IMG/VR virus record: IMGVR_UViG_3300042868_009047
Direction: 5' to 3' (one strand)
DNA: 64,000 nt
Source of the DNA: a virus
Taxonomy: Duplodnaviria > Caudoviricetes
In this document: piece by piece, positions 1 through 64,000 of the stretch
Numbering within the stretch: position 1 is the stretch's first letter
How the letters are laid out: every line of letters starts with the position of its first letter
Translations under genes and position numbers: made by a program
Notes under the pieces: generated by a model
Database searches by the model: none
What the model was told of the DNA's origin: nothing
Seen by the model: only the letters and a program-made list of their open reading frames with translations

Positions 1-2011
1 GCCCCACACTTACTAAAGCACCCGAGCAATCATTGTAATCAAAATATAAATCACCGCCACCTACTTGATAGGTTACAGTATAACTTAAACAACTTAAACC
101 ATCAACACCTGATGTTCCAGAAGATCCATCAACACCCGAAGTTCCAGAAGATCCATCAACACCTGATGTTCCAGAAGATCCAGCCTCACCACTCGTCCCA
201 CTTTCTCCTGAAGTACCAGATGATCCAGTTTCGCCAGAAGTTCCTGATTCACCACTTGTTCCTGAAGAACCAGTTTCGCCAGATGTACCTGAAGATCCGC
301 TTTCTCCAGCTGTACCTGATTCACCAGATGTTCCTGAAGATCCACTTTCTCCAGCTGTTCCTGATTCACCTGAAGTACCAGCTGTTCCTGTTTCTCCGCT
401 TGTTCCTGAAGAACCACTTTCCCCTGATGTTCCAGTTTCACCTGATGTTCCTGAAGAACCAGACTCACCAGATGTTCCAGTTTCACCGCTTGTTCCGCTT
501 TCTCCTGAAGTACCAGAAGATCCACTTTCTCCAGCTGTTCCTGAAGATCCCGATTCACCAGATGTACCCGAAGAACCGCTTTCCCCAGCTGTTCCTGAAA
601 CACCAGAAGTTCCGTTAGTACCATCTACACCAGACAAACCTGAAGATCCGTTTTCTCCTGAAGACCCTGAAGATCCAGATTCACCTGATGTTCCATTATC
701 ACCACTTGTTCCTGAAGATCCTGTTTCACCAGAAGTACCTGAAGAACCGCTTTCTCCAGCTGTACCACTTTCCCCACTTGTTCCTGAAGAACCCGACTCA
801 CCACTTGTTCCTGAAGACCCTGTTTCACCAGAAGTTCCTGAAGAACCAGACTCACCAGATGTTCCAGTTTCACCGCTTGTTCCTGAAGAACCAGTTTCAC
901 CTGAAGTACCAGAAGATCCGCTTTCCCCAGATGTTCCAGTTTCACCGCTTGTTCCTGATTCACCAGAAGTACCAGAAGATCCAGTTTCACCGCTTGTTCC
1001 TGAAGAACCACTTTCTCCAGCTGTTCCTGAAGAACCGCTTTCACCAGAAGTTCCTGAAGATCCAGTTGCCCCACTTGTTCCTGAAGTTCCAGCGACACCG
1101 CCAGTTCCAGCCCCACCAGTACCTGGTACCAATGGCCAACCTAAAAATGCAGCGGTTGTATTACTAATCTTTATATAAACAGGTAATGGATTACTACCTG
1201 GTTTTACATCTGTTACATAATTGGTTGTTGTACCAGTCATGTCATAATATAAGACATCACCAATGGAACCAAGACCAGTTAAACTTAAACCACCAGTAAT
1301 TTTACCGAATGGTCTAACTGTCATGTTACCATCCTCTGGTTCATTAACACTTGTGATTACACCAAAAGCTTTTTCTAATTGGGATTGATTTGTGTCATCA
1401 ACAACTTGAAATTGTCCAGTTGAATCTAAATAAACTAATTGGCTGACTGTATAACCAGTTGCATATAATAAACTTGTATCATCATTATTATAGTAAGAAG
1501 CTATTAAATTTCTATATTGAAATCTTGCGTATAAGTCATTTACCCAATAGTTAATATCTGGTAAATTACTTCTAAGTAATTCAACCGAACTTAATACTGG
1601 ATCACCATCGTCAGATAGGTTAAATAATAAACCATAATTACCATCAATTGGTATGTTATTACCACTTAAAGAAGTATCAGATAATAAATTATATAGACCG
1701 ACATCTTTTAAAACAACATCAATCTCAGTAGCACTTGTTGGTGATGATACACTAATAATTTCGTATGAAAAACCGTTATTCGATTGACCAAACCACATAC
1801 CCGCAACTACTTGGTTGGCATCGTATGTATAAGCATTCGGTGTAATTCTATCATCTGATGTGATAGTTGGTATAACCTCTAATGTTGCGGTAAACGTATA
1901 ACCATACCCATTGTATATACTACTAGGATTTGTATATGTTGTATCAGTAGCAACTGTACCAGACTTAATTCTGGCAACAAATGTTATTGGTAATGTTGAT
2001 AAATTAGCCAT
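1..2011 (-). CDS. Gly-X-Y (SGTSG/SGESG) repeat fibre-like structural protein, partial (runs off the left edge; missing from the ORF track)
   Basis: Manual translation from ATG at 2011 gives MANLSTLPITFVARIKSG..., then about 350 aa of G-S/T-S/E repeats (about 110-1120), then ...GVDGLSCLSYTVTYQVGGGDLYFDYNDCSGALVSVG. The parts translated, including the window edge, are open. Confidence 0.85.
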   Translation of the reverse strand, partial: MANLSTLPITFVARIKSGTVATDTTYTNPSSIYNGYGYTFTATLEVIPTITSDDRITPNAYTYDANQVVAGMWFGQSNNGFSYEIISVSSPTSATEIDVVLKDVGLYNLLSDTSLSGNNIPIDGNYGLLFNLSDDGDPVLSSVELLRSNLPDINYWVNDLYARFQYRNLIASYYNNDDTSLLYATGYTVSQLVYLDSTGQFQVVDDTNQSQLEKAFGVITSVNEPEDGNMTVRPFGKITGGLSLTGLGSIGDVLYYDMTGTTTNYVTDVKPGSNPLPVYIKISNTTAAFLGWPLVPGTGGAGTGGVAGTSGTSGATGSSGTSGESGSSGTAGESGSSGTSGETGSSGTSGESGTSGETGTSGESGSSGTSGETGSSGTSGETGTSGESGSSGTSGETGSSGTSGESGSSGTSGESGTAGESGSSGTSGETGSSGTSGDNGTSGESGSSGSSGENGSSGLSGVDGTNGTSGVSGTAGESGSSGTSGESGSSGTAGESGSSGTSGESGTSGETGTSGESGSSGTSGETGTSGESGSSGTSGETGTAGTSGESGTAGESGSSGTSGESGTAGESGSSGTSGETGSSGTSGESGTSGETGSSGTSGESGTSGEAGSSGTSGVDGSSGTSGVDGSSGTSGVDGLSCLSYTVTYQVGGGDLYFDYNDCSGALVSVG

Positions 2012-2021
2012 TTATTAATTT

Positions 2022-4397
2022 TTATATATAGATGTCGTTAGTTGGTAATTGAAATGTTATATAACCATATGCGGTACCCGTACCATATATACCCATATTT
2101 AATGTAGATAACGATTTAAAGTTCATTGTTGTTTTAGCTGTGTTCTGTACAACCACTGATTGTGATGTCGCTGTACCATGCATCATCCTACTCATGAAAT
2201 CACCAGTACTTAATTGTGCGTGTGTCATAAAGTTAATTGGCCAGACACCTAATGGATGTGTTATTGTTATTTCATTCGCACCGTTTCTTGTAAATATCCA
2301 ACCACCAGAACCTGATGCGATTGTAGCGCCTGAAGGATCTTTAGCTAAAACAAAAGGAGACCCAATCAAACTACCACCACTATATTCTAATTTAATAATA
2401 TAAACACCTGAACCACCCGCTGGTGAAGTACCACTTGTACCAGCGGCACCAGATGTTCCTGATGAACCAATGCCACCATCGGCACCCGCAGTACCAGAAG
2501 AACCGCTTTCCCCAGAAGAACCAGAAGTACCAGGACCACCAGATGTTCCTGAAGAACCAGCTTCACCAGATGTTCCTGAAGAACCAGCTTCACCAGATGT
2601 TCCTGTTAAACCAGATGTTCCTGAAGAGCCTGATTCACCACTTGTTCCTGAAGAACCGCTTTCCCCAGCTGTTCCTGAAGAACCTGATTCACCACTTGTT
2701 CCTGAAGAACCAGAAGTACCAGGGCCACCAGAAGTACCAGCTGAACCAGATGTTCCATTTTCACCGCTTGTTCCTGAAGAACCTGATTCACCGCTTGTTC
2801 CTGAAGATCCAGCTGTTCCTGTTAAACCTGAAGATCCACTTGTTCCTGAAGAACCTGATTCCCCAGAAGATCCAGAAGATCCGCTTTCTCCTGAAGTACC
2901 ACTTGAGCCTGATTCCCCAGAAGATCCAGAAGATCCTGTTGCACCAATTGTACCTTGTAAGTTGCTTGTTGAAGGTGTTACACCACCAGATGTGGCAAAA
3001 ACAATATTTGTTAAAGTAATCTCTAATTGACCAGTAGCTGGGTTATAAGTAATAACCCTACCTTCAGCGTAATTTGAGATATCATATGCTACAACAACCG
3101 ATTCACCAGGCGAATAAGATAAATTAGGTGTTGTTGTTACAGTCATTGGTGTTGGAGTACTTAAAGATGAATAATCAACAGGGGCTAGTACCGAACCCAG
3201 ATATTTATCACTTACACCAGCAGTTCCAGAAGTTCCACCGCCACCATCAGTTCCAGAAGTTCCAGGGCCACCGCTTGTTCCTGATGTTCCAGGTCCACCA
3301 CTTGTTCCTGAAGTACCTGCTGTTCCAGAAGATCCTGATGATCCAGTACTACCACTTGTTCCTGATGAACCAGATGTTCCTGAAGAACCAGCAGATCCTG
3401 AAGATCCATCACCACCAGAAGCACCGTCTAAGTTGATAGTCCAGCTAGTATGTAAACCAGCGCCAACAACTCTTGTTGGGACACCGAATGTTAATAAACC
3501 TATTGTACCGTCATAAGTTATAACTTCACATTCTTGATAATTATTTATATCATATGTAATTACAATTGATTGAGCAGTGGTATAAGCTAACCCAGTACCA
3601 ACTGTTATCGTACCAGGAAGACCTAATGTATGTGATGTTGAGGATGTTGTTTTATATAAATCACCATTGGCACCACTTGTTCCTGTTTCACCTGACGATC
3701 CTGAAGAACCACTTACACCAGCTGTTCCAGTAAAACCTGATGATCCTGAAGAACCAGATTCACCTGATGTTCCCGAAGAACCAGATTCACCTGATGTTCC
3801 CGAAGAACCATCGGGACCTACAACACTTAGACCATCAGCACCCGAAGATCCAGATGAACCAGTAAAACCTGAAGTTCCAGATGAACCAGATGAACCAGAT
3901 GTGCCGTATGATAAACCAGAAGATCCAGCTGAACCAGCTGTTCCAGTTAAACCAGATGTACCTGAAGACCCAGAGTTACCAGATGTTCCTGAAGTACCAG
4001 TACCGCCACCAGCTATTGAACTTAAATCAATATCAACCGTGCTGCCATCAGCAGCTGTGAAGGTTATAATATTTGTACCACTATCAAATTCAGCGTTAAC
4101 AAATTCAGCGCCAGTCCCACCACCACTTCCAGAGATTTTTCTCCAAAGAGTAATAGGTGTACCGTCAACTGTTATTGTTTCAGCGAAATCACCACTATTA
4201 TTATCATAGACAAACGCAGTGTGTGTCTGAAGGCACAAGTATAATGTTGTTGTCCCAGTTACTGTTACGTATGCAAACTGATCAGCCCTGAAGTCTTTTG
4301 CCGACCATTCGACAATCTCAAGGAACTGCATATTTGCATCTAACTCATTATGTGTTAATGGTCTGGATAGATTCGCTCTTAATACTAAATTTGACAT
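2022..4397 (-). CDS. Collagen-like Gly-X-Y Ser/Thr-repeat tail fibre-like protein (791 aa)
   Basis: N-terminal LVLRANLSRPLTHNELDAN resembles phage fibre N-termini. Several (SGTSGESGS)n tracts have Gly at every third residue and are separated by globular modules. Confidence 0.8.
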   Translation of the reverse strand: MSNLVLRANLSRPLTHNELDANMQFLEIVEWSAKDFRADQFAYVTVTGTTTLYLCLQTHTAFVYDNNSGDFAETITVDGTPITLWRKISGSGGGTGAEFVNAEFDSGTNIITFTAADGSTVDIDLSSIAGGGTGTSGTSGNSGSSGTSGLTGTAGSAGSSGLSYGTSGSSGSSGTSGFTGSSGSSGADGLSVVGPDGSSGTSGESGSSGTSGESGSSGSSGFTGTAGVSGSSGSSGETGTSGANGDLYKTTSSTSHTLGLPGTITVGTGLAYTTAQSIVITYDINNYQECEVITYDGTIGLLTFGVPTRVVGAGLHTSWTINLDGASGGDGSSGSAGSSGTSGSSGTSGSTGSSGSSGTAGTSGTSGGPGTSGTSGGPGTSGTDGGGGTSGTAGVSDKYLGSVLAPVDYSSLSTPTPMTVTTTPNLSYSPGESVVVAYDISNYAEGRVITYNPATGQLEITLTNIVFATSGGVTPSTSNLQGTIGATGSSGSSGESGSSGTSGESGSSGSSGESGSSGTSGSSGLTGTAGSSGTSGESGSSGTSGENGTSGSAGTSGGPGTSGSSGTSGESGSSGTAGESGSSGTSGESGSSGTSGLTGTSGEAGSSGTSGEAGSSGTSGGPGTSGSSGESGSSGTAGADGGIGSSGTSGAAGTSGTSPAGGSGVYIIKLEYSGGSLIGSPFVLAKDPSGATIASGSGGWIFTRNGANEITITHPLGVWPINFMTHAQLSTGDFMSRMMHGTATSQSVVVQNTAKTTMNFKSLSTLNMGIYGTGTAYGYITFQLPTNDIYI

Positions 4398-4435
4398 TTT
4401 TTATATAAAATTTCTTTGATTTTATTATTACTTAA

Positions 4436-4443
4436 TATAAATA
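4436..4443 (-). promoter_or_regulatory. Putative phage late-promoter motif TATTTATA
   Basis: Intergenic, about 40 nt upstream of the fibre gene ATG at 4397; the same motif recurs before many structural genes. Confidence 0.5.
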
Positions 4444-4505
4444 GTTATTAATAGGAGAAAATGTCAGTCAAACCGATTAAAACTTAATTTATTGAAAAAT
4501 GTGCA

Positions 4506-4513
4506 TATAAATA
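4506..4513 (-). promoter_or_regulatory. Second TATTTATA motif upstream of the fibre genes
   Basis: Lies just downstream of the clpP terminator in coding orientation. Confidence 0.4.
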
Positions 4514-4524
4514 GCAATAGGGCA

Positions 4525-4550
4525 TAAAAAAAGCCACTCGAAGGTGGCTT
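4525..4550 (-). terminator. Rho-independent terminator after clpP
   Basis: Minus strand AAGCCAC-CTTCGA-GTGGCTT followed by a T-run, 6 nt after the clpP stop. Confidence 0.85.
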
Positions 4551-4556
4551 AGTTTA

Positions 4557-5225
4557 TTATTTCTTTGGTTTTCGATTCATGACCGAATCGATCATCCCGT
4601 ATTCCTTGGCTTCATCAGCTCTCATCCAGTAATCCCTTTCAGAATCAGCATATACTTTATCATACTCTTGTCCAGTGTGGTGTGAAATGATATCATACAA
4701 TTCTTTCTTCAATTTACCGATCTCTCTTGCTGTGATTTCAATATCAGTTGCCTGACCTTCAGCACCACCTAATGGTTGGTGAATCATCACTCTTGAGTGC
4801 GGTAATGCGTAACGTTTTCCTTCAGCTCCAGCACAAAGTAATACAGCGGCCATTGATGCGGCTAATCCTGTACATATTGTTGATACCTCTGGTTTAATGT
4901 ATTGCATTGTATCATAGATACCCAAACCAGAATAAACAGAACCACCTGGAGAGTTTATGTAGATCTGAATACCAGCTTCTTTATCGATTGATTCCAAGAA
5001 AAGTAATTGCGCCTGGATAATGTTGGATACTTGATCGTTGATGCCAGTACCCAAAAAGATAACCCTTTCCATCATTAAACGTGAGAATACATCCATCTGT
5101 GTGACGTTCATCTCTCTTTCCTCAATAATATAAGGGGTTATTGAACTGTTAAATCTGATAAGTGTTTCAGATTTAATTCCCATGTGCTTTGTAGCGTACT
5201 GATTAAACTCTTTTCCTAAATTCAT
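4557..5225 (-). CDS. clpP: ATP-dependent Clp protease proteolytic subunit
   Basis: DVFSRLMMERVIFLG, YINSPGGSV, AASMAAVLL (Ser), RVMIHQP (His) and SERDYW (Asp) are all present. The N-terminal extension resembles Bacteroidota ClpP. Confidence 0.97.
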   Translation of the reverse strand: MNLGKEFNQYATKHMGIKSETLIRFNSSITPYIIEEREMNVTQMDVFSRLMMERVIFLGTGINDQVSNIIQAQLLFLESIDKEAGIQIYINSPGGSVYSGLGIYDTMQYIKPEVSTICTGLAASMAAVLLCAGAEGKRYALPHSRVMIHQPLGGAEGQATDIEITAREIGKLKKELYDIISHHTGQEYDKVYADSERDYWMRADEAKEYGMIDSVMNRKPKK

Positions 5226-5245
5226 ATGTTATTTTTTATTTGTTA

Positions 5246-5276
5246 CAAATGTAATGATATTATGTTAGATAAACAA
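5246..5276 (-). promoter_or_regulatory. Bacteroidota-type sigma-70 promoter for clpP
   Basis: Minus strand TTG(5276-5274)-N20-TACATTTG(5253-5246). Confidence 0.7.
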
Positions 5277-6963
5277 GATTTTTCATGATTGATTTCAAAT
5301 CTTTTTCTGAATACTTTTCTTTAAGTAATCTCTCAAATTCTTTTCTTGAGTAATGAGCTTTTAGACCCACATATTTTGCCTTGTTTTTGTTTTTATTGTA
5401 GTTACGATTAAACTTAGAAAAATGCTGTTTTAAAACACAATTTTTTGTTTCATCAAGGGCTGATAAACTAATCCCTTTATTATAAACACGATCATTCATA
5501 AAGTTCTCATGTACCATTAATCTCATTTTTTCTTTTCTGTGACTTAAGATTATTGTTGCAAATCTTTTATCATCATAATCATGCTCAACTTTCCAAAAAA
5601 TTGATTCTGAGTTTGTCGTGATTCTTTTATTTATGTGTTTGGTAATAGAGCACTTTGACCCTTTTGGTAATTGTTTCTTTAAACGATTTAAAAAAGTTTG
5701 GGACACCGTATACAAACCAGTTCTTTCAACCGCATTTGCTAATGATGATAAAACACCATCAATTGATATTGACCCAAAATACATAATATCAGTATTAATC
5801 TTAACGCAATAAACATCACGTAAAACACGCATTACATTAAGCATGTTTGTGATTGAGTGGATGCAACCATCAAGGTTAACCTCATTAGTATTTTCTATTA
5901 CGGACTTAAAAAAGGTTTTATTTTCAATTAAAATGTCCAAAGGTAATTTTGATGGGTTAAGATAAAAGCCAGTTGTATTATCACGAGAATAAACCAATTT
6001 AAAAAGTTTGCTATTCTTTATTTCATGTGCTGTGTAACCAAGTTTATATAAAACTGTTAAAGCATTTTCATTTATTGTGTAATATATTTCTTTAATATCA
6101 CTGTCTGTTTGTTTTTCACTAAACCAATCACATTTTTCTTCCTTACCTTTATTGTGGTAGTATATGTTGGTGTTTAGTAGTTCCTTATAACCAATTAAGT
6201 TAGCAACAAATTCTTCATCGGTATCAAAATATTTAGCGTAATAAGCATACATGGTTTTACCCCTATAATCCTTCTTATCATCCCTAAAATTTCTTGCGTA
6301 TTCTAAAACACTACAAGCTTCTGGTAAGATTAGGTTAAGTTTTCTAAAGTAATTAAGCATTATAAAAACACTAAAATAATCACTTATTTTTAATCTCTTG
6401 CTATCATCACGAAAAACTTTTTTTAGGTAACCTTCAGTAATAATTTCATTTATCTTTTCGTTATAACCTAAAACACTTAAAGATTTATTAATACCCTCGT
6501 AGATAGCATTTTTATCTATTAAATTAAGATCAAAAATCCCCTCAATAATTGACAGTACTTGAGTCGTAAAAACAGTTTGTCTAATAATTGGTTTTGGTTT
6601 TCTTTTTCTTGTCCCACTTTCTATTTTATACACAGAAAATTCACCTGTTGCCATGTCAATCGCCAAACTAGCGTAGCTCTTATACGTTTTGAGTCTTAAG
6701 GTTTTTAATTTCTTAATTTCAACAGAAGTTTTTCTAACAAAATATTTTTTAAAAATAATTTTATTTTTTTCAGTGTCATGTTCAACAACAAATGTTTCTC
6801 TATGTACATAACAAGGGGTGTTATTTTTCAAAGACTCCTTAAAATGTTCTTCATTGGTTTCTACTAGTTTGGATGACACCCCAAAAATTTCATCACTACC
6901 TAAGGTATCAGGTACCTCAACTTGAAGTTTTTCTACTATTGATCTATGAATTGTATTAACCAT
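5260..6963 (-). CDS. Hypothetical protein (567 aa; start revised from 7047 to 6963)
   Basis: Long ORF. ATG 6963 (MVNTIHRS) follows an A-rich leader and a consensus promoter at 6983-7013, whereas the upstream ORF-track extension runs through a terminator. Confidence 0.8.
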   Translation of the reverse strand: MVNTIHRSIVEKLQVEVPDTLGSDEIFGVSSKLVETNEEHFKESLKNNTPCYVHRETFVVEHDTEKNKIIFKKYFVRKTSVEIKKLKTLRLKTYKSYASLAIDMATGEFSVYKIESGTRKRKPKPIIRQTVFTTQVLSIIEGIFDLNLIDKNAIYEGINKSLSVLGYNEKINEIITEGYLKKVFRDDSKRLKISDYFSVFIMLNYFRKLNLILPEACSVLEYARNFRDDKKDYRGKTMYAYYAKYFDTDEEFVANLIGYKELLNTNIYYHNKGKEEKCDWFSEKQTDSDIKEIYYTINENALTVLYKLGYTAHEIKNSKLFKLVYSRDNTTGFYLNPSKLPLDILIENKTFFKSVIENTNEVNLDGCIHSITNMLNVMRVLRDVYCVKINTDIMYFGSISIDGVLSSLANAVERTGLYTVSQTFLNRLKKQLPKGSKCSITKHINKRITTNSESIFWKVEHDYDDKRFATIILSHRKEKMRLMVHENFMNDRVYNKGISLSALDETKNCVLKQHFSKFNRNYNKNKNKAKYVGLKAHYSRKEFERLLKEKYSEKDLKSIMKNLVYLT

Positions 6964-6982
6964 ATTATTATTTTGATTTAGG

Positions 6983-7013
6983 CAAAGATAAACAAAAAAA
7001 CTTAACAAACAAA
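6983..7013 (-). promoter_or_regulatory. Bacteroidota-type sigma-70 promoter
   Basis: TTTG(7013-7010)-N19-TATCTTTG(6990-6983); the -33 element overlaps the terminator T-tract. Confidence 0.75.
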
Positions 7014-7039
7014 AAAAGGTGAGAAAAATCTCACCTTTT
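7011..7039 (-). terminator. Rho-independent terminator closing the DUF2828-RNA unit
   Basis: Perfect 11-bp stem AAAAGGTGAGA/TCTCACCTTTT with a 4-nt loop; 7-T tract on the minus strand. Confidence 0.9.
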
Positions 7040-7046
7040 AAAGTCA

Positions 7047-7218
7047 TGAACGGTATCGGAATCAGGTCCCAGGTTTTAATGTCCCTGTAACATGGTGTTT
7101 TACATTTACGCAGCGTCTCTCGACCTACGGTTTAGTACCCACTCTACACCTTGTGGTGGGGTTTTTTCTGGCTTAGTTGTATATTTGTAAAACTTGCCGA
7201 AAGTATTCCCACCGTTCA
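7047..7218 (-). ncRNA. Candidate structured ncRNA (172 nt) with a paired 5'/3' bulged stem, possibly Y-RNA-like
   Basis: 5' UGAACGGUGGGAAU pairs with 3' AUUCC-GA-UACCGUUCA (14 bp including one G.U, plus a 2-nt bulge). Internal hairpins: CGUAGGUC-GAGA-GAC-G-CUGCG (GNRA loop, U.G wobble), CCCAC...GUGGG, UGUAA...UUACA and ACUU-UCGGC-AAGU. The wobbles and GNRA loop work only on the minus strand. Confidence 0.7.
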
Positions 7219-7224
7219 ATATTT

Positions 7225-8622
7225 TTAAGCTGTTATGCAAGCATAACGTTCGCTATTCACTGTTTTGTTCATGATAGCAACTGGTGTGAAGTCGTCCCCT
7301 GCTAAAAGCGACTTTAAGATCGCTGGAGAGAATCCGCTTACCAGTGCAGTACCGTTTTTACCGAAGCTAACTGGTACGTTATCATGTCTGCTTTGAATGT
7401 TCCAGAACACAATTTTTGGGATTGTGTATCCAGCTTCGCTGTATTTATTTTCAATCATTTTGATAGCCGTTTCATTAGAACGAACAGCTTGATTGAATTC
7501 CATATCTGACATAATCAAGATAGTTGTTGGCATTTCTTCTTGTGGAAGAGAATGTTTAGTAGCTTGATCCAAAATCATTTTGAAAGTAGCTTCAAGATCT
7601 GTACTCATACCCCACTCAGCTCTTTCCAATTGTAGCATTCTGTCAACAATACTACCGTTTAAGTATTGCAACTGTGGGTTTGATGAGAACGTAATGAAAG
7701 CATCTTTAAATTTACCCACGTTTCTTTCAGAGATATATAACCCCAAAGAAACACAAACATCCATACAAGAAAGATTTTGGTTGTTACCTGCTGGAGTGCT
7801 CATCGAACCCGATACATCACACACTGGTAAAATTCTTTCTTCAGTGTTTGTCAAATAGTTTGGAAGTGATTCCCATTGTTTAGTTCCAACAACTTTGTCA
7901 CCACCGTATCTCAACGACTTTAACACATCATATGGGTACAAAGCACCAGCCTTAATTGTTTTTGCGGTGTTTTTGAACTCATCAAATCTAACGCTATCGT
8001 TTTTAACAAACGCTTTAGTGTATCTTGACATAGCCAAAGATGGTACGTGGTTGTAAGTGATTTGTGACCACTGACCAGCACACATCAACTGCTCAACAAC
8101 TTTGGTTTTTTCTACCAATGATTTACGGTATTCTTTTGGGGATAAACCAAGATGTCTTTCCAAAGCAATTGCTTGCTTACCCTTTCTTGGCATCCATTTA
8201 GCACAAAGACCATCGTTGTTGTTTAAAGCAACCTCAATCAATCCCTTAGCTTGTCCTTCCAAAGGAGTACCAAATAATGACAACATGTCATCCCAACGAC
8301 CAAACTCAGGGATATACTGAATATTCTTAGCCAAAGACTCAGAATGATTCTCAGCAAGATATTTAAGGATATCTCTAAATACTTTTCTTTCACCAGCACC
8401 AGAGCGTGCATCTCTAGCCCAAAAAAGAATTCTTAAAGCGGTTACAGGGTTTTCGTTAAAGGCTTTGCTATATTTAGCAATTAACCTGCCGACATCTTGA
8501 CCACGCATTGCACCTATTACAAAGAATAAGTCAACACATGCATTCAAAGATGATGAATTAGTAACCATACCATTTTCTGTGGTGGTATTTTCTGTTCTTA
8601 AAGCGTCAACGAAACGTGTCAT
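7225..8622 (-). CDS. DUF2828-family protein: TROVE/Ro60-like helical region plus C-terminal vWA domain
   Basis: TTTENG..NSSSLNACVDLFF and LRILFWARDARSGAGERKVF in the N-terminal region; MIDAS-like PVCDVSGSM, STDLEATF and ILIMSDMEF in the C-terminal region. Confidence 0.85.
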   Translation of the reverse strand: MTRFVDALRTENTTTENGMVTNSSSLNACVDLFFVIGAMRGQDVGRLIAKYSKAFNENPVTALRILFWARDARSGAGERKVFRDILKYLAENHSESLAKNIQYIPEFGRWDDMLSLFGTPLEGQAKGLIEVALNNNDGLCAKWMPRKGKQAIALERHLGLSPKEYRKSLVEKTKVVEQLMCAGQWSQITYNHVPSLAMSRYTKAFVKNDSVRFDEFKNTAKTIKAGALYPYDVLKSLRYGGDKVVGTKQWESLPNYLTNTEERILPVCDVSGSMSTPAGNNQNLSCMDVCVSLGLYISERNVGKFKDAFITFSSNPQLQYLNGSIVDRMLQLERAEWGMSTDLEATFKMILDQATKHSLPQEEMPTTILIMSDMEFNQAVRSNETAIKMIENKYSEAGYTIPKIVFWNIQSRHDNVPVSFGKNGTALVSGFSPAILKSLLAGDDFTPVAIMNKTVNSERYACITA

Positions 8623-8647
8623 ATTGTTTATTATTTTAAATCTGTTA

Positions 8648-8679
8648 CAAATATAGTAATAGAGTTGTGAAAAACCAAA
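8648..8679 (-). promoter_or_regulatory. Bacteroidota-type sigma-70 promoter for the DUF2828-RNA unit
   Basis: TTTG(8679-8676)-N20-TATATTTG(8655-8648). Confidence 0.8.
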
Positions 8680-8697
8680 TTTTTTTAAAAGTTTTTT

Positions 8698-9003
8698 TTA
8701 AATTTCTTTTGGGCCGTACAAAAATTCACCGTTTTCATCCACGCCTTTAACTTGAATCAGATCATCTTTCAATAAATCTTCAAAAGTCTCGGATATGATA
8801 TACTTATTGGTTTTATCAATTAAATACTCTAACTGCCCTTCCATTAAAATGCAAGAACCAGTTTCTTCGTAATTTTCTGTTACGGTTTCAGTTATGAACT
8901 TTTTTAAAATTTTTCGGTCCATAAACAAACCAGCTTTTTTAAAAAAGTTTTCTGAGTCCAAAACATACATAATATGTTTTACGTATTCTGTTATTTCTTT
9001 CAT
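8698..9003 (-). CDS. Hypothetical protein (101 aa)
   Basis: ORF in gene-tiling position with an upstream promoter. Confidence 0.75.
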   Translation of the reverse strand: MKEITEYVKHIMYVLDSENFFKKAGLFMDRKILKKFITETVTENYEETGSCILMEGQLEYLIDKTNKYIISETFEDLLKDDLIQVKGVDENGEFLYGPKEI

Positions 9004-9007
9004 TGTA

Positions 9008-9039
9008 CAATATTAAGGACTATTCCTTAAATAACCAAA
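9008..9039 (-). promoter_or_regulatory. Variant Bacteroidota-type promoter TTTG-N20-TAATATTG
   Basis: TTTG at 9039-9036 and TAATATTG at 9015-9008; the same variant and spacing occur at 61548-61579. Confidence 0.55.
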
Positions 9040-9383
9040 TTTTTACCATAAATTTTTTCAATATCGTCAATATAACCCTTTGACCAACTTTTTAGTATGT
9101 TAAAGTACCTTATGAAATCTTTGTAGTTCTTTCTGTTAATAATAAATGTTTCGGTGTGTGTATCCTCAAACATGGTTTTTGTTTTTGAATTTAAGTAAAG
9201 GCTTCCTATCGAACACTTGTGCTGGTGATCAGCGTCTTGTATCTGATTTACGGACATGTATTCATGATTACCATCTGGTGAGATGTAGTAAATTTTAAAT
9301 TCGTGATTTACATAATCACTCAAGCTGTACTTGCAAATAAACAAACTGTTCATTTGCGTTAATTTAATTGTGAAGTCTTTCAT
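9027..9383 (-). CDS. Hypothetical protein (118 aa)
   Basis: ORF tiling between neighbours; start position uncertain. Confidence 0.65.
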   Translation of the reverse strand: MKDFTIKLTQMNSLFICKYSLSDYVNHEFKIYYISPDGNHEYMSVNQIQDADHQHKCSIGSLYLNSKTKTMFEDTHTETFIINRKNYKDFIRYFNILKSWSKGYIDDIEKIYGKNLVI

Positions 9384-9402
9384 CTTTTTTCCTTTTTTAG
9401 AC

Positions 9403-9410
9403 TATTTATT
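9403..9410 (+). promoter_or_regulatory. Putative late-promoter motif TATTTATT
   Basis: Coding orientation, 48 nt upstream of the plus-strand gene at 9458. Confidence 0.45.
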
Positions 9411-9457
9411 ATTAACTGGAGATAATAAAACGACTTCACTAATAAATACATCAGATT

Positions 9458-9862
9458 ATGACAAAAAAAGTAAGATTCACAGAAAGACAAATAAAAATGC
9501 TTGCGGAAGTAGAGGCTCAAAAATTGAAAAATCCTGTTAATGAGGGTATTGAAGATATGTTGAGTAAACACCTAGGTGATGATGAAGATAAAAAAATTGA
9601 ATATCCTTCACAAGAAGATTTAGAAGGTGGTATAGATTCAGACACTGAAATGGATGGAGATGACACCATTAAAGTTACTGATATGAAAGGTGCTTCAGAA
9701 TTATTAGGTTATTTAGATAAACTAGAAGAAGCGAAATCCGTTTTAAGCAAAATTGCTGCTAAAGAGGATGATGATAACATCAAAGGTAGGATCTACGCAC
9801 ATTACGAAAAAACACAAAAACTAATCTTTGAGTTAATCAAAGAATTTGGAATTGTTCACTAA
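9458..9862 (+). CDS. Acidic hypothetical protein (putative head-internal protein)
   Basis: Clean ORF with leader MTKKVRFTERQIKMLAE...VNE; followed by a terminator. Confidence 0.8.
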   Translation: MTKKVRFTERQIKMLAEVEAQKLKNPVNEGIEDMLSKHLGDDEDKKIEYPSQEDLEGGIDSDTEMDGDDTIKVTDMKGASELLGYLDKLEEAKSVLSKIAAKEDDDNIKGRIYAHYEKTQKLIFELIKEFGIVH

Positions 9863-9870
9863 AAACTTTG

Positions 9871-9895
9871 GGCCCTCTTAACCGAGGGCTTTTTT
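9871..9895 (+). terminator. Rho-independent terminator
   Basis: GCCCTC-TTAACC-GAGGGC followed by TTTTTT. Confidence 0.85.
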
Positions 9896-9915
9896 GTTTA
9901 TTTTAATCCTATTCC

Positions 9916-9931
9916 CCCTATATTTATAGGG
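9916..9931 (+). promoter_or_regulatory. Hairpin CCCTAT-ATTT-ATAGGG containing TATTTATA and overlapping the GTG start
   Basis: Perfect 6-bp inverted repeat whose last G is the first base of the start codon at 9931. Confidence 0.5.
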
Positions 9932-10569
9932 TGTCTAAACCATATAAAATATTATTATATAATAACGGTAAACGTGTTAAAGTTATCGATCAGATCACCA
10001 CGTATAATGAATCCGTTAAGATATATAACCAAATACTGGGTGCCAATGTATGTTTTTTTCCAAAAGAATACGATTGGTTGGGTAAAGAAACTGATTATGA
10101 ATTAGTTTTGATAGGCCCAAAGACAGGTACCTCAATAAGTCATTTTAGGAATGATATGGGTGCACTCGTTAAAGTTAAACCTAAGGGTGATTTTGTTATA
10201 AAGAAAATTAACCCATACCCCATCGAAGAAGTGTTTAAACATAAGAACACTGATCAAAAGCACACGTTTAAATCTTTAGTTAAGAATTTCCTGGTGAATA
10301 GTGGTAACACAAGAGTTATCCTATCTTTCAATAATAAACTTGTTATTGAATATTTTGAAAATGAGAGGCTTGATGTGTTTGTACTTAAAAATCAAGAAGA
10401 CTCGTTAAGATTGAATGAAACCATTAAAGTTTTTACACAAACAAATGGTTTAACAAACTTTATATTTTTTAATGACCCAACAATTGATACTGTAAGAAGG
10501 GTTTATGATGCCTTAGAAGCTAATTATGGGATTTCAAGAGAATGGATGGCTAGAACATCAACAAGGTAA
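9931..10569 (+). CDS. Hypothetical protein (212 aa, GTG start)
   Basis: Long plus-strand ORF, convergent with and directly abutting 10570. Confidence 0.8.
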   Translation: MSKPYKILLYNNGKRVKVIDQITTYNESVKIYNQILGANVCFFPKEYDWLGKETDYELVLIGPKTGTSISHFRNDMGALVKVKPKGDFVIKKINPYPIEEVFKHKNTDQKHTFKSLVKNFLVNSGNTRVILSFNNKLVIEYFENERLDVFVLKNQEDSLRLNETIKVFTQTNGLTNFIFFNDPTIDTVRRVYDALEANYGISREWMARTSTR

Positions 10570-10785
10570 TTAAACTCTTTTAAAAATAAACCTAACATCG
10601 TTTATTATGATCTCAAAGGTTTTTTTAGAGACATACCCATGTATTGTCTTATTTATAAACCTAAAAACCTCTTGTTGTAATACCTCGTGTCTACCTTCAT
10701 TTAATTTAACATAAATTTCGGTATTTTTGTTTTCACCAGTATTTGAGATCGTTGTTGCGATATTATTTATCTGCTCTAATTTCAT
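10570..10785 (-). CDS. Hypothetical protein (71 aa)
   Basis: Overlaps the upstream ORF by 4 nt (ATGA coupling). Confidence 0.7.
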   Translation of the reverse strand: MKLEQINNIATTISNTGENKNTEIYVKLNEGRHEVLQQEVFRFINKTIHGYVSKKTFEIIINDVRFIFKRV

Positions 10786-10988
10786 ATATATCTAAATACT
10801 TTTGATACAAAATTTTTAAATTTTGCCCATCTGGATGGTTCTTTTTTAATGTAATTGTCAAAATTATTAATTTCTTTACCTAAACCTTTTTTTACTGCGT
10901 CAGCATAAGCTTTTTTAGCTTTTTCAATATCAAAATTATCTTTATTTATCTCTTTTTCAAATGTCCTGTAAAGTCTATCGTCTTCCAT
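10782..10988 (-). CDS. Hypothetical protein (68 aa)
   Basis: ORF with TATTTATA at 11001-11008 just upstream. Confidence 0.7.
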   Translation of the reverse strand: MEDDRLYRTFEKEINKDNFDIEKAKKAYADAVKKGLGKEINNFDNYIKKEPSRWAKFKNFVSKVFRYI

Positions 10989-10989
10989 A

Positions 10990-11565
10990 TTATTTTTTTA
11001 TATAAATAGTAAAATCTTCATTTTCCAAATAACCTTGTATCAATTCTGGTTTTGCGATATGCGATAATCGACTAACCATGTCTTCTGGGTTATATAAATT
11101 TAAAGGTGATAAACCAGACCTCTCATCTAAAAAATTAAAGGCCACACCTTTATTACACATTTTATAAGCCAACTCAATTTTCTCAATAACCTCATTCATC
11201 TCAACAAACCAGGTAAAAACACCTGACCCTATTATATAATCAAAGTTACCTTCAACATCACCTATGTCAGAACATATGAATTTATTTGTTGGGTATAATT
11301 GATTTGCGTAGATAATATACTTGTGGTTAATATCAATTCCTGTGTAATCTATACTGTTATGGTTGTTATTAGCCATATAATCGTTTAAATGACCCAATCC
11401 ACAGCCATAATCAAGCAAAGATGAGTTATCTTCTACCCCAATGTCAAATAAGGCCTTAAATCGCTTCTCTTGCGTTTCTTTGGTTGTCCAACCAACAGCC
11501 ATTGGTGTTGTAATTGGGTAATCCTCAAGATACATGTTGTATACGCCAATAATATCACTGTTCAT
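10990..11565 (-). CDS. Class I SAM-dependent methyltransferase (ATG 11565 preferred over TTG 11595)
   Basis: Motif I LLDYGCGLG, post-I YTGIDIN, and DYIIGSGVF. Confidence 0.9.
   Translation of the reverse strand: MNSDIIGVYNMYLEDYPITTPMAVGWTTKETQEKRFKALFDIGVEDNSSLLDYGCGLGHLNDYMANNNHNSIDYTGIDINHKYIIYANQLYPTNKFICSDIGDVEGNFDYIIGSGVFTWFVEMNEVIEKIELAYKMCNKGVAFNFLDERSGLSPLNLYNPEDMVSRLSHIAKPELIQGYLENEDFTIYIKK
11001..11008 (-). promoter_or_regulatory. Putative late-promoter motif TATTTATA
   Basis: 13 nt upstream of ATG 10988, inside the 3' end of the methyltransferase gene. Confidence 0.4.
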
Positions 11566-11899
11566 CTGGTAATTTTGATTCAATGTATAATTCAATAATG
11601 TTTATGTAATAAACAACCCCTGATATAAATGCCGCATCAAAGATAGTAAAAAGAATCTTATCCAACAAACTTAAATTTATTTTACCGAAAAGAATAACTG
11701 TTGGTGAAAACCCTAAAACTGGTACAACAAATAAACCAACCCAAAAACCAAAACACATCATACAACTTAATAAAGAACCCAAAAAAACCGATTTGGCTTT
11801 TATGGTTTCTCTAAATGGTTTAAATAACTTGCTTTGCACAACAATTGATGTTAGACCATAGGATATGAAAATAAAGTATACGAGGGTTATCCAATTCAT
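11555..11899 (-). CDS. Small membrane protein, DUF1360-like
   Basis: Three hydrophobic segments and the motif LLSCMMCFGFWVG (CxxC...W). Confidence 0.7.
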   Translation of the reverse strand: MNWITLVYFIFISYGLTSIVVQSKLFKPFRETIKAKSVFLGSLLSCMMCFGFWVGLFVVPVLGFSPTVILFGKINLSLLDKILFTIFDAAFISGVVYYINIIELYIESKLPDEQ

Positions 11900-11900
11900 T

Positions 11901-12386
11901 TTATTCTTCAGTTTTAGCTATATCAGCTTCAACCTCATTATTTTCGGTGTTTAATTCAGGTTCCTCAGTGATGGGTTCCTCAACTTTCTTAGATCTTTTT
12001 TTACCACCACCCATTATAGATAATGGTGTGTCAAAAGAAAGTTGTTTAAGTTCATCATAACTTAACTTACCAAATAACCCTTTTAGTTCCGTCATTTTTT
12101 CACTGAACAAATCCTGTTTCTTTTGTAGGTCGAGATTATACTCAATTATCCTACTAAAGATGGTATACATCTCTTCAAATGCGAATAAATCACTGAACAT
12201 GATATAGTAGATAAACCCAGTATCCTCGGAAACTTTTTGTTTTTTTAATTTAATTTCTTCTGGCACATGATCTTCAAGTATTGACCAGGTTGGGTCCAAC
12301 CAAAAATCAATAACCCTAACATCAGCGTTAATCCTAAAACCAATAAGGTTATCAGGATATTTTTTAAACATTTCGTCTAATTTCAT
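11901..12386 (-). CDS. Hypothetical protein (161 aa)
   Basis: Tiling ORF with a coiled-coil-like middle and an acidic tail. Confidence 0.8.
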   Translation of the reverse strand: MKLDEMFKKYPDNLIGFRINADVRVIDFWLDPTWSILEDHVPEEIKLKKQKVSEDTGFIYYIMFSDLFAFEEMYTIFSRIIEYNLDLQKKQDLFSEKMTELKGLFGKLSYDELKQLSFDTPLSIMGGGKKRSKKVEEPITEEPELNTENNEVEADIAKTEE

Positions 12387-12592
12387 ATGTTAATTCCGTT
12401 TATAATACATGTTATTATGTAAGAGACAGATAATCCGAGATAGATTAGCTCTTTTTGTGTCAATGTGTATTTTTTAGGTTCAATATCAACAATATTACGG
12501 TAGAATAGGAATATATGTCTTAATATCACCAAAATAGATAATATAAGGCCTGCTAAAAGCACCTTATTGATTAGTCCAAGTAGTATGTCCAT
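12383..12592 (-). CDS. Small two-TM membrane protein (69 aa)
   Basis: Two hydrophobic segments; 4-nt overlap with the next gene. Confidence 0.7.
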   Translation of the reverse strand: MDILLGLINKVLLAGLILSILVILRHIFLFYRNIVDIEPKKYTLTQKELIYLGLSVSYIITCIINGINI

Positions 12593-12634
12593 GATTTTAT
12601 TTTTTTATAAAAATAGGTATAAAAACTGATATTA

Positions 12635-13108
12635 TCAATAATTGTTTAAAAAATACTTATCAAGTGTTTTATATACCTCAAAAAAAAGATCGTGTTCAGA
12701 TTTTGTTTTGGTTATTTCAATTGACATAACGTCATCCCAAAAATTAATGATCTTAGCAAATAAACCTTTTGTTTTAGTGCTATTACCATAATAGATGTCC
12801 ATAAAATAGGCTAAAAAATAGTAATAATGCTCACCCCTTTCCTGGAATAAGATATTTTCCTTTTTGAAGTTGTCTATGTTTTTTTTCCAACACCAGTTAA
12901 AATGATTTACTTGGTCGTCTTGGTAAAGAATAACATCATCACCAAGATAAGTATCTTCGATTATGTATGTTAATGAAATGGAGAAGTCTCTAAATAATTC
13001 AACCTTTTCAGTTGTGATATTATTTATTGTGTTTAAATAGGTTAACTGTTCAAAACTTAATGGTTTTGAAAAGTATTCTAAAAACTTATGTATGTGTCCC
13101 CTACTCAT
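12635..13108 (-). CDS. Hypothetical protein (157 aa)
   Basis: Tiling ORF. Confidence 0.8.
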   Translation of the reverse strand: MSRGHIHKFLEYFSKPLSFEQLTYLNTINNITTEKVELFRDFSISLTYIIEDTYLGDDVILYQDDQVNHFNWCWKKNIDNFKKENILFQERGEHYYYFLAYFMDIYYGNSTKTKGLFAKIINFWDDVMSIEITKTKSEHDLFFEVYKTLDKYFLNNY

Positions 13109-13155
13109 CCCTTATAATAAATAAGGGCCTCATGTTGATGAAGCCCTTATAAATA
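13109..13155 (-). promoter_or_regulatory. Three-arm hairpin element (ATAAGGG / CCCTTAT / ATAAGGG-ATG) with two TATTTAT motifs
   Basis: The middle arm 13121-13127 can pair with 13144-13150 or with 13109-13115, which abuts ATG 13108. TATTTATT lies at 13116-13123 and TATTTATA at 13148-13155. Confidence 0.55.
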
Positions 13156-13188
13156 TAAATTTTAAAAAAAAAATGTAAACTAAATGAC

Positions 13189-16100
13189 TTACAATAATTT
13201 TTTCTTGCTAACGCTTTTCCAGAAAACATCGTTTTCATTACTTTGTTTAGCTTTTTTCTCTTCAAAAATTACGTTTTGATCATAAGAAACCATTTTCATC
13301 ATTTTTTGTATTTCCAATGAAACAACATCTTCTTTCAAAGCATCACTTTTTTCATAAGAAAAATCTTTATCAATGTTAAGTCCTTTTGAACCGTAATCCA
13401 TATCTCTTTCAGGTCTTCTTGCTTTCACAGCATCTTTTAATTTTTTACCACCTTTTGACTCATGGTCAACATTAGCATGATCTTTTGGTGCTAACCCATC
13501 TGTTTCTTTTTCAACTCTATTTTTAAAAGCCTCAGAAGCGTCATTAGTATAATCAAGGTCTAACATATTATTTCTTCCGTGTTGTCTTAAAGCAGCTTCA
13601 TCTTCGAAACTATTGTTTTCGTATTTTTGGTTTTTAAGATTGTCAATTTTTTCTTCAGTTGTTTCTTGTGTTTCCTCAGCGTCTTTCATAGCTTCTTTAT
13701 TTTCTTTTTCAGAAGATTTTTTGTTTTCAGAATCAACATTTTTACCTTTTTTGTCAACAAATTTAGCCAACTCAGCTTCCCCTAAGAAATCTATATCATC
13801 ACCACTGTCAACGTCAAAATTACCCATTTTTTCGATATTTTTTAAGCCACTTTTTTCGATCTTTTTCAAAGCATCCGTTGATGGCTCTTCGTCAGAAAAA
13901 TCATCATCTTCAGTGTCTTTGTATTTACTGTCTTGTTTTTCAGTGTAAGATTTGATAAACTCAGCTTTTTTCATAACTATAGGTTGTGAGTCAGCAACTG
14001 TATCCAAAGCGTCTGTTAAATTATCATCCATCATTAAACCAGTCTTATCTAAGAAACCTCTTTTAGTTGGGGATACTAATAAATTTAATATACTATAATT
14101 TGGATTAACCTCATCTTTATTTACGTTAGGCCCTCTTTCGAATAATCTGTCGCAATACTCTAAATAACTTTCCTCAGGGGTTTTTTGTATAAATTTAATA
14201 AAATTATTAGCGTTAGCGTCTCTGCTTGAGGCACGTTCACTAAAATACTTATTAAATTCAAGTTTAATTTTATCTGAACTTAAAGCTTTAGCCACCGTAC
14301 CCATAGATTTTTCAATAGCGTTCATGAAATTTGTGAAATATTTCATTTCTCTTTCATATTGATCACTAACAGATACATTATCGTCTTCCATATCATCTTC
14401 TTCACTATATTCCATAAGTTTATCTTCTGGTCCTTCAATACCCATTGGTCCAACTGGTGTCATGTCCATTGGAGCTGGTGTCATATCACCTTCTGGTGCA
14501 CCTTCACCTTCTATCTCATTCATCAAGAAATCAAACACATGGCTCAAATTTTCTTTTGTAACAGCCATATGATCAGCAGCCCAATCATGTCCGCTATTTA
14601 AAATAGCTTCAATCTTACCGTGGTCAAATTTCATTAAAACATCGGCTTGTCTTTTGATTTGTTCCAAATTAGAGAAGAACATGTATCTGCTACTGTCTTC
14701 ACTACCTTCTTCTAATTCATTAATTTCATATTTAGCTCTATCTTCTGGGCTCATATAATCTGGGTTTGATCCACCATATTTAGCAAAATTAGTACCATGT
14801 AAATTATCCATATATTTAGAAATACCATCATTTTTTGCCCAATTATTTGAATCATATGGATCAACACCTTTTTTCTTTAAATAACTAGCTGTCACCAAAT
14901 TAAAGTCTTTTGGTGCCCAATCATTATCTTTAATATCCATCACACAATAATCTTTTATAGATTGTTTATCGGTTTCTGCGCTATATTCCCATCCATTAAA
15001 AATTTGACCAGTAGCTTTATTAACAGCAAAATAGTTATAACTTGGGTCTACTTCAAAAGAACCTTCTCCTAAATCCATTTCATTCATCCAACCTTCTTCT
15101 TCCAATTCAACACCATCTCTTTTATCTTTACCAAATTTTTCTTTGGCTTCAAGATAATCTTCCATTGAAAGATCCCATCCCCCTTTTCCATCCTCACTTT
15201 TTTCTTTAACAGCTTTATCAACATGTTCTTTGGCTTGATCATAAGTATGACCCTGTTTAATGCAATATTCTAATTGGTCGTGGATAGCTGGGTTAATACC
15301 CTCAGCTTCATCTACCATTTCACCTTCTTCTTCTAAATATATACCACCTTCTTCTGGATCCACACCAGCGTAATAAGCATCTTCGTACATTGGTTGTTCA
15401 GAGGCCATAGATCCTTTATTGTGATAAGATTCTGAGATATAATTAGCAATTTCGTTGGCACAAGAAGAACCTTCATTCATCATGCAAGATTTTACCATCT
15501 CCATGCAAATTTCAGCATCTTCCATCATTGTTTTACAGTAACCTTCATATGTCTCACCTTCATTTAGTGTTTCAGGTAAAAAACCTTCTTGAACCAAAGT
15601 TTCGTACATGCAGCCTGAAAGTTGTTTATTTTCCATAATACCGCTCATGCATTTTGATGCGAATTCGGGCGTTAATTGTATGTTTTCCATAGTATTTGTA
15701 TTTTCTAAGTTTTTATTTTCTTCTGTATAATTTTCATCCAATAATTCGATGGATTCGTTTAATTGTTCAATAACGGATTCATTGATATTTTCCATTTTAA
15801 CCATATCAATTGTTTCCGCTAAATATTTTTCTCTGATTAATTTTGCAACAAATTCTGGTGACTTACCAGTTTCTTCAGCGATATGAGAGCAATACCCATA
15901 ACAACCCTCACACATTTCTTCTTTTGATTTACCAATAAGTTTGATTGGTTTATCAATAGCGCCTTGTGAGCAATATGGGAATGCAAGACATTTAGGTTCA
16001 ATAGCAACTAGCTGACCACCATTGTAAGCTGGTTTTTGTTTTAAATCACCACCAAACCAATCTAATAAATCACCTTCGGTAACCAAAGCACCTTCAGTAC

Positions 16101-16347
16101 TATATATGTGTTCCTTAACATAACCTTGTGGTGGTATAGCTATTCTACCCACACCAACACCGTTTTTAACACTAGAATCTTTCCATGTTTGAAAAAGTCT
16201 ACTGTTTAATTTCTTTTTTGATATCCTACCCAAAGGACCAATAAACCCACCGTAGTTTGGGCTACCTGGGTCACCTAAGACAGAGGCTGTTGATGTTGCC
16301 TCACCTTCTTCATTTAATAAACTTTTTAAAAAATCCTCTTTTTTCAT
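13189..16347 (-). CDS. Large acidic modular protein (1052 aa), putative head scaffold/internal protein
   Basis: Very Glu/Asp-rich, with recurrent [ILMV]xE motifs and small Cys-containing modules. Confidence 0.85.
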   Translation of the reverse strand: MKKEDFLKSLLNEEGEATSTASVLGDPGSPNYGGFIGPLGRISKKKLNSRLFQTWKDSSVKNGVGVGRIAIPPQGYVKEHIYSTEGALVTEGDLLDWFGGDLKQKPAYNGGQLVAIEPKCLAFPYCSQGAIDKPIKLIGKSKEEMCEGCYGYCSHIAEETGKSPEFVAKLIREKYLAETIDMVKMENINESVIEQLNESIELLDENYTEENKNLENTNTMENIQLTPEFASKCMSGIMENKQLSGCMYETLVQEGFLPETLNEGETYEGYCKTMMEDAEICMEMVKSCMMNEGSSCANEIANYISESYHNKGSMASEQPMYEDAYYAGVDPEEGGIYLEEEGEMVDEAEGINPAIHDQLEYCIKQGHTYDQAKEHVDKAVKEKSEDGKGGWDLSMEDYLEAKEKFGKDKRDGVELEEEGWMNEMDLGEGSFEVDPSYNYFAVNKATGQIFNGWEYSAETDKQSIKDYCVMDIKDNDWAPKDFNLVTASYLKKKGVDPYDSNNWAKNDGISKYMDNLHGTNFAKYGGSNPDYMSPEDRAKYEINELEEGSEDSSRYMFFSNLEQIKRQADVLMKFDHGKIEAILNSGHDWAADHMAVTKENLSHVFDFLMNEIEGEGAPEGDMTPAPMDMTPVGPMGIEGPEDKLMEYSEEDDMEDDNVSVSDQYEREMKYFTNFMNAIEKSMGTVAKALSSDKIKLEFNKYFSERASSRDANANNFIKFIQKTPEESYLEYCDRLFERGPNVNKDEVNPNYSILNLLVSPTKRGFLDKTGLMMDDNLTDALDTVADSQPIVMKKAEFIKSYTEKQDSKYKDTEDDDFSDEEPSTDALKKIEKSGLKNIEKMGNFDVDSGDDIDFLGEAELAKFVDKKGKNVDSENKKSSEKENKEAMKDAEETQETTEEKIDNLKNQKYENNSFEDEAALRQHGRNNMLDLDYTNDASEAFKNRVEKETDGLAPKDHANVDHESKGGKKLKDAVKARRPERDMDYGSKGLNIDKDFSYEKSDALKEDVVSLEIQKMMKMVSYDQNVIFEEKKAKQSNENDVFWKSVSKKKLL

Positions 16348-16685
16348 TAATTGGGTGAATTTCTAAGGTCATTTACCCAGAAACTTCTTCTGGTCCATAA
16401 CTGTTTATATAATTGAACCAACACGTTTCTTGTTATTTCAACCACTTTATTTTCAAAATCTTTGTTACCTTTAAAAGTATCTTTTACAATATCCTTTACC
16501 TTTGTTTCAAACTGAGAACCACGTGTTATGTTTAAGAAATCTTTTATTTCATTCTTAATCAAAACTTTAATATCACTCTTATCCGTTGGGCTAAGTGCTT
16601 CATTAATTGGTGTTTTGTCATCCATTTCAAACAAACATTCTTTCAAATATTGATTTAATTGGCTATCAGTTATTTTAACTTTCAT
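16347..16685 (-). CDS. Hypothetical protein (112 aa), putative virion protein
   Basis: Leader MKVKITDSQLNQYLKE...INE; TAATG coupling to the next gene. Confidence 0.8.
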   Translation of the reverse strand: MKVKITDSQLNQYLKECLFEMDDKTPINEALSPTDKSDIKVLIKNEIKDFLNITRGSQFETKVKDIVKDTFKGNKDFENKVVEITRNVLVQLYKQLWTRRSFWVNDLRNSPN

Positions 16686-16700
16686 GGTGCTTTTTATTAA

Positions 16701-16708
16701 TATAAATA
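16701..16708 (-). promoter_or_regulatory. Putative late-promoter motif TATTTATA
   Basis: Intergenic, 16 nt upstream of ATG 16685. Confidence 0.5.
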
Positions 16709-16726
16709 GTCTTTAAATCGTAAATG

Positions 16727-17134
16727 TTACAATAAAAGTAGTAATGTTAGTATAAAAACTCCACCGCTAGTTATATAGGAAATATTTCTTTGTCTTTTAT
16801 AACCTTTTATATTATGATTTAAATCTGAAATATGTTCGTCTTTTGTTTGAATGACCTTATCTTTAGTGGTTATTATAGTATCTTTTTCCGTTATAATATG
16901 TTTTTGGTCAATGATGATACTATCTTTTTCAACCGACTGTTTGGTTATTAAATTAAGACTATCCCTTGTAACACCTATTTCAGCTTTTAATAACTTATGG
17001 TCCTTTTTGAGGATCAATGCGTTTCTTATTGCCGCACAAGGTACGCAGCAGGTTGAATCACTTAAATTCGTCTGCGAAAGAGCTGGAGAGCTCACCGCTA
17101 GACATAGCATTAATACGATTAATATCTTGTTCAT
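16727..17134 (-). CDS. Secreted coiled-coil protein with C-terminal TM (spanin-like partner)
   Basis: Signal peptide ...PALS|Q, coiled-coil body and hydrophobic C-terminus GGVFILTLLLLL; overlaps the upstream gene by 77 nt. Confidence 0.65.
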   Translation of the reverse strand: MNKILIVLMLCLAVSSPALSQTNLSDSTCCVPCAAIRNALILKKDHKLLKAEIGVTRDSLNLITKQSVEKDSIIIDQKHIITEKDTIITTKDKVIQTKDEHISDLNHNIKGYKRQRNISYITSGGVFILTLLLLL

Positions 17135-17396
17135 GTGCCTTTTTTTCCTTATTTAGTTTATTTTTTAAACCAGCCAACTCAACATTAAATGCTGCGATTT
17201 TAGCATTTCTATTCTCAACGGATTTGTTTAAAGAATCTATTCTTAGATTACTTTTTGTGATTTTTATATTTAATGAATCAATTGTTTTTTGATAGTGGCT
17301 TGTATCGATTACGTTGTTTTTTTTATTAAAAACACTCGTATAGATTAAAAAACCAATACCCAAAAAAAAGATTAAAAAAAGTATATTTTTTTTCAT
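17058..17396 (-). CDS. N-terminally membrane-anchored coiled-coil protein (i-spanin-like)
   Basis: MKKNILFLIFFLGIGFLIY TM segment followed by heptad repeats. Confidence 0.65.
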   Translation of the reverse strand: MKKNILFLIFFLGIGFLIYTSVFNKKNNVIDTSHYQKTIDSLNIKITKSNLRIDSLNKSVENRNAKIAAFNVELAGLKNKLNKEKKAHEQDINRINAMSSGELSSSFADEFK

Positions 17397-17959
17397 TATT
17401 GTAAAGGGTTTTGTGATTGCTTGTTTTGTGTGATCTTAATCAAATTATTTCTTCCGATTTGTGGGTCGTTATATGATCTACCAATTGTGTTTAATAAATT
17501 TAACAAATCTTGGTTTAAAATCAAGGTTCCACCAATTAAATTAATCTTAGGGTCCTCTTCATCAGTATCAACCACAATCTCTTTAACACCATCCAAAGTA
17601 GGATTTTTAATGACATCAGCTGTTAATATTACACGACCATTCTCTAACCTGATATTAACGTACGGTAACATCAAACCAGTGGCACCAATAAAATCACCAA
17701 TAGCTTTTGTAAACTCAGTTTTACTTTCATCAGATAACTGAATATCATCAGCTTTACTTAAATAACCAACGGTATTAATATTGTCAAATGTTAATTCCTC
17801 ACCATCCTTTGATTCAACCTCAACAGGTTCTGTTCTAACCATTTCATCGTTTTCATTTAATAATGATTTAGTTTTTTTAGCCGATTCCTGTAATTGAACC
17901 GTTCTTACTTTGTGTAGTAATGATTTAATATCATCGTAGCTTTTATCGTAATTGTTCAT
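17396..17959 (-). CDS. Hypothetical protein (187 aa)
   Basis: Tiling ORF with leader ...KSLLNE. Confidence 0.8.
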   Translation of the reverse strand: MNNYDKSYDDIKSLLHKVRTVQLQESAKKTKSLLNENDEMVRTEPVEVESKDGEELTFDNINTVGYLSKADDIQLSDESKTEFTKAIGDFIGATGLMLPYVNIRLENGRVILTADVIKNPTLDGVKEIVVDTDEEDPKINLIGGTLILNQDLLNLLNTIGRSYNDPQIGRNNLIKITQNKQSQNPLQ

Positions 17960-18569
17960 GTTTGTATTCTTTATTTATTAATTCATTTATTTTCTTAAAA
18001 TCGGCTGCTGGTGACAAATCATAGTTGTTTTTTGTGTAATTACTCCTATTCAATACCCCTTTTTGTAAGTTTGGTTTATTTATAACAATATTATTCCCTA
18101 TAAAATCTTTTATTATGCCGTATTCTATACATAAATAGTCTATTAATTCCGCAAGTTTCGTGTACTGTTCATCGGAATAAGTAGCCCAATGTTTTTTATT
18201 TCTCCAAGGTATATCAACTACATCACCAAAATATTCAGAACCTTTCCAGGTAAAATATTTATCTAAAGCAAGGTCTTTACTTAACCAACCAACATTTTCT
18301 AAACAAATTGTTATTGAATTTTTTTCTATTTGCTGTTCCCACATAAGTAGGCTATAGTATTTAGGATCAAAGTGCTGGTAAATTTCTCCGCTTTGTGAAA
18401 TAAAAAAACACGGCAATCGGTTGTATTTACCGTTGTACCGTGTTTTAATTTTTACCAAGTACTCACCAATGGTACATGACGTATGTGTAAGAATTATTTG
18501 TTTCTTTTTGGTTTTGTTTTTCTGTATGCTCTCATTACTATCAAAGTAATATTCCTTATTGACCACCAT
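17943..18569 (-). CDS. N-acetylmuramoyl-L-alanine amidase (Amidase_2)-fold protein, possibly degenerate
   Basis: IILTHTS, FFISQSGEIYQHF, NSITICLEN, YSDEQYTKLAELIDYLC and YDLSP align with amidase motifs. Confidence 0.7.
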   Translation of the reverse strand: MVVNKEYYFDSNESIQKNKTKKKQIILTHTSCTIGEYLVKIKTRYNGKYNRLPCFFISQSGEIYQHFDPKYYSLLMWEQQIEKNSITICLENVGWLSKDLALDKYFTWKGSEYFGDVVDIPWRNKKHWATYSDEQYTKLAELIDYLCIEYGIIKDFIGNNIVINKPNLQKGVLNRSNYTKNNYDLSPAADFKKINELINKEYKHEQLR

Positions 18570-19425
18570 CTTTTGTGAAAACCATAATATTTTCTATTCC
18601 GTTATTCTTAATTTCATCAGTTTTATCGTAAACAGGATAGTTTTCTAAATCGTTTTCAGTTGGGGTTTCTTCAATAGCGGGTTCTTCGACAATTTCTGGT
18701 TCTGTGTTAATTTGAATATCTATTAAAGAATCTTCTTCAAAATTATTATCCAGATCATCATCCACATCTTCACCAGTTTCATATGGTGTGAAAGCTAAAG
18801 CTGTTGGTTCATCCTCTAAATCATCTTGAGTAATTTCGGGTAATTTACCCTCTTTACGTAATTCATCAACTTTTTCCCAAACTTTTTTAGCCTCATCATT
18901 TAAATTTGATTGTGTAACCGCATCAGTTATTTGTGTTTGTGTTACAGAATCGGTTATTTGGTCATTTACTGCGGTTGTTGTCTCGTCATCTGGTCTTATA
19001 TAATCAACCAATGATTTAATAAAACCTAAAGCCACTAATGGTAAGATTGCCCCACTAACAATTGACAATATTCTTTTTTGTTCAATGGGGTCACTATCAA
19101 CTAAACCAAATAATTCAATCCATGACTGGTAGTTAGTTAAATGGGTATAAGCAAAAAAAGCATTACCCATCGCCTGCATTGCCGTTAACATAAAAAATAA
19201 GGCCCATACAATACCCTTATTCATTTTCTTAAGGGCTATAATGGATGCTAACGATGCTGCGGCACCAACCTCAAAGGCCAGCGCCAATGTTACGGCTAGC
19301 CATCTTGGGTTTGATAACTCAAAGAAATCAATTACGTGGATTGTTGATATCAAAGATACCATCACATACAATGTGACAAACGTTCCAATTATAAAGTTTC
19401 TTGTTAATTTATTTTCTGATCGCAT
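18556..19425 (-). CDS. Multi-pass membrane protein with acidic C-terminal tail (holin candidate)
   Basis: About 4 N-terminal hydrophobic helices; adjacent to the amidase gene. Confidence 0.7.
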   Translation of the reverse strand: MRSENKLTRNFIIGTFVTLYVMVSLISTIHVIDFFELSNPRWLAVTLALAFEVGAAASLASIIALKKMNKGIVWALFFMLTAMQAMGNAFFAYTHLTNYQSWIELFGLVDSDPIEQKRILSIVSGAILPLVALGFIKSLVDYIRPDDETTTAVNDQITDSVTQTQITDAVTQSNLNDEAKKVWEKVDELRKEGKLPEITQDDLEDEPTALAFTPYETGEDVDDDLDNNFEEDSLIDIQINTEPEIVEEPAIEETPTENDLENYPVYDKTDEIKNNGIENIMVFTKDGGQ

Positions 19426-20951
19426 TAATTCAAAATTGTTTTAAATATGTTTTTTGTTTCGTTAATTTCTTCCATAACCTCATCAAGTGAGTCTTCTTTT
19501 TTACCCAAAGGAGCTTTTAATAATTTAGCGACCTCACCTTGCGTAACCAAATCACCGTGAATAATTTGTTCTTCAGCCTCACCCATAACAACATGTTTGT
19601 TAATGTTTCTGATAACAACATTTGCTGTTGTTGTGATTACATCCAAATTACCGATGATACTATCTTTAGTACCCTGCCAAAGAGCAATATAATTTACAGC
19701 GTATTTTAAACCTGGTACGTCAAAAGATTTTAAAACAACATATGCAACTGATTCAGCTTGTAATTCCAAAACTTTAGGTAGGTCTCTACCAACATACGCA
19801 TCCAAAATATGTTTTGATTTTTCACTTAAATTACCATCTTTAGTTTCTTCAGCCTTGGCTTTTGTTTTTAAAAATTCCTGGTGCATTAATTCATGGGCAA
19901 ATTCGTGTATGGCTGTTGAAGCTTTACCAACACCAACAGCATCGCTAGAGATTCTAACTTTACCACCAGCTGAATAACCTTTTTCACCACCTTTGGAATC
20001 TTCAACAGCGAAATCAATACCATAATCTTGGTAAACTTTAACCATCGCATCAAAGATCTTATCAGCAACTTCATTTTCTTCAGTACTAAACCAGTCTAGT
20101 TTTGGTTTTTCAACAGAAGAAGCACCTTCACCTTTATCATTAACAACATCGGCAGTATCATAAACAGGATATAGTATATACGGCATTGACGCAACTGGAT
20201 CATTCATCATTTTTTCCATTTTTTGTTGCATATCTGGGGATAATTTACCACCTTTACCAAACTTCTTCATGAATTCCTCTTTTCTAGTTTTTTTATCTAG
20301 AGCCGTAGGCGGTTTAAGTGTTGGTCTCCAAATAATAATTTGTTGAGCACCTTCTTTTGGGGCATAACCTAATTTAGACCAACCAGATCTTGAATTAACT
20401 TTTGTCGCATCCCTTTTTTGAATATAAATCAAAATTTGGTTATTGAATGAATAACCTGGAAATTTAGCCAACCAGTCAAAATATTCTTTAATCTTCCCAG
20501 TTAAAGTAACGCTATCAACCTCATCAGCCAATTCATTAATAAAGCCCTCAATCTTTTTAATAATGTCATCTTTTGACACATCAGACTCGGGTGCAATAGG
20601 TGCTGACATAACAGCATCTTTAACATCCTCGAGCTTTTGTATTAACTCATTAGCTTCGTTTGAACCACCTAAAGATTTATTTGCTTCCGCAACAGCTCTT
20701 TTAGCTATCTCAATAACAGCCTCAATCGGTTTAAACTTATCGTTCAACCACCATTGTTTATTGGTGCCGTCCCACATAAAACCGTTTCTCTTTAATATAT
20801 CTTTAGCTGCGATTACTTCTTTTGTAGCAGCATTAGGCTCTTCTAAATCGGAGACAACAATAACTCTGTTTGACCCGAATTGATCTTTAACGACTTTAGC
20901 TAAAGTTAAAGCCTCATTAATTGATGATTTTGTGTGTTTAAATACTAACAT
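19425..20951 (-). CDS. ArdC-like protein (ArdC N-terminal ssDNA-binding domain plus HExxH metallopeptidase-like domain)
   Basis: YSFNNQILIYIQ..ATKV....WSKLG..PKEG...IIIWRP is ArdC-N-like; AIHEFAHELMH...ELQAESVAY is the zincin-like domain. Confidence 0.8.
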   Translation of the reverse strand: MLVFKHTKSSINEALTLAKVVKDQFGSNRVIVVSDLEEPNAATKEVIAAKDILKRNGFMWDGTNKQWWLNDKFKPIEAVIEIAKRAVAEANKSLGGSNEANELIQKLEDVKDAVMSAPIAPESDVSKDDIIKKIEGFINELADEVDSVTLTGKIKEYFDWLAKFPGYSFNNQILIYIQKRDATKVNSRSGWSKLGYAPKEGAQQIIIWRPTLKPPTALDKKTRKEEFMKKFGKGGKLSPDMQQKMEKMMNDPVASMPYILYPVYDTADVVNDKGEGASSVEKPKLDWFSTEENEVADKIFDAMVKVYQDYGIDFAVEDSKGGEKGYSAGGKVRISSDAVGVGKASTAIHEFAHELMHQEFLKTKAKAEETKDGNLSEKSKHILDAYVGRDLPKVLELQAESVAYVVLKSFDVPGLKYAVNYIALWQGTKDSIIGNLDVITTTANVVIRNINKHVVMGEAEEQIIHGDLVTQGEVAKLLKAPLGKKEDSLDEVMEEINETKNIFKTILN

Positions 20952-20955
20952 TTGA

Positions 20956-21249
20956 TTATTTGTTTTCCAAAGCGTTTATTTCTTTATCGATTTCAGCTTG
21001 TCTGGTAACATCTAACATTTTTCTATCGGTTGATTGGATCATACGTTTTTCGGTTCTAAGACCTTCAAGTCTTAAATCTTCGTGTGTGATTATCATCATT
21101 TCCAACGAATCTACTTTGTTAGACATCTTGTCAATTCTTTTATTCAGACTCCTTACATCGCTATTACATGTTCTCATGAATAGTAATACTAACATAACCA
21201 AGACTATCTTGGTAAAATGTTTGTTCAAAATTTGTTCGATTTTGTTCAT
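20956..21249 (-). CDS. Membrane-anchored (possibly lipoprotein) coiled-coil protein (97 aa)
   Basis: Hydrophobic IVLVMLVLLF followed by MRTC, then coiled coil. Confidence 0.7.
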   Translation of the reverse strand: MNKIEQILNKHFTKIVLVMLVLLFMRTCNSDVRSLNKRIDKMSNKVDSLEMMIITHEDLRLEGLRTEKRMIQSTDRKMLDVTRQAEIDKEINALENK

Positions 21250-21252
21250 ACT

Positions 21253-21260
21253 TATAAATA
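21253..21260 (-). promoter_or_regulatory. Putative late-promoter motif TATTTATA
   Basis: Intergenic, only 3 nt before ATG 21249. Confidence 0.4.
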
Positions 21261-21278
21261 TTTAGTTTTTAATTAAAA

Positions 21279-22085
21279 TTACAATAAATTAAAGATTCCC
21301 CCAGAATAAAATCTAAGTTTCTTAATTGCTTTCTCTTTAATTTGTCTAACACGCTCTTTTGTTAGCTCCAAATCTTCAGATATTTCTTGTAGTGTACATT
21401 CATTACCGTCCAAACCAAAATATCTAACAATAACAAGTTTTTCTGTTTCTGTTAGATTATTTAAAACGTTATTTAAGGCGTTAACTAAATTAACCCTGTC
21501 ACTATCATAAGCCTCATCTGGTCTTGGTGATGATTTATCTTCGTAAATATCGTATAAAGATAAACCTTCATCATCATATTTGTCATCAAGTCTTTCAACT
21601 GATGGTAAATTTGAGAACCCGTTAATAACACTGTTCTCAGTCATGGAAGCAAAATTCTTTTGTGCTTCTTTGTTGGCTTTACGAACATCATTAATTACGT
21701 TAATTGGTAATCTAATCATTCTTGAATTATCATGTAACGATTGAATGATTGATTGTTTAATCCACCAAACAGCATAGGATAGGAATCTAACCTCTTCCTG
21801 TTCGTAATTAAACCTCTCGGCTGCTTTTAATAAACCAAGGTTACCCTCAGATATTAAATCCTCAAAATTTACACCTTGACCCTGATATTGTTTCGCTACA
21901 GTAATGACATATCTAAGGTTTGAGTAAATCAATTTTTCTTTTGCTTTACTATCCCCAGCTTTAATTTCTTTAAGCAACTCACGTTCCTCAAGTCGGGTAA
22001 GGGGTTCATGTTTTCTTACATCTTGTAAGTAATTTGCGATCTCTCTTTGATCGATCCAGTGTGATGTGTCAATTCTCTGTGTCAT
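21279..22085 (-). CDS. RNA polymerase sigma-70 factor (RpoD/RpoS-like, lacking region 1.1)
   Basis: Region 1.2 YLQDVRKHEPLT; region 2 NLRYVITVAKQY..DLISEGNLGLLKAAERF..RFLSYAVWWIKQSI; region 4 TLQEISEDLELTKERVRQIKEKA. Confidence 0.95.
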   Translation of the reverse strand: MTQRIDTSHWIDQREIANYLQDVRKHEPLTRLEERELLKEIKAGDSKAKEKLIYSNLRYVITVAKQYQGQGVNFEDLISEGNLGLLKAAERFNYEQEEVRFLSYAVWWIKQSIIQSLHDNSRMIRLPINVINDVRKANKEAQKNFASMTENSVINGFSNLPSVERLDDKYDDEGLSLYDIYEDKSSPRPDEAYDSDRVNLVNALNNVLNNLTETEKLVIVRYFGLDGNECTLQEISEDLELTKERVRQIKEKAIKKLRFYSGGIFNLL

Positions 22086-22704
22086 TGTCTGTATTATAGC
22101 GTTTTAAAATTAATTTCTCCTCTTCTGTTAAACTTTCATATCCGTATTCAATTATTTTATCCAAAATTGGATCAATAATATCCATACTAATTCTTACCTC
22201 TTTACCTCTATCTCTTTTTTCGGTTGCGTTTTTTATCTCCTCTTCTAATAAAGCGATATATTGTTCCCTTGCTTTTGCCACCAAATCAACAAAATATTGT
22301 ATTTTATTTAATGTTAGCTCGTTATGTCTTTTAGGCCCTTCCATGTACAAGTGTTTATAATATTCATCTGTAACATGCTTTGAATACTTTTCTTTTGTTA
22401 TGTCAAATAAAAAGAATGATTCTGTATACTCCGAATACATCTTCTTAAAAAACTTATCCAGAAACTTCATATTTTCTTTTGAGTTAAAGATCAGTATGAT
22501 TGAAGCTGGGCCAAAAATCCATTTCAACTGGTGCTCATTATCTAATATTGGTTTTAGTCCGTGCTTAAAGTTATCAGGATATTTTCCAACAAAAAACATG
22601 ATATACTTTCTAGGTTTTTTACTAAATATTTTGTTAAAAAACAAATAGGTTTCATATTTTATTTTAAAAACTATCCAATCTAATATTCTAACCATTTGCA
22701 TCAA
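22069..22704 (-). CDS. Hypothetical protein (211 aa)
   Basis: Tiling ORF with C-terminal IDPILDKIIEYGYESLTEEEKLIL motif. Confidence 0.75.
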   Translation of the reverse strand: MMQMVRILDWIVFKIKYETYLFFNKIFSKKPRKYIMFFVGKYPDNFKHGLKPILDNEHQLKWIFGPASIILIFNSKENMKFLDKFFKKMYSEYTESFFLFDITKEKYSKHVTDEYYKHLYMEGPKRHNELTLNKIQYFVDLVAKAREQYIALLEEEIKNATEKRDRGKEVRISMDIIDPILDKIIEYGYESLTEEEKLILKRYNTDNDTEN

Positions 22705-25069
22705 CTACTTTTGAGATGTTATCTGTTTTTTCTACCCTTACAATATTATCAGCCCAATCTTGTACATATGGGTTGTGACTAATCACCCAAATGTGTTCAA
22801 ATAACGTTTTTAATTTCTCGAAGAACATACCCAATCTATCCAAGTTATCGTTAGATACTTTACCAGTAACCTCATCAAATATGATGATATTTGGTTTAGG
22901 TAATGAACATACTTTACTCAATACGCATCTTAACGCTAATGAACTAACGGTTTTCTCATAACCAGAGCCAGATGCTAATGGTTTTTCAATACCACTTTCA
23001 CAATCAATCATCCAGAACTCAATCTCGTTCTTATCGTTAATGCGCATTTCAAGATCAAAATCACAAGTATCCGATAAAAGAATTTTCAAGTGGCTATTGA
23101 TTAACGGAATCATGGTGCTTAATACCATCTTAGAGATACCGTTTTTACCATATACATCTAAATAAACCCTGAAAATTTTATCAACAACCTCTTCACGTTT
23201 AAGCTCAGTTATTAAATTATTGTACTCACCAATTTTGGTTTCAGATAATTCAATATCCTTTTTAAAACCGTTGATTTGTAACATCAATCCTTCTTTCTCG
23301 TTTGTCTCATTTTCAACTTTGAACTTCAATCTTTGTAAATCGGTATCAATTATTTTGTTTTTTTCCAAAGCTTCTTTTGCCAAACCATAAGATTTTAACT
23401 TTTCTTCACCACGCTCTAAACTACCGTTATAGTTAGTTAACTCCATTTGTTTGTTTTGCAACAACAATTCAGCTTTATTGTAAGCATCCCACAAAGTTTT
23501 AATGGTATCGTAACTTTCTATCTTAGCAGACAACTCTTCTATACTTGTCGTTGCTTTTTTATGTGCAGTGGTTTTAGTTTTTAACTTTTTATTGTTTTCA
23601 GCAATTTCTTTTTTGTGGTCAATACCTTCCAACGGTCTTTGGCAAGATTGGCAAATTTCACCATCCTCAAGCATTCTGATTGTTTTTTCAATACCAGAAA
23701 TCTCAACCCTCAACTCAACTTCTTTTTCCCTGGCATCACGAATGTTTGAAACAGCTGTTGCATACGCATCAACATCAAATTGTTCATTAGGCATTGGATT
23801 ATCCTTTTTTAATTGCTCGATCTCCTCTGTCTTTGTTTTGACAAAACCTTTAAGTTTATTAATACCAGACACAATATCATCCTCATTTAATTTGTACAAT
23901 TCAGTATCAACATTAACACGGATTTTATTTAATTCATCCCTTTCCTCATCAAAAGATTTTAACAAATCAACCTTGGCTTTAAGACTAATATTTAAACTGT
24001 CTATAAATTCTTTGTTATTTTTAATCTTATCATTCTCCACTTCAATCTTAACAAAAATCTCTTGTGAGTTGTTATGGTACAATTTAGATTTTTCTTTCCA
24101 CTCCTGGTGTTTTTTCTTAGCAATTTTTTCTTTCTCTCTAAAAAATTCCAATCCAATAAATTTGGTTAAGATTCTACCACGCTCAGTTGGTTTTGTTTTA
24201 ATTAAATCATCCAAGTTATCACCAGTTGTTAAGATGGTAATTAAGAAGTCCTCATATGAACCAACGTAAGTCTTAATCAAATCATCAGTAAACTTTCTTT
24301 GTTCACCATTTAATTGTTTAACACCACCTTTTGGTAATACCTGATAGAAATCTAATTCGCTTTTACAAGTATACTCGCCATTTCTACCTTGTTTTCTGTT
24401 GATTTTTCTACTGATGATGTAGTTATCACCTTCGATTTCAACCATACCTTTAACACTAACATTATCCTCATCACTGAATCGGTTAAACACATCTTCCATC
24501 TTATCAGTCTTTGATGTAACACCGAAGAATAAGAATAATAATAAGTCAACCGTCATTGTTGTTTTACCGCCAAAATTAGCTGGGTTTGATACAACAGATG
24601 TAATACCCAATTTATCAGTAAAATCAATTCTGTTATCCTCACCAAATGATAAGAAATTTGAAAACTGAATTTGTTTAATTTTGAATTTTTTATACCTATT
24701 TGTTTGTTCCTTATAATCCTCTAACTCAACATTTACCGAATTATCAAGCTTCATTAAATAATCAATCGGAACGTCAACGTTTTGATCTTTTAAATAACTT
24801 TCTATTAATTGTTTTTGGTAGTTTTCGTCCAAAATAATTTCAGAAGCATCAGCAGTTCCTTCGGCAACAACATCACTATTTTTTATTGATATTGGTTTAA
24901 AGATTACCTTAACTTTTGTGGTTTTATATTTATTTTGAAAGTATTTTTCAATTTGCTTTTCCTTATGCGTTGAATGGTTATCCAACGTATCTTCCCACAT
25001 AACCTTAATATGGTTATTGCTATCGTACAAGTCAGCTGACTCTATTTTAGATTTCGTCATATACGTCAT
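22688..25069 (-). CDS. sbcC: SbcC/Rad50/gp46-like SMC ATPase with an N-terminal extension
   Basis: IQFSNFLSFG, Walker A NFGGKTT, coiled coils with CQSC zinc hook, signature-like ASGSGYEK, Walker B IIIFDE, and the H-loop SH. Confidence 0.92.
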   Translation of the reverse strand: MTYMTKSKIESADLYDSNNHIKVMWEDTLDNHSTHKEKQIEKYFQNKYKTTKVKVIFKPISIKNSDVVAEGTADASEIILDENYQKQLIESYLKDQNVDVPIDYLMKLDNSVNVELEDYKEQTNRYKKFKIKQIQFSNFLSFGEDNRIDFTDKLGITSVVSNPANFGGKTTMTVDLLLFLFFGVTSKTDKMEDVFNRFSDEDNVSVKGMVEIEGDNYIISRKINRKQGRNGEYTCKSELDFYQVLPKGGVKQLNGEQRKFTDDLIKTYVGSYEDFLITILTTGDNLDDLIKTKPTERGRILTKFIGLEFFREKEKIAKKKHQEWKEKSKLYHNNSQEIFVKIEVENDKIKNNKEFIDSLNISLKAKVDLLKSFDEERDELNKIRVNVDTELYKLNEDDIVSGINKLKGFVKTKTEEIEQLKKDNPMPNEQFDVDAYATAVSNIRDAREKEVELRVEISGIEKTIRMLEDGEICQSCQRPLEGIDHKKEIAENNKKLKTKTTAHKKATTSIEELSAKIESYDTIKTLWDAYNKAELLLQNKQMELTNYNGSLERGEEKLKSYGLAKEALEKNKIIDTDLQRLKFKVENETNEKEGLMLQINGFKKDIELSETKIGEYNNLITELKREEVVDKIFRVYLDVYGKNGISKMVLSTMIPLINSHLKILLSDTCDFDLEMRINDKNEIEFWMIDCESGIEKPLASGSGYEKTVSSLALRCVLSKVCSLPKPNIIIFDEVTGKVSNDNLDRLGMFFEKLKTLFEHIWVISHNPYVQDWADNIVRVEKTDNISKVVDANG

Positions 25070-25475
25070 AATTATCTCTTGGTTGTTTCTTGATTAATGT
25101 TATTGGTTTTTTTACTGGTTTTGGTTCTTCTTGTTTAACCTCATAGGTTGGTTCCTTTGGTTGTTCAGTGACAACTTCTGGTTCTTTTTCAACAATAGGT
25201 TCCTCAACCTTTTTCTTTCTACCACCTTTTTTCTTTGGTTGTTCAGTGACAACTTCTGGTTCTACAACAGGTGCTTCTTCAACAGGTGGTCCATTAAAGA
25301 TCATATCAGCTTCAGTCTTGTTAAAAAACATCGCAAACGATTCACCATATTTTTTTAAATCAAAACCTTTTCTAAGTGTTTTGTTTATAAAATCATCTAC
25401 ATCAGTTATTTGATTTACCTTACAAAAGTCAACTATATCCTCATGTAAAGATTTTTCTATATTAACACTATGCAT
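25047..25475 (-). CDS. Hypothetical protein (142 aa) with Pro/Glu/Lys-rich tail
   Basis: Overlaps both sbcD and sbcC; contains an internal 31-bp duplication. Confidence 0.75.
   Translation of the reverse strand: MHSVNIEKSLHEDIVDFCKVNQITDVDDFINKTLRKGFDLKKYGESFAMFFNKTEADMIFNGPPVEEAPVVEPEVVTEQPKKKGGRKKKVEEPIVEKEPEVVTEQPKEPTYEVKQEEPKPVKKPITLIKKQPRDNYDVYDEI
25155..25263. repeat. Exact 31-bp direct repeat (25155-25185 and 25233-25263)
   Basis: ctttggttgttcagtgacaacttctggttct occurs twice and encodes EPEVVTEQPK. Confidence 0.9.
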
Positions 25476-26265
25476 TTACCAAAATCTCGTTATTTTCTTC
25501 AATATCACTCATATCGGTTATTTTAAATGTCAAATACTTAACAGGGTTTTCAATATCAAAAAACTCATATGATAACAATTTATCATTTTGAATTTTAACA
25601 ACATTAAAACCGTGTTCGCTAACCGTTTCACCAAAATTTTGCTGAATAAGCGACCCAACCATTATGATTGGTGTGGTATCATGCATAAAAACTTGTCTTT
25701 TATGAATATCACCACAAAGAACCATGTCACAATGTCTGAATTTGTTTACTTCAGCGCCATGGCTAAATTTAAACCCTTGTTCATTTACAGCACCAACAAT
25801 TGTACCGTGGTACAAACCGATGTAAGTGCCATTATATGGTCTCATTTCCAAGCTTTCTGGCGCCATATGATTATCAAAGATACTAAACACAGACCAAACA
25901 ACATTTTCGTCTTGGTATAAAGCTGATTTTGTGTAATAAACAATGTTATCAGCATCTAAAGCGTTAATGATGGGTGTCAGAGCGTCCATACGCTCTTTAT
26001 TCTGCTCAACGATGTCATGGTTACCTGGAATGATAATAACCTTACCAGTGACCTTAGAACAGCCACTTAAGAACCATGATACTTCGCTAACCAATTCTGG
26101 GCTAATTTGGTTTCTTGAATGTACGATATCACCAGCAATAACAATTCTTTCTGGTTTGATTCGTTTCATTTGATCAAAAAAGTTTTCGCAAATCGCTCTG
26201 AACTCGTTGTGTCTTTGGATATTTCTAAAATGGATATCCGCTATGTGTGCAATTGTTTCTATCAT
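25468..26265 (-). CDS. sbcD: SbcD/Mre11/gp47-like metallophosphoesterase (short, 265 aa)
   Basis: HIADIH, IAGDIVH, PGNHD, LYHG and CGDIHKRQ motifs. Confidence 0.92.
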   Translation of the reverse strand: MIETIAHIADIHFRNIQRHNEFRAICENFFDQMKRIKPERIVIAGDIVHSRNQISPELVSEVSWFLSGCSKVTGKVIIIPGNHDIVEQNKERMDALTPIINALDADNIVYYTKSALYQDENVVWSVFSIFDNHMAPESLEMRPYNGTYIGLYHGTIVGAVNEQGFKFSHGAEVNKFRHCDMVLCGDIHKRQVFMHDTTPIIMVGSLIQQNFGETVSEHGFNVVKIQNDKLLSYEFFDIENPVKYLTFKITDMSDIEENNEILVNA

Positions 26266-27005
26266 AATATAAGTCTTTTCATTTTATAGTGTTGAATAAG
26301 CATTTCAGCTTCTTTTTTCATGTAACAGATTGGGATTACTTTAAAAGTTTGGATGTTTTTATCCCAATAGAACAAACCACCACGATTAAACTTTTTTCTA
26401 GTTTCTTTCTCGTACATCAAAGCATACACCGATAATTGAATTGTGTAATCATTATACTGGCAGTGAGCCAAATGATCTAATGGGAAGTGTAAGAATTCAC
26501 CATATTTGTTTTCATATTCAAACTTTTTGTTTGTCTTAAAATCCCACACATTAAAGAATGCATCACCTGGTAAATCTTCAATAATATCTGAAGTACCAGC
26601 AACACCTTCCTCATCATTAAATTCAATCGACATGATATGCTCTGGTTTTAAAAAAGGACTATCAATTAAACCCAAACCTTCTTCGTAACAAACATCTCTA
26701 AATGCACCAATCACAACTTTCTCAAATTCGTCTCGTGGTGAGTACATTCTACCAGGCGCTAACAAAAACCTTTCAAGGATTTCGTGCAATGCGGTTCCAT
26801 ACTCATTAGCCATGCGGTTAATTTCTCTCCATTCAGCAATAACCTCTTCTTTGGTTACACCTTTTCTCTTTGCCACCCTTTCAGCGTGGTAATCTTCGTT
26901 AAACTTTTCTTTGTACTGTCCCAATACAGTAGTAACTGACGTATACTTAACGGTAGTTTTTTCACTGTTAGTGTACGTGTGGGTTGCGTGATCTAATGTT
27001 ATCAT
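26262..27005 (-). CDS. PD-(D/E)XK family exonuclease
   Basis: SVTTVL, GTALHEILE, AGTSDII, VWDFKTNK and YTIQLSVYA motifs. Confidence 0.85.
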   Translation of the reverse strand: MITLDHATHTYTNSEKTTVKYTSVTTVLGQYKEKFNEDYHAERVAKRKGVTKEEVIAEWREINRMANEYGTALHEILERFLLAPGRMYSPRDEFEKVVIGAFRDVCYEEGLGLIDSPFLKPEHIMSIEFNDEEGVAGTSDIIEDLPGDAFFNVWDFKTNKKFEYENKYGEFLHFPLDHLAHCQYNDYTIQLSVYALMYEKETRKKFNRGGLFYWDKNIQTFKVIPICYMKKEAEMLIQHYKMKRLIL

Positions 27006-27964
27006 TCTTTGATTCTTTTACTTGTTTGTAATAATTTACCTAAATACTCTTTTCCATACTTCTCATAGTACAATGAAATATCAATACCTTTAGGTAATGT
27101 TAAAACCAACACCTTTTTATAGAGTCGGCCAGCATCTAATTTATTGTATATTCCAACGGTATCATTCCAAGCATCTGGATCGAGTGCAATAATAATGAAA
27201 TTTTTTGATTTAAAATATAATTCTTTAAATAATTTTTCAGACATTTTTTTACCAAGCAATGGAATGCTATTAGGTATAACGATATGATCGAAAACACCCT
27301 CAACTAAAAACACTGGTTTTTCCCAGTTAATTAAAGCTTCGTTAAAAATTAATGTCTGTTTTTCAACCGATGGGTTCAAGTATTTGAACTTGGTTGTTTT
27401 TGGGTTGATGGATCTTGTTACAAAAAAGTTTAGTTTATTGTCAATATCATAGGATGGTATAACAACACGATTTTGATATTTGCCTTCCAGGCAAAAACCT
27501 ATTTTGTATGTTTTGATGTGGGAATCGTTTAAACCTCTAGTATAGAGATAATCAAAGGCACCATGAAACCTGGAGTTACCTATCTTACCATCAAGTAGTA
27601 TATACTCATCAGGTAACCTTAATTCATCTTTTTTCTCCTCAACAGTTTTTTGTTGGATGAATTTAAAATTAAGTTTATAAAATTGGTCTAATGTTTTTTT
27701 GTCGGAGTATGTTTTAAACAAAAAAGATAATCTACCCTTGGTACCATCTGTTTCACCACATGACCAGCAGTTATACACACCGTCTTTATAGGAAATCTCA
27801 AGATTACCCTTTTTATCAAACTCCATTCCTTTCATAGCGGAACAGTTTGGACAGTCAAAACTAATTTGCTTCTTACGTTTATAGTGCTTTCTAGGCTCAC
27901 CTAAAAAGGATTCCAATAAATCAATTAGCTTATCTGTTTCTAATTCGTTATTTAGTAAATCCAT
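27002..27964 (-). CDS. DNA primase (Zn finger plus TOPRIM); start revised to ATG 27964
   Basis: CPNC...CWSC, YLYTRGL, NRVVIPSYD, KYLNP, LVEGVFD and IALDPDA. The GTG at 27973 lies inside the promoter -7 element. Confidence 0.9.
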   Translation of the reverse strand: MDLLNNELETDKLIDLLESFLGEPRKHYKRKKQISFDCPNCSAMKGMEFDKKGNLEISYKDGVYNCWSCGETDGTKGRLSFLFKTYSDKKTLDQFYKLNFKFIQQKTVEEKKDELRLPDEYILLDGKIGNSRFHGAFDYLYTRGLNDSHIKTYKIGFCLEGKYQNRVVIPSYDIDNKLNFFVTRSINPKTTKFKYLNPSVEKQTLIFNEALINWEKPVFLVEGVFDHIVIPNSIPLLGKKMSEKLFKELYFKSKNFIIIALDPDAWNDTVGIYNKLDAGRLYKKVLVLTLPKGIDISLYYEKYGKEYLGKLLQTSKRIKE

Positions 27965-27972
27965 AATTCCCA

Positions 27973-28004
27973 CAAATATAGGAAATTATTCTTTTACAAA
28001 CAAA
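27973..28004 (-). promoter_or_regulatory. Bacteroidota-type sigma-70 promoter for primase
   Basis: TTTG(28004-28001)-N20-TATATTTG(27980-27973). Confidence 0.75.
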
Positions 28005-28005
28005 C

Positions 28006-28605
28006 TTATTTGAAAATTTCTTTCATTTTGGCATAAGCAAGCATAACCACATAACTATCTGACATATCAAAATTTTCTTTTTTTAATTGACCCTTTTTGT
28101 CTAATAACCAGTTAATTTGGGGTTCTCTTTTAGAGACTTTATCCCAGATAAGTTTTTTCTTATCAACGTCTTTGGGTAATCCACCAAATAAAACAGGTTT
28201 TCCAGTACTTCCTGGTTGCATAAACTCAGGAAATGCGTTTTTTCTGGCTTCATAAGTGGAAACGTATTCTGGGACAATACCCATTACGTCATAGCATATT
28301 TTGGTAACCATACCGTTAAAACGTAATAAGGTACCAACGGTATTAACGTTGTTTGACCTTAATAATGGTTCCTCAATAACTACGTGTTTAATGTTGAGTG
28401 TTTTGTACTTTTGTACGAAATCATAAAACAAATCAGCTTTTTTGATAAGCTCCTCAGTCTTTGTTTTAGGTTCGGGTTTAGCTTTTGGGGAAATGTGTGT
28501 TAACTCCAAAAGCTCCCCTTTATTGTTGAATAATGAAATTCCGATTGTTTTAGTTGAAACATCTAGTCCAAGTAAGTAATATTCTTCTTGTATCTCTTTT
28601 ATCAT
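28006..28605 (-). CDS. RuvC-like Holliday junction resolvase
   Basis: RNase H-fold acidic motifs LGLDVST, VVIEEP and DMSDS. Confidence 0.8.
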   Translation of the reverse strand: MIKEIQEEYYLLGLDVSTKTIGISLFNNKGELLELTHISPKAKPEPKTKTEELIKKADLFYDFVQKYKTLNIKHVVIEEPLLRSNNVNTVGTLLRFNGMVTKICYDVMGIVPEYVSTYEARKNAFPEFMQPGSTGKPVLFGGLPKDVDKKKLIWDKVSKREPQINWLLDKKGQLKKENFDMSDSYVVMLAYAKMKEIFK

Positions 28606-28615
28606 AAAATCTTAA

Positions 28616-30493
28616 TTATAATCTTATTTTGATATTGAACGACACAACGTCATACCAATATTTTTTAATTGGTTGTGTTGGTTTGCAAATCGCCAATAAA
28701 TTACCATCAGCATCATGGATACCCAATTGTGTAATAATAACAGGGAATAGATCACCATTTGTTGATTTAAACGATGCTACATCTTCCGTTTGGGCAACGC
28801 CCATCATATCTTTTGCGGTATCGTTTGTTGATTTAAAAAATTCATCTGAAGATGCCAAACAAACAATATTTAAAGATTTTTCAGTGTTGTAACTGTTATA
28901 TGTTAATGTATAATCTGTTGTACCTGTATAGATAAATTGTGTGCTATCCCATAGGATGTCAGTAACATCTTTAGTGACAATCAATTCATATGTATCGTTA
29001 GAGTCTGTGGTTCTAACATCGCCTCTCCATTCAGCAATTACAGGTGTGTTTGATGAGTCAACGGTTGCGTCATAGTTTTTAACCATACTAGTTAAAGTAC
29101 CACTTGTATAGATACGGCCATCAAAAATATTGTGGAAATATGAATCAACAAGTAATGGGTGTGTAATAACTATAAAACCTTTGTCCAAATAAGCTACTCC
29201 AACACAAACATCATCTTTATAGTTGTATGTTGGTTTTTCTTGGGCTGTTGGTGAAAATACTCTAGTTCCGTTTATAACTTCACTATAAGCATCACCCCAG
29301 TTACTAAAATTAACAGAAGGTGTTTGTACTGCATCCGTAAATAACAATACAACATTACTCTCATATGTTGTTGAACTTACTGTGGCTAAATCAGGTCTAA
29401 CACCAAGTGTGTTAACACTAATATCTGGTTCAGATAATTTCTTATCTAAATTATTGTTTATACCAGCTGTATTGTAGGTACCGTATAACTCGATAGTACT
29501 TGGTCCTGTCCAACCAGTCATAATACCCAAACGTTTTGGGTCTGCTGTGGATGATAAAGCACCAGTATAATAAGGTAATTCTAATTTAATTGTCTTACCA
29601 TCAATAATTTCACCGTATTTGTTATTTGGTATTTCAAATATCATGTATAAATCATTTGGAACTGGTAAATTCCAAGGTTTGTTTGTTTCAAACTCATTGC
29701 AACCAATTGTTTGCATAACAGTATCATAGTATTCGCCAGTATAACCAGTTGCTGGGTGAACCAACAATGCGTCAGTTGTACCAGTATATGAATCTGTAAT
29801 TGCGGTCCATTTTTTATTAACACCACCAATAACAGCTGCAACAGTATCATTAGTACCCGCATTAGATAAAACACCATAAGCGGATCTTGAATATTTTTTG
29901 TATTCTTCATCCGTAACGGGTAAATTAAGTGACTTTAATAAGTTAGCAAAAATAGTATTATTATCCTGTCTACCAACAAAGAAACCTGGTAAAATATCGG
30001 TGCTATTTAATGTTGTACCACTAAATGTGTGGTTTAATTCTTGAAAACCGTTTGATAAATCAAAAGGTACACTTTCATTAACTAAAATCGCGTTCTCAAT
30101 TGGTTTTAGCACATTATAATTTGTTGGGTTAACATCGTATTCAATGTAACCACGACAAGATCCAGCGTTATTTGGTTGTGAAAACTCTTTATCATTATAA
30201 GCAACTGAAAGTATGTATTTATAACCCCCATTTGCCGCAACAGCTGTTGGGTTATTGCTTAGATCTAATGGTGGTCCTTGAGCTTTACCTAAAACCGTGT
30301 TTACACCTAAAGAGTTTAATTTATTGTATAGACCAGAACTACTTGAAACCTCTGTATGTGTAATAACAACATTTTGGTTTAAAATTGTTAGATGTGGTGG
30401 TTGTTCTAATAAATAGAAACTAGCAATACCGTCTGTACCACTAGAAATTGTTCTACTATAATATGGAATTCTAACTTTTAATATCGCACTCAT
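28616..30493 (-). CDS. Tail/baseplate-associated structural protein (625 aa)
   Basis: C-terminus ITQLGIHDADGNLLAICKPTQPIKK is paralogous to that of the 911-aa protein and resembles the tail-collar (DUF3751-like) C-motif. Confidence 0.8.
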   Translation of the reverse strand: MSAILKVRIPYYSRTISSGTDGIASFYLLEQPPHLTILNQNVVITHTEVSSSSGLYNKLNSLGVNTVLGKAQGPPLDLSNNPTAVAANGGYKYILSVAYNDKEFSQPNNAGSCRGYIEYDVNPTNYNVLKPIENAILVNESVPFDLSNGFQELNHTFSGTTLNSTDILPGFFVGRQDNNTIFANLLKSLNLPVTDEEYKKYSRSAYGVLSNAGTNDTVAAVIGGVNKKWTAITDSYTGTTDALLVHPATGYTGEYYDTVMQTIGCNEFETNKPWNLPVPNDLYMIFEIPNNKYGEIIDGKTIKLELPYYTGALSSTADPKRLGIMTGWTGPSTIELYGTYNTAGINNNLDKKLSEPDISVNTLGVRPDLATVSSTTYESNVVLLFTDAVQTPSVNFSNWGDAYSEVINGTRVFSPTAQEKPTYNYKDDVCVGVAYLDKGFIVITHPLLVDSYFHNIFDGRIYTSGTLTSMVKNYDATVDSSNTPVIAEWRGDVRTTDSNDTYELIVTKDVTDILWDSTQFIYTGTTDYTLTYNSYNTEKSLNIVCLASSDEFFKSTNDTAKDMMGVAQTEDVASFKSTNGDLFPVIITQLGIHDADGNLLAICKPTQPIKKYWYDVVSFNIKIRL

Positions 30494-30499
30494 TTTATG

Positions 30500-30745
30500 T
30501 TATTTTCTTAATATTTGACCTTTTATTGTTATGTTTTTTGATATTGCGTAAACATTATCATTATAGTCACCAGTAATATCTGTAACTATTTGATCGACAG
30601 TTGATAACGCATTGTAATTACCATCTTCATCTGAAATAGAAAAAGTAACTGGTTTAAAACCTTGTTCCAAAAGTTTTCTTCTACCCAACTCTGTTAGGTA
30701 AACTTTAATTTCTTCGGTGCTTCCGCTTTGTGGTACGAACCCCAT
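30500..30745 (-). CDS. Small structural protein (81 aa)
   Basis: YLTELGRRKLLEQG..VTFSISDED..Y motif is shared with the N-termini of 32539..32919 and 32919..35654. Confidence 0.75.
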   Translation of the reverse strand: MGFVPQSGSTEEIKVYLTELGRRKLLEQGFKPVTFSISDEDGNYNALSTVDQIVTDITGDYNDNVYAISKNITIKGQILRK

Positions 30746-30805
30746 GTTTTTAGTTTATTTAAATATATTAATTTTATTCTACAAATCAAGTTATTATTCC
30801 TATAT

Positions 30806-30813
30806 AATAAATA
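30806..30813 (-). promoter_or_regulatory. Putative late-promoter motif TATTTATT
   Basis: Intergenic, upstream of ATG 30745. Confidence 0.35.
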
Positions 30814-30839
30814 TACGACTCTTTTGTTTTTTTTTTATT

Positions 30840-31475
30840 TTAAGTTTTAACGAGTATAACACTAATAACAACTTCTTCATTAACAGCGTTATTGAATGTG
30901 TTATCGGTAAAGCATTTTATATTAAAGGTTAAATCAATAACGCCAACTCTTTTTTCTGGGTCAAATGATGTTTTACCATAATAATGTGTATCTAAGACAT
31001 TTAGATTTAAAACCTCATAAAAAGCTGAAAACTCTAAAGTCGTTAATGGTAATAAAATCTTGTTTGACCCCAATAAACCAACAGGTATAACCAAAGTTAA
31101 TTTACCGATCAATTTACCGTTATTTGTTACTTGATATTCTTGATAATGTTTTGTACCAATAATATTTTCACTACCAACTAAATCAGTTTCATCGTATTCA
31201 TTTACCAATTTTAATTTTAACGTGTTTAAAGTCGAATTTATCTTAGAATCCCTAAATTGCGCCTTTACATATGTTAAATTATTAAAATATATTGAGGTTG
31301 TGTTTGAGTTTAATATTTTAAATTTACCATCTGATTCAGTGGTTAAATACTTATCTGGCCCAACCACACTAACACCTGGGGTGTTTATATAAAAATTAAT
31401 TTTAGGTACGCTAAAACTAAAAACGGGCATTTTATATTCAACCCTTGTTCCGTAATATTGTATTATAGTTGCCAT
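30840..31475 (-). CDS. Hypothetical structural protein (211 aa)
   Basis: Beta-rich ORF within the structural block. Confidence 0.75.
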   Translation of the reverse strand: MATIIQYYGTRVEYKMPVFSFSVPKINFYINTPGVSVVGPDKYLTTESDGKFKILNSNTTSIYFNNLTYVKAQFRDSKINSTLNTLKLKLVNEYDETDLVGSENIIGTKHYQEYQVTNNGKLIGKLTLVIPVGLLGSNKILLPLTTLEFSAFYEVLNLNVLDTHYYGKTSFDPEKRVGVIDLTFNIKCFTDNTFNNAVNEEVVISVILVKT

Positions 31476-31486
31476 TATTTATTTTT

Positions 31487-32539
31487 TTAAGCTGGTAAAG
31501 GTGGTGGGTTATTATCAACTTCGATATCGTCATACAAATAACCAACCGTTGTTTGTGATATCCTTCCGTTATAATCAACCATTATTTTAAAATCTTTATT
31601 ACCAGTACATATGTTTGAATTAAATAATTCTTCTGTACTCGTATCCAATTCAGCCGTAACCTTGAACATATATCCGCTCATAACGTTGAATGGGCTAATG
31701 TTTGGTTCTTCTGCAAGACCTCGATCTTGTATATCATATTCTGGTTCTGGACCAACATCAAAAGGGGTAACTACTGGTAGGGTAAATGATGTTATGTAAA
31801 GATTACCAGTAGGGGAAACAGTAGAAAAGACTGATGTACCATAAAAAGGTTGACCAACATCACCCTCTATCCATTGAAAAGTAATATTTGATGCACTGGT
31901 ATTTTCAATCACATATACATGTGGGTGAGGTAGATAAGACACGTTAATCGTGTCGCCAGTTGTCGTACCAGTACCGCTTATATTAATCCAATTGTTAAAA
32001 AAAGATGCGCTGATATCAACATAACCAGCAACAACTGGGTTAGATGTTGACCCACTGTAAGTAGCGGAAGCATAATCATAAACTTTTAAATCTGATAATC
32101 TAAGTTTTTTCTTATTATTACCAAAAATAGCGTAGATGTCAACATTAATTGTATAACCTGTTGTACTAACCTCATAATTCTGGCCATCACCATTAAAGTT
32201 AAAGTACATATCAAAACTTGTATAATAAACCTCACCCTTAACTAACATGTTGTTTTTCTTAAATTGTGTATAATCAACAGCAATGTTTCTTGTTGCTTTT
32301 GAATTGTCACCAATAAAACCATTACCCATTGGCATATTATCATATATGGAAGTTTTATCAACCAAATTATAAGAACCATTTATAAATTCAAAATCAGATA
32401 AATCATTTGATCTATAGGGGTGAAAATCGTAATCTTCTATCAAGGCGTTAACAACCCCATTAGTACTATATGACGTGTAATCATAAGGTGCTTTAAGATG
32501 TATACCGTTTAAATTTTTAAGGTTGTATTGTCTAGCCAT
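31487..32539 (-). CDS. Hypothetical structural protein (350 aa)
   Basis: Ser/Thr/Gly/Tyr-rich ORF, translationally coupled (TAATG). Confidence 0.8.
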   Translation of the reverse strand: MARQYNLKNLNGIHLKAPYDYTSYSTNGVVNALIEDYDFHPYRSNDLSDFEFINGSYNLVDKTSIYDNMPMGNGFIGDNSKATRNIAVDYTQFKKNNMLVKGEVYYTSFDMYFNFNGDGQNYEVSTTGYTINVDIYAIFGNNKKKLRLSDLKVYDYASATYSGSTSNPVVAGYVDISASFFNNWINISGTGTTTGDTINVSYLPHPHVYVIENTSASNITFQWIEGDVGQPFYGTSVFSTVSPTGNLYITSFTLPVVTPFDVGPEPEYDIQDRGLAEEPNISPFNVMSGYMFKVTAELDTSTEELFNSNICTGNKDFKIMVDYNGRISQTTVGYLYDDIEVDNNPPPLPA

Positions 32540-32919
32540 TAGTCTTTATATGTCATTATTTTAATCGTTTCCGTTGAAAGGTCTGGATCGTATGCGATAT
32601 AATTATTTTCAGCTCTTTGGTTAACACCCAAAAAACCATGAGTAAAATGTATGTTGTTATCAATAGAGCCTCTTTTAGAGTCCTGTACATAGACCTCACT
32701 CGTGTTATTAACTTCTGTCGTATCATAAAATTTTATTGTTGGTATTGTCTGACCTGTTAAAACATGAGGATCCATACCACTCATTTGGTTGTAGTTTGAG
32801 TTATCTATTAATGAAAAATATTTAACCTCATTCTGAAAACCGTTGTTTATGAATGTTTCTCTACCCTTGTCTGTAAGGTATATTTCAAAAGTATATTTAT
32901 TTCTTTTTATGAATCCCAT
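32539..32919 (-). CDS. Small structural protein (126 aa)
   Basis: IYLTDKGRETFINNG...KYFSLID.SNY motif. Confidence 0.75.
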   Translation of the reverse strand: MGFIKRNKYTFEIYLTDKGRETFINNGFQNEVKYFSLIDNSNYNQMSGMDPHVLTGQTIPTIKFYDTTEVNNTSEVYVQDSKRGSIDNNIHFTHGFLGVNQRAENNYIAYDPDLSTETIKIMTYKD

Positions 32920-35654
32920 TAGAAATCGATTGTGGCTTGTATTACTACCATATCAGAATTATATTTTCTTGTTATTGGCTCTGAAAATTTACCAATTGCC
33001 ACTAATACACCATTAGTATCAAAAATACCTATTTGAGTAAACGCAACTTTATCCTGATCAGAATTAAATGTTGGGTTATCTGTTGATATGTATTGATTAG
33101 GTAACACGTTACAAGTTAATTGTGTTTTATATATTGTTGCTTTAATATCTGTCTCTACATTACCAAAGAAAAATACCTCATCACCAAAAGTAAAATCCGT
33201 TGACGAAATACCTGGTATGGTAATATAATCACTTAAATTATAAATATCGGTGTCACTATTGTCAAGCATAAACTGATCTATATTTACTCTAAGCGCTGAA
33301 ATAGTGTCTTTTGTTAAAACATTTGTTGATACCGTTTGTCCAGCACCTGAATTATCTAAATAGAACATTGTTATTTCACTACCTTCTGTTAATGATGGGA
33401 AATTTAATTCAACACGTCTGTCATCAATTGTTTCATTTGTAACAAATACACCATATGTTGTTGAATTTAACAACATACCTTTATAGAATAACCATACTGT
33501 TGAATTATTTGGTTGTTTGTCCAATTTAAGTGATACTCTATTAGGTGCTATCGCTGATTTATAAATTGCGTTAGCGTTTGTATTTGCGTTGATTGTAGCC
33601 AATGATGGTACCGTTATAACTTGTTTAATTGTTCTAGAAGTAATACTTGTACCAGTTAAATAGTAAATTTGTAAAAGATCTGGGTCAGCCCCATAACCTT
33701 GCCCAAAAACAATAACTCTTCTATTATTAGGTCCAACAGCGTATGTTGTTGGGTATGGATAATATGTACCGTCACTTAATGTGTCGTCTGATGCTTGCGT
33801 TTGGGTAATACCACCATATATTACGATTATTTCACCAACTGGTGTACTTCCTAACTCAAAAACATCAAAAGCGTTAACGTCAATTACCGTATGTGACCCT
33901 AATTTATCAGAATTATAGTCAATTATATCAGCATGTAACTCGAAATTAGTACCATTAAGGTTCATAACCCCAGTCACACAACCATTTGTACCCAAGAACT
34001 CACTTACATCGATATAAGCCCAGTTTGTTGGGTCTGGTTTTATAGCTGTTGTAGATTTTTGCCATAACATTAATATCTGGTTAGTTTTATAACCAATACC
34101 TGTTTCATCATCATAATCTCTTAAAAAAGGGAATTCAGTATAATTTGGGTCCTCTATTTTTTTATTAAACTGGAATAAAACGTCTTTAGCTGTTGTTGTC
34201 GTATTTTGTATCGTTGTGTAATCTTCACAGTGCATACCTGTTATACCAGCGCTATCAAGTAACATATAAGTTACATACAAATACTCACCTGATTGTAGGA
34301 TACCTGTTGTACTTGTATTACCACAAATTCCTGGTTCTGTTAGGTTTAACATAGGTTTTGGTAATGTCCAGTTTCTATTGGCTTTGTATGATAAAGCTGA
34401 TAATAATTCTGGGTGTTCAATAACAATAACTTTTTCATCGGTAAAAACTTTACCGACTACCGTTTTGTTAGTTTCCTGATCAACTAAATCATAATAAGGG
34501 TATTTAGATGTACCTAAACCAGCTTCGGTTGTTTCTATTAAATATTGTAATTCAGTGTCAGCAACAAATGTATAACCAATTGTTGTTGCAACGCCAGAAT
34601 CAAATTGTTGTTTATGCCACATTAAATACGGTATTTTAAGTTTAAACGTTGAACGATAAAAACCTTCCCCGTAAAAATTTGAAACCGTATTATTAGTATA
34701 ATGTATAACGCCAATTTTGGTGTTTGTATCATAATAACCAAAATTTATTGCAGTCCCTAAGTAATCTTTTGACACAACATCATATTTTGATTTGTCAACT
34801 GTAGAATCTAAACCAATAATATCCTCAATATTAATGATGTTCATGTTCCAAACTGGGACATCTAAAGCTGATTGGGTATTATTATTTGAGAAATCTAATA
34901 ACCCACCTTGCCAGTAAGCCATTGGGCTTTGTTCATCGTAGTAATCTTTGATTGTATCTTTACCTGGATAAATAAAAGCGTCAAGCTCGTAAGAATCAAA
35001 TGCTGGTAAATCACGATCAACAACAACCGTAATTGTTGTGCCACTGGTTAATCCCGTTAAATTATATGTGCTAGAGCCTTCAATTGTTTTTATAACATAC
35101 ATTAAATATTGAACTGGTTCCACTGTTATTTCATCAGATGGTACTTGAGTTGCTGTATAATTTGTTGTGTACCCACTTGTTTTAAATTTAACAAAAAGAT
35201 AGTCACCTTCTTTTATTGTTGTATCGTATGATGAATTTATTGTTCCACCACTATATGTTAAATCAAGTGATGTTGCACTCGCAGCTGTTGTACCAGTTAA
35301 TGGCCCTGCTAACCACAAATCAGAGTCAACTGTTATTGTTGAGCCAGTTGTATCGTAATTAAAAAAACCTCTTTCTATTGCCGATGTATAAATCTCATTT
35401 GGTATTGCGTTAACAATTGTTATTGGGTTTAAAACATTAATACCGTCAGATGTTAATGGTAAACTTAAACCTAACACATTATCAGATGGTCTTAAAATGT
35501 TAACATTTGGGAACGAGTCGTTGGAATAATCCATTTCACCGTCACCAAGACCAAAATATGTAAAATTTAAGGTCCCTTCAGCTAGATTTCTCCTACCGTT
35601 ATTGGTTAATTTAACGTTAACCAACGGATCGTTTTTCTTAATTATATAGCTCAT
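32919..35654 (-). CDS. Tail/baseplate structural protein (911 aa), tail-collar-like termini
   Basis: N-terminal KLTNNGRRNLAEG...YFGLGDGEMDY and C-terminal FTQIGIFDTNGVLVAIGKFSEPI. Confidence 0.85.
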   Translation of the reverse strand: MSYIIKKNDPLVNVKLTNNGRRNLAEGTLNFTYFGLGDGEMDYSNDSFPNVNILRPSDNVLGLSLPLTSDGINVLNPITIVNAIPNEIYTSAIERGFFNYDTTGSTITVDSDLWLAGPLTGTTAASATSLDLTYSGGTINSSYDTTIKEGDYLFVKFKTSGYTTNYTATQVPSDEITVEPVQYLMYVIKTIEGSSTYNLTGLTSGTTITVVVDRDLPAFDSYELDAFIYPGKDTIKDYYDEQSPMAYWQGGLLDFSNNNTQSALDVPVWNMNIINIEDIIGLDSTVDKSKYDVVSKDYLGTAINFGYYDTNTKIGVIHYTNNTVSNFYGEGFYRSTFKLKIPYLMWHKQQFDSGVATTIGYTFVADTELQYLIETTEAGLGTSKYPYYDLVDQETNKTVVGKVFTDEKVIVIEHPELLSALSYKANRNWTLPKPMLNLTEPGICGNTSTTGILQSGEYLYVTYMLLDSAGITGMHCEDYTTIQNTTTTAKDVLFQFNKKIEDPNYTEFPFLRDYDDETGIGYKTNQILMLWQKSTTAIKPDPTNWAYIDVSEFLGTNGCVTGVMNLNGTNFELHADIIDYNSDKLGSHTVIDVNAFDVFELGSTPVGEIIVIYGGITQTQASDDTLSDGTYYPYPTTYAVGPNNRRVIVFGQGYGADPDLLQIYYLTGTSITSRTIKQVITVPSLATINANTNANAIYKSAIAPNRVSLKLDKQPNNSTVWLFYKGMLLNSTTYGVFVTNETIDDRRVELNFPSLTEGSEITMFYLDNSGAGQTVSTNVLTKDTISALRVNIDQFMLDNSDTDIYNLSDYITIPGISSTDFTFGDEVFFFGNVETDIKATIYKTQLTCNVLPNQYISTDNPTFNSDQDKVAFTQIGIFDTNGVLVAIGKFSEPITRKYNSDMVVIQATIDF

Positions 35655-35666
35655 TTTTTGTTTTTA

Positions 35667-35674
35667 TATAAATA
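35667..35674 (-). promoter_or_regulatory. Putative late-promoter motif TATTTATA
   Basis: Intergenic, 13 nt upstream of ATG 35654 (GATATTTATA). Confidence 0.55.
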
Positions 35675-35690
35675 TCGTTATTTTATAAAT

Positions 35691-38600
35691 TTATAAAGCT
35701 TTTGGTAATTTTATGTAATCTCTTGGATCAACCGTTTCAAGGGTTACAAGTGTTGCACCGTCAAAGTCAATTTTTACAACCCTACCTTCACTTATATCTT
35801 TTAATTTTATTGTTCTTGTTACTAATCTACCTACGTTTGTTTTTGTTGACGCAAAATATCCGTTTTCAATACCATTGTCGTTTGCATCAAATAATGTGTA
35901 ATTATCCATAAATCCTGATGCGTATCTAGTAAGATTTCTTGTTACGTCAGTTTTAATAGTAATTGTAACAAATTCACCATAATTAACAATAATATTTTCA
36001 TCAAAATATTTATTTTTAGTCAACACTTTATTAAACACTGTGGTACCAGCTGTGTTATTTTCAACAATAACAGTTACGTTTGATGCACCATTTTGGTTGA
36101 TGATTAACCTAACCTCTGGTTTAAATCCAGTTATTAACTCAGTATTTTCTGGTAAAGCTGGTGATGACATAACTCTAGGTTTTAATTGATCCAATTTGGT
36201 TAAATCAGCTTCAAATAAAGCACCGAATATTGTTTTTGCTGTGTGCCCACAAGGGTTTGTTATTGTTAAACCCCCAATAAACTCACCAGTTAATGGTAAA
36301 CCGCTGTCATCTTTTTCGTAATAATAATCCATGATTATGTCTGAACCAACCCTTCTAAACCCAGTTAAACCGTAATCTCTAACACTTCTAAGGTTTGTAT
36401 TCTTAGCATCAAAAAGTTTATTAACGCCAGTTAATAGTTTATTGTTTTTTGTTGCACCACTAAATGTCTGTTCTGTAAAACTTGGTTTTAGTCTTAAATT
36501 ACTATCAAAGAAATATAGATTATTTTTTGTTATTGTATTTACAGATTCAATTGTACCTTGATAAATTTTAACCCTACATCTATCTTTTTTAAATGTGAAT
36601 TTTTTAACTAACATAAAATCGCGCTCTTCCCAATTTGTTGATAAATGTGGTTCTGTCGCACCTGTAAATGTACCTATACCAGCAACTGTTCTATATAAAA
36701 CGTTTCTACTAACGGTATATTTTTTACTATGATAATTAGAACTACTATTATATGTTGTACCAGTGGCAATAAAATCTAATATCCCATTATCAGTTGCTGT
36801 TGTACCCACATTATAAAATAATGGTTGGATACCATATGGACGATTAATGTACATCCAAATTACTTGACCAACTGTTTGTGGATCTAAAAACCCACCTGAT
36901 GGTGTATAATTGTAACTATTCTGTATTAAATTGGTATCTTGTGTAGCACTAAAAGTCATTAAACTATTAGATGTACCAGTATAATTTAATGTTGATCCAG
37001 TTACTCTAAAATACGCGGTAATATCACTATTTTCGGTAATCCCATTTGTTTCACCAGGTAAGGTCGTATAGAACGAATCAGCAATCACAATATTTGTTGT
37101 CCCTGTTAGTGGTAGGTAATAACTATACCCAGCTGAGCTAGCCACGGTTGGTAATAAATTTTTAATTTTATAAACAGTTGGCCCGCTAAAATAAAGGGTT
37201 GAAATCGCAGTTACACCAGTGATATCTTTAAACCAGAATGGGCTGTTAGCGTTTGTGCCAGTGATTGGCATCTCATACCAAGCACCTGTACCACCCGTTG
37301 GTGATACTCCAACGGTGATGCCGCTTGGGGCGTACCAAAAACTATTTGTACCACCTGTATTTGGGTGGTAAACTATTTCACCGTAAAAATAATCATTAGT
37401 TGAATCCCAAGTTAATGGTTTATTGTAAATATATTCGTATAAATTATAATTAATTGTTGTACCAGTACCGCTAGCATAAACTTTAACAATATCACCTAAG
37501 TTTAATTTTTGTGTTGGTGATCCATCCAATAAAATTGGTTCTCTGTATCTATAAGGGGCAACGTTTGACTTTATTGCGTCAACTATAATTTGTTTATCAT
37601 AACCTATTGGTGTGAAGTTTTTTAGATTATAATTTTCTATCGGTATAAAACAAGTTCTAGCACCATTTGGTCTATAGATTGGGTGGATCTCAAATTTACT
37701 TGAGGCACCAGTTATCTTACATAAATGATCATCTGTTATATCTTCCACGCAAACATATAATCTATCAACATCAGTTGTTACTACTGTTGTACCCGTAGTG
37801 CTTTCAACAACCTTTCTGTAATCACTTAATTTAAGTTTAACAATATCATTAATAACGTAATTATTAATACTTGTACTAAAATATTGTACAGCAGATAAAA
37901 TATCTTGATATAGTTTTGTTTTATAAACGTCATTTTCTTTTTTCCAATACCCGTATGTTGTACCAGTAATTAGTTTATACCTTTTTTTAGATATTAAACT
38001 ATTAGCTAAATTACTGTTAAAATCTAAATGATTATAATCAATTAGACCATCATCATACCCCATAAAATCAATTGTTGTACCAGTTATTGCAACATCGTTT
38101 TTATGTAATTTTAAAAACGGGTAATCTGGTTTATTCAGACTAATTGTTCTAGGTTTTGGTGTTTTACCAATAAAAATATTTTTTGTTATACTGGTGTTTT
38201 CAACAGCTTGTGGTGTGTTACCTAGATAATTTTTACTCGATGAAATTGTGTATGTTTTTTCAGCACCAGCAAATGAATTATAAATTTGAAGATTGCTAGC
38301 ATAATATTGCGGTGTGTCATTTAATTCTTTACTTCTAACAGTTAATTCAAAATCAACATAATCATTATTAAATTTCTTCTCATAAGATGTTACATCACCA
38401 ATCTGCGAAGTGTTTTTATACTTTTCAAAATATTGACCATATAATAAACCAAAATTGTAGCCCTCATCGTACGATTGATTTATGTTTAATTTTGGTATAA
38501 ATTGGTGTGTATCCGTAAAATTTTCAATTTTTAATAAATAATTATCCACCGTATGGTCATCATTGTAACCAATTGGTTCTATTGATAAGGCATCATCAAA

Positions 38601-41600
38601 ATAAGCGTTGTTGATTAATGATCTACCCCCATTGAAATAAACCCTAAATCTAGGGTCATCTAATGAATCATATGTTGTACCATCAGCATAATCAACATCA
38701 ATTGTTTCATACCTAGATAATTTACATGGTTGTGTTACTGGTTCAATTGCTAAATAAACTTGTGTATCCGTAAAAAATACACCTTCGTGTGTAAAGTTAA
38801 CAACTCTAAGAGCACTTTCATCACCACCACTAAATGTAAATAATTGTTGGTATATAAGAGCCCCGAATTTATTAATTAATTTAATAATAACAGATTGCTG
38901 CGCAACAAGTTCTGACTCAAAGAATAAATCGATATCAAACTTAAAATACTTATTTCTTTTTATCAAATAAAAACCTTGACCTAAACTAATATTACTATTA
39001 ACAATATTAAAATTAGTATTAAGCGACTCAAAATCTACGTAATTATTTTTGTTTGGAACTAAATCTATTGATTCAACCAATGTTTGGGTACCAATTGGAT
39101 CGGCATCTGGTGTATAAAAAGGTCCAATTTTATCTTCATCCAATGAATAAAAACCGTCAAAGGATAGTGTATTTGAATCGGTAATATATAATTCGTCATT
39201 TAATAAATTATCAATAACTTTATAAGTTTCTTGATCTGTCGCCCCACTGTAAACTTGGTATAGATATAAAGATTTTGTTAAATTAAAAGATACTCTATCT
39301 AATAAAGGATTAACCAAAATCTTTTTAAGGTATGCAGAATTTATATGCATATACGGATCTGTTATTGTTCTATTCGTATAGTTTTGATATAAACCAGGAA
39401 CAATACTTGTTAACGTTGTACCAGATGGTGTACCAGTTACTGTATAACCTGTCACAGTGGCTCCAGTGACTAAATAATTAACCGATGATTTTGTAACAAC
39501 ATCACCAGCGTAATAAATAACCCCATTTGTCCAAGCATTTTGTTTTTGATATGGTATAACCCAATTAGATGCTGTTCCGTAAACAGCATTATCTGGTTCT
39601 GTTGTTCCAGTATATTTTGAATAGCCGTAATATTTAGATTGTTCAATTGTCAAATATTTACCAGATTCATCATAATAACTTGTAGCACCAGTCATTGATA
39701 TTGTGTTACCGCTAAAATTAAAATAACATGTATGTGGTTTTGGTATTGGGCATACAAAATCTACATCAGCCACTAAGTGAGCATGACCAAAAGATATCGC
39801 CTCAATATAATAGTTTCTTTCAGCTATTGATATTGGTGTTAGCGTACTGTCTTTAAATGTTAGCGTACTAGCGTCAACGTTTAATGGTATTAAATCGTAA
39901 ACATCAAACGAGTTTGGTATATTACTCACCAAACCAATACTTAGGTTAGTCACCGAAATGTTACTAGGGTTTAATAACGCATTCCAAATCGATATCTGAT
40001 TAGTCGTAAATGTTAAAGTGTCTGAGTATGTTACCGTACTACCAGATAGGCCGTTGATGCTGTCCAATTCAGTACCAGACACCAACCCATCATATATCAC
40101 TATAGTATCTTGGCCATAAATAGTAAATTCAACTAAATATTTACCTGGACCGTTAGGTAATGTTATTGTTTCTGTGTCAGGATTACCTAAACCTTGTTCC
40201 AAATATATAAAATTATCTGTATACGGGGTTGGGTCTGTGTTAATTGTATATCCAGAAACATGCATTTGATCAGTGTTTAATCTATAAAGATTATTATCAT
40301 ATGTAACATAAACGCCTTTTCTATCACCAGAACCAGTGTTTATATTGCCACCGTAAATAGCATCATCACCATAGTTTACATTTTTTTCCCATTTATATAT
40401 TTGAACCTCAGAAGCGCAAGCTTCTTCAATACCATAATAAAAACCAAAGTATTCACTAATTGTTGGGTCATAACCCAAGTAATTTTTACCCTTTAACCCT
40501 ACCAACGTAAATGTTGACGATTCACCAGCAATTGGTAATTTTTTAATACCAATCGGGCTGAAAGGATTTGTTAAGCCTTGATTAACCGTTTTTTTAGCTA
40601 AATCTTGAAACTCAGATCCGTCTGTACCTAACCAACTAAGACTATTATTTAAACCATGTTTATAGATAAATTTATTATCCATGAACTTGGAGTTCTGTAT
40701 TTTTTTACCAGCGTTTAATATTGTTGTTGCTGGTGTAAATTGTTGTACTAACTTAACCCAAGATGAATCAAAATAACTTAAGAACTCTAAATCTTTTGTA
40801 TTTGTCATTGGTGACGAAACACTGTTTAGATAATCATAATATATCTTGGTTAACGTTGGATACGTTTTAATTGTTTTTCTGTTATCTGGTTTGATGTAAT
40901 TATCAAGTGATTTTTGTAAAAACTGATTAAAAGTTAAATCACCACCATTTATTGTCGGTACAAAAGTGAACGTTAAATCACTATTAATATCAACAGCATT
41001 TCTGTTATAATATCTATAAACCGATAAATCAAATATTTTATCAGACGCTAAATAAACTTCTAGCTCTTTGGAGTTGATAACTAATTTAGAATGTGGTTCA
41101 TAGTATTCCGTGTATCCAACAGAATCTTCTGATAATCTTAAAACTTCTTCAGTACTATAAACCCATGATTTTACGTTATCAGTATATCTGTCAACTGTAA
41201 AAATACTTACGTTACCTCTTTTTTCAAACGCCTGGATATATTGCTTACCAAAATCATATGGACCAAAATTTCTACCATCATTTGTTGTTGTAAAACCACT
41301 TTCTTGGTATCTAACATCGTATGGCACCGTTGGGTATCCGTCTTTATCAAAAGGTAATAAAGTTAATAAAACCTCATCAGAATAATTACCACCATATATT
41401 TCAAATGACTTATCAGTATAATTAATTGGGTTTCTAGCCATGTAAACATGTTCATTAATCTCGAAAATAGAATCAGGTAAACCAACCAAATTTAAAATAA
41501 ATTCAATTGATTTTCTAGTACCTTTTGATTTCCAAAGATAATAAGCGTTTATAAAGATTCTTCTCCATAATTCGATGTCAATTTCAGCTGGGGTTAAACC

Positions 41601-43109
41601 AGGTTCAACATTAAGATCTTTTATACTGAATAGTGATTCAATGATTGTGTTCTCATCTTCAACATTATATGTTTCAAAACCAAGCATATTACCAAAATTC
41701 TTAACCAACAAATCTGGTATGTTTTCAATTTTGTCGTACGTAAGATTTGTCATGAAGGTTATACCATCAATGTATTTTCTGATGTTATCAAAGTTCTTAC
41801 CGATAAGTCCGAACATTAAATTTATTCTCCTATCATCAGTATCAAATTCTTTTAATGAATCTGTTGTTAAAAACCTAGTAATTAAATTTGTTTTTGTTGC
41901 ATCAAAATCATCTGATATTTGATTTAATTTTGTTAGATACGCATCAAAATCTGAAGTAAAAATATCAATGTTATGCTTATCCGATTGCGGGAAAATTAAT
42001 TGTTCTTCAGTATTTATTCTAACTCCAGAATCTGTTACCTTTGTATATCTAATAACTGAAATATATCTTTTTAATTCATAATCATAATCCATTAAAAATT
42101 TACCCATGTCAGATAAACTACTTTGGAATTCATCGAATTTTTTTAACGATGGCTTTAACCAGAATGTTGTATTAACAGTTTGATCGTTATTAGCCACACC
42201 ATCAAATGGGTTACCCTGAACAACCAAATAAATACCGTTATCGGTGTCAGTTTTTGAACTCGGTAAGGTTACATTTAATATCTTATATTCAGTATCATTA
42301 TAATAAAGTACAAAATCACTGTATTTTTTAGAAAAATTTCTAAGTGGGGTTATATTAGCGTCATCAGTTATTGTGGTACCAATTACGGTATATTCAATAC
42401 CAAACGGGTTTTCAATATTATTTATGTTTATCTTAAACTCAGAGGTGTCCTTATCAGTGTTATAACTATAATCACTTACTGTTGGTGATAATAAACTTAT
42501 TACGTTTAATTTAAGGGATGCTGGGTATTTTTGTGAAATCTCAACAATCGTATTTTTAACAGTTTCTTTTAATGGAGAATATAAAACATAATTCTCTAAT
42601 TTTTTCTTATCAAAAAGAATTGTTACTGTTAAATTATTTTCAATTTTAGCGTTAATCGTATCAACCAAATTGGTTGTTGCATCCGTATTTTTATTGGGAT
42701 TTAAATCATTGATTGATGCCGCTGTATAAGTTCTTGTTTCAGGGCTAATTTTTGCCGTTTTACCAACAGCTGGTTTTTGCGAAACACTAGTGTTAATCGA
42801 AAAATTACCTAACGTAAAAAATGGGTCACCAGATATTTCATTATTGCTATTTGCGAATTGCAAACCAACGGCTTTATCACCGATATTACCTTTACCAGAT
42901 ATCGCATTTAAAACACCCTGTCTTTTTACAAACTTTAAAGCCTGTTCATAAGCCAAATATGTCGAACAAGGGACATATTTATTTTGACCGTTAATGTTAT
43001 ACGTTCTGTATCCACTACAACCTAGATTAGCCGAAGCTGCGATTGCCGCTTCTGGAGTATCGTATAAATCGGCTATTAATGGTGTGTTTGAGTAACTAAG
43101 ATTAGCCAT
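35691..43109 (-). CDS. Giant baseplate wedge/tail protein (2472 aa)
   Basis: IPDLLVKNFGNMLGF...LWKSKGTRKSIEFIL resembles P2 gpI/T4 gp7-like wedge segments; located in the baseplate cluster. Confidence 0.8.
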   Translation of the reverse strand: MANLSYSNTPLIADLYDTPEAAIAASANLGCSGYRTYNINGQNKYVPCSTYLAYEQALKFVKRQGVLNAISGKGNIGDKAVGLQFANSNNEISGDPFFTLGNFSINTSVSQKPAVGKTAKISPETRTYTAASINDLNPNKNTDATTNLVDTINAKIENNLTVTILFDKKKLENYVLYSPLKETVKNTIVEISQKYPASLKLNVISLLSPTVSDYSYNTDKDTSEFKININNIENPFGIEYTVIGTTITDDANITPLRNFSKKYSDFVLYYNDTEYKILNVTLPSSKTDTDNGIYLVVQGNPFDGVANNDQTVNTTFWLKPSLKKFDEFQSSLSDMGKFLMDYDYELKRYISVIRYTKVTDSGVRINTEEQLIFPQSDKHNIDIFTSDFDAYLTKLNQISDDFDATKTNLITRFLTTDSLKEFDTDDRRINLMFGLIGKNFDNIRKYIDGITFMTNLTYDKIENIPDLLVKNFGNMLGFETYNVEDENTIIESLFSIKDLNVEPGLTPAEIDIELWRRIFINAYYLWKSKGTRKSIEFILNLVGLPDSIFEINEHVYMARNPINYTDKSFEIYGGNYSDEVLLTLLPFDKDGYPTVPYDVRYQESGFTTTNDGRNFGPYDFGKQYIQAFEKRGNVSIFTVDRYTDNVKSWVYSTEEVLRLSEDSVGYTEYYEPHSKLVINSKELEVYLASDKIFDLSVYRYYNRNAVDINSDLTFTFVPTINGGDLTFNQFLQKSLDNYIKPDNRKTIKTYPTLTKIYYDYLNSVSSPMTNTKDLEFLSYFDSSWVKLVQQFTPATTILNAGKKIQNSKFMDNKFIYKHGLNNSLSWLGTDGSEFQDLAKKTVNQGLTNPFSPIGIKKLPIAGESSTFTLVGLKGKNYLGYDPTISEYFGFYYGIEEACASEVQIYKWEKNVNYGDDAIYGGNINTGSGDRKGVYVTYDNNLYRLNTDQMHVSGYTINTDPTPYTDNFIYLEQGLGNPDTETITLPNGPGKYLVEFTIYGQDTIVIYDGLVSGTELDSINGLSGSTVTYSDTLTFTTNQISIWNALLNPSNISVTNLSIGLVSNIPNSFDVYDLIPLNVDASTLTFKDSTLTPISIAERNYYIEAISFGHAHLVADVDFVCPIPKPHTCYFNFSGNTISMTGATSYYDESGKYLTIEQSKYYGYSKYTGTTEPDNAVYGTASNWVIPYQKQNAWTNGVIYYAGDVVTKSSVNYLVTGATVTGYTVTGTPSGTTLTSIVPGLYQNYTNRTITDPYMHINSAYLKKILVNPLLDRVSFNLTKSLYLYQVYSGATDQETYKVIDNLLNDELYITDSNTLSFDGFYSLDEDKIGPFYTPDADPIGTQTLVESIDLVPNKNNYVDFESLNTNFNIVNSNISLGQGFYLIKRNKYFKFDIDLFFESELVAQQSVIIKLINKFGALIYQQLFTFSGGDESALRVVNFTHEGVFFTDTQVYLAIEPVTQPCKLSRYETIDVDYADGTTYDSLDDPRFRVYFNGGRSLINNAYFDDALSIEPIGYNDDHTVDNYLLKIENFTDTHQFIPKLNINQSYDEGYNFGLLYGQYFEKYKNTSQIGDVTSYEKKFNNDYVDFELTVRSKELNDTPQYYASNLQIYNSFAGAEKTYTISSSKNYLGNTPQAVENTSITKNIFIGKTPKPRTISLNKPDYPFLKLHKNDVAITGTTIDFMGYDDGLIDYNHLDFNSNLANSLISKKRYKLITGTTYGYWKKENDVYKTKLYQDILSAVQYFSTSINNYVINDIVKLKLSDYRKVVESTTGTTVVTTDVDRLYVCVEDITDDHLCKITGASSKFEIHPIYRPNGARTCFIPIENYNLKNFTPIGYDKQIIVDAIKSNVAPYRYREPILLDGSPTQKLNLGDIVKVYASGTGTTINYNLYEYIYNKPLTWDSTNDYFYGEIVYHPNTGGTNSFWYAPSGITVGVSPTGGTGAWYEMPITGTNANSPFWFKDITGVTAISTLYFSGPTVYKIKNLLPTVASSAGYSYYLPLTGTTNIVIADSFYTTLPGETNGITENSDITAYFRVTGSTLNYTGTSNSLMTFSATQDTNLIQNSYNYTPSGGFLDPQTVGQVIWMYINRPYGIQPLFYNVGTTATDNGILDFIATGTTYNSSSNYHSKKYTVSRNVLYRTVAGIGTFTGATEPHLSTNWEERDFMLVKKFTFKKDRCRVKIYQGTIESVNTITKNNLYFFDSNLRLKPSFTEQTFSGATKNNKLLTGVNKLFDAKNTNLRSVRDYGLTGFRRVGSDIIMDYYYEKDDSGLPLTGEFIGGLTITNPCGHTAKTIFGALFEADLTKLDQLKPRVMSSPALPENTELITGFKPEVRLIINQNGASNVTVIVENNTAGTTVFNKVLTKNKYFDENIIVNYGEFVTITIKTDVTRNLTRYASGFMDNYTLFDANDNGIENGYFASTKTNVGRLVTRTIKLKDISEGRVVKIDFDGATLVTLETVDPRDYIKLPKAL

Positions 43110-43995
43110 TTCCTACTATATTATTTAAACCTTTTGTTGTGTCTATATTATTTCTTTTTGTTCTAACCTCATACAATTTTTTATCTGTACTATCTTTAAT
43201 CTCATATAAATCATATTGAGCGTAGATATTACCATCAAAATCATACAATGTGTATATACCATCTTCCATTGATTTGGTTTGATCGGAATATAAAGCAATT
43301 GCTAAACTTTCAGCGTCATAGTTAACCAATTCAACTTCAAGTATTTGTGGTGTAAAACTTGTACTTGTTATTATAGCACTTTGACCTTTATAACCAATAA
43401 ATGGTGTTGCCGTAGGTTTAAAACTTGGTGCCGCATTTGGTGTTACCGTGCAGAACAATAGTGATCCGACATTATTGTAGGTATATTTAATTGTTTTTAC
43501 AGAACTATTTGGTGTGTCCGCCTGTACTGGTTCTACAATAAAAGAAGATGTAACAATTCTATAAATATTCGATTGTTTACTACCGTTTTCGTTTAAATAC
43601 TCTATTCTATAACCGTCTAAACCGTTATTAGTGAATTTGCTTCTAAATTCAGTTGGTACGTTTGCTGTATTAAATACAAGACCTTTTATGTCTGGAAAAG
43701 TTGCTAATTCAGCACAATCTTCAATTTGTAATCTTATTTGCGCAGGTCTAATGTAAACAGTATAAAAACCTCTTGCATTAAAAACTGTTTTAGGTAGCTC
43801 TAAATTATACATACCACCCAAAACCTCAACGGCATTGGTTGGGTCGAATACTTGTTTGATAACATCAGTACCCTTTAATTTTGTGATAGTTTGCGTCTCA
43901 GTTGAATTTCTTGTTTTACTATATAAAACAATAACTTCTATATCTGAAGGGTCAACATCTGCTGGTCTTTTAACACCATATACACCAATTGCCAT
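43102..43995 (-). CDS. Conserved-looking structural protein (297 aa)
   Basis: Tiling ORF in the baseplate block. Confidence 0.8.
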   Translation of the reverse strand: MAIGVYGVKRPADVDPSDIEVIVLYSKTRNSTETQTITKLKGTDVIKQVFDPTNAVEVLGGMYNLELPKTVFNARGFYTVYIRPAQIRLQIEDCAELATFPDIKGLVFNTANVPTEFRSKFTNNGLDGYRIEYLNENGSKQSNIYRIVTSSFIVEPVQADTPNSSVKTIKYTYNNVGSLLFCTVTPNAAPSFKPTATPFIGYKGQSAIITSTSFTPQILEVELVNYDAESLAIALYSDQTKSMEDGIYTLYDFDGNIYAQYDLYEIKDSTDKKLYEVRTKRNNIDTTKGLNNIVGNG

Positions 43996-43997
43996 AT

Positions 43998-44783
43998 TTA
44001 TTGATCTTTAAAATTATATCCTCTTGTGTTTATTTTGTAGTATCCAAATCCTGTTTTTACCAATTCATTTAAATCCTTAATATTTTTTAGTTTTCTCATT
44101 GGTTCAAACGCATTATTTGTTCCTCTGTCTATAAATACTTCGGATAAAACTTTTGGTTCGTCAACCATGTCAGAATAATAATTTAATCCTGGTCTAACGA
44201 TTTCACCCAAATTATTTCTCATATATTTAAATATAGTATTTCCAACAGCATTATCAACATATAATATAGGATTTGGTGTATCTAAATACAAAACATATTC
44301 AATTCTGGCCGCAGATTCCAATAAAATCATTCCAACGACATTTGTACCACTTACCTCAATTCTTTTTCCAACTCTAATATTATCTGGTGGTGTGGTTGCT
44401 GTGGACGTATTTAAATCAGTACTAGTGAAGTTTTTTCCGTTTTCACTTTCATATTGTCTTAAAGCCACATTTTTAGGGTAACTAAGGTCCAATAATGAAA
44501 ATTTGGTGTCAGTTACACCTTCAATAAAATATTTATCTGGGGATGGTAAAAAATGTGTTTTAACCTGTTCAATTGTTGAAATGTCAGTTGTGTTACTAAC
44601 ATAATTTTTGGTTGGTTTAGCAGACGCATATAATTTATTATCAACTATTGTTGATTCAATCTGTGCTATTTTATCGCTTGATTCGTAATAATAGGGTAAA
44701 ACAAAGGATCCGTTTGGGTCAATTTTTGACTCAAGGTATAGGTTAATAACCCTATTTTCACCATTAATTAAAATTGTTGTCAT
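43998..44783 (-). CDS. Hypothetical structural protein (261 aa)
   Basis: Tiling ORF, TAATG-coupled. Confidence 0.8.
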   Translation of the reverse strand: MTTILINGENRVINLYLESKIDPNGSFVLPYYYESSDKIAQIESTIVDNKLYASAKPTKNYVSNTTDISTIEQVKTHFLPSPDKYFIEGVTDTKFSLLDLSYPKNVALRQYESENGKNFTSTDLNTSTATTPPDNIRVGKRIEVSGTNVVGMILLESAARIEYVLYLDTPNPILYVDNAVGNTIFKYMRNNLGEIVRPGLNYYSDMVDEPKVLSEVFIDRGTNNAFEPMRKLKNIKDLNELVKTGFGYYKINTRGYNFKDQ

Positions 44784-46825
44784 TATTTTATGTCAATATT
44801 AATTGGTATGCTTATTTTGTAGGTTAATGAATCCTCATTATTTAATTCACTGTAGTTAATAACCAATGCGCCTTTAATATTCATCTCCTTAATAATACCA
44901 GAATAAAATAGGCCTAATTTACCAAAAACAAGATCAAGTGATATTACCATTTCCTCATTATATAATATTTTTTTCGATCCAGTGCTAGCTGTTAAGGCAA
45001 AGGTTTGTTCTTTAAATGAGGGGTCGGTTTTTAATTTTTGTACGAGATTTTGTGAATTATATTCATCACCTGGACCTGAAGTATTTTGGGGTGGGTTAAT
45101 TCGGTTTTCCAATACACTCATATTAGCAAAAATTCTTTGGTATAAATTATTGTAAATATCCTGATTAAAGGTCTGTTGTTCACCACGAACTTTTAATTTA
45201 TATTGGTCAAAAGCGTAACTAAATAAATTATCAAAATAACTAAAAGTTTTTTTACTATTTGTTTTTGGTAAGACATGTGTTTCCGTATATAAATTTTGGT
45301 TTGTATACGATAATGTACCTGTATTTGATAAATCAACACTCAGCTCATTTGATGTAAATTTAACACCCTCTAGTAAAATACTGTCAATTGAAAAGCCCTT
45401 GGTCGAGTTTATATTTTTTAATCTGATAGGTTCTATTGTTTTTTTAGATCCTTTTATATCCGTATCACCACACTTTACTTCCCTTATGTTTAATAAACCT
45501 ATTGTTTTTACATTAATATTATTAGCTATTTCAAGAAAATAACCATAATAATTACCGTAGGGAACATATGTTGTTGTATACCCCATTTCAGGATCATACT
45601 CAGTTGTTGTTTGAACAGATACTTCAACAACTTCCTGTTCACTCATAAGACCTTGTTTTGTTGTAAGATACTTTGTATCTGTTAAATAATACTTACCAAA
45701 GATTTTATCTTTAAAGGGTAGTATATCCGTATACACTGGAACAGTTTGTGTTGTTGTTGTATTTGTTGGTTGTGTATTTCCAACAAAAACCTTTGACCAG
45801 TAATCGTCATAAGAAAATTCATATAAATCAATTTTATCGATTTCTACATCAAAATTACCTGTTGTATTATTTAAATCAAAAATTTTGTATTTTTTATTTG
45901 TATAATCAATTTCATATTTTAAATACAAATCTTTTTGATCGAAAATTTCAACGTCCTGTAACCATTTCTTTTTATTGTTACTTTTTCCTGACGGTATAAA
46001 TTGTATTTTTTTACCACTTAAAGCATCCCAAAAATAAAATTTTGCATAAAAATCAGATTTAATGTATTTTTTTAGGAAGAAAAAAGAATATCCATCAATA
46101 CCTTCTGATAAATTAAAAACTGGTCTTTTTTGTGTAATACCATCGGCTGTTTTTCTTTTTTCCTTAAACAGGTATCTGTCTGAAACATATACGGGTATTG
46201 TTGTTACCCTTTTTTGTGTCTCAACCTCATAGGTGTCATATATCTCAATAATCAAAAAAGAATTATATGCATATGTTTTGTTATTAAAACCGTATTTTAA
46301 ATCAACCCACACATCTTTTTTTTCCCAAAATGGGAAAACAAATGTGTTATAAAAATGTGGGTACCCTGATTTTGCTGGGTAATTTTTTCTTAACTCAACA
46401 TATGGATCGGTAACAACATATGGTTTACTATCGTTTATTTCAGTTCTAGTTGATTCAAGTGTCCCCTCAAATTGTGGGGTTATTAAATCATTATTATCCC
46501 TTATCTCAAATAATTCGCTTTTAACAGATGTATTTATTGAAAGTACTTTACTACTGTAATCAGTAAAAGATGGCTCAATATACTTTTTTATTTCATTAAT
46601 TTCATCTTTTAAAAGATATCGTAAAAAAAAGATATCAAATTCAACATTATTATTAACATGTTTATATTCGATAGATTCAAAATCAATAACGCTGTTAATA
46701 TTAGTTAATGACTCAATATCTAATATTTTTTGAAGCACAAAATCAGTGTCAGAAGCATTATCCTCTGAAGAGGCAAATAAATTTGTTACTAACGATGTGT
46801 TTTCTTTAAATGGTTTTTTTAACAT
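44783..46825 (-). CDS. Hypothetical structural protein (680 aa)
   Basis: Long tiling ORF. Confidence 0.8.
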   Translation of the reverse strand: MLKKPFKENTSLVTNLFASSEDNASDTDFVLQKILDIESLTNINSVIDFESIEYKHVNNNVEFDIFFLRYLLKDEINEIKKYIEPSFTDYSSKVLSINTSVKSELFEIRDNNDLITPQFEGTLESTRTEINDSKPYVVTDPYVELRKNYPAKSGYPHFYNTFVFPFWEKKDVWVDLKYGFNNKTYAYNSFLIIEIYDTYEVETQKRVTTIPVYVSDRYLFKEKRKTADGITQKRPVFNLSEGIDGYSFFFLKKYIKSDFYAKFYFWDALSGKKIQFIPSGKSNNKKKWLQDVEIFDQKDLYLKYEIDYTNKKYKIFDLNNTTGNFDVEIDKIDLYEFSYDDYWSKVFVGNTQPTNTTTTQTVPVYTDILPFKDKIFGKYYLTDTKYLTTKQGLMSEQEVVEVSVQTTTEYDPEMGYTTTYVPYGNYYGYFLEIANNINVKTIGLLNIREVKCGDTDIKGSKKTIEPIRLKNINSTKGFSIDSILLEGVKFTSNELSVDLSNTGTLSYTNQNLYTETHVLPKTNSKKTFSYFDNLFSYAFDQYKLKVRGEQQTFNQDIYNNLYQRIFANMSVLENRINPPQNTSGPGDEYNSQNLVQKLKTDPSFKEQTFALTASTGSKKILYNEEMVISLDLVFGKLGLFYSGIIKEMNIKGALVINYSELNNEDSLTYKISIPINIDIK

Positions 46826-48492
46826 ATCTTATCGGTATAAGTTTGGAATGAATCATTATTAGTATCGTCATTATTGTCACCAAATAAATCATCAGTAATA
46901 TTTCTAATATAATCAACGGTAACATTAACTGAATCAATATTTGTTATATCATTAACATTTAAAACATATTTCTTAGTTTTATTTTTTTCACTTAAAACAT
47001 GGAAATTTAACTTTTGGTAAACATATCTACTACCATTTAAAAAGGGAAAATCTATTAAATTACCTTCATCATTAGAAAAACCAAGATCTAATATATCTTT
47101 CCAAATAAATTTATCATTTTTTCTACTGTAAACAGCATACGTTGGTATAAATTTATTTGATGTGGAGTCTTCCACATATGTTGATTTTAACCTTAATTTT
47201 ATCTCATAAAATGGTTGATATTTGAATATAATATCATTATGGAAAAAATTATGCATTATTGGTGATATTAAGGTTTCGGTTAATGACTCAGAAGAATATT
47301 CGCAAATACCATAATCTAAGACATTATTTAAATCTGGTTTATCTGAGACATCAGATGTTGATTTTTCAGCCACTGTTTTTATACCCTCACCAGTATTTGT
47401 ATAATCAATTAAATAATTAAAATTAGATTCAACGGCTTCAAACGCATTTGTTTTTGTCGGCCCATTTTTTATAATACCAAGATAACATTCAGTTATTGGT
47501 TCATTTTTATTATCATACAAATCATTTATATCTAAATCATCAGTAAAATAGTAATTGACCAACCCGTTATTAAAAAGGTTGTTAGAGAAACCGCATTGAT
47601 CTAGGTCATCCGCTATTTTAACAATTTTTATTTGTTTAACGTAATATTCTAATACTTCATTGTCAACAACTTTAGATATAAAAAAATTTGGTTGTATTAA
47701 ATCATATGGTGCTGGTCTTGGTTTTTTTAGAGCATTTAATAATGTTGTATTATCAGTTGTTTGAACGTTTCTTATAACCCCAGTATACGAATTTGTTGCT
47801 GTTGCTGTTTCAATGCCCATTAAAGTTGCTGCGGTGTTAATGTTAGGTAATGATTGGTTTTCCTGTGCCACAGATGTGTAAAAGGTATTACTTGACATCG
47901 GAAAATCTATTGTGATTTTATTACCATTAACATTTACAATGTTATATGAACCACTCGCTAATTTAAGTGTATCCTCACTTCTTATATAAACCGTATCACC
48001 AACCAAAAAATTATGTTCAAAATGCAATAAAAAAGATGCTCTTTTGTCAGATGTTTTAGGGTTAGGGTGCATCACACTAGCTGGTAAACCTTTTGAAAAA
48101 TCAATATTAAATATTTTACTTGTATTACCATTTGCTGAAGTATATTTTATAGCATACTCCTTTTTACCTTTTGCTGAATTAAATTTAACTGGTATTGCTA
48201 AAACAACAGACCAATTATTTTTATTAAAAGTAAAAATATTTTTATCAACGTTTATTTTTATACGCCTATAGTGTATTTCTTTTGAAACAATAGGTGATAT
48301 TGTACCATAAATTTTATATTTTAGGTTTTCATTCTTTTCTTTAACAAACTGGTCATCCTGTGATACGTTAGTAAATAAATTATATTCATTTCTAACCATA
48401 GCAGGTTGTTCCAGTATAATTCTAGATTTTAATGTTTCGTTGGTTGCACCAAAAAACTTTTTTGAACCTAATACTTCAACAATATCACTCAT
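46819..48492 (-). CDS. Hypothetical structural protein (557 aa)
   Basis: Long tiling ORF with short overlaps to both neighbours. Confidence 0.8.
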   Translation of the reverse strand: MSDIVEVLGSKKFFGATNETLKSRIILEQPAMVRNEYNLFTNVSQDDQFVKEKNENLKYKIYGTISPIVSKEIHYRRIKINVDKNIFTFNKNNWSVVLAIPVKFNSAKGKKEYAIKYTSANGNTSKIFNIDFSKGLPASVMHPNPKTSDKRASFLLHFEHNFLVGDTVYIRSEDTLKLASGSYNIVNVNGNKITIDFPMSSNTFYTSVAQENQSLPNINTAATLMGIETATATNSYTGVIRNVQTTDNTTLLNALKKPRPAPYDLIQPNFFISKVVDNEVLEYYVKQIKIVKIADDLDQCGFSNNLFNNGLVNYYFTDDLDINDLYDNKNEPITECYLGIIKNGPTKTNAFEAVESNFNYLIDYTNTGEGIKTVAEKSTSDVSDKPDLNNVLDYGICEYSSESLTETLISPIMHNFFHNDIIFKYQPFYEIKLRLKSTYVEDSTSNKFIPTYAVYSRKNDKFIWKDILDLGFSNDEGNLIDFPFLNGSRYVYQKLNFHVLSEKNKTKKYVLNVNDITNIDSVNVTVDYIRNITDDLFGDNNDDTNNDSFQTYTDKIC

Positions 48493-50734
48493 TATTTGTA
48501 AAATAATTTTTTTCTATCGATCTTAATCCATTCGCACCATCCCAATAACCAAAATAATAATAATTCCCTTTGTATCTATTTGATATATCTGGATTAAATG
48601 TTGTTGGCGCTGCATTACCAGTATAAAAACCGTATGAAGTATAAACCTTATTATCTATTAATTCTTTTAATTCATCTGTAATATCATATATTGAGGTTTC
48701 TAAAACAGGAAATTTGTTTTGAAAATCTGTTGACGATATAAATGACCCAAACGTAAAGTTAGGACTATATGCTTGCGTAAATCTTCTGTGGACCCCACCA
48801 TCGTTTGTTGTCGCTTCATCGCTTTTAGCTAGCTCAACAGCAAATAAACTTAAATTTAAAGGCCCGTCTGAATTATCGCCAAAATTATAGGTTCTGCTAT
48901 CACCATAAAAATTTTCATTGGTAGCTTGGTTCACAAAATCATTACCATTAAATATTTCACTAAACACGTTACCCTGATTTAAACCAGATAACCCAGAACC
49001 TATACCAGTGTGGTATTCGTGGTCCCTAACCTTTTCGCTATAAGAATTGGCTGGCGGTATCCATATTAAATTCAATACGTTTTTAGGGAAAATCATAGCT
49101 GGATCATAATTTTTATCATAAGCCTCATTTGTGTAATCAATCTTATCTCTATCAAACCCAGGTGCGACATCAATAAGATATCTTGGTATTAAAGCTGAAC
49201 CAATTATCTCAACAGTATTAACGTAAATAGCTTCTTCCCTACTTAAAGGAAAATTCCATTCAACATCTTTATTAATGTTTATTGACGGAAAATATGTTAA
49301 TTCACTACCAACCAATGAAACATTATCGTTTCTATGTTTATTATACCTAGTTTTTAATGTATAAAATTTTCGTCTTTTATTAATTAAATCATATTCAAAT
49401 AAACCGTTTTTGGTGCCTTCCCATCCACCAGTTAATGGCTCGCCAGCTGTTGATGCTGGTATTCTTATACCTGGTGTTAGTGCTAATTTAAATCCACCCC
49501 AAGGTATTCTGGTTTGGAAAGCTTCTCCGTTTTCATATAACTCAAATGCGTAATAACCTTTTGTTGGTATGCTATTTTCGGTATCATCGGTTGGTACTAG
49601 ATCACCAAATTGAGTTAGTTTGTAATAATCCATGTACATTGGTAATGATACCCTAAATATACCTGTACCCTTTTCAGCTTTAAAAGCACCAACTCTAACC
49701 CTACTACCTGGTGTTAGTTTATCATCTAATCTATAAACAACAACCACCATGTTATCAAGAGGCCAAATCTCACATGTGTCACGATTTAATAATTTATCAA
49801 ATCCAAAAACTTCTATTTGTTCTTCGCCACCATAAAGTGAAAAATTATGGTTTTCGTTTATATAATAACCAGCGCTTGGGCTTCCAATCCAGCCAAAAAA
49901 TATTGCAGTCGGTGTATATTTGTAATTAACCTTGAAGTCACATCTTGTGATACCAACATCATGCTCAACATCATCACCCCAAAAAGGTGATACATTAATT
50001 TGTTTTACCTCGTTAAAGATATTAGGCATTTGATTAATGTTTGTTTTTACCTCAACATTAAAGGTACCATTTTTTTGATAAACATAATTTGGTATTTGAT
50101 TTATATCTGCGGTATTTGCTGTGCCTGTTGATGTTGCTATAGCTTGTATACTCGTATATTGAGTTGTTGTTTCGACCAAATCATTAGCGGATAGCTCAAA
50201 ACTTTTTGTGTCAAAAAGATCAAAATCCATCATAATATTATGTGAACCAACGGGTATACCAAATATCATATAATCACCAGAATCATTTGTTATTGCGGTA
50301 TACTTATAATACTTCTCCATTATCTCAACATATTGTGGATAGTGAACAAAATCATTTGCGTTTGGTAAATTACCCACAGCTCTATGACTTGGGTTTTGAT
50401 TCCTATTTCTAGGCAATAAATTATATCTGACTCCATTAGGAAATTGATCATTAACAGTTTCAAATGGGTATAATTCAGTTATTTCAGGTCTAAGTTTGTC
50501 ATCAGCTGTTATAGGTACAAATATCGATACCCTAGCATTTTGCAAACCATAACCATTTGTCGTCTGAACCCTACCAACAATAACCCCAAAATCAGATGAT
50601 GATTTTCTATAAACATCTGTGCTGGATATCTTTAAACTTAAAATTTCTAGATTATCGAAATCGTCTTCTAAGTTTACCTGTATCCTTTCATTTGTTTGGC
50701 TATCATTTAAAACTATTCTAATGTTTTTTTCCAT
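48485..50734 (-). CDS. Structural protein (749 aa) with an N-terminal prealbumin/carboxypeptidase-regulatory-like beta-sandwich
   Basis: GVIVGRVQTTNGYGLQNARVSIF ... TAITNDSGDYMIFGIPVGSHNI. Confidence 0.7.
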   Translation of the reverse strand: MEKNIRIVLNDSQTNERIQVNLEDDFDNLEILSLKISSTDVYRKSSSDFGVIVGRVQTTNGYGLQNARVSIFVPITADDKLRPEITELYPFETVNDQFPNGVRYNLLPRNRNQNPSHRAVGNLPNANDFVHYPQYVEIMEKYYKYTAITNDSGDYMIFGIPVGSHNIMMDFDLFDTKSFELSANDLVETTTQYTSIQAIATSTGTANTADINQIPNYVYQKNGTFNVEVKTNINQMPNIFNEVKQINVSPFWGDDVEHDVGITRCDFKVNYKYTPTAIFFGWIGSPSAGYYINENHNFSLYGGEEQIEVFGFDKLLNRDTCEIWPLDNMVVVVYRLDDKLTPGSRVRVGAFKAEKGTGIFRVSLPMYMDYYKLTQFGDLVPTDDTENSIPTKGYYAFELYENGEAFQTRIPWGGFKLALTPGIRIPASTAGEPLTGGWEGTKNGLFEYDLINKRRKFYTLKTRYNKHRNDNVSLVGSELTYFPSININKDVEWNFPLSREEAIYVNTVEIIGSALIPRYLIDVAPGFDRDKIDYTNEAYDKNYDPAMIFPKNVLNLIWIPPANSYSEKVRDHEYHTGIGSGLSGLNQGNVFSEIFNGNDFVNQATNENFYGDSRTYNFGDNSDGPLNLSLFAVELAKSDEATTNDGGVHRRFTQAYSPNFTFGSFISSTDFQNKFPVLETSIYDITDELKELIDNKVYTSYGFYTGNAAPTTFNPDISNRYKGNYYYFGYWDGANGLRSIEKNYFTNNE

Positions 50735-50736
50735 AA

Positions 50737-52551
50737 TTAATTAATTCCCGTTGCGATAACTGGTATCACTTTTATATCAACATCACTGTTTCTAATATTT
50801 AACATTTGATACTCATCAACAATAATATAATTGTTTGTTATATCCATCTCACCAGTTACGGAATCAATTAAAGATTGACTAGTGGTATTGGTTGAGTAAC
50901 CAACACCTGTTTTATTAAATGCTTTAACATAATTTATATTTAAAACACCATCAACCTGTGTCATTTTTTTAATCATCTCACCAACACTATAACTCTTACC
51001 CAATTGTTTTTTAGCATCCAAAAATTCATTACTAACAATTGTTGTTATGTTTGATACTGCGGATATTTGTTGGCCGTTTTCAACCAATACACCAATTTCG
51101 AACCCTAAATCAACTATTTCAGCTGGTTTAACAACAACATAATCATTTATCATTCTAAATTTTGATAAGTATGCCGCGATATTTTCCATCAATAAAGATG
51201 TAACAGTGTTTGATATATCACCATTTGCGTCATATGATAAAACACCTATTTCAATTTTGTTTTGTTTTTGTGTTATACTTGTTTTTGCTGGTGCACCAAA
51301 CTTACTTGGCATACTTAGTAATAAAACTTTATAATCGTTTAATGTTACAGCCCTATTTTGAGCTGCAAAGTTATATCCGATATAGTTTCTTAACTCCTCA
51401 ATAGTCGGTTCATCTGATCCACCGACAGCTGGGGTTGTATTTGTTACCACTACCGAAGATTGTACTGTTGAATTAATCGCTGAATCTGGGCCATTTATAT
51501 TTGCAACCAATCTATTGATTGTTGTTATAGTACCAGGGCCAGCGTTTGTACCAACACCACCACCAATTCTATATTTAACAAACAATGTTGTATTTGCTAT
51601 CGGTGCCATACCTAAACTACCGTTTCTCAAAAAACTTTTAAGGTTAAATGTACCACCGTCTAAGAAATCATCTAAAATATCAAAAGATGAATCTGTTTGT
51701 GCACCAAATGTTACTGAACAAAACCCTTTTGGTGTAAATTCGGTTATATATCTTTTATCTATTTTTTGATAAATACCTTTAGCAATACCATTTACTCTAG
51801 GGGAGTTTGTGTCTTCAACAAAAACACTGTCTTCAGCTAATGAAGGTACCTCATACCATCTATTTGGGCTGTTAATAAACTCGCTGTCAGTTGGCGTTGC
51901 TGTAAATGTTGTACCAGCTTTATGAATCACTGATTCAACCGATAAAACATTATTTTCTGGTAAAATTATTTTATAAAAAGGTATTGAATTAACAAAAGTT
52001 TGATTAAATACCTTTGTTGTACCAGCTATGATAATACCAGTTTTTGTTATTGAATAACTTGCAATTTTGTTATTAATAAAAATAGGTCTTTTTGTTCTAT
52101 CAACATTACCTGAACTATTTGTTGCTGAGGTAAAATCAACATCATACAATAACTCATATGTATTTTCACCATTTGATACTTGCGTACCAGATTTAATAAT
52201 AGGTAGGTATCTAATATCTTCTTGATCACCAAAAACAGGTACCTGAGCTGTAAACTCAACAACAGCCACAGCAGACGATTTTGTGGGCAATTTAAGGCCA
52301 TAAGTCTTAGCTATGTTATACAATGATTGTTTTTCCTGTGCATAGTCTAAAACAGTCTCCTGTAAGGCTCTATCGATCTGATAGTTTAAGTTATCCGCAA
52401 TAGCGGCATTTAAATCTAAGAACACCGATAATATCGATGCGTCATTAAAACTTTGTACAACTTCAGGGTAATACTGTTTAATATAGTTTATTTGCTCCGT
52501 TTTTAAGGAAGCAAAATCTCTTTTACTATAATTTATTTGTCTATTTGCCAT
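50737..52551 (-). CDS. Baseplate wedge subunit (T4 gp6/baseplate J-like)
   Basis: INYSKRDFASLK, AQEKQSLYNIAKTYG, AVGGSDEPTIEELR and AQNRAVTLNDY motifs. Confidence 0.88.
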   Translation of the reverse strand: MANRQINYSKRDFASLKTEQINYIKQYYPEVVQSFNDASILSVFLDLNAAIADNLNYQIDRALQETVLDYAQEKQSLYNIAKTYGLKLPTKSSAVAVVEFTAQVPVFGDQEDIRYLPIIKSGTQVSNGENTYELLYDVDFTSATNSSGNVDRTKRPIFINNKIASYSITKTGIIIAGTTKVFNQTFVNSIPFYKIILPENNVLSVESVIHKAGTTFTATPTDSEFINSPNRWYEVPSLAEDSVFVEDTNSPRVNGIAKGIYQKIDKRYITEFTPKGFCSVTFGAQTDSSFDILDDFLDGGTFNLKSFLRNGSLGMAPIANTTLFVKYRIGGGVGTNAGPGTITTINRLVANINGPDSAINSTVQSSVVVTNTTPAVGGSDEPTIEELRNYIGYNFAAQNRAVTLNDYKVLLLSMPSKFGAPAKTSITQKQNKIEIGVLSYDANGDISNTVTSLLMENIAAYLSKFRMINDYVVVKPAEIVDLGFEIGVLVENGQQISAVSNITTIVSNEFLDAKKQLGKSYSVGEMIKKMTQVDGVLNINYVKAFNKTGVGYSTNTTSQSLIDSVTGEMDITNNYIIVDEYQMLNIRNSDVDIKVIPVIATGIN

Positions 52552-52552
52552 T

Positions 52553-52969
52553 TTATACTGTTATTGATAATTTATCGCTCGTTGAGAATGTCTTGGAGCT
52601 TATTGTGTAATCTAAATTTATTCTAATTTGGTGTTCTTTTTCTGTATTATTTAAAAACTCAGCCTCATCCCCAACTTTTGTAATATTGATGGCGTTTAAT
52701 TTTAGGTTTGGTATGTATTTTTCAACAGCATCCTGTATTTCATTTTCAATTTTACCAAGGGTTGTTTCATCTAATGGTTCGAATATATACTGATATAAAT
52801 TTGTACCAAAATCTGGTAAATAATATCTGGAACCCCTTTTAGTTAAAAGAAGATGTATTAGCATAGATTTTACTTCAGCTTCTGGTATACTGGTCAAACC
52901 AACATAATCTCCACTACTTGATTCAGTAAACGGGAAATCAATACCAAATGTTTGTTTTTTAATTGCCAT
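52553..52969 (-). CDS. Baseplate gp25/gpW-like protein
   Basis: LIHLLLTKRGSRYYLPDFGTNLYQYIFEPL motif; adjacent to the gp6-like gene. Confidence 0.9.
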   Translation of the reverse strand: MAIKKQTFGIDFPFTESSSGDYVGLTSIPEAEVKSMLIHLLLTKRGSRYYLPDFGTNLYQYIFEPLDETTLGKIENEIQDAVEKYIPNLKLNAINITKVGDEAEFLNNTEKEHQIRINLDYTISSKTFSTSDKLSITV

Positions 52970-52976
52970 ATTCTTT

Positions 52977-52988
52977 TATAAATAAATA
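52977..52988 (-). promoter_or_regulatory. Overlapping TATTTATT/TATTTATA motifs heading the baseplate operon
   Basis: GATATTTATTTATA lies 7 nt upstream of ATG 52969, just after the nrdA terminator. Confidence 0.55.
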
Positions 52989-53010
52989 TCGTAATAATTT
53001 ATTTTTTGTA

Positions 53011-53042
53011 AATAAAAAAATCCCACTAGTTAGGTGGGATTT
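53011..53042 (-). terminator. Rho-independent terminator after nrdA
   Basis: AAATCCCAC-N7-GTGGGATTT with a T-run on the minus strand. Confidence 0.85.
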
Positions 53043-53070
53043 ATCTTGCCAGTTTGATAAGTAAGGTTAA

Positions 53071-55485
53071 TTAAGCGCTACACCCAAAACAATCAAATTG
53101 ACTGTTTTCTGGTTTAACCGATTCCTGAACTTGCATTGGTTCTGGTTTAGGTGTGATTACAGCGGTTGGTGTTTCAGCACTGGTAATGCTAATTGCCAAG
53201 TGTTTTGCGCCTGTTGAGATAGCTTTTGTTCTAACATAGTAACAAAGTGATTTAAGACCACGTTTCCAAGCCCAGAAGTGACTAGATGACAATTTCTGTA
53301 CAGTTGGATTCTGGAAATAAACGTTCATAGACTGAGATTGGTCAATGAAAGGTGCTCTGTCAGCCGCCATATCAATCAATTCTTTCTGTGAAACTTCCCA
53401 AATTATTCTATATTTTTGAATTAAATGTTCAATTCTTTTAATTTTTTTCTCATAATGTTTGTCAGTTGTATCCAAAAATTTATTAAAATTAATATTTTGG
53501 ATAGACCCTTCGTTCATAATTATTTCGTTTTTAAATGTTTCTGACCAAATACCCAAATCTTCAAAATCTTCAATTAAATATTTATTAGCGATTAAAAACT
53601 CACCACCAACAACTCTTCTGTTGAATAAATTAGATGGTATAACTTCGGTCATCTCATATGAACCAGTAATTTTAGCCGAAGATGCCACTGGCATTTGTGC
53701 CGTGAATAATGAGTTACAAACACCGTAAGTTTTAACATTTTCTTTTAAAGAGTCCCAATCCCACATCAATTCACTTTGATCAATACCCCACATATCAAAT
53801 TGGAATATACCTTTTGACATTGGAGAACCTTTAAAATGTTTGTAAGGTTTGTATTCACCAATTTTACACAACTCATTACTTTCAGTGATAGCAGCAAAGT
53901 AAATTGTTTCGAATATTTTTTTATTAAGGGTTTTAGCCTCTTCAGATGTAAATACATAATCCATTAAAAAGAATACATCGGCAAGTCCTTGCACACCAAT
54001 AGCAATTGCTCTTTGGTCTAAGCCACCTTTTTTACCTTTTTCGGTCGAGTATGAGTTAATGTCAACAACTTTGTTAAGTGCTCTAACAATTTTTTTAACC
54101 TCAACATAAAGTCGGTCAAAATCAAATGTTTTGTTTTTAACATAGTTTTTAACAACTACAGATGATAATGTACAAATAGCTGTTGTCTTTTCGTCCGTAA
54201 ACTGGTAAATCTCGTTACAAAGATTTGATTGTTTAATAACACCAATATTTTGGTGATTGGTTTTTCTATTAGCATTGTCTTTTGAACAAAGGTAAGGTAC
54301 ACCACTTTCAACTTGCGATTCAATAACTTTAATCCAGATTTCCTGAGCCTTTATTTTCTTTCCTAAGCCCATTTCTACAGCTTTGTTATAGTTATCCTCA
54401 TATTCATCCCCAAAACACTCCTGAAGTGGTTTTAAACCGTTCTTAACGATGTCATTTGGGCAGAATAAATACCAATCAGTATCATCCTGGACCGCTCTCA
54501 TGAAATTATCTGGGATCCACAACGCTGTGAACAAATCTCTTGCTCTTAATTCTTCAGCGCCAGTATTCTTTTTAAGTTCAAGTAAGTCAAAAATATCTTT
54601 GTGCCATGGTTCAATATAAATTGCAGCACTTCCTGGCCTACGACCTTGTTGATTAAAGAAACGAAGTGATTCGTTTACGATTTTAAGGTATTTTAATAAC
54701 CCACCAGCAAATCCACCAGATGTTTTAATTCTACTTTCTTTACTACGGATATTTGACATACATAAACCAATACCAGCTGCATCAGCAGAATAAACTGAGA
54801 TGTCTCTCAAACTATCTAAAAGACCGTTTCTTGAGTCATCGTTATTGTAATGCAATACACACGATGCTAATTGAGGAATTTTGGTACCTGAATTAATCAT
54901 GATTGGTGTTGCGGGTGAAATGAATTGATTAGATAATGCTTCGTAGTACTCAACTGCCTCTTCAAACGATTTAGTCACCCATAAAGCTACACGCATATAC
55001 ATGTGTTGTGGTCTTTCAATTTGTTTACCCTGTGATGTTTTTGTTAAATACATCTCATGTAAAGATCTCCAAGCAAAATAGTCAAACTGAAAATCTCTTT
55101 CATGATCGATAGCCGCATCTATTTCATCAGCACCATACTCTTCAATCATTTTTATTAAATCTTCATTGATGATACTATCCTCAGCTAACAATTTCATTGT
55201 TTCGGTAAAGCTTGGGTTTGTTTCTTTGTGATAAGATGATATGGCGATATGTGCGGCCAATTTACTGTAATCGTAATGACTACCAGTATATGATGCCGCT
55301 ATTTCAGCCAACAACTTATCAATTTCTTTTGTTGTTATAACACCCTCATTTGGTAATGAGGTAATTCCTTTTATAAAAATTTCGTCTGAACTAACCTTTA
55401 ACCCTTTAGCGGCTTTCTTAATCCTAGTCAAAATTTTTGACGGATTAAACGCAGTTTGCTCATCATTACGTTTTTGTATGATCAT
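53071..55485 (-). CDS. nrdA: Ribonucleoside-diphosphate reductase class Ia alpha subunit (N-terminal ATP cone)
   Basis: ISPATP, QLASCVL, QGRRPGSAAIYIEPWH, SNLCNEI, CTLSS, AQMPVASSAK and C-terminal YYVRT...CFGCSA. Confidence 0.97.
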   Translation of the reverse strand: MIIQKRNDEQTAFNPSKILTRIKKAAKGLKVSSDEIFIKGITSLPNEGVITTKEIDKLLAEIAASYTGSHYDYSKLAAHIAISSYHKETNPSFTETMKLLAEDSIINEDLIKMIEEYGADEIDAAIDHERDFQFDYFAWRSLHEMYLTKTSQGKQIERPQHMYMRVALWVTKSFEEAVEYYEALSNQFISPATPIMINSGTKIPQLASCVLHYNNDDSRNGLLDSLRDISVYSADAAGIGLCMSNIRSKESRIKTSGGFAGGLLKYLKIVNESLRFFNQQGRRPGSAAIYIEPWHKDIFDLLELKKNTGAEELRARDLFTALWIPDNFMRAVQDDTDWYLFCPNDIVKNGLKPLQECFGDEYEDNYNKAVEMGLGKKIKAQEIWIKVIESQVESGVPYLCSKDNANRKTNHQNIGVIKQSNLCNEIYQFTDEKTTAICTLSSVVVKNYVKNKTFDFDRLYVEVKKIVRALNKVVDINSYSTEKGKKGGLDQRAIAIGVQGLADVFFLMDYVFTSEEAKTLNKKIFETIYFAAITESNELCKIGEYKPYKHFKGSPMSKGIFQFDMWGIDQSELMWDWDSLKENVKTYGVCNSLFTAQMPVASSAKITGSYEMTEVIPSNLFNRRVVGGEFLIANKYLIEDFEDLGIWSETFKNEIIMNEGSIQNINFNKFLDTTDKHYEKKIKRIEHLIQKYRIIWEVSQKELIDMAADRAPFIDQSQSMNVYFQNPTVQKLSSSHFWAWKRGLKSLCYYVRTKAISTGAKHLAISITSAETPTAVITPKPEPMQVQESVKPENSQFDCFGCSA

Positions 55486-55513
55486 TTTATTTTTTTTATT
55501 TGTTTAGTTTAAT

Positions 55514-56464
55514 TTAAAAATCTTCAGTAAAGCTAAGCTTCTCATTCAATTTAGCTTTCTGATACTCTACTGTTCTTGACTCAAAAAAGTTACCTTTTGT
55601 CTCTACAGCAATTTGTTCCATGAATTTAAAAGGTTGTTCAACATTGAACTCTTTTTTGCACCCAAATTTAACCAACAAACCATCTGTAACAAACTCTAAA
55701 TATTGTTTCATTAAGTTTGAGTTCATACCAATAAGTGACACTGGTAATGACTCTGTGATAAATTCTTTTTCTATTTCCAAAGCAGATAATAAAATCTCTC
55801 TGATTCTAGCTTCTGATGGTTTATTTTCAATGTGATTGTTGATTAGGTGTATTGCGAAATCACAATGTAAATTTTCATCTTTAAAAATAAGCGTATTTGC
55901 GTTACATAAACCCTGCATTAAACCTCTTGATTTTAACCAAAAAATTGAACAAAAGGATCCTGAAAAGAAAATACCCTCTACTGCTGCAAATGCAACTAGT
56001 CTTTCTTGAAAAGAAGCGCTTTCAATCCAATTAAAAGCCCACTTAGCTTTTTTCTGTACCGCTGGTAAATGTTCCAATGCCCTGAAACTTTCTAGTTTTT
56101 CTTGTGCGTTTGATATGTAAGTATCAATTAACAAAGAATACATAAGGCTGTGGATGTTTTCCATGGCAATCTGAATCCCGTAAAAAAACTTGGCTTCTGG
56201 GTATTGCACTTCCTTTAAAAAATTCTCAGCAAGGTTTTCATTTACAATACCATCCGATGAGGCAAAGAATGATAAAATGTTTTTAACAAAATACCTTTCA
56301 TTATCCGTTAAGTTTTGCCAATCCCTAATATCGTTAGATAGGTCAATTTCTTCTGCCGTCCAAAATGCGGCCTGATGTTGCTTATAGAACTCCCAAATGT
56401 CGTTGTGTTCGATGGGGAAAATAACAAACCTATTTGGATTTTCCTGTAAAATTTTTTCTTGCAT
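55514..56464 (-). CDS. nrdB: Ribonucleoside-diphosphate reductase class Ia beta subunit
   Basis: [43 protein letters not shown] and NFFE.R..EY. Confidence 0.97.
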
Positions 56465-56497
56465 AATTTTTTATTGATCTTTAATTTTTCTTGTTTA

Positions 56498-56517
56498 AAT
56501 AAATATGGGCAAAGATA
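56498..56517 (-). promoter_or_regulatory. Tandem host-type -7 element (TATCTTTG) and TATTTATT motif upstream of nrdB
   Basis: TATCTTTG at 56517-56510, then TATTTATT at 56505-56498; no TTTG at the -33 spacing. Confidence 0.5.
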
Positions 56518-56523
56518 CAATTA

Positions 56524-57936
56524 TTATCCTAAATCTGCACTAATTTCTGTCGTTTCTTCTTTATCTTTTTTCAACCCTTCAAGATATTTTCTTCTACTTT
56601 CAACGCTTTGCTGTTGTTTTTGGGTCTCAAAACCTTTTTCAGTTAACATATCATTTGTGTCAATTAAAATTCTTGAGTTGTCAAATAAACAATCTTTAAA
56701 TATCATACCATCATCACCCATACGGTTTTTAAGGATTGATATTGTTGCAACCTTTTGATCTTTTTGTTCAAGGGTTTTACCGATACTCATAATAAAGTGA
56801 GCAATCTGCGCCTTTTTAAGGTTACCACCCATGTTTTCAGTTTTAACAACCTCAACACTCGTTGAGCTTCTGTTACCCTGGGTTGCGGTCCAACCAGCAA
56901 CATTCATCTCGTCTACCATACTTTCAAATGCACGCATGATCTTACCCTCATTTGACCACTCCTCTGAATTTGAGTGCTCTTTCTCCATAGAAAGGCAGTC
57001 GATGTAGTCTAAGACGAGTATGTCTACTTTAGTGCCCTTAGAATTGATTTTTTTGATTATGTTTTTGATTTTATTTATCGTAACACCATCGGCTGGTAAT
57101 TTCTGTAAATACAAATTATTTTTGTGTTCATCTTTAATCAGTTTAATCTTACTTTGTATTAAAGATTTATTATCAGATAACTCACTAAGAGGTATAGCAG
57201 TTAAAGCTGAAAAGTGTTTTCTTTGCACAGCTTCTTCTTTATCTTCAAAAAATATTTGTAACACAGTTTTACCGCTAAGAAATGCGCTACTAGCGACTTT
57301 TGTTAAGAAAGTCGTTTTACCAACACCAAGTGGTGCAATAACTAAACCAACCTCACCTTTTGATAGCCCACCTTTTGTGCAACTATCAATACCATGAATA
57401 CCTGTTGGTATTGGATCTCTATAATCTTCTGATAATACCTTGTCTATGTTATCAAATACTAAAATAGGATCTTGTTCTTCCTTAAAGGTAATAGCATCCT
57501 TAATCTTTTTTTCGATTTCATCGTAGTCTGAAATAACACCACGGTCTAATTTTGTTTTTATCTCATTTACAGCAGTACGTATTGACTGTAATTTACAGAA
57601 TTTTTTAGCATTATTCTGTGTATTTAAATTACCAACTTTACAATCTTCTATATCGTTGATAGTATCATCTAATTGCGTTCTAAACGCTTCATGCTCAACA
57701 GGAATTTCGTTTTTAACCTCAAGTCTTAATGATGGGAAATTTAATAACACATCATGTTCTTTATGGTAATTCTTAATTATGTGAGCAATCTTTTGGAAAG
57801 CCTCAGACGGAAAATACTTTGGTTCAATAATATCAATTATTGATTCACCAAATTTGTGGTCTGTAACTATTTCATTAATTAATTGTAATTGAAAGTCTTT
57901 GCCTAAATCTTCAAAGCTGCTTATTATATTGGCCAT
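56524..57936 (-). CDS. Replicative DnaB/gp41-like helicase
   Basis: Walker A APLGVGKTT, FFED, Walker B LVLDYID, WTATQGNR and KNRMG. Confidence 0.92.
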   Translation of the reverse strand: MANIISSFEDLGKDFQLQLINEIVTDHKFGESIIDIIEPKYFPSEAFQKIAHIIKNYHKEHDVLLNFPSLRLEVKNEIPVEHEAFRTQLDDTINDIEDCKVGNLNTQNNAKKFCKLQSIRTAVNEIKTKLDRGVISDYDEIEKKIKDAITFKEEQDPILVFDNIDKVLSEDYRDPIPTGIHGIDSCTKGGLSKGEVGLVIAPLGVGKTTFLTKVASSAFLSGKTVLQIFFEDKEEAVQRKHFSALTAIPLSELSDNKSLIQSKIKLIKDEHKNNLYLQKLPADGVTINKIKNIIKKINSKGTKVDILVLDYIDCLSMEKEHSNSEEWSNEGKIMRAFESMVDEMNVAGWTATQGNRSSTSVEVVKTENMGGNLKKAQIAHFIMSIGKTLEQKDQKVATISILKNRMGDDGMIFKDCLFDNSRILIDTNDMLTEKGFETQKQQQSVESRRKYLEGLKKDKEETTEISADLG

Positions 57937-57948
57937 TTAATTTTATTT

Positions 57949-58455
57949 TTATTGTGCTTGTACTTGTGTTTGTGCTTGTAACTGTAAATTGTACCCAAGG
58001 TATTCTGTATCTAACTCCCTTGTTGGGGTACATAAACATTTTTGAATACGTGTAATCAATTCATAGATGTGTTGACGAACATCAACTGTGTATCTAACCT
58101 TTACAGGATAAATTGTCGCATCCCACTCTCTGTAGGCAATTACATTACCATCGTGTTTAACCACAATTCTCATCATGTCTTTAGAGGTATTTTGTTCGTA
58201 GCCTGGTGTTTCCAAAAAATATCTTTGGTGTTCAGTCATGAAGTCTAATGCTCTGTCTTTTAGGACACTTTTAATTAACTCAACGTTTTCGTCAACTGCA
58301 TATTTAAAGTTCATTGAGTTTATCGCTTTGTTATTAAAACCGATAATGTTAAAGAATCTTTGTACGATAATGTTGTCGTTTAGATAAAGTGTAAATTCAA
58401 ATTTACGTTGTTCTCTTTTTTCTTCCATGTTATTTGTTTTTTGTATTGTATGCAT
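57949..58455 (-). CDS. Hypothetical protein (168 aa)
   Basis: Tiling ORF in the replication operon. Confidence 0.75.
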   Translation of the reverse strand: MHTIQKTNNMEEKREQRKFEFTLYLNDNIIVQRFFNIIGFNNKAINSMNFKYAVDENVELIKSVLKDRALDFMTEHQRYFLETPGYEQNTSKDMMRIVVKHDGNVIAYREWDATIYPVKVRYTVDVRQHIYELITRIQKCLCTPTRELDTEYLGYNLQLQAQTQVQAQ

Positions 58456-59485
58456 TTTCTTCTTTTTTTATAATAGTAATAAAAGAACTCCAGAAAACAA
58501 AGAATGAGTCATCATTTCTTGGTAAAAAGTTTAATAATTCATCTTCTTTCATCATTTCCATGATTTTTTTAATACCGCCACGTCCTTCAGGTGATAAAGT
58601 TTCGTTAACCATTTCACTAATAGCTTCCTTTAACTCTTCAGTAACATATGGTTCTTTGAGGTTGATTATTTTATTCATTACCGAAAAATAATCAGTTCCG
58701 TATGTACCCCATTTAGTTTCACCGTTAATAATCGTGTTTAACGTTTTATCATTCGGTTTTTCAATTAATAGTTCTTTTGTTCTATCAATAACCCAATCCT
58801 GGTTAACGGTTTGTTTTTTTATTTCTGGAAAATATTTTAATACTGTTTTTTCAGCAATATTTTGTAAACCAGATATATTATCACTTGTATCCCCAGCAAT
58901 CATTTTAATGATACCAACATTTGAATAATGGTAATCAAAATAGGTGTCAAAATTATCCATATTGATCATAACCTTAGCACCTTTTATTGTCAAACACACT
59001 TTTGTATTTTCATCCAATAATTGTAGTAAATCACGATCATTTGTGTAAACAATCTTACTCTCATTAACTGAGTTCATTGAATAGTATGCTATACCGTCAT
59101 CAGCTTCACATCCATCAATTTCAACCTGTCTAATTGATAATTCCTCTAGGTATTGTTTGATTCGGATTCTTTGTCGGTCCAAATCGTGTTTTTCATCAAT
59201 CGTTACTTTATTATCACGGTTTTGCTTGTAGTATGGGTAGTAACCTTGTCTATATTCTTTAGAACCTTTACCTTCCCAAAACACAACAACTTTTGTAACT
59301 GCGTAATCTTGATAGAACCTCTTAATGGTATTAATAAAATGGAATATGGTACCAACGCTACCTTCTTTTCCTTGAAGTTGCTTGGTACCATGAAACCCTT
59401 GTTTTAGTAAATATTCACCATCTATAAGTAATGAGTTAATAGTAGTATTAACTTTATTACGCCTTATGGGTTTATTAATCTTCAT
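58430..59485 (-). CDS. 5'-3' exonuclease (PolA N-terminal/T4 RNase H-like)
   Basis: LLIDG, YKQNR, EADDGIA, TNDRDLLQL and AGDTSDNISG. Confidence 0.92.
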   Translation of the reverse strand: MKINKPIRRNKVNTTINSLLIDGEYLLKQGFHGTKQLQGKEGSVGTIFHFINTIKRFYQDYAVTKVVVFWEGKGSKEYRQGYYPYYKQNRDNKVTIDEKHDLDRQRIRIKQYLEELSIRQVEIDGCEADDGIAYYSMNSVNESKIVYTNDRDLLQLLDENTKVCLTIKGAKVMINMDNFDTYFDYHYSNVGIIKMIAGDTSDNISGLQNIAEKTVLKYFPEIKKQTVNQDWVIDRTKELLIEKPNDKTLNTIINGETKWGTYGTDYFSVMNKIINLKEPYVTEELKEAISEMVNETLSPEGRGGIKKIMEMMKEDELLNFLPRNDDSFFVFWSSFITIIKKEENAYNTKNK

Positions 59486-60491
59486 CGGAATAAGAGATTT
59501 TTTGGTTAACCTCGTATTCCTCTAACTCAAAGTTAGCATCATCTATTTTACTAGCCCAGTACTCAAAAGTTTCTTTTTTGTACAAGTCTAACGCTACTTT
59601 ATTATCACGTTTGTCATCTGTGATGAATCCGTGTGGTGTAACAATAATTTTTGAGTCAGCGTAACCAAGACCATTGATATGGTTTTTGTCTACAGTAACT
59701 TTGGTTCTTGTTGCAAAGTTAATTTTTCTACCTTTACTTGTTGCATCAATTTTGTTGATACCACCATCAGCTTCATTACCAAAACGGAAAACTAATGTAG
59801 CTGCCTGGTAAATAGCCTCACCACCTTTTGGTTTCATCTTAGGTTGACCCATTGGTGAATCTGGAAGTCTTACCCATGGTAAGTTACATACAACAAAACC
59901 GTTTAAGTATGGTGATGTTTCTTTACGGCTGTTATTGATTCTTTGGTTAATACCCATATTAATCTTTTCAGCCAACGCACCTGCGGTATGTTGTTTACCA
60001 CCTTTACCTTCCCATGTCATTTTACATGGTACTGAACCAACTGAATCCCAGAAGAAACAAACATCATAAGGTAAATCACCTTTTGCTTGCATGTCTAAAA
60101 CCTCATTGATGTAATCTGTAACTTGTTCAATGTAATTGAAATCGTCACGGTAAAGGAAAAATCCATCCCATTCACCAGTCTCTTCGTTTCTTGAACAATC
60201 CAAACCCATAAGTTGGCAGTGTTCAAAACTCCATTTCTTTTCAGTTACCAAATAAACTGGTAAGATACCCTTTCTTTGGGCATCAACTGACGCTGCAATT
60301 AATGCACTTGTTTTACCAGTGTTGGTATGACCAAGTAACATGTTAATGTGACCCATACACGGACCTGGAACGCCAGATGCCTCTAAAAAGGCTTCACCAC
60401 AACTCAGAAATAAGTCTGATTTGTATTTAGTTGTCGTACTCATTTTCTTTTTGAGATCATCAAAAGAAAATTCTTTTTTCTTTACTGCCAT
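59475..60491 (-). CDS. recA: RecA/UvsX-like recombinase
   Basis: Walker A GHTNTGKT, Walker B FFWDSVGS and KPKGGEAIYQAATLVFR. Confidence 0.88.
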   Translation of the reverse strand: MAVKKKEFSFDDLKKKMSTTTKYKSDLFLSCGEAFLEASGVPGPCMGHINMLLGHTNTGKTSALIAASVDAQRKGILPVYLVTEKKWSFEHCQLMGLDCSRNEETGEWDGFFLYRDDFNYIEQVTDYINEVLDMQAKGDLPYDVCFFWDSVGSVPCKMTWEGKGGKQHTAGALAEKINMGINQRINNSRKETSPYLNGFVVCNLPWVRLPDSPMGQPKMKPKGGEAIYQAATLVFRFGNEADGGINKIDATSKGRKINFATRTKVTVDKNHINGLGYADSKIIVTPHGFITDDKRDNKVALDLYKKETFEYWASKIDDANFELEEYEVNQKISYSDED

Positions 60492-60507
60492 ATAATATTT
60501 AATGTTT

Positions 60508-60562
60508 AAAAAAAAACATGGACAAGTACTTGGACATAATGTCCATGTTAATGTCCATGTTT
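60508..60562 (-). terminator. Terminator-like hairpin with duplicated 5' arm between ssb and recA
   Basis: AAACATGGACA/TGTCCATGTTT 11-bp stem plus a 9-T run; tandem 12-bp repeat aatgtccatgtt. Confidence 0.7.
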
Positions 60563-60575
60563 ATAAGTTTTATTT

Positions 60576-61526
60576 TTAGAATGGTAAATCGTCAATCTTT
60601 AACTGACCCGCTGGTGCGCTTTCTTCTTCTTCTTCAACACCACCATCAATATCAGTATCTTCTTCAGACATAGCAACTGGTGCTGGTGTCTCATACTTAG
60701 CTTTAGGTGTTGGTGCTGAAGTTCCTGTGTAGGTACTAACACCATCTTCAACTTTAGCGATAAAGCATTTTTGCTCAGCATCCCACATTGGTTCACTACC
60801 TTCCGCAACAATGTTTAAATATTCAACAGATTTTTTCTTGAAGACATCAGTCCATGCCATTGGATTGCTTAACCACTCAACTGATTGGTTTTCGTCCTCA
60901 GACAATTTAGACTCTCTATCAGGGATGATAGATGCAACTTTAGTAAAACCAACTTTGCTGTCTTTTGATTTATCTCTAAGCATAGAGATTGTAATGTCGA
61001 AACCTTCGAATGGGTTCCAGAATGCACCGTATTTTTTAACAAGTGGTGCAATTTTGTCCATAATACCTGAACCGTCTTGTACTGCTGGGAATCTCCAGAA
61101 TTTTACACCTTCATGCTCTTTACCACGTTCGATAACACGAACAATAAAGAACTGGCGTGATTTGTAGTTGATGGCCAATTTCTTGTCTTCTTTGTCCGCA
61201 CTCTTCATTAAGAATTTGTACATCTCATTCAAAGGAGATTCGTCACCATCTTGTGATGGATCATAAAGTTTTGTCCATCTCTTACCAATTTTTAGGTTGT
61301 GGAAATAACCAACTTTGTACCATTTGGTAGGATCGTCTTGGTTAGGAAGAATCCTAACTGATTTTTCACCACTTTGTGCACCCTCATCAAGTGCAATTGT
61401 GAAATACTTTGTTAAGTCGACAGAACTAGATTGGGTAGTCTGTGTTGTTTTCGACTTTGCTTTTTCATAGTCGGCCAGAGTGTCTGTTGCGGCCTTGGAC
61501 CAATCGATTTTTTTGTAGTCAATCAT
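60576..61526 (-). CDS. Single-stranded DNA-binding protein (T4 gp32-like); start revised to ATG 61526
   Basis: SVRILP, VIERGKEHEGVKFWRF, GFDITI and acidic tail ending DDLPF; adjacent to recA. Confidence 0.8.
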   Translation of the reverse strand: MIDYKKIDWSKAATDTLADYEKAKSKTTQTTQSSSVDLTKYFTIALDEGAQSGEKSVRILPNQDDPTKWYKVGYFHNLKIGKRWTKLYDPSQDGDESPLNEMYKFLMKSADKEDKKLAINYKSRQFFIVRVIERGKEHEGVKFWRFPAVQDGSGIMDKIAPLVKKYGAFWNPFEGFDITISMLRDKSKDSKVGFTKVASIIPDRESKLSEDENQSVEWLSNPMAWTDVFKKKSVEYLNIVAEGSEPMWDAEQKCFIAKVEDGVSTYTGTSAPTPKAKYETPAPVAMSEEDTDIDGGVEEEEESAPAGQLKIDDLPF

Positions 61527-61547
61527 AAATATATAAATTTTATGGTA

Positions 61548-61579
61548 CAATATTAAGAACAAAAAACCCAAAAAACAAA
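61548..61579 (-). promoter_or_regulatory. Variant Bacteroidota-type promoter TTTG-N20-TAATATTG for ssb
   Basis: TTTG at 61579-61576 and TAATATTG at 61555-61548. Confidence 0.6.
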
Positions 61580-61604
61580 CTTCTGGGGAAATATTTTTAA
61601 AATA

Positions 61605-61910
61605 TTAGAAAATTGACTTGTACTTTTTGATACCAAACACTAATAAACCTCTGTAAACACTAGTAGTTTCATTCAGACTTGCGTTTACCGCTGTAACCTC
61701 TAAAGACTGTAATGGTATTTCAATCATACCCATCATTGAGAACGTTATGTCATCAACACCGTTAATTGTTGCAACTATTGTATCGTTTGTATTACCTAAT
61801 GTTATAAAACCGTAATATTCTATTGTATAGTCAGCTGTATTTACAAAACCAATTGCTGGATCACCGACAGTTAGTTTTTGTGTAATTAATTCTTGTTGTA
61901 TATTATTCAT
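61605..61910 (-). CDS. Hypothetical protein (101 aa)
   Basis: Tiling ORF with beta-rich composition. Confidence 0.75.
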   Translation of the reverse strand: MNNIQQELITQKLTVGDPAIGFVNTADYTIEYYGFITLGNTNDTIVATINGVDDITFSMMGMIEIPLQSLEVTAVNASLNETTSVYRGLLVFGIKKYKSIF

Positions 61911-61911
61911 A

Positions 61912-62673
61912 TTAATAATTGCTTACAGGTTTTTCGTTATTATTAGAATTATAGAAACTATTTTTAATGTCCATTTCATTATAATTGTTCATAAGGTTGT
62001 CCATCATAGATAATTTATCTGGTCTATTTTCAAGATCAGTTTGTGTTTTTGCTGAGTTTCCACCCATATACTCATCTTGTGTAACACTAAAAGGGTAAGA
62101 ATCTTTAGCCAAAGCTTTTCTTCTTTCCTCTTCGGTTGGTGGTCTCATCAACTCAACTTGTTTTGTTAAAGCGTTCATTTGTTGGATAACTGAGTCCATT
62201 TTTTGTAAACCCTGTTCAACACCACTAACTTTATTAATTATAGCCTCAATTTTAGAACTAGAATCAACAATTTTTTGCATGATACTATCTGTTTTGCCAG
62301 CTAATTCCTTGCTTGTATTAACTAAATCAGTCACATCAATTTCGGTGTCACCTTCAGCTGCGGCATCTGGAATCATCTCACCACCTTCTGGGGTAACAGG
62401 AGCTGCTTCCATACCTGGTTCAATACCCATTTCAGCATCTGGAACAGCTGTATCAACACCAACGTCTGTAGCAGGTGCCTCTACACCTAACTCAGCATCT
62501 GGAACAGCGGTATCAACACCAGCATCTGTAGCTGGATCTTCTTCAGTTGGGGCATCGCCCTCAGCTTCATAGAATTTATAATGATGACCTTCACCCAATT
62601 TTTCTTGGTAAGCCATAATGCTATTAAATCTTTTTACCTCTTCGGATAATACTTTATCTAAATTTTTGTTCAT
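61912..62673 (-). CDS. Acidic hypothetical protein (253 aa), putative head-associated
   Basis: Leader LSEEVKRFNSIM, acidic Pro/Ala repeat region, then coiled coil. Confidence 0.8.
   Translation of the reverse strand: MNKNLDKVLSEEVKRFNSIMAYQEKLGEGHHYKFYEAEGDAPTEEDPATDAGVDTAVPDAELGVEAPATDVGVDTAVPDAEMGIEPGMEAAPVTPEGGEMIPDAAAEGDTEIDVTDLVNTSKELAGKTDSIMQKIVDSSSKIEAIINKVSGVEQGLQKMDSVIQQMNALTKQVELMRPPTEEERRKALAKDSYPFSVTQDEYMGGNSAKTQTDLENRPDKLSMMDNLMNNYNEMDIKNSFYNSNNNEKPVSNY
62432..62535. repeat. 60-bp tandem duplication (about 1.7 copies)
   Basis: tcagcatctggaacagc at 62432 and 62492; encodes PATD(A/V)GVDTAVPDAE(L/M)G twice. Confidence 0.85.
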
Positions 62674-62897
62674 CTTAAATATGTTTTACGACTGTGACTT
62701 ATTGGTGATTCTTCTCTTAGTAATTCTCTACCATCTTCCATCATTAATTTCTTCTCAATCAATGTTCTTTCAATTAAACCGTCTTTTGTTTTTACATAAC
62801 AAACACCAGTTTTAATATCACAAACTTCTTCACCGATTTGTGCCTCTTCAATTTTTTTACCTAAAAATTGGTCTAATTTACTATTAAAATTGCTCAT
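62670..62897 (-). CDS. Hypothetical protein (75 aa)
   Basis: ORF with CDIKTGVC motif; 4-nt overlap with the next gene. Confidence 0.75.
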   Translation of the reverse strand: MSNFNSKLDQFLGKKIEEAQIGEEVCDIKTGVCYVKTKDGLIERTLIEKKLMMEDGRELLREESPISHSRKTYLR

Positions 62898-62911
62898 ACG
62901 CTTTTATTTAC

Positions 62912-62919
62912 TATAAATA
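62912..62919 (-). promoter_or_regulatory. Putative late-promoter motif TATTTATA
   Basis: GATATTTATA, intergenic, 15 nt upstream of ATG 62897. Confidence 0.55.
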
Positions 62920-62974
62920 TCTGATATTTTAATAAAAGTTGGTATTACACCAAACTTATTCTAATTACCTTATT

Positions 62975-64000
62975 TTACCATTTTAACTTATCACTTGAGT
63001 TATTCATTTGTTTAAGATAATCAACCGCTGTTTCGCTTCTTACCCATACTTCAAATTGTTCAGCTTTAGCACCAATATGATAATTTTTAAACTGTTCACT
63101 CAGGTTGTCACCTTTTTTATCATTACATCCAGCACAAACCTCAACAATATTAGCAAAAAGAAATGCTGCTAAATAAGCGTTTAATTCTTCTGGTTTTAAA
63201 TTTGCAACTTTATCACCCTCTTTACCTCTCTTTGTAACTTTTGCACCTGACGTATCAATAGTTGACAATTTATTTTTATACGCATCACGGAATCTATCTG
63301 TATTGTTTTTCCAAGCACCTTCAGTCATATAAATCATCTGTGCAGCTACGGTTAATCCGATAATTTTAAAAGCTTCTTCAGTATCTTTTATTCCACCACC
63401 AATATATTTTGCGTTCCATTGTATTAAACCTAAAGATGCAAAACCATTTTCATCTTTTGGGTTTGTGGAATATGGGTTAAATGTACCACCAGTTTCTTTA
63501 TGTATATTACCTAAAACAGCTGCTACCTCAATTTTAGAAAAACCTTTACCCTTTAGGTAATTTTTAATTTCAATTTTATTAGCCTCAGTTTCAGCAGGTG
63601 TTACTGTTTTTACATCAGGGGATGCACTGTTAAAACTTAAATAAGATTCTGGGTCTTCATCACCATCTTTATTAATTGCAAAATAAGAATCCTTATTAGT
63701 CGCAACAACTTTACGAATTTCAAGATGTAAGTGAGGACCAGTACTTTTACCTATATTACCACTTTTAGCTATAATATCACCAGCACTAACAGTGGCACCA
63801 GCGCTTGTATTAATTGATGAAACGTGGCCATATAACGTTGATATACCTTTATCTTGGTGTGAAATTATAACTACCTGTCCATAACCAGTTGAGTCACCGA
63901 CATATACCACTTTACCAGGTAAAACTGAGAACACTGGAGTACCAACTGGTGTGGATAAATCAATACCTCTATGGAAATCTGGTTCACCATTAAGAACCCT
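62975..64000 (-). CDS. M23 peptidase plus phage tail lysozyme-like protein, 5'-partial (frame open to the window edge)
   Basis: Upstream of the ORF-track start the frame reads RVLNGEPDFHRGIDLSTPVGTPV (HxxxD). Also present: YGH, STGPHLHLEIR (HxH), and a second domain AAVLGNIHKETGG...LGLIQWN. Confidence 0.88.
   Translation of the reverse strand, partial: RVLNGEPDFHRGIDLSTPVGTPVFSVLPGKVVYVGDSTGYGQVVIISHQDKGISTLYGHVSSINTSAGATVSAGDIIAKSGNIGKSTGPHLHLEIRKVVATNKDSYFAINKDGDEDPESYLSFNSASPDVKTVTPAETEANKIEIKNYLKGKGFSKIEVAAVLGNIHKETGGTFNPYSTNPKDENGFASLGLIQWNAKYIGGGIKDTEEAFKIIGLTVAAQMIYMTEGAWKNNTDRFRDAYKNKLSTIDTSGAKVTKRGKEGDKVANLKPEELNAYLAAFLFANIVEVCAGCNDKKGDNLSEQFKNYHIGAKAEQFEVWVRSETAVDYLKQMNNSSDKLKW

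What the first reader, a model, noticed from the sequence alone, without database searches (positions are those of the whole stretch)
7011..8679. Candidate Ro60/Y-RNA-like ribonucleoprotein: DUF2828 (TROVE-like vWA) gene plus a 172-nt structured RNA in one transcription unit
Seen: consensus promoter (8648-8679), then the DUF2828 gene, then a GC-richer non-coding 172-nt segment starting 6 nt after the stop, then a perfect terminator, then a fresh promoter for the next gene. The segment's two ends pair (UGAACGGUGGGAAU with AUUCC-GA-UACCGUUCA: 14 bp, one G.U, 2-nt bulge) and enclose a GNRA-capped hairpin and other stems. G.U pairs and the GNRA loop fix the orientation as co-transcribed with the gene. 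Established: Ro60/Rsr proteins (helical TROVE ring plus vWA) bind Y RNAs through a bulged 5'/3' terminal stem, and bacterial Y RNA genes usually sit beside rsr. I know of no RNA partner described for DUF2828. Inference: this is a phage DUF2828-ncRNA RNP, possibly an RNA quality-control, decoy or anti-defence complex. Caveats: there is no tRNA-like T-arm, and the metazoan GGUCCGA site is absent from the 5' arm (UCCGA occurs on the 3' arm). A 6S-like RNA or a structured 3' UTR are alternatives.
Basis: partly seen in the sequence, partly recalled or inferred. Interest (0 to 1): 0.85.

Follow-up and report, generated by a model that had tools for sequence, protein, structure and literature searches.

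The report
Partner RNA of phage Ro60-like protein
A lake-water phage encodes a ring-shaped protein with the fold of the Ro60 autoantigen, followed by a conserved 172-nt folded RNA; this RNA belongs to a widespread RNA family, which I found neither in Rfam nor in the papers searched, that travels with this protein in very different phages and is most likely its "Y RNA" partner.

Summary
Gene 7225-8622(-) is DUF2828+DUF7788. The 172-nt segment 7047-7218(-) follows it, then a terminator. Bacteroidetes-type promoter motifs flank the unit. The protein model matches only Ro60 structures over its full length (Thermus phage phiLo Ro60, Rsr, frog and human Ro60), although the Pfam TROVE model does not hit it.

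The RNA is conserved in 12 related loci. Its bulged terminal stem is paired in 182 of 182 cells, and 7 of 14 pairs show compensatory changes. Invariant parts are UGGGAAU, C(A/G)GCAA and AUUCC-GA. This is a long variant of a general module: stem, about 3 nt, CAGCAA, variable core, stem, G.

A covariance model of that module gave 54 hits in 472 kb of DUF2828 loci, all on the gene strand and downstream. It gave none in 717 kb of control contigs and none in T4, T5, SPO1 or the TROVE-Ro60 phages Bxz1 and CcrColossus. Some copies, one in this genome's tRNA cluster, carry a YrlA-like permuted tRNA core.

Best reading: a Y-RNA-like partner of a divergent Ro60. Binding and function are untested. No Rfam family or paper describing it was found. 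This scan has noted the same family before on other DNA.

The parts
8648..8679 (-). Promoter-like site of Bacteroidetes type (TTTG-N20-TATATTTG) upstream of the Ro60-like gene
   Evidence: Pattern match, (13 matches in the window against 6.2 expected). The sigma-70 scan does not find it. Function is inferred.
7225..8622 (-). Ro60-like protein gene (DUF2828 N-terminal helical-repeat part plus DUF7788 vWA domain with intact MIDAS), 465 aa
   Evidence: Pfam. AlphaFold model pLDDT 79. Foldseek top hits are all Ro60: 9kop/9l5y E 3.5e-9 with TM 0.58-0.60, then 2nvo, 1yvp, 9nen. Swiss-Prot Ro60s rank top. D269, S271, S273, T341 and D373 are invariant.
7047..7218 (-). 172-nt structured RNA, long variant of the CAGCAA-handle (Y-like) RNA family
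   Evidence: Fold z = -3.0. Conserved in 12 related loci with covarying stems. No Rfam match.
7205..7218 (-). 5' arm of the terminal stem (UGAACGGU-G-GGAAU); the outer 7 pairs covary and the inner GGAAU is invariant
   Evidence: 182 of 182 cells paired, 7 of 14 pairs with compensatory changes.
7194..7199 (-). CGGCAA, this clade's variant of the family's invariant single-stranded CAGCAA motif; it lies 5 nt after the 5' arm
   Evidence: Alignment A2: C, GCAA invariant; second base G in 6 sequences and A in 7. The short-module consensus is CAGCAA at 96-100%.
7138..7161 (-). Internal hairpin 1
   Evidence: RNAalifold on the 6 closest relatives.
7109..7130 (-). Internal hairpin 2 (GAGA loop here; stem sequence fully replaced but still paired in relative L224)
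7070..7087 (-). Internal hairpin 3 with conserved loop CAUUAAAA; the stem covaries (CAGG/CCUG to CGGG/CCCG, and GAAUC/GAUUC to GAAUG/CAUUC in the sister clade)
7047..7062 (-). 3' arm AUUCC-GA-UACCGUUCA, with the invariant AUUCCGA and the bulged GA
   Evidence: A G directly after the 3' arm is 99% conserved in the short modules.
7014..7039 (-). Intrinsic terminator (11-bp stem, T run) closing the unit
   Evidence: A terminator is present at the same place in relatives.
6983..7013 (-). Promoter-like site (TTTG...TATCTTTG) of the next gene (ATG at 6963)
   Evidence: TATCTTTGC is conserved in relatives.

Best explanation
The gene encodes a divergent Ro60: a helical-repeat ring closed by a vWA/MIDAS domain. 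The 172-nt RNA behind it is its Y-RNA-like partner.

The protein is proposed to recognise the conserved "handle". This is the basal stem, the single-stranded C(A/G)GCAA just 3' of the 5' arm, and the conserved G (here the bulged GA) after the 3' arm. The handle takes the place of the GNCGAA/GGUCCGA site of canonical Y RNAs. The variable core of each RNA would act as the effector or tether module. In this RNA the core is three hairpins; in sister RNAs it is a permuted tRNA mimic. By analogy with Rsr-Y RNA-PNPase and phiLo Ro60-Yrl-PNPase, the core could recruit or sequester host RNA enzymes.

The unit is probably transcribed from the promoter at 8648-8679 through the gene and RNA to the terminator, after which the RNA is cut out. 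In phages the particle most likely protects phage or host RNA metabolism, or counters a host defence.

Shown here: the fold, the conserved covarying RNA, and the genomic association. Inferred: binding, processing and biological role.
For: Protein fold. The top 13 PDB hits are all Ro60 over the full length, led by phiLo Ro60 at E 3.5e-9 and TM 0.58-0.60. The top 5 Swiss-Prot models are Ro60, followed by telomerase p80. A sequence profile weakly finds the phiLo TROVE protein (E 0.003). The MIDAS residues are invariant.

The RNA is real. The terminal stem is 100% paired in 13 sequences aligned by MAFFT, 7 of 14 pairs are compensatory, and slid controls reach 26-49%. The inner hairpins covary.

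Family link. Relatives at the same position carry CAGCAA, and four of them also carry a short module scored by R2 at E 1e-7 to 1e-9.

Association. R1 gave 54 hits in 47 of 78 DUF2828 loci, all on the gene strand and downstream, against 0 in 717 kb of control contigs. Stem pairing is 97.9% against 61% when shuffled. Modules are found in Felix O1, A511, Faith1, Los1, FADO, S-CoN_Ph1, phiSHEF16, GAP32 and phi-ST2. In whole genomes, hits lie only beside the gene. There are none in T4, T5, SPO1, Bxz1 or CcrColossus, which lack DUF2828 even though two of them have TROVE Ro60.

Y-RNA character. Long modules in six phage lineages enclose a T arm, a closed acceptor hairpin and a D arm. The copy in this genome's tRNA cluster matches Rfam YrlA at 38 bits, E 3.4e-7, in a genome record that holds DUF2828 but no TROVE gene.

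Against: No binding, expression-end or processing data exist.

The short-module model R2 does not score the window RNA: 8.4 bits on the GCAA stretch only. Its family membership therefore rests on homologous position and shared handle features. Its motif is CGGCAA with a 5-nt linker, not UUA-CAGCAA.

In some genomes the RNAs lie far from the gene, about 200 kb in GAP32. About 40% of the loci gave no R1 hit within 2.5 kb.

Many copies sit in tRNA clusters, which could by itself explain part of the co-localisation.

Pfam TROVE does not match the protein.

The association counts include loci that supplied model seeds, and many loci are related to one another.
Confidence: 0.75

Rival explanations
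1. The RNAs are independent small RNAs of phage tRNA operons, such as tRNA-like decoys, processing spacers or regulators. They co-localise with DUF2828 only because both belong to the same RNA-metabolism island, and the protein does not bind them.
For: Many copies lie between tRNA genes (Felix O1, FADO, GAP32, this genome). Some carry tRNA-like cores. In GAP32 they are about 200 kb from the gene.
Against: tRNA-rich phages without DUF2828 (T4, T5, Bxz1) have none. In the window, Faith1 and S-CoN_Ph1 the RNAs abut the gene with no tRNA cluster there. The strict same-strand, immediately-downstream arrangement in 47 loci mirrors rsr/Y RNA loci. A Ro60 fold implies a Y-type RNA ligand.
Confidence: 0.13
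2. The 172-nt segment is a cis-acting 3' UTR element of the DUF2828 mRNA (stabiliser, processing or translational control site) rather than a trans-acting partner RNA.
For: It starts 6 nt after the stop and shares the terminator. No separate promoter motif lies before it.
Against: Family members occur upstream of the gene (A511, Los1, L010, L012), in tandem arrays of 2-4, between tRNAs, or kilobases away. That does not fit a 3' UTR role. The conserved single-stranded motif with a variable core is typical of a protein-bound small RNA.
Confidence: 0.08
3. The conserved feature acts at the DNA level (origin, recombination or packaging site, or promoter/terminator array).
For: Short inverted repeats with an A/T-rich centre could serve DNA-binding proteins.
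Against: All 54 CM hits are on the gene strand. G.U pairs (12 of 13 at one position of the window-type stem) would be C.A mismatches on the other strand. Compensatory changes preserve pairing rather than sequence. tRNA-like cores are embedded in some copies.
Confidence: 0.02

Closest known systems
Bacterial and phage Ro60 (Rsr) with Y RNAs of the YrlA/YrlB type (Chen et al. 2014, PMC4201824; Rfam RF02553), including Thermus phage phiLo Ro60 with Yrl1/Yrl2 (PMC12135203; PDB 9KOP, 9L5Y)
   Same: A ring plus vWA/MIDAS protein fold. One or more small RNA genes lie beside the protein gene on the same strand. Each RNA has a 5'/3' terminal, often bulged, stem, a conserved purine-rich motif on the 5' strand, and a variable effector core that in some copies is a permuted tRNA mimic (T arm, closed acceptor stem, D arm).
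   Different: The protein is not recognised by Pfam TROVE and has 10-18% identity to Ro60 structures. The handle motif is C(A/G)GCAA, not GNCGAA/GGUCCGA. The YrlA model matches only the tRNA-like core of one sister RNA (38 bits, gathering score 69) and not the window RNA. TROVE-Ro60 phages (Bxz1, CcrColossus) lack the CAGCAA module.
[not shown]
   Same: It is described as a Ro60-like protein directly upstream of the phage's tRNA genes, which is the layout I saw for the DUF2828 gene of Felix O1. The authors guessed that some neighbouring 'tRNAs' might be Y RNAs.
   Different: No partner RNA was identified there. I did not test that gp130 is a DUF2828 homolog. In Felix O1, of the same genus, the candidate partners are not the tRNAs but four unannotated modules between them. 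The window phage is unrelated (lake water, Bacteroidetes-type promoters) and has a long RNA variant directly behind the gene.
Dictyostelium Class I RNAs (Rfam RF01414; Kjellin et al. 2021, PMC7919456)
   Same: The short phage modules share the architecture described for Class I RNAs: about 60 nt, a short stem joining the ends, a conserved motif next to the 5' arm, and a variable remainder. They also share the Rfam consensus letters CUUACAGCAA and the 3' end ...C(U)G. RF01414 is the only or best non-YrlA Rfam match on two short modules.
   Different: Scores are far below the gathering score (17.1 and 20.4 bits against 41.5; E 1.6 and 0.15). The window RNA itself is three times longer and has CGGCAA. 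Class I RNAs are reported as unique to dictyostelids and bind the RRM protein Rnp1A. Whether dictyostelids have a DUF2828 protein was not tested.

Membership tests
Ro60 / TROVE proteins | Sequence match to Pfam TROVE (PF05731) | tested here: not met
   There is no TROVE hit on the protein or anywhere in the genome record, while the search's own control genomes ring.
Ro60 / TROVE proteins | Full-length fold: helical-repeat ring closed by a C-terminal vWA domain | tested here: met
   Model pLDDT 79. The top 13 PDB matches are all Ro60, with TM up to 0.60. Swiss-Prot Ro60s and telomerase p80 rank top.
Ro60 / TROVE proteins | MIDAS motif (DxSxS...T...D) in the vWA domain | tested here: met
   D269, S271, S273, T341 and D373 are invariant in 26 homologs. 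A profile aligns vdvsGSM with the phiLo protein.
Ro60 / TROVE proteins | Binds Y RNA on the outer surface and single-stranded RNA ends in the central hole | not testable with these tools
   Needs EMSA, CLIP or a structure.
Y RNA / YrlA (Rfam RF00019, RF02553) | Covariance-model match at the gathering score | tested here: not met
   The window RNA has no match even at E <= 10. A sister RNA in the same genome reaches 38 bits against a gathering score of 69, on the tRNA-like core only.
Y RNA / YrlA (Rfam RF00019, RF02553) | 5' and 3' ends form a long, bulged stem that is conserved | tested here: met
   14 bp with a GA bulge, 182 of 182 cells paired, 7 compensatory pairs.
Y RNA / YrlA (Rfam RF00019, RF02553) | Ro-binding motif GNCGAAN0-1G / GGUCCGA on the 5' strand (Chen et al. 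2014) | tested here: not met
   The 5' strand carries UGGGAAU...C(A/G)GCAA instead. UCCGA lies on the 3' arm.
Y RNA / YrlA (Rfam RF00019, RF02553) | Encoded beside the Ro gene | tested here: met
   It starts 6 nt after the stop codon on the same strand, and this is conserved in 12 related loci.
Y RNA / YrlA (Rfam RF00019, RF02553) | tRNA-like domain (T and D arms) | tested here: not met
   None in the window RNA. Present in sister modules.
   R2 gives only 8.4 bits, because of the 130-nt core, the CGGCAA variant and the 5-nt linker. However, positional homologs carry CAGCAA (7 of 13). The GG-start stem and the G after the 3' arm match the consensus. Short modules scored by R2 sit next to the long RNA in four relatives.
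Dictyostelium Class I RNA (RF01414) | Covariance-model match at the gathering score (41.5 bits) | tested here: not met
   17.1 and 20.4 bits on short phage modules. No match on the window RNA.

The most novel reading that the evidence does not exclude
The stem + UUACAGCAA + 3' G handle may be an ancient recognition element for DUF2828-type Ro60-like proteins, shared between phages and eukaryotes. On this reading the 'Class I' RNAs of dictyostelid amoebae, reported as unique to that group, would be Y-like partner RNAs of such a protein, or descend from a viral RNP.
Probability: 0.08. Interest if true: 0.9.

Novelty: new variant of a known kind. Interest (0 to 1): 0.8.

Why it matters
Ro60-Y RNA particles are known from animals, about 5% of bacteria and a few phages with canonical TROVE proteins. 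Here a much larger, sequence-divergent branch gets a concrete candidate RNA partner. That branch is DUF2828: 710 phage records and thousands of metagenomic proteins. The candidate partner has a defined, testable recognition handle.

This would turn a common "hypothetical / RNA-binding" phage gene, together with many unannotated or mis-annotated spacers in phage tRNA clusters, into one RNP system. It gives the reported anti-Ppl activity of the Ro60-like Bas63 gp130 a possible RNA component to test. It also offers a natural set of swappable effector cores (tRNA mimics, multi-hairpin cores, unstructured A-rich loops) on one handle.

Tried and rejected
- **Rfam.** The whole window at gathering scores, and the region at E <= 10, gave only chance matches to the terminator. 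Neither 6S nor Y RNA appears.
- **Sequence search of PDB with the single protein.** Nothing found.
- **DNA pattern TGGGAATANTTNCNGCAA in viral contigs.** 118 stretches matched, which is about the chance expectation. Only 3 were real relatives once the 3' partner was required.
- **Short-module model on the window.** No significant hit anywhere in the 64 kb or on the RNA itself.
- **YrlA search in 10 further loci with long modules.** No hit at E <= 0.01, although a regex for T and D loops later found tRNA-like cores.
- **Long-range helix.** I tested pairing between the bases after CAGCAA and a UUAAR element before the 3' arm. Observed pairing equals shuffled, so I dropped the idea.
- **Expression.** I therefore have no laid reads, ends or strand. 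The index alone shows lake-water metatranscriptome assemblies holding 35-82% of the RNA's 17 sampled words, which I do not count as proof of expression.
- **PHROGs on neighbouring genes.** Tail fibres, one tRNA-methyltransferase-like hit and otherwise unknowns; no RNA-repair context. There is no RtcB in the genome record.
- **Complex prediction.** Not used: it scores protein partners only.
Full report
**What is at the site.** On the minus strand the window holds a 465-aa ORF (7225-8622) that matches Pfam DUF2828 in its N-terminal part and DUF7788 in its C-terminal part. Six bases after its TAA stop begins a 172-nt non-coding stretch (7218 down to 7047). After that come an 11-bp/T-run terminator (7039-7014) and the next gene (ATG at 6963). 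The whole segment folds at -50.5 kcal/mol, z = -3.0 against dinucleotide shuffles. Both fit the Bacteroidetes-type pattern TTTG-N17-22-TAnnTTTG (the consensus is from my own knowledge), which is enriched in the window: 13 matches against 6.2 +/- 2.2 expected. The window is part of a 166-kb IMG/VR virus record estimated at 56% complete, and the DNA is found in lake-water metagenomes.

**The protein.** Single-sequence search of PDB finds nothing, and Pfam TROVE does not match. An AlphaFold model built on 26 homologs has pLDDT 79. Its 13 best PDB matches are all Ro60 proteins aligned over the full length. They are Thermus phage phiLo Ro60 (9KOP/9L5Y, E 3.5e-9, TM 0.58-0.60), D. radiodurans Rsr, Xenopus Ro60 and human Ro60; isolated vWA domains follow only after these. 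In Swiss-Prot models the top five are Ro60s, then telomerase p80, another TROVE protein. A sequence profile of the family weakly finds the phiLo TROVE protein at the MIDAS strand (E 0.003). The MIDAS residues D269, S271, S273, T341 and D373 are invariant. So the protein has the Ro60 architecture but is not a sequence-level TROVE member. The family is large: 710 phage records and more than 7,700 metagenomic proteins among the 8,000 candidates scored. Some records already call it "Ro-like RNA binding protein".

**The RNA is conserved and covaries.** I fetched relatives of the gene from viral contigs and metagenome assemblies and read their downstream spacers. Twelve non-identical loci, with protein identity from 65% to 94%, carry a homologous RNA at the same place. 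In a plain MAFFT alignment (A2) the invariant letters are UGGGAAU, U..C.GCAA, a UUAAAA/UUAAGA element, AC and AUUCCGA. The 14-bp terminal stem is paired in 182 of 182 cells. Seven pairs show changes on both sides. Slid controls reach 26-49%, and no shuffle reaches the observed covariation score. A G.U pair kept in 12 of 13 sequences fixes the strand. Inside, three hairpins are supported by compensatory changes within the two sub-clades. One hairpin has a stem sequence that is entirely replaced but still paired.

**A general module.** While reading the spacers I noticed that nearly every locus holds one to four copies of a simpler unit on the gene strand. The unit is a 6-9-bp stem, 2-4 nt (usually UUA), CAGCAA, a variable core, the 3' arm and a G. 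The cores are often A-rich, about 40 nt long and sometimes carry extra GCAA repeats. The window RNA is a long version of this unit. Its inner stem is GGAAU/AUUCC, its linker is 5 nt, its motif is CGGCAA, and a G follows the 3' arm. Here that G is the first base of the GA bulge, because the helix continues below it. In the sister clade the motif is CAGCAA (7 of 13 sequences), and a short module follows the long RNA directly.

**Association with the gene.** I built covariance models of the short module: R1 from 35 seeds and R2 from 69 matches.
- R1 gave 54 matches at E <= 0.01 in 472 kb around 78 DUF2828 genes. The matches lie in 47 loci, all on the gene strand and all downstream of the gene.
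- R1 gave none in 717 kb of unrelated viral contigs.
- On the model-fitted alignment the stem is 97.9% paired, against 61% when shuffled, and six of seven pairs change on both sides. That alignment leans towards the structure, so the MAFFT result above is the cleaner test.

The module occurs beside the gene in a wide range of phages:
- Felix O1: four copies between tRNA genes.
- Listeria A511 and Campylobacter Los1: upstream of the gene.
- Mycobacteriophage Faith1.
- Bacillus FADO.
- Staphylococcus S-CoN_Ph1: three tandem copies, none of them seeds.
- Enterococcus phiSHEF16.
- GAP32 and Vibrio phi-ST2: elsewhere in the genome.

In the whole genomes of Felix O1, Faith1 and S-CoN_Ph1 the only matches are those next to the gene. 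T4, T5, SPO1 and the canonical TROVE-Ro60 phages Bxz1 and CcrColossus have no DUF2828 and no match. The handle therefore tracks DUF2828, not tRNA clusters and not canonical Ro60.

**Link to Y RNAs.** The window's own genome has three more modules in a tRNA cluster about 17 kb away, outside the window. The middle one encloses a T arm, a closed acceptor-like hairpin and a D arm in permuted order. Rfam's YrlA model matches that core at 38 bits (E 3.4e-7 in a 251-nt search, below the gathering score of 69) but does not match its stem. A simple scan finds the same design in long modules of Felix O1, Faith1, Cronobacter S13, phiSHEF16, phiN3 and GAP32. Chen et al. 2014 (PMC4201824) describe YrlA as a Ro-binding terminal stem with a 5'-strand motif GNCGAA plus a tRNA-like domain, found next to TROVE genes. 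The RNAs here have the same layout with a different handle. The genome record holds one DUF2828 gene and no TROVE gene.

**Literature and databases.** Rfam 15 has no family for the handle. Full-text searches for DUF2828, Ro-like and phage Y RNA found no description of an RNA partner. The nearest statements come from two papers. The PhageMaP preprint reports Bas63 gp130 as Ro60-like, needed against Ppl, and with neighbouring tRNAs "possibly Y RNAs". The phiLo Ro60-Yrl1/2-PNPase work concerns a canonical TROVE protein.

After finding the family myself, I consulted the scan's notes. The same family has been reported many times on other DNA, and those notes pointed me to Dictyostelium Class I RNAs. 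I tested that lead. RF01414 is the only Rfam match on one short module and the second-best, after YrlA, in a region holding another, and its consensus reads stem-CUUACAGCAA...CUG. The scores are 17 and 20 bits against a gathering score of 41.5. Kjellin et al. report the class as dictyostelid-specific. I treat this as a resemblance, not membership.

**Mechanism and limits.** The most economical reading is a Ro60/Y-RNA-type particle. The protein would bind the handle, and the variable core would engage other factors. The unit in this window would be transcribed from 8648-8679 to the terminator, and the RNA then released. None of the binding, processing or function steps is shown.

The window RNA is not scored by the short-module model. 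Its assignment to the family therefore rests on positional homology and handle features. Expression evidence is limited to index hits in lake metatranscriptome assemblies, because the one read-laying run was lost to a filter.

Rival readings are listed with their tests: an independent small RNA of tRNA operons, a cis-acting 3' UTR element, and a DNA-level site. The strand bias, the G.U pairs, the variable position relative to the gene and the negative controls argue against them.

Noticed in passing
outside the window: own genome G000:C1:32407-33595(-), locus L244: A tRNA cluster of at least 8 tRNAs holds three more handle RNAs. There are two short ones (one with CAGCAC instead of CAGCAA), each directly followed by a tRNA gene. 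The third is about 115 nt long and its core matches Rfam YrlA (38 bits). It also contains an anticodon-arm-like hairpin.
   Followed up: partly
L244:1718-2359(-) (own genome, outside the window): A 213-aa ORF sits inside the tRNA cluster between the RNA modules, where T4 has the homing endonuclease segB. Its family was not examined.
   Followed up: no
window 6983-7013, 8648-8679, 11638-11669, 27973-28004 and others (-): The Bacteroidetes-type promoter pattern TTTG-N17-22-TAnnTTTG is enriched (13 against 6.2 expected). Together with 25-30% GC spacers and the lake-water origin, this suggests a Bacteroidota (for example flavobacterial) host.
   Followed up: partly
L024:4396-4788 (Cronobacter phage S13, KC954775): The annotated 121-nt 'tRNA-Ser' and 113-nt 'tRNA-OTHER' overlap two CAGCA(A/C)-handle modules with permuted tRNA cores. 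The odd long tRNAs look like mis-calls across neighbouring permuted units.
   Followed up: partly
L238:4519-4866 (Staphylococcus phage S-CoN_Ph1): Two tiny annotated 'hypothetical protein' CDSs (30 and 43 codons) lie over or abut three tandem handle RNAs scored at E 1e-8 to 5e-5. They are probably not genes.
   Followed up: partly
L232:2982-3368 and the relatives: In the sister clade an HSP20 gene is inserted between the RNA pair and the conserved ~560-aa downstream gene. The flanking gene order (118-aa, ~100-aa, DUF2828, RNA, ~560-aa protein of no known family) is otherwise conserved.
   Followed up: no
L257:1909-2172 (phage T4 rnaC, rnaD): T4's stable RNA species 1 ends with a perfect T-arm-like CCGGGUUCGAAUCCCGG, but T4 has neither DUF2828 nor any R2 match. 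These classic unexplained RNAs are not members of this family by the model.
   Followed up: partly
window 10990-11595(-) and 4557-5225(-): A tRNA-methyltransferase-like ORF (PHROG 4752, E 3e-9) and a ClpP protease gene lie within 4 kb of the Ro60-like gene. Two large collagen-like tail-fibre genes occupy 2-4397.
   Followed up: no
short modules, e.g. L038:3947-4007, L068:2082-2143, L104:3929-3990: Many short modules carry two further (A)AGCAA repeats in their A-rich loop (24 of 69 have two or three GCAA). This hints at multiple binding sites or a sponge-like role.
   Followed up: partly
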